Positions 1-14,861 of a stretch of DNA of 14,861 bases are shown piece after piece (position 1 is the first letter of the stretch; each line of letters opens with the position of its first letter). The translations under genes were made by a program, and so were the position numbers. The stretch comes from Promethearchaeota archaeon (GTDB lineage: Archaea; Asgardarchaeota; Lokiarchaeia; Sigyniarchaeales; SOKP01): assembly GCA_004524535.1 (NCBI GenBank), contig SDNY01000092.1, forward strand, positions 1-14,861, read 5' to 3'. Under the pieces are notes generated by a model. The model saw only the letters and a program-made list of their open reading frames with translations. It had not been told where the DNA came from and did no database searches.

Positions 1-465
1 AAAGCTACGGGCAGACAATACAGATCAATTAGAACTTTTAATTTGGATAATACTTCAAAGACAGCATTCATAACGATGGGCTCCATGTGTGGGAATATAA
101 TTAGCTATATGACTAAGCATAAAGACGTTGGTCTTATAAAAATAAAAACCTACCGTCCTTTTCCATACGAAGATTTACAAAAAATTATACAAGATCACAA
201 TATAGAGAAGCTAATTATTTTAGAGAAATCAGATGCATTAAATGGATTATTACCTCCTTTTTCAATGACAATTGCTTCAGCATTATATCCCCTGGGAACG
301 TTATTTAGAAGCTTTATAGTTGGATTAGGCGGTCGCGATGTTACAAGAGACGAATTTGATATAGCTAAAAAGAAGATGGAAACCGTAAAAGATATGAAAG
401 GACCTCTCTATTCATATCTAGGTGTGAGAGAGACAAAAGATAAAATTCATGGGGTGAATAAATAA
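1..465 (+). CDS. porA: Pyruvate/2-oxoacid:ferredoxin oxidoreductase alpha subunit, C-terminal domain (5'-truncated by window edge)
   Basis: Frame 1 is open from base 1 (KATGRQYRSIRTFNLDNTSKTAFITMGS...). It has PorA domain II motifs MGS, GLIKIKTYRPFP and IVGLGGRD, and lies directly upstream of a PorB-like gene. The TTG at 43 is internal. Confidence 0.88.
   Translation, partial: KATGRQYRSIRTFNLDNTSKTAFITMGSMCGNIISYMTKHKDVGLIKIKTYRPFPYEDLQKIIQDHNIEKLIILEKSDALNGLLPPFSMTIASALYPLGTLFRSFIVGLGGRDVTRDEFDIAKKKMETVKDMKGPLYSYLGVRETKDKIHGVNK
451..457 (+). promoter_or_regulatory. Shine-Dalgarno site (GGGGTGA) for the permuted porB
   Basis: Archaeal-type GGTGA core inside the end of porA, 10 nt before ATG 468. 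Confidence 0.7.
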
Positions 466-467
466 AG

Positions 468-1556
468 ATGTCGAAACCAGAGAGAAATATTATACAAATT
501 GATGATTTATTGGCCAGAGATGGAAAATGTAATGTGTTATTTCTAAATTACGACAATGAAGCTTTTATGAATACAGGAATTCAAGAAAGTGGTGGCACTC
601 CACCTCATGCTGCTACAACTACAGGTCCCGCTGGAGAGAGAATTCCTGGGAAAGTTGGAGTGAAACAAGATTTAGTAACTCCTTTTGGATTTTATGGAAC
701 AAAATCAACCTTTTTAGCAACTGTTAATCCAGCTTATCCAAACGATTTGATGGGAAAGATAGTCGAAGCGTTAAAATCAAATGGAGGTGCTTTCATTCAA
801 TCATATGCCGATTGTATGAGAGGCTGGAGGCATGCTTCTCAAGATGCTGTAAAAGTTTCTAAACTTGCGACCGATTGTGGTTATTGGCCATTATACACAA
901 TAAGAGTAAAAGATGGTATGCCAACTTTTTCCTATTATAGAGGTTTAGAAATAGATAAAGAAAAATTTGTGGACTATTTAAAATCCATGGGCAGATTCAG
1001 ACATCTATTTAGGCCAAAATTTATGGAAAAAGAAATCGATGAGATAATTTATTACACAGAACAAAGAAATGAAAAATTAAAAGGACTAATAAAGCAATTT
1101 GGAACAGAAAAACCAGTTGATGTATATAGAGTAAATCGGAAAGCATTAGAACCACAAAAACATCTGCTTCCTGGACATGGTTTATGTCCTGGTTGCGGCG
1201 CCGGAATGTTTTTAAACCAAATGGCAACAGCTGCACAATTAGTTGCTGGGACAAATATTATCTATGTAAATAACACAAGCTGTTCTGAAGTCTCTACTTC
1301 AAAAGATTTTGTTACGTCTTGGACTGTACCATGGGTACACCATCTATTTGAATCAGGAGCAACAATCGCTGACGCAATTTCAACAACTTATAAAATCATG
1401 AAATCAAAAGGTCTATATAACGGCGAAGTACCATATCTTATACATATTGGTGGTGATGGCTCCACTTATGACATTGGGTTCCAATTTCTTAAGGCTGCTT
1501 TGGTAAGAACGAGCAGTTTTGTAGAAATGAATGAATACCTTTTCAATCAGAAATAA
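468..1556 (+). CDS. porB: Pyruvate/2-oxoacid:ferredoxin oxidoreductase beta subunit (TPP and 4Fe-4S binding), circularly permuted
   Basis: All PorB motifs are present but in swapped order. YDNEAFMNTGIQ.S..TP..A.TTT.PAG, ATVNPAYP.DL..K, DCMRGW, GYWPLY and GRFRHL are in the N-terminal half. LLPGHGLCPGCG, NTSC.EV, W.VPWVH..FE and GGDGSTYDIGFQ are in the C-terminal half. Confidence 0.9.
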   Translation: MSKPERNIIQIDDLLARDGKCNVLFLNYDNEAFMNTGIQESGGTPPHAATTTGPAGERIPGKVGVKQDLVTPFGFYGTKSTFLATVNPAYPNDLMGKIVEALKSNGGAFIQSYADCMRGWRHASQDAVKVSKLATDCGYWPLYTIRVKDGMPTFSYYRGLEIDKEKFVDYLKSMGRFRHLFRPKFMEKEIDEIIYYTEQRNEKLKGLIKQFGTEKPVDVYRVNRKALEPQKHLLPGHGLCPGCGAGMFLNQMATAAQLVAGTNIIYVNNTSCSEVSTSKDFVTSWTVPWVHHLFESGATIADAISTTYKIMKSKGLYNGEVPYLIHIGGDGSTYDIGFQFLKAALVRTSSFVEMNEYLFNQK

Positions 1557-1582
1557 TTTCTTTTTTAAACTCTTTTTTTTTT
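1557..1582 (+). terminator. Oligo(T) archaeal-type terminator after porB
   Basis: T6 (1561-1566) and T10 (1573-1582) tracts immediately after the TAA stop. Confidence 0.5.
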
Positions 1583-1630
1583 AATAGTTATTTGAAAATT
1601 GTTTTATTATTTTATATCTTTTTAATTTTT

Positions 1631-2404
1631 ATGGTTATAAAAATTGAGAAAATAACTATAGATAAGGGAAAAATCTACACAATAATAATTGATAATCCTG
1701 AAGTAAAGAACGCCGTCGATGGACCAACAGCTAAAGAACTCGCCGATGCGTTTCGAGAGTTTGAACAAGACGATAATGCTTTAGTTGCTGTTTTGTGGGG
1801 TGCTAATGGAACGTTTTGTGCAGGAGCAAATCTAAAAACTATCACAGATGGGCGTGGTAATAGGATAGATACTAAAGGAGATGGTCCTATGGGGCCTTCT
1901 AGAATGGTTCTTTCAAAACCCGTAATCGCAGCAGTGGCGGGATACGCTGTCGCAGGTGGTCTTGAACTTGCATGTTGGTGTGATATGCGAGTTGTTGAGA
2001 AAAATGCGATATTTGGAGTATTTTGCCGTAGATTTGGAGTACCTCTTATTGATGGAGGAACTGTACGCCTTCCTAGATTAATTGGGTTAAGTCGAGCAAT
2101 GGATATGATTCTTACAGGTCGCCCTGTAACGGCTGAAGAGGCCTATTCTTGGGGTCTTGCGAATCGTATTGTTGAAAATGATCAATCAAGACCAGAAGCA
2201 GAAAAATTGGCAAGAGAAATTGCTGTTCATCCTCAAACATGTATGAGACATGATCGTTTATCAACATATGAGCAATTTGGGATGAGTATGAAGGATGCAA
2301 TGGTTAATGAATTCGATTGGGGCTTAAAAACGTTAGCCAGTGGAGAATATCTAGAAGGAAGTAGAAAATTTACTCAAGGTAAAGGAAAGCATGGTAAATT
2401 CTAA
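1631..2404 (+). CDS. Enoyl-CoA hydratase/isomerase (crotonase) family protein, 257 aa
   Basis: Motifs KNAVD, GTFCAGANL, KPVIAAVAGYAVAGGLELA, FGVFCRRFGVPLIDGGTVRLPRLIG and ILTGRPV.AEEA..WGL.N. ATG 1631 is preferred over TTG 1592 because the extension is just translated T-rich intergenic DNA. Confidence 0.92.
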   Translation: MVIKIEKITIDKGKIYTIIIDNPEVKNAVDGPTAKELADAFREFEQDDNALVAVLWGANGTFCAGANLKTITDGRGNRIDTKGDGPMGPSRMVLSKPVIAAVAGYAVAGGLELACWCDMRVVEKNAIFGVFCRRFGVPLIDGGTVRLPRLIGLSRAMDMILTGRPVTAEEAYSWGLANRIVENDQSRPEAEKLAREIAVHPQTCMRHDRLSTYEQFGMSMKDAMVNEFDWGLKTLASGEYLEGSRKFTQGKGKHGKF

Positions 2405-2476
2405 AATAAAAATTTTCATTACATAATTTTTATTTTTTTCCATTTATTTTTAGTTATTATAAATTAAGGTGAAATT

Positions 2477-2881
2477 ATGATAGCATTCGAACAATTGAGA
2501 GTGAAAACTCCAAAAAGAGAAGTTCTTATAAATATAACGAGCGATATTAATAAAATTGTAAGGAATAGTAAAATAAAAGAAGGAGTATGTCGAATTTTTG
2601 TCCCCCATACTACAGCGGGAATTACTATCAATGAAAACGCAGATCCCGCAGTAATGGAAGATATTATAAATTATTTGAAAAAATTAATTCCTCAAAGAGC
2701 AGGCTTTTCTCACATGGAGGGCAATAGCGATGCGCACATAAAATCTTCCTTAACTGGTCCGTCTTTAGATGTTATTATTCACAATGGTGGATTAGTATTG
2801 GGGACTTGGCAAGGAATTATGTTCGCAGAATATGACGGGCCGCGTCATAGAAAGGTATATGTACAAGTTCAAGGAGAATAA
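2477..2881 (+). CDS. yjbQ: YjbQ/UPF0047 family protein (secondary thiamine-phosphate synthase-like)
   Basis: Motifs FVPHTTAGITINENADP, H.EGNSDAHIKSSL and LGTWQGI.F.E.DGPR.R. AGGTGA SD at 2467-2472. Confidence 0.93.
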   Translation: MIAFEQLRVKTPKREVLINITSDINKIVRNSKIKEGVCRIFVPHTTAGITINENADPAVMEDIINYLKKLIPQRAGFSHMEGNSDAHIKSSLTGPSLDVIIHNGGLVLGTWQGIMFAEYDGPRHRKVYVQVQGE

Positions 2882-2982
2882 TTCAAAAATAAAGGATTTT
2901 ATTTTCTATAAACACAAATTTAATATTATCAAAAAAAATTTATATTTATAAAATAAAAACCATATTTTCAGAGGAGTTAAGA

Positions 2983-3315
2983 TTGAGTTTGGATTGGAAC
3001 TTTTATTTAAATCTAATTTGTTCAATAGGAGGAATAGTATTTTTTTTATATAGCTTGTATATTATTAAAAGAATTAAAGAGTTGTTCCCTGGCACTAGAA
3101 TAATCAAAAAATGGTATGCTATTCAAGCATTAATTATTTTATTTTTGGTGGGGTATGTTGTAAACATAATCTTTTTAGCGTTAGAATATATCGAAATTGT
3201 AACTATTATGACTGCGATTGTTTATATTTTTGGTGCTATATTTGTTTTAATTGTCGTAGATCTAAGTTATAAAACATATAAATTAATTTTATTAGAATCC
3301 TCGTCAAAAAAATAG
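2983..3315 (+). CDS. Small integral membrane protein (about 3 TM helices), function unknown
   Basis: TTG start 6 nt after GAGGAG. Three hydrophobic segments with a W...LI.LFLVGY....I...VYIFGAIFV.IVV.LS.KT pattern. Confidence 0.75.
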   Translation: MSLDWNFYLNLICSIGGIVFFLYSLYIIKRIKELFPGTRIIKKWYAIQALIILFLVGYVVNIIFLALEYIEIVTIMTAIVYIFGAIFVLIVVDLSYKTYKLILLESSSKK

Positions 3316-3348
3316 AATTATCTGTCGTAGATATATTTAAGATTCAAA

Positions 3349-3750
3349 ATGTTTTCGATTATTGATGATTTATGGATCTTTTCTAAGGATGGCCTTCCTA
3401 TTGTTGAATTTTGTAAAGAGGGTAAAATAGACAAATCACTTTTAGGAGCATTTTTTTCTGCGATAAAATCATTTAGTAAGAAAATCTCATCTGGAGATGA
3501 ATTATCTTCATTCATACTGAAAGATTGTAAATTCACATTAGTTTCAGCACTTAAGAATGACGCTATTCTCGTATGTAAATCGGATCCGAAGCATAAAGAA
3601 AAAAAAATCCATAAACTATGCAATGTTATTGTTAGAATTTTTGAGGAGACATTCGACTCATCAGATATCAATAATTGGGATGGAGATTTATCTTTTTTTG
3701 ATGATTTCAAGGACAAGTTAGACCTTTATTTTAAGATGAGCGCCTTATAA
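3349..3750 (+). CDS. Stand-alone longin/roadblock-like small protein (Asgard-type)
   Basis: 133 aa with LWIFSKDGLPI (beta hairpin), D..LLGAFFSAIKSFS (helix), three strands, then I...F...F...I..W.GD...F..F...L. This pattern resembles Asgard/Mon1-Fuz-type longin domains. Fold assigned by pattern recognition only. Confidence 0.65.
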   Translation: MFSIIDDLWIFSKDGLPIVEFCKEGKIDKSLLGAFFSAIKSFSKKISSGDELSSFILKDCKFTLVSALKNDAILVCKSDPKHKEKKIHKLCNVIVRIFEETFDSSDINNWDGDLSFFDDFKDKLDLYFKMSAL

Positions 3751-3779
3751 ATTAAAAATCTTAATATTTTTAAAAAAAA
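3751..3779. terminator. Short convergent intergenic region with AT-only inverted repeat and oligo(T) on the minus strand
   Basis: TTAAAAAT (3752-3759) and ATTTTTAA (3766-3773) are reverse complements. The A-run at 3772-3779 gives a T tract right after the larA-like stop. Confidence 0.35.
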
Positions 3780-5015
3780 TTATCCTGCCATTTGAATGCT
3801 ACAAGGAAAAACCGCTACCTTTGGGAATTCACCATGAACTTTACCTAATTCATCAATTAATTCATCCCAATCATCAAATAATTCCACTGTTTTTGGAAAG
3901 AAATGGTGTAAATCAGAGAGACTAATGTTAGGTGAGAAAAAATAAACTTTTCTCCTATGAACAAATCTACTCCACAAAATACTTTCACCTAAATTCTTAT
4001 ATAATTTTGCACCAGTTTCAGCTACAAGACTATGATATCCACGTCCCTCGTATGAAGATGACATCAACACAATAGTACCTCTTCTATCAATAATTTTATT
4101 TGGAGCAGTCATGAGAAAATTAAAACCTTTAATTGACTGATTTAATTCTGAATCTTCGGGATATAAATTGAAGAAGCCGATTTGATTTTCAAGCGTATAA
4201 CTTGTTGCATAATGTTCTTTTGCGATCTCCATAGCTTTTCTATGAGCATCTCTAAAGTGCCCTGCTGTTAAAGCAGCAATATCCCCTCGTTCATTTAAGA
4301 TGGCATTAATTGAGAAATCTAATCCTACTCTATCCGCAATATTTTCAATATCTTTCCTAATATCAGTCATTCTTCCTACTCCTGCTCCAATTCCCCTCAT
4401 TCCTGCTGAATGATTTGCTTCGAGAGTGCGGATTCCACAAACTCCTGGTAATACAATCTTTGCACCACCTCCAAATCCTGCTAAAGGATGAGGTATCACT
4501 CCGCCTAAAGAGATTCTTAAATCAGCACTGATATAAGTAGAATTAACATCAATAGGAGTACCGATTTTTGATTCACCAAGATTAGTGAGATTTTCATAGG
4601 GATGGTGATTTTCAATGCAAATTGTATCTACAACTTCTCTTCCAAGCTTTAAAATACAATCATGTCGATTCATTGGCTTATGAGCTCCTAAAGCCAATAA
4701 AATAATTATTTGATCCTTTGCTATACTTGCTTTTTCTAATTCCTCAAATACGAATGGTAGAATTTTATTAGCCGGAGTGGTTCTAGTCATATCATCAACA
4801 ACAATTACCACTTTTTCCTTTCCTTTCGCTAATTCTGATAATTTAGGAGTTCCAATTGGATTGAGAAGAGATTCTTTAATTTCATTATCAGATATTTGTG
4901 GAGCGTCCGCTCCGTTCATTTTACAAACAGATACGTCCCAAGAATCTGGAAATTTTAATTCTAAATATTCTGGCTCTCGCCACGCAGCCCAGGGTACTTT
5001 AAATATCTTTACCAA
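3780..5015 (-). CDS. LarA-family nickel-pincer (NPN)-dependent lactate racemase / 2-hydroxyacid epimerase homolog
   Basis: Motifs L.NPIG...L.EL, IVVDDMTR.TP, LALGAH..M, NH, PH.LAGFGGG.K.VLPGV.G and ANH. These match the LarA catalytic His residues, the cofactor-attachment Lys and the Ni-ligating His. The C-terminal domain is divergent. Confidence 0.85.
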   Translation of the reverse strand: MVKIFKVPWAAWREPEYLELKFPDSWDVSVCKMNGADAPQISDNEIKESLLNPIGTPKLSELAKGKEKVVIVVDDMTRTTPANKILPFVFEELEKASIAKDQIIILLALGAHKPMNRHDCILKLGREVVDTICIENHHPYENLTNLGESKIGTPIDVNSTYISADLRISLGGVIPHPLAGFGGGAKIVLPGVCGIRTLEANHSAGMRGIGAGVGRMTDIRKDIENIADRVGLDFSINAILNERGDIAALTAGHFRDAHRKAMEIAKEHYATSYTLENQIGFFNLYPEDSELNQSIKGFNFLMTAPNKIIDRRGTIVLMSSSYEGRGYHSLVAETGAKLYKNLGESILWSRFVHRRKVYFFSPNISLSDLHHFFPKTVELFDDWDELIDELGKVHGEFPKVAVFPCSIQMAG

Positions 5016-5169
5016 TAAAATTCACTTCTATATTTTTTTTAAAATATTATTTCAATTTCCATTCTTAATTAATCTTTTAAATTTCTCTTAAGATAAAAAG
5101 ATAAAGAATTGAATATTTACTTAAACATCAAAATTCTAAGAAAACACATTCTGTTTTACTTTTACTCAG

Positions 5170-5994
5170 ATGATTGATAATATAAAGATTTTCGATTCAC
5201 ATATTCATTATATGGGGAAATTTAAAAGAAGGGATGAAACCTTAATAGACTTTTTAGATAGATTTGGAATTGACAAATCAATTGTCACTACATTAAACAC
5301 ATCTGCAAATAAGAATTTGCTAATTAGAGATGATATAAATTTTAACGAAAAGGAATATGCTGAAAAATTATATGCAAAAAACCAATATAATCACGAAGAA
5401 GTTAGAGATTTAATTAAGAAAAATTCAGATAGATTAGTAGGGGTTTATTGGTTTAATCCCAGAATTGCCGATGACAACGACTGGAAAACTTTAGAAAAAT
5501 ACATTAAAGATTACAATTTTAAAGGTGTAAAAATTCAAGCTTCACTTGATAATTTAAAGATTCCAAATGATTTGTTTGAATTAGCGGAATTTTGTATAGG
5601 TTTCGATATTCCACTTTTTATTCATTCTGGACAATCCTTCTTTTTTCAAGAACCATTTCGCGTTAAAGATATTTATACTTTAGTTAAAAAATATGGAGAG
5701 CTTAAATGCGTCATTTTGCATGCGGCTTATACTATGGAATATTGTATTAGTTGTTTGAAATTTTTTCCTAAATGCTCTAATGTATATTTTGAAACGAGTT
5801 TATCGGTCCCATATGGGATAAATATTTTAATTAAAGTTATGGGGGACCACCGAGTTATGTATGGATCAGATTCACCAGCAGCAACCACCCCAGATATAGA
5901 AATTAATAAGATTAGAATTCTTGATTTAGATAAAAAAACGTTAGAAAATGTATTTTATAACAATATAAGCAATCTAATAGGTGAAATCTCATAA
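5170..5994 (+). CDS. Metal-dependent amidohydrolase (Amidohydro_2-like TIM barrel), copy 1
   Basis: Motifs IFDSHIH, FKGVKI, P.FIHSG, ILHAA, NVYFETS and RVMYGSDSP. Confidence 0.88.
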   Translation: MIDNIKIFDSHIHYMGKFKRRDETLIDFLDRFGIDKSIVTTLNTSANKNLLIRDDINFNEKEYAEKLYAKNQYNHEEVRDLIKKNSDRLVGVYWFNPRIADDNDWKTLEKYIKDYNFKGVKIQASLDNLKIPNDLFELAEFCIGFDIPLFIHSGQSFFFQEPFRVKDIYTLVKKYGELKCVILHAAYTMEYCISCLKFFPKCSNVYFETSLSVPYGINILIKVMGDHRVMYGSDSPAATTPDIEINKIRILDLDKKTLENVFYNNISNLIGEIS

Positions 5995-6857
5995 ATCAAC
6001 AAGATAAATTTAGAATTTTTGACAGTCATCTCCATACCTATGGAAAATTTATAGGAGAATCTAAAAATGTCCTTGAATATATGGATAGATTTAACGTAGA
6101 GAAAGCAATAATAACCACAATTAATAGAGCAAAATTTTTTCAAAAGAATGATAACTCCGAAAATGTAAATCCGCTCGAGAATAATATGGCAGATCTCTTA
6201 AAGAATTTTAAAAAAGTAATGTTAAAAGGGCAGTTACCTCATCAAGACGTAATAGATATTGCAAATAAAGCTCCCGAACGATTTTATAAACTTTTTTGGT
6301 TTAATCCTAATTTAGAACCTGACGAAGAGGAAGCAAACTATAAAATTTTAGAAGAACATTTTAAAAAAGGATTCTGCGGCGTAAAAATACATAACATCTT
6401 TCATATGTTCAGAGTTCCAAGAGATATTCTTAAATTAGTGTCATTTATTCAGGAATATAACAAAAATTTGATATTATTTATTCATTCTGCTCCTGATACT
6501 TCGTTTTTTAAAGGTGTTTCATGTAGGGATATCGCAAAATTAGCAAAAAAATTTCCAGAATTGAGAATAATTGTAGGGCATGCTGCTTACTCAATGGAGT
6601 TTTCTATTGATGTAACTTTAATTTTAAAGAAATATCAAAATTCATACTTTGAAACTTCTGCTTCTGTGTCTTTTGGAATTTATAATATATTTAAGGCTGT
6701 AGGCTCTAAACGTATATTATTTGGGTCTGATTCTCCGGTTGTATCTCCAATACAGCTTGAAATCGATAAAATATTGACATTGCCTATTTCTAATGAGGCA
6801 AAACAAGATATATTGTATAATAATGTGAACAAGCTACTTGAATTTTGTCAAAATTAA
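5991..6857 (+). CDS. Metal-dependent amidohydrolase, copy 2 (288 aa with inferred ATA start)
   Basis: The frame is open upstream of ATG 6081 and encodes INQQDKFRIFDSHLHTYGKF, containing the metal-binding DxHxH motif. The in-frame stop is at 5982. AGGTGA SD (5979-5984) lies 6 nt before ATA 5991. Downstream motifs GVKIH, FIHS, IVGHAA, YFETS and LFGSDSP. Confidence 0.85.
   Translation: MNQQDKFRIFDSHLHTYGKFIGESKNVLEYMDRFNVEKAIITTINRAKFFQKNDNSENVNPLENNMADLLKNFKKVMLKGQLPHQDVIDIANKAPERFYKLFWFNPNLEPDEEEANYKILEEHFKKGFCGVKIHNIFHMFRVPRDILKLVSFIQEYNKNLILFIHSAPDTSFFKGVSCRDIAKLAKKFPELRIIVGHAAYSMEFSIDVTLILKKYQNSYFETSASVSFGIYNIFKAVGSKRILFGSDSPVVSPIQLEIDKILTLPISNEAKQDILYNNVNKLLEFCQN
6606..6857 (+). repeat. 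Left copy of ~250 bp direct repeat (3' end of amidohydrolase 2); partner at 10076-10327
   Basis: Gap-free alignment at offset 3470. By hand count, 19 mismatches in 198 nt between 6660-6857 and 10130-10327. Confidence 0.9.
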
Positions 6858-6998
6858 TCTAATTAAAGATCCTTATTATTTCATCTCAAATTTACTAAAT
6901 TATTTATATTTTTAATTCCCAAATTCAGACTTTAACAAATTTAAAATATCTTTAACAAATAATCTTATTATTAAAATACACTCATTTAAGTTCTAATG

Positions 6999-8512
6999 AA
7001 AGATAAAATTAAATGGAAATCTTATCGTTTTAAATAAAGTTAAATAATGTAAAAATAGTAAAAATTAACTTTTAAGATATTCTTGTAATAATAAAAAAAT
7101 TAATATACTTTAGAGGAAGAACGTCCATTCCATATTTTAAAAAAATTCTTCTTATTCAAGCTTCTCAAATTCGAGTACCTGGAGAATATCATTTTGGCAT
7201 ACCATATGGTGTTTTATTTCTGAATTCTTATTTGCGTAAGGCAGGCATAGATACTATGATTTTCGATAGACAATTAAATACTTCTCTGAAGAAATTAAAA
7301 GAAGTTACTTTAACATATAAGCCCGATGTTATTGGCATTTCTGCTATGACTTCTCAAAGTTATGATGCAAAATTGATAATGAAGAAAGTTAGAGAATGGA
7401 TGCCTAATATAATTATCATTGTTGGAGGTGTTCATTTTACTGCAGAACCACAAGATGGTCTTGATTATGGAGCGGATTATGTTTTTCGAGGAGAGGGTGA
7501 AAAATCTCTTCTTGATTTTATGAATAATGGCCCTCCCAAAGATAATAAAATTATTTGGGGTGAGCCTCTGGAAAATCTAAATGATATTCCAAATTTAACT
7601 ATGGATGATGTCAAACCTTATATCGAAATGCTTCGATGGGGTCCGATATATTATTTTGTTTTGATTGGATCAAGAGGGTGCCCTTATAATTGTAATTTTT
7701 GTTTGGGAAAAGACCAGAGACCAAAGGGAATACGCTATCATTCAATTGAGAGAATTATTGATTTTATCTCTCAAATTGTTGAAAAATTCGATGTCCATAT
7801 ATTTGGATTTTATGATGATATATTTGTTATGAAAAATTCGCGTGTAAGAGAATTTTGTGAAAAAATTAAGAAAGAATTCTCAATTCCTCTTAAATTTGAA
7901 TGCTTTACTCATGTAGGACACGGCAATAGTGAATTATATCGAATAATGCATCAATCTGGTTTTACTCGCATGTCATTTGGAGTTGAGCATGGAAATGATA
8001 GGATTTTATCAATAATGGATAAAAATATAACTATTGCAAAAATAAAGGAGACATGCAGACAAATTTATAAGGCGGGCATAAAACTTCATCTCACATATGT
8101 CCTAGGAAATATAACAGAAACAAATGAGACAATAACGGAAACTGTAAATTTCGCAATTTACCTTCATAACAAATATAAAGCAAGATCTTATATTTCTTTC
8201 ATGCAACCATTGCCAGGTGCTCCTATATATAAAGTTGCTGAGCAATATGGCTACTATTTACCGAAAAAAAGAATTTTTCAGAATATAGATTTATCTTATA
8301 TTCCTTTTAATGTTAGTGTTAAACATATGATAAAAGAAAGGAAAAGAGGTATGATTATGGGTAATTATTATGGGCTTTTGAGGAGTTATAAAATGATAAA
8401 ATTTATTCATTTTCTAAGAATTAAGACTAAAAATATCTGGGGTAAAAAGATTTTAATTAAGAGGATAAATAAAATTGCCTTAATATTGGAAGCTCTAGGA
8501 CGTTATACCTCA
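6999..8512 (+). repeat. Tandem duplication unit 1 (upstream region + radical SAM gene)
   Basis: AAAGATAAAA.TAAATG.AAATCTTATCGTTTTAAATAAAGT starts at both 6999 and 8513, and the following genes are close paralogs. Confidence 0.88.
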
Positions 8513-8530
8513 AAAGATAAAAATAAATGA
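7127..8530 (+). CDS. Cobalamin-binding radical SAM protein (class B methyltransferase-like), paralog 1; inferred ATT start
   Basis: B12 domain (KKILLI...PYGVLFLNSYLRKAG, PDVIGIS, IVGGVHFT, GEGE) plus SRGCPYNCNFC, F.DDIF, GVEHG and LPGAPIY. The first strand and helix lie upstream of TTG 7232. GAGGA (7113-7117) precedes ATT 7127. Confidence 0.85.
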   Translation: MPYFKKILLIQASQIRVPGEYHFGIPYGVLFLNSYLRKAGIDTMIFDRQLNTSLKKLKEVTLTYKPDVIGISAMTSQSYDAKLIMKKVREWMPNIIIIVGGVHFTAEPQDGLDYGADYVFRGEGEKSLLDFMNNGPPKDNKIIWGEPLENLNDIPNLTMDDVKPYIEMLRWGPIYYFVLIGSRGCPYNCNFCLGKDQRPKGIRYHSIERIIDFISQIVEKFDVHIFGFYDDIFVMKNSRVREFCEKIKKEFSIPLKFECFTHVGHGNSELYRIMHQSGFTRMSFGVEHGNDRILSIMDKNITIAKIKETCRQIYKAGIKLHLTYVLGNITETNETITETVNFAIYLHNKYKARSYISFMQPLPGAPIYKVAEQYGYYLPKKRIFQNIDLSYIPFNVSVKHMIKERKRGMIMGNYYGLLRSYKMIKFIHFLRIKTKNIWGKKILIKRINKIALILEALGRYTSKDKNK

Positions 8531-10071
8531 AAATCTTATCGTTTTAAATAAAGTAAAAATAGTAAAAACTAACTTTTAATATATCTTTTATTAATAAAAA
8601 TATTATTTATTATACAAGATTAGCTAGATAATATAGGAAAACAATTTCAAGGTTTTTTGGAGGAAGATCAAGGATTCCTTATTTTAATAAAATTCTTCTT
8701 ATTCAAGCATCTCAAATTCGAGTACCTAGAGAATATTCAGGCGGTCCTGCCCTACCACCATATGGTATTTTATTTCTGAATTCTTATTTGCGGAAGGCAG
8801 GTATTGTTACTATGATTTTCGATCGACAATTAAACATTTCTCTGAAGAAATTAAAAGAAGTTATTTTAGCATATAAACCTGATGTTATTGGCATTTCTGC
8901 TGTGACTTCTCAAAGTTATGATGCAGAATTGATAATAAAGAAAGTGAGAGAATGGATGCCTAATATAATTATCATTGTAGGAGGGGTTCATTTTACTGCA
9001 GAACCACAAGATGGTCTTGATTATGGAGCGGATTATGTTTTTCGAGGAGAGGGTGAAAAATCACTTCTTGATTTTATGAATAATGGTCCTCCAAAAGATA
9101 ATAAAATTATTTGGGGTGAACCTCTGGAAAATCTAGATGATATTCCTAATTTAACTATGGATGATATTGAACCCTATATCGAAATCAATCGATGGGGTCC
9201 GAGACATTTTTTTTATTTGATTGGATCAAGAGGGTGCCCTTATAATTGTAATTTTTGTTTGGGAAAAGATCAGAGACCAAAGGGAATACGCTATCATTCA
9301 ATTGAGAGAATTATTGATTTTATCTCTCAAATTGTTGAAAAATTCGAGGTCTATAGATTTCTATTTGTTGATGATATATTTGTTATGAAAAATTCGCGTG
9401 TAAGAGAATTTTGTGAAAGAATTAAGAAAGAGATCTCAGTTCCTCTTTATTTGAACTGTTTAACTCATGCAGGACACGGTAATAGTGAATTATATCACAC
9501 AATGCGTAAATCTGGTTTTACTGGCATTGGTTTAGGCGTTGAGCATGGAAATGACAGGATTTTATCGATAATAGGAAAAAATGCAACTAAAGCAAAAATT
9601 GAGGAGACATGCATACAAATTTATAAGGCGGGCATTAAACTTCATCTCCTATATATACTAGGAAATATAACAGAAACAAATGAAACAATTACAGAAACTG
9701 TAGATTTCGCAATTTACCTTCATAACAAATATAAGGCAAAATCTTGGTTTTCTTTTATGCAACCATTGCCAGGTGCTCCTATATATAAAGTTGCTGAGAA
9801 ATATGGCTACTATTTACCGAAAAAAAGAATTTTTCAGTATCATGAAATATCCTATGTTCCTTTTAATGCTACTGTTAAACATATGATAAAAGAAAGGAAA
9901 AGAGGTATGATTATGGGTAATTATTTTGGGCTTTTAAGGAGTTATAAAATGATAAAATTGATTCATTTTCTAAGAGATAGGACCAAAAATATCTGGGGTA
10001 AAAAGATGTTAATTAAAAGGATAAATAAAATTGCCTTAATCTTGGAAGCTCTAAGATCTTATACCTCAAAA
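8513..10071 (+). repeat. Tandem duplication unit 2
   Basis: Second copy of the 6999-8512 unit. Both coding copies end in TATACCTCAAAA. Confidence 0.88.
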
Positions 10072-10074
10072 TAG
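8674..10074 (+). CDS. Cobalamin-binding radical SAM protein, paralog 2; inferred ATT start
   Basis: Same motifs as paralog 1. The frame is open from stop 8629 with no ATG/GTG/TTG before 8788. GGAGGA (8659-8664) precedes ATT 8674 and IPYFNKILLIQ...LPPYGILFLNSYLRK. Confidence 0.85.
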   Translation: MPYFNKILLIQASQIRVPREYSGGPALPPYGILFLNSYLRKAGIVTMIFDRQLNISLKKLKEVILAYKPDVIGISAVTSQSYDAELIIKKVREWMPNIIIIVGGVHFTAEPQDGLDYGADYVFRGEGEKSLLDFMNNGPPKDNKIIWGEPLENLDDIPNLTMDDIEPYIEINRWGPRHFFYLIGSRGCPYNCNFCLGKDQRPKGIRYHSIERIIDFISQIVEKFEVYRFLFVDDIFVMKNSRVREFCERIKKEISVPLYLNCLTHAGHGNSELYHTMRKSGFTGIGLGVEHGNDRILSIIGKNATKAKIEETCIQIYKAGIKLHLLYILGNITETNETITETVDFAIYLHNKYKAKSWFSFMQPLPGAPIYKVAEKYGYYLPKKRIFQYHEISYVPFNATVKHMIKERKRGMIMGNYFGLLRSYKMIKLIHFLRDRTKNIWGKKMLIKRINKIALILEALRSYTSK

Positions 10075-10075
10075 T

Positions 10076-10327
10076 ATGGGAGTAGCATTTAATTTAAAGA
10101 AATTTAAGAAAGTATATTTCGAGACATCGGCTTCTGCGTCTTTTGGCATTTATAATAGATTTAAGGCTGTAGGCTCTAAACATATTTTATTTGGATCTGA
10201 CTCTCAGGTTGTATCTCCAATCCAGCTTGAAATCGACAAAATATTGACATTGCCTATTTCTAATGAGGTAAAACAAGATATTTTTTACAATAATGTAAAC
10301 AAGCTAACTGAATTTTGTCGAAAATAA
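10076..10327 (+). pseudogene. C-terminal 83-codon remnant of amidohydrolase 2 (right copy of direct repeat)
   Basis: Aligns without gaps to 6606-6857. It lacks the HxH and the other His ligands, and GSDSP is changed to GSDSQ. Confidence 0.8.
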
Positions 10328-10485
10328 TTTTATTATTAATCCTTTAATTTTTATCAACTTTATAATTAACATTAGAGATTGCTATTATAGGTTTAACTTC
10401 TTATTTTCATTTTAATAAAAAAATAATTAAAAGTTGTAAACTATATTTTCTATTAAGTAATAAAAAAAAATTTATTAGTGATTAA

Positions 10486-11016
10486 GTGACACTTGATAAA
10501 GATAATTACAAGATTATAGAAATTTCAAAAGTTGACAACAAAATCATTAAAAAATTAATAGATAATTTAAAATTAGGCATATCTGATGATTTTTTCATCT
10601 CGTTTGAAAGTTTATTAAAATTAGGAAAAAAAGCAGAATCTGTGATAGAATCACAAATTAAAGATATAGACGATGAACATAGCTTTAAAAAAGAAATTTT
10701 TAATATTCTTCTAAAGTCTATCAAGACAAAAGAGATTGAAAATCCTCTAATAAAAAAACTGTATCATCCTGATTTTACTATTAGAGCAAAAGCAATAATA
10801 CATCTTGAAAAGAATGAGGCTTTAAAATATCTTAATTTAATTTTACCATTAGCATCTGATCCAGACGATTCTGTGCGATGGGCAGTTGTAAAATTACTTG
10901 GAACACTAAATCAGTTAGAAAATCCAAATATTTCTAAAGTATTAAAAAAGCAATTAAATTTTGAATCAAATCCAGTAATTCAAAAAAAAATTAAAAAGAT
11001 TTTAAAAAAATCTTAA
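10486..11016 (+). CDS. HEAT-repeat (PBS-lyase/HEAT_2-like) protein
   Basis: Repeats LIKKLYHPDFTIRAKAIIHL, LILPLASDPDDSVRWAVVKLLG and LNFESNPVIQKKIKKIL. GTG start after AGTGA. Confidence 0.75.
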   Translation: MTLDKDNYKIIEISKVDNKIIKKLIDNLKLGISDDFFISFESLLKLGKKAESVIESQIKDIDDEHSFKKEIFNILLKSIKTKEIENPLIKKLYHPDFTIRAKAIIHLEKNEALKYLNLILPLASDPDDSVRWAVVKLLGTLNQLENPNISKVLKKQLNFESNPVIQKKIKKILKKS

Positions 11017-11187
11017 AATAAATTTTTTAGTTTTTGTAAGTAAAATTTTAAATTGATTTTGACACTCATTAATTTAATTCAAAAAATTTTGTATTTTCCA
11101 AATTATTAAAAATTAGAGTGCATATTTATTATCAATAATATTGTTCAGTCTTTTATAATTTCAAATCTGATAACAAGGTAATAAAAA

Positions 11188-14100
11188 TTGACGCAAAATA
11201 GAATCCAAATCGGAATAGAAAAGATTCTATTAGCACTAGTTATCTATTTCGTTCTAATATTTGTAGCTAATAATCAAACTTCTCAAAATCACCTCACAAA
11301 AAACCAGAACGAAATTGAAGTAGTGAATGAAATTAACCCGCCCAAAAATTCGGATTTTATGATTTTAGACAATATCACGATCGATGATGATGGGGGTACA
11401 ACTGGATATATTACATGGAGCGAAGCTGCTGATCTTGAGTGGTGTAGTGGAAATGGATCTTTGGGTAATCCTTATGTTATTGAAAATGTAATAATTAATG
11501 GATGGGGTTCTACCTGTGTTAGTATTAAGGATTCAACTGCTTATTTTATTATAAGAAATTGTACATTTTATAATGCCACTGGAACTAGTATTGGAATAGA
11601 ATTAGATTCTGTTTCCAATGGTACGATATTTAACAACAGCATATCAAATTGTTATAGAGGGATCTCAATTATGGATAGCACTAATAATTCAATTTTGGAG
11701 AATAATATTATTAATTCTTCATTTGTAGGTATTTATTTATATAGCTATTGTGATTTTAATAATATTTCGGGGAATATTATTACCAGTAATGGGGGTAGTA
11801 TTGGAATCTATATCCATTCTTATTGTGATAACAATACAGTGAAAGGTAATGAAGTCTTTTCCCATAGCAATGAAGGTATATATATCTATAATAATGAAAA
11901 TAATACTGTATCTGATAATATCATCTATAATAATAATATTGGGATTCATATAAGATTTAAAGGAAATCATATAGTGTCTGGTAATAATATTTATAATTCT
12001 AGTCAATATGGAATTGATATATATCGTTGTCATAATAACATGGTTTTCGATAACAACATAACAAATAGCAGATTAGACGGAATTTATCTATATCAGAGTG
12101 AGAATTGCAGCTTTATAAATAATGCAATGACCTTAGAGGGGATGCTTTTTTCAGGTAGCATTATAGAATTATCTTCTCATAATGTCGATACTTCTAATAC
12201 GGTTAATGGGAAAATTTTATATTATTATAACCATGTAAATGACCTTGATGAAAATAATTTTATAAATGCTGGACAGGTAACTCTAATATCCTGTAATAAT
12301 TCTATTATTTCAAATATTAATGCTTCATATGGTTCAAGGGCAATTTCTCTTTATTATTGTAAAAATAATACAATCCATAATAACATCGTATCATATAGTA
12401 AATATCATGGGATATCCTTATTATATAGTCAAAATTGCTCAATAACAAATAATTATGGAGAGGATATGAACTATAATACAATCTATTTATATAAAAGCTC
12501 TAATAATACCATATCTAATAATGAAGCGCATTATAATCGGGTTCATGGTATCTACTTGGTAGATAGTCATAATTGCACTATATCAGACAATAGAATGTAT
12601 GCTAACGAAGATTACGGAATAGATTTATATAGTTCAAGCAACAATACTGTCTACAATAACACATGTTCTGATGGTGATTCTTATGGAATAAGAATTTATC
12701 AAGGAACATTAAACAAAATCATTGGTAACCATATTTTTAAGAATACTCTATATGGTATTTATGTGTATACTAGTAGTAATAATCTCCTTAGTATGAACAA
12801 TGTTTCTAAAAACCAACAATATGGCATATTTTTAAGAAGTGGTTCTGAAAATATCGTGGTTAGAAATAATATTACTGATAATGTCGGGTATGGTGTTTAT
12901 ATATATGACAGTCCGAAAAACCACATAAAGAATAACTATTTTATTAATAATGGTATGCAGTTTTTTGATGATTTTGACGATTTAATCTCATATGATATTG
13001 ATAATAGCAACAAAATCAACGGAAAGATTCTCTATTGCTATATTAATGAGACTTCTTTAGGAGCAACCGATTTTACGGACGCGGGTAAAATTATTTTGAT
13101 CAATACTCACAATTCTAAAATAGAAGACCTCTCAATATCAAATTCTTCAATAGGAATTCTTTTATGGTATAGTAATAATAATTCATTTTCTAATATAACC
13201 ATAGTTAATGAAAGCTTAGCTTTTTACTTTGAAAATAGTGATTTGAATAATATAACTAATTCTAATATTTATAACAATCGAATAGGAATTTATTTATATT
13301 CTAGTGATAACACATATGTTAACTCTTCTAAAGTGAGTTCTAATATTGAGAATGGAATTTATTATGATTTTTGTTCTAATACAAAAATCTTAGATAGCAG
13401 CATTAGTGATAATCATAATTATGGTATCTATATTATGAGAAGTACAAGCAATACCATAGTCAATAATAGTATTGAAGATAATTCTTATGGAATTTTTATT
13501 GACGATCAATCTCAAGATTCAATGATTTATTTAAATTACTTTATTGGAAATAGTATTCATGCAATTGATGATGGTTTCAATAATAAATGGGATAACGGAA
13601 CAATTGGTAATTTTTGGGATAATTTTACTGGAAAAGATATAGATGATGACGGAATTGGAGACTCTATATACCTAATACCGGGTTTGGCTTCAAATAGCGA
13701 TACCAAACCCATTTGGTGGGATGCCCCTCATGTAAATTTTTCATTTCCTCTAAATTTTACCTTATTTGGAAAAAATGCACCTTTTTATAATATAACTATT
13801 GAGGAGGGAAGGGGGCATACATTCTGGTATGAATTCATTGAAACGGGATATAAATCTTACACTGCCATGAGTGGTATAGCTAATGAAAATGTGAGTGGAT
13901 TTTTCAATCAAGGTCAATGGAGCCTTCTTAGTGATGGTAACCAACTTATTAGATTTTATATTAATGATAGTATGGGTTTTATGAATACCACAGATGTTGT
14001 AATTAGAGTAGATCAAACAGGTCCAGCAATTACTCTCATAGTTACACCATTATTCTCTAATGGAATCACAAACATTCAAGCGTACAACACTACAGAAATC

Positions 14101-14861
14101 ATTACCGGGAATCTATTAGCAAATGTTTCCTTACCTGGTGAAGGTTATATTTACCCCGAACTTACTTACCAAGGCACGAATCTATGGACGGGATCCTTTG
14201 ATGTATTTTTGTATGGTAGTGGTACTTATACGGTTTATGTGAATGGAACAGATAAAGTCGGGAATGTCGGATATGCTACACCCGAGAGTATCACCGGAGA
14301 TTTGATTAGTCCAACAATTACTCTAATGGTTTTACCATTATTCTCTAATGGAATTACAGTAATTCAAGCTTTTAATATTACCGAAGTCATCAGTGGCAGT
14401 CTCTTAGCGAATGTATCCCTTCCCGGAGGAGAATATATTTATCCCGCTCTAACTTATCAGGGCGGGAATTTATGGAATGGGTCATTTGATGTATCTGCAT
14501 ATGGTGAAGGCTCCTATACTGTGTATGTAAATGGTAGCGACCTTGCAGGGAATATAGGTTATGCTACACCCGAGAGTATTACTGGAGATTTAACACCTCC
14601 AACAATTACTCTCACAGTTTTACCACTTATTTCTAACGGTCTAACGGTGATTGAAGCATATAACACAAGCGAAGTAATAAGTGGTAGTCTTTTAGCGAAT
14701 GTATCCCTTCCCGGAGGAGGAAATTATTATCCCGCTCTAACTTATCAGGGCGGGAATTTATGGAATGGGTCATTTGATGTATCTGCATATGGCGAAGGAT
14801 CCTATATGGTTAATGTAAATGGTAGCGACCTTGCAGGGAATATAGGTTATGCAACTCCCAA
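11188..14861 (+). CDS. Large secreted/cell-surface protein: signal/TM segment, NosD-like right-handed beta-helix (PbH1/CASH) region, then tandem Ig-like domains; 3'-truncated (>1,220 aa)
   Basis: Frame 1 is open from TTG 11188 to the window end. It reads MTQNRIQIGIEKILLALVIYFVLIFVANN, WCSGNGSLGNPYVIEN, many GIYL..S.NN.I..N.I..N turns, GNFWDNFTGKDIDDDGIGD (about 13606), then D..PTITL...YTVYVNG.D.AGN repeats. Many N-X-S/T sequons. Confidence 0.9.
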   Translation, partial: MTQNRIQIGIEKILLALVIYFVLIFVANNQTSQNHLTKNQNEIEVVNEINPPKNSDFMILDNITIDDDGGTTGYITWSEAADLEWCSGNGSLGNPYVIENVIINGWGSTCVSIKDSTAYFIIRNCTFYNATGTSIGIELDSVSNGTIFNNSISNCYRGISIMDSTNNSILENNIINSSFVGIYLYSYCDFNNISGNIITSNGGSIGIYIHSYCDNNTVKGNEVFSHSNEGIYIYNNENNTVSDNIIYNNNIGIHIRFKGNHIVSGNNIYNSSQYGIDIYRCHNNMVFDNNITNSRLDGIYLYQSENCSFINNAMTLEGMLFSGSIIELSSHNVDTSNTVNGKILYYYNHVNDLDENNFINAGQVTLISCNNSIISNINASYGSRAISLYYCKNNTIHNNIVSYSKYHGISLLYSQNCSITNNYGEDMNYNTIYLYKSSNNTISNNEAHYNRVHGIYLVDSHNCTISDNRMYANEDYGIDLYSSSNNTVYNNTCSDGDSYGIRIYQGTLNKIIGNHIFKNTLYGIYVYTSSNNLLSMNNVSKNQQYGIFLRSGSENIVVRNNITDNVGYGVYIYDSPKNHIKNNYFINNGMQFFDDFDDLISYDIDNSNKINGKILYCYINETSLGATDFTDAGKIILINTHNSKIEDLSISNSSIGILLWYSNNNSFSNITIVNESLAFYFENSDLNNITNSNIYNNRIGIYLYSSDNTYVNSSKVSSNIENGIYYDFCSNTKILDSSISDNHNYGIYIMRSTSNTIVNNSIEDNSYGIFIDDQSQDSMIYLNYFIGNSIHAIDDGFNNKWDNGTIGNFWDNFTGKDIDDDGIGDSIYLIPGLASNSDTKPIWWDAPHVNFSFPLNFTLFGKNAPFYNITIEEGRGHTFWYEFIETGYKSYTAMSGIANENVSGFFNQGQWSLLSDGNQLIRFYINDSMGFMNTTDVVIRVDQTGPAITLIVTPLFSNGITNIQAYNTTEIITGNLLANVSLPGEGYIYPELTYQGTNLWTGSFDVFLYGSGTYTVYVNGTDKVGNVGYATPESITGDLISPTITLMVLPLFSNGITVIQAFNITEVISGSLLANVSLPGGEYIYPALTYQGGNLWNGSFDVSAYGEGSYTVYVNGSDLAGNIGYATPESITGDLTPPTITLTVLPLISNGLTVIEAYNTSEVISGSLLANVSLPGGGNYYPALTYQGGNLWNGSFDVSAYGEGSYMVNVNGSDLAGNIGYATP
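14011..14861 (+). repeat. 288-bp (96 aa) tandem coding repeats, Ig-like domains, about 3 copies visible
   Basis: Units start at 14011 (DQTGPAITL), 14299 (DLISPTITL) and 14587 (DLTPPTITL). Each contains LLANVSLPG...YP.LTYQG.NLW.GSFDV..YG.G.Y.V.VNG.D..GN.GYATP. Confidence 0.93.

Follow-up and report, generated by a model that had tools for sequence, protein, structure and literature searches.

A PorB-type 2-oxoacid:ferredoxin oxidoreductase beta subunit with swapped halves in Asgard archaea of the class Promethearchaeia

Results

The gene at positions 468 to 1556 (+ strand) of the window, that is, of the whole stretch of 14,861 nucleotides analysed here, is confirmed as a real, selected and circularly permuted PorB-type subunit that has kept all of its cofactor ligands. 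It starts with ATG, comprises 362 codons plus a stop, and belongs to the beta subunits of PorCD-A-B type 2-oxoacid:ferredoxin oxidoreductases, with a PP domain and a proximal Fe-S site. We consider it, with a probability of about 0.85, to be the working beta subunit of a heteromeric enzyme of the POR/VOR branch, built on a circularly permuted chain.

The swapped order is visible in homology comparisons. In a HMMER comparison with the solved PorB chain 9bt4_C (296 aa), residues 229-347 of the query matched chain residues 6-115 (E 1e-16), and residues 22-193 matched 118-282 (E 4e-26), which places the start of the protein at the DN strand and its end after the GDG helix. HMMER returned an identical two-piece swapped match pattern for the beta subunit of oxalate oxidoreductase (5c4i_C), and this pattern is far beyond chance. 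Against a canonical profile built from 50 canonical beta subunits, residues 22-206 fell on positions 128-300 and residues 225-352 on positions 8-130, while residues 207-224 form a linker with no match to this profile. Taken alone, the two halves scored 143.7 and 108.4 bits, and the same two swapped domains were found in all 107 relatives of 350-375 aa. The profile, HMMER and hhalign therefore all describe two swapped, non-overlapping segments of one domain, with the old termini joined by a linker, as is characteristic of a circular permutant. The initial annotation had proposed such a permutation from the sequence, and in this it was borne out.

No collinear full-length match of the permuted subunit above the curated family cut-offs was found. 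Pfam TPP_enzyme_C scored 19.8, below its threshold of 21.9; the best NCBIfam match, PorB, reached 200 bits against an equivalog cut-off of 405, and the VorB-type model 166 bits against 405. These low family scores are due to the swapped order of the halves, and because the curated models fail on this order, NCBI records name such proteins 'hypothetical'. A Protein Atlas search returned canonical TPP_enzyme_C clusters only.

The chain opens with a new N-terminal tail (residues 1-17) and an ERGH-like turn (residues 18-21), together at 468-530 (+ strand), as delimited by hhalign and HMM envelopes. There was no significant match to canonical profiles upstream of residue 18, where the hhalign match starts, and the HMM envelopes begin at residues 11-19; the tail (residues 1-17) has a mean conservation of 0.56, the turn (residues 18-21) one of 0.38. 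Residues 22-206 (531-1085, + strand) are the canonical C-terminal half and contain the DN strand (D29 and N30 at 552-557), the NTGIQES loop, C116 (813-815), WPLY and GRFRHL. The linker (1086-1139, + strand; mean conservation 0.62) leads from the old C-terminus to the old N-terminus, and in the AF2 model this region is predicted as a helix (187-211) followed by a strand (212-221). The initial annotation was right that it joins the old termini, but had drawn it a little wider, at about residues 203-231. Residues 225-352 (1140-1523, + strand) are the canonical N-terminal half, with GHGLCPGCG (C240 at 1185-1187, C243 at 1194-1196), C272 (1281-1283), VPWVHH, and GGDG (G329-D330-G331 at 1452-1460) with its subsequent helix. 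A new C-terminal tail, residues 353-362 (1524-1553, + strand; mean conservation 0.51), lies outside the canonical profile, and residues 351, 355, 357 and 358 are predicted alpha contacts in the complex model described below.

The two parts of the thiamine diphosphate motif now sit near opposite ends of the protein. Y28-D29-N30 are part of NYDNEAF and G328-G329-D330-G331 part of GGDGSTYDIG; the predicted Mg-thiamine diphosphate ligands, G329, D330 and G331 of GDG together with D29/N30, are all present, about 300 residues apart in the chain. The four predicted proximal [4Fe-4S] cysteines (C240, C243, C272 and C116) align to cysteines of 9bt4_C. Across 32 relatives, Y28, D29, N30, E31, N35, T36, G37, C116, C240, C243, C272, G329, D330 and G331 are invariant. 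The residue numbers that had been given for Y28, G328-G331 and the cysteines are correct on the translated ORF, and the statement that all four cysteines are kept holds as well. The description of the break as lying inside the motif is true of the linear sequence. By the beta-alpha-beta layout of the AF2 model and general knowledge of the fold, however, the cut is predicted to fall in the turn at the helix end distal to the cofactor.

At E<=1e-3, 240 database proteins match the permuted beta subunit; among the matches listed, those of full length (351-368 aa) share 54-96% identity with the query across 96-100% of its length, and about 15 rows are shorter pieces. On the nucleotide side, 187 stretches encode a relative, the best 80 of which are all near full-length with 75-97% identity, and one stretch lies on a closed 3.34-Mb chromosome. 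The window begins at a contig end within porA, and its source is a metagenome-assembled genome of 198 contigs, so an assembly or binning artefact was considered, in which pieces of two porB copies would have been joined into a chimeric contig. The chance of this is negligible, since the order is identical in 107 of 107 full-length relatives and present in 131 genomes, some of them single-contig, as well as on the closed chromosome. Furthermore, contigs from two other studies bridge both of the places that the initial annotation had singled out for checking: the porA/porB junction (X4 record 24, 300-1061) and the linker (X4 record 29, 1032-1502; X3 record 20, 789-1558). The assembly-error reading of the swapped order is refuted.

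The gene is under purifying constraint, with dN/dS values of 0.070 and 0.052 in comparisons with orthologs of 97% and 93% identity, respectively; two of the 12 loci (L011, L012) were left out, and dS was saturated in most of the others. Together with the invariant cofactor residues, these values support the earlier view of a real gene. Of the 30 bins of the stretch, contigs from RNA libraries cover 17 (X19) and 15 (X20); they cover the gene in parts only, for example X19 record 6 (787-1059, one mismatch) and X20 record 14 (994-1138). They are no proof of transcription, as such libraries can hold DNA.

The surroundings of the gene point to dedicated partners. Upstream lies the 3' end of porA (1-465, + strand; alpha subunit, last 154 codons; Pfam PFOR_II, E 1.7e-13); the contig starts inside this gene and lacks its 5' part. 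A same-genus genome has a full alpha subunit of 409 aa, whose residues 256-409 are 99% identical to this fragment, and alpha residues 1-304 were found on G000:C184:3-914. Coupling to porA by a Shine-Dalgarno sequence and a terminal T-tract had both been claimed and are both seen: the porA stop codon (463-465) precedes the ATG at 468, a putative SD-like GGGGTGA occupies 451-457 (+ strand), 10 nt upstream of the ATG, and T-runs after the stop codon form a T-rich, terminator-like tract at 1557-1587 (+ strand). An operon of a gamma-delta fusion (335 aa), alpha (409 aa) and permuted beta is present at three loci (L017, L018 and L019) from three genomes and two families; in another genome (G278), about 540 kb separate the alpha gene from the permuted beta gene. 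The source genome also has two canonical alpha/beta sets.

The AF2 monomer model reached a pTM of 0.87 and a mean pLDDT of 80.4, with a pLDDT below 50 in the conserved loop 32-64. The structures most similar to it are those of PorB, OOR and PFOR (Foldseek, 9bt4_C, E 8e-11; VIA-align against 1b0p_A, Z 12.5, rmsd 3.4, 185 residues aligned). Both programs are sequential aligners and aligned only one half (TMq 0.40, Z 10.5-12.5). A model of the alpha-beta complex, a check that the initial annotation had proposed, scored 0.82, a mark that 58 of 80 solved complexes attained, as did 2 of 110 mismatched pairs; the best of three controls scored 0.00. The contacts agreed in at least 97% between runs, and the partner pLDDT was at least 87. 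Because the window contains just the 3' end of its alpha gene, the alpha chain was taken from the same-genus genome. The model supports an alpha-beta heterodimer as a prediction, and since similar POR and OOR complexes are already solved, the pass may reflect likeness to them.

By hand count, the permuted beta subunit occurs in 131 of the 160 genomes of its class (Promethearchaeia in the record titles); among the other Asgard classes, one genome of 239 has it, on a contig of 2.8 kb. The 29 class genomes without it include some rated 98-100% complete, so the permuted subunit is dispensable or replaceable. A pattern scan for interrupted copies gave hits in 147 of the 160 genomes, mostly canonical paralogs; it was unspecific and was left out of the counts. 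When 1.84 billion representatives were searched, P0122 was the only full-length single-stretch match among the best 150 of 1304. In the tree, all 23 permuted rows group in a single clade (SH-aLRT 100) on a stem of 0.82 substitutions per site, adjoining canonical Asgard betas of 326-331 aa (support 84). The swap thus has a single origin and belongs to one class. The suggestion that it is lineage-defining is half right: the one origin and the one class stand, but 29 of 160 class genomes lack the gene.

The long stem, the absence of the gene from these 29 genomes, scores under all family cut-offs and the two canonical alpha/beta sets, which could do the catalysis, are all compatible with a degenerate, non-catalytic protein that has lost thiamine diphosphate binding and serves alpha in a structural or regulatory role. 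We find this improbable. All Mg-diphosphate and Fe-S ligands are invariant across relatives of 53-90% identity, the dN/dS is 0.05-0.07, and the gene has alpha and gamma-delta genes of its own. Moreover, the low family scores follow from the swapped order, as the halves alone give 143.7 and 108.4 bits. A catalytic beta subunit remains our preferred reading.

Discussion

In canonical PorB, the order from the N-terminus is the Fe-S CxxC, GDG, a helix, the DN strand and the C-terminal half. The permuted chain instead starts just before the DN strand, runs through the old C-terminal half, the 18-residue linker and the old N-terminal half, and ends, beyond the GDG helix, in a 10-residue tail. We infer that the same PP-domain fold forms in three dimensions, with D330 near the C-terminal end and D29/N30 near the N-terminal end jointly holding Mg-thiamine diphosphate, and with C240, C243, C272 and C116 holding the proximal [4Fe-4S] cluster. 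The subunit would pair with the 409-aa alpha (PYR domain) and the fused gamma-delta (CoA-binding domain and two [4Fe-4S] clusters). The assembled complex would oxidatively decarboxylate a 2-oxoacid to acyl-CoA, CO2 and reduced ferredoxin; our best guess for the substrate is pyruvate or another amino-acid-derived 2-oxoacid.

The swap probably arose once, in an ancestor of Promethearchaeia, from the Asgard four-gene porCDAB type. Natural permutants more commonly arise by duplication and deletion, and the initial annotation had seen an echo between the N- and C-terminal ends as a trace of this route. The echo found no support: a local alignment of residues 1-30 with residues 316-362 scored 13 against a shuffle mean of 16.9, and the profile comparison of the two ends (HMM, hhalign) gave an overlap of only about four positions, at the ERGH-like turn. 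In these comparisons no redundant terminal remnant, the signature of duplication-deletion, was found, and the alignment to the fused PFOR 6cin_A was the only one that reached back to residue 11. With the echo unsupported, duplication-deletion is a possible, and not a demonstrated, origin. The other route, gene fission at the turn between the GDG helix and the DN strand followed by re-fusion in reverse order, is rather unlikely. It agrees with termini lacking a significant duplicated remnant, and with a search for longer proteins in which neither of the two hits, an intein-bearing beta and a fused PFOR, was a tandem or beta-beta fusion intermediate. The region also tolerates interruption in relatives, with inteins at three nearby sites. 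On the other hand, no convincing stand-alone half-genes turned up, since the library's short proteins that span one half have the look of fragments, frameshifts or calls from internal starts; the ERGH-like turn at both ends (2-4 residues) and the 6cin_A alignment to residue 11 fit a small leftover overlap; and duplication-deletion is generally the commoner route. A direct link between inteins and the break was rejected: the inteins of canonical betas sit at three motif sites, none of them at the permutation break.

The closest solved relative is PorB of the four-subunit pyruvate:ferredoxin oxidoreductase of Methanosarcina acetivorans (9bt4_C), to which both halves are homologous (overall E 1e-45). 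GDG, DN, the four Fe-S cysteines, VPW.H, WPLY and GRF.HL are common to both, and the partner alpha is likewise made up of POR_N and PFOR_II. In contrast to that enzyme, the halves are swapped here, an 18-residue linker and new N- and C-terminal tails are present (362 vs 296 aa), and a single gene encodes gamma fused to delta. The beta subunit of Moorella thermoacetica oxalate oxidoreductase (5c4i_C; overall E 3e-42) gives two swapped matches but is itself collinear. A fused gamma-delta-like subunit is likewise found in oxalate oxidoreductase, and NCBIfam OxalOxreddelta scores 71 bits, below its cut-off, on the 335-aa gamma-delta subunit. As the oxalate scores are far under the equivalog cut-offs, nothing points to oxalate as a substrate. 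For domain VI of single-chain PFOR, residues 11-179 of the query align to 978-1136 of 6cin_A (Moorella); in these enzymes (Desulfovibrio africanus 1b0p; Moorella 6cin) all domains form one chain in canonical order. Nearest on the tree are the canonical porC-porD-porA-porB operons of other Asgard classes (L021-L024), which have the same gene order. Their betas of 326-331 aa are collinear and 41-46% identical over the C-terminal half, and the operons have one gene for gamma (about 188 aa) and another for delta (about 93 aa).

The GDG...N thiamine diphosphate motif is a hallmark of its enzyme superfamily. Circular permutation of whole domains separates the PP-PYR-x from the PYR-x-PP thiamine diphosphate families, and the preprint describing this calls the GDG...N motif 'strictly maintained' (bioRxiv 10.1101/2021.03.21.436335). 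There, whole domains are reordered and the motif stays contiguous, whereas here the cut falls within the PP domain, between the motif halves. The claim that such a permuted OFOR beta was previously undescribed has stood up so far: no paper on a swapped beta subunit of an OFOR or PFOR turned up in our literature search; gene tables of Asgard genome papers could list the gene under a por or OFOR name. A November 2026 review (PMC13768988) contains none of the terms 'permut', 'Asgard' or 'Loki', and PMC11237513 has no relevant passage.

A motif built from two chain ends suggests that the PP domain can accommodate a chain break in the turn between helix and strand, which would be useful for protein engineering and folding studies. 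The swapped order also hides the subunit from standard annotation, and automated metabolic reconstructions of Loki-type Asgard archaea can consequently overlook one entire oxidoreductase. Enzymes of this class are central to the syntrophic amino-acid catabolism proposed for these Loki-type archaea, according to a preprint (bioRxiv 10.1101/726976). In addition, a rearrangement of single origin limited to one class is a clean phylogenetic marker. A more speculative scenario, which we think will probably not hold in full, goes further. The swap would be a once-only rare genomic change marking Promethearchaeia, accompanied by the fusion of gamma and delta and by a burst of sequence change (stem 0.82), and would have produced a re-engineered oxidoreductase with altered properties, for example in substrate range, assembly or stability. 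This enzyme would stand at the core of the amino-acid-fermenting, ferredoxin-reducing metabolism used by models of eukaryogenesis, and some members would express the gene only after tRNA-type splicing of the mRNA, at two intron positions.

As a separate observation, the permuted beta gene of five relatives carries inserts of 30-31 nt of tRNA type (bulge-helix-bulge), a structure taken here as a 4-bp helix flanked by two 3-nt bulges, one on each strand, that contain the cut sites, together with an inner helix. In four of the five, a template scan that took no account of the reading frame picked the frame-restoring boundaries. In G275, the insert has 31 nt, with 4 of 4 base pairs in the central helix and an inner helix of 9 bp; in G163, G273 and G272, it has 30 nt, with 3 of 4 base pairs and an inner helix of 9 bp. 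For the fifth (G159), the best solutions of the scan missed the frame-restoring boundaries; read by hand, it has a 5' bulge of 4 nt, a central helix with 4 of 4 pairs, one of them G-U, and a single mismatch in the inner helix. Compensatory changes are seen in three inner-helix pairs of the inserts. The inserts fit the structure of archaeal bulge-helix-bulge introns and are candidate mRNA introns. As such, they would extend a very short list of candidate archaeal mRNA introns, in the closest relatives of eukaryotes.

A beta subunit with its halves swapped

The open reading frame at 468-1556 (+) of the window starts with ATG and runs through 362 codons without interruption. Sequence comparisons confirmed that it encodes a PorB-type beta subunit with its halves in swapped order. 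In a search against the sequences of solved structures, residues 229-347 matched residues 6-115 of Methanosarcina acetivorans PorB (9bt4_C, E 1e-16), while residues 22-193 formed a separate match to its residues 118-282 (E 4e-26). The beta subunit of oxalate oxidoreductase (5c4i_C) gave the same swapped two-stretch pattern, and in the solved-structure alignments the four cysteines of the window's beta stood opposite the PorB cluster cysteines.

A profile of canonical betas was built from 50 library representatives of 280-345 aa, the remainder of 146 matches (P0126-P0271) after exclusion of 96 fused, intein-bearing or fragmentary ones. The old C-terminal half of the window's beta, residues 22-206, corresponds to profile positions 128-300, and the old N-terminal half, residues 225-352, to positions 8-130. 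A linker (residues 207-224) joins the two, and an N tail (1-17/21) and a C tail (353-362) flank the profile matches. Alignment with hhalign was consistent, placing alignment positions 18-212 on canonical positions 133-319. Together, these swapped matches bear out the circular permutation of PorB proposed in the initial annotation. Its residue numbering is also correct, with N27-Y28-D29-N30 in the motif NYDNEAF, GGDG at G328-G331, and cysteines at 116, 240, 243 and 272.

The swapped two-domain pattern was present in 107/107 database relatives of 350-375 aa. A first protein search with the window's beta retrieved 240 proteins at E<=1e-3. Among the matches listed, full-length relatives had 351-368 aa and 54-96% identity over 96-100% of the query, and about 15 were shorter pieces. 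When one genome per species was scanned, 187 stretches encoding a relative were detected; the best 80 were all near full-length (75-97% identity), one of them on a closed 3.34-Mb chromosome. Contigs from sediment metagenomes of two other studies independently spanned the porA/porB junction (X4 record 24, 300-1061) and the linker (X4 record 29, 1032-1502; X3 record 20, 789-1558). An assembly artefact is ruled out by the 107 relatives, the closed chromosome and these junction-spanning contigs.

A literature search at the article level found no description of a permuted OFOR/PFOR beta subunit, and the text of a PFOR-diversity review of November 2026 (PMC13768988) contains none of the terms 'permut', 'Asgard' or 'Loki'. 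According to a passage of a preprint, whole PP and PYR domains are reordered between enzyme families, with the motif 'strictly maintained' (bioRxiv 10.1101/2021.03.21.436335).

Conservation and predicted structure

An alignment of 32 relatives (53-90% identity to the window's beta) showed invariant columns at Y28, D29, N30, E31, N35, T36, G37, C116, C240, C243, C272, G329, D330 and G331. Mean conservation was 0.74 and 0.78 in the two homologous halves, 0.62 in the linker, 0.56 in the N tail and 0.51 in the C tail. Against orthologs of 97% and 93% identity, dN/dS was 0.070 and 0.052, respectively; more distant comparisons had a saturated dS, and 2/12 loci were left out for alignment reasons.

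The AF2 model built from the same alignment had a pTM of 0.87 and a mean pLDDT of 80.4; in the conserved loop 32-64, pLDDT fell under 50. In known enzymes, the equivalent loop wraps the cofactor and the partner. At the C-terminal end of the model, a strand (323-328) is followed by GDG, a helix (336-350) and the chain end; at the N-terminal end, a short strand (6-10) precedes the DN strand (21-29). From this order and the usual beta-alpha-beta layout, we infer that the chain would be cut in the turn beyond the helix, distal to the cofactor. The best structural matches of the model were PorB, OOR and PFOR. Sequential aligners covered one half only, both for Foldseek (9bt4_C, E 8e-11, TMq 0.40) and for VIA-align (1b0p_A, Z 12.5, rmsd 3.4, 185 aligned; 9bt4_C, Z 10.5).

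A complex model of the window's beta with the alpha subunit of a same-genus genome (G167) scored 0.82, versus 0.00 for the best of three controls. The mark for this score was attained by 58/80 solved complexes and 2/110 mismatched pairs. The runs shared at least 97% of contacts, with a partner pLDDT of at least 87, and on the beta side the predicted interface with alpha draws on residues 262-358 and involves the new C tail. The model supports an alpha-beta contact; similar solved complexes exist, and the pass may reflect likeness to them.

Operon and enzyme class

The 5' end of the window falls within porA (PFOR_II), upstream of the permuted beta. A contig break divides this porA: alpha residues 1-304 are encoded on contig C184 of the window's genome (G000:C184:3-914) and residues 256-409 at window positions 1-465. 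The two contigs share about 49 codons of porA and probably abut. Three relatives belonging to two families share the operon order fused gamma-delta (326-335 aa, a POR domain plus two 4Fe-4S motifs), alpha (408-409 aa) and permuted beta. In contrast, canonical operons of other Asgard classes encode gamma (~188 aa) and delta (~93 aa) as separate subunits together with alpha, and their beta (326-331 aa) is collinear. Two canonical alpha/beta sets are also present in the window's genome, on contigs C112 and C40.

Because the top NCBIfam models for the three subunits were PorB, PorA and PorC, but all under their equivalog cut-offs, we assign the enzyme to the POR/VOR branch as a putative 2-oxoacid:ferredoxin oxidoreductase and make no substrate call. 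The genomic context gives no firm substrate clue, since neighbours differ between families. In the window's family, the upstream neighbour is a hotdog thioesterase and the downstream one an enoyl-CoA hydratase; a different family has an M32 carboxypeptidase and a PLP enzyme.

Two relatives had other arrangements. In the single-contig genome G278, neither an alpha nor a gamma-delta gene was found beside the permuted beta (C1:1502548-1503597); the cognate alpha lies ~540 kb away (C1:2045955-2047169) and has 62% identity to the query alpha. In G257 (contig C34), a 705-aa ORF (L027:1115-3232) combines alpha residues 1-319 with residues 20-358 of the permuted beta, with ~35 unmatched residues in between; it reflects either a fusion of the two genes by in-frame deletion or a collapse in the assembly.

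Elsewhere, the window encodes a LarA-N-domain protein (3780-5015, -), two tandem amidohydrolase_2 paralogs (5170-5994, 6081-6857), two tandem B12-binding radical SAM paralogs (7232-8530, 8788-10074) and a protein of >1224 aa with NosD and beta-helix repeats (11188-14859), which runs past the window end.

Origin and taxonomic range

In a tree of 80 rows (LG+G4, quick search), for which the profile served to re-order the halves, all 23 permuted rows formed one clade (SH-aLRT 100, stem 0.82). Its nearest neighbours were the canonical 326-331-aa Asgard betas, with a support of only 84; the canonical paralogs of the window's own genome were placed in the other main clade. A single permuted clade beside canonical Asgard betas argues that the swap arose once and that the permuted beta probably took the place of the Asgard porB ortholog. 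The remnant of a duplicated helix, which the initial annotation had read at the new termini, was undetectable in comparisons of the termini and the profile. Among longer and half-sized proteins, no tandem or split intermediate was found.

Matches that were full-length or clearly of the permuted type were counted by hand across 399 genomes of the phylum. By this count, the permuted beta occurs in 131/160 genomes of the window's class: 109/134 in family f1, 1/1 in f2, 12/14 in f3, 4/4 in f4, 1/3 in f5, and 2/2 each in f6 and f7. With the window's query it was not found in the other 29, from f1, f3 and f5. Genomes without it include some rated 98-100% complete (G205, G266, G269, G198, G177, G180), and the class appears to have undergone repeated losses of the operon. 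Outside the class it was present in 1/239 genomes, on a 2801-bp contig (locus L028, G075:C23) 80% identical to family f1, probably mis-binned.

This locus, in a bin of another Asgard class, and L103, in a record titled Nanopelagicaceae bacterium, are on short contigs (14.9 kb in the bacterium-titled record) with gamma-delta, alpha and beta genes 80-82% identical to family f1; both are probably mis-binned. Carriers' records are titled Promethearchaeota or Promethearchaeia, and a few Thor-, Hod-, Hermod- or Odinarchaeota. We read these few titles and the bacterial one as unreliable because the gene copies are 80-93% identical.

A search of 1.84 billion representatives gave 1304 matches. Among the best 150, P0122 (55% identity) was the only full-length single-stretch match, and P0123 was a 257-aa piece across the linker. 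The remaining single-stretch matches were short, being fragments of the permuted type or pieces covering one half of a canonical beta, and the other full-length matches were of the canonical two-stretch type.

Inserts in permuted and canonical genes

In five relatives, permuted porB contains an insert of 30 or 31 nt within the codons for the invariant NTG-I-QES loop. Three inserts of 30 nt with an in-frame TGA (G163, L029:353-382; G273, L030:333-362; G272, L031:382-411) and a frame-breaking one of 31 nt (G159, L033:1170-1200) follow the first base of codon 38. A further 31-nt insert of unrelated sequence, also frame-breaking, follows the first base of codon 40 (G275, L032:1209-1239). The two sites are 6 nt apart, homologous to window positions between 579/580 and 585/586. 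Exact removal, in the four cases tested, gave open frames of 361-365 codons and restored the motif. Between one another, the insert-bearing genes have a pN of 0.06-0.16 and a pS of 0.70-0.81. G273 and G275, from the same genus and 91% identical, carry different inserts.

Every insert folds into a bulge-helix-bulge-like hairpin whose inner helix of 9 positions shows compensatory changes from genome to genome. The best solution of a frame-blind scan with a bulge-helix-bulge template coincided with the frame-restoring boundaries in 4/5 inserts. In the G275 insert the 4-bp central helix is perfect and the bulges measure 3 nt; the G159 insert could be fitted manually, allowing for one mismatch in the helix and a bulge of 4 nt. 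Judged by their sequences, the inserts are candidate tRNA-type mRNA introns. The literature consulted cites such introns for cbf5 only.

Canonical library betas contain large inserts (~165-540 aa) with intein-like ends, namely a Cys start and an HN, SN or GN end followed by C, S or T. None was found at the permutation break. Within the thiamine motif they occupy three positions, one following GDG, one interrupting the YVC-(Y)DNEAY strand and one separating YMN from TG. The carriers are P0127, P0135, P0155, P0171, P0173, P0228; P0160, P0161, P0229, P0145; P0147, P0166, P0253; and P0272, for which precomputed Pfam annotation gives intein and LAGLIDADG domains.
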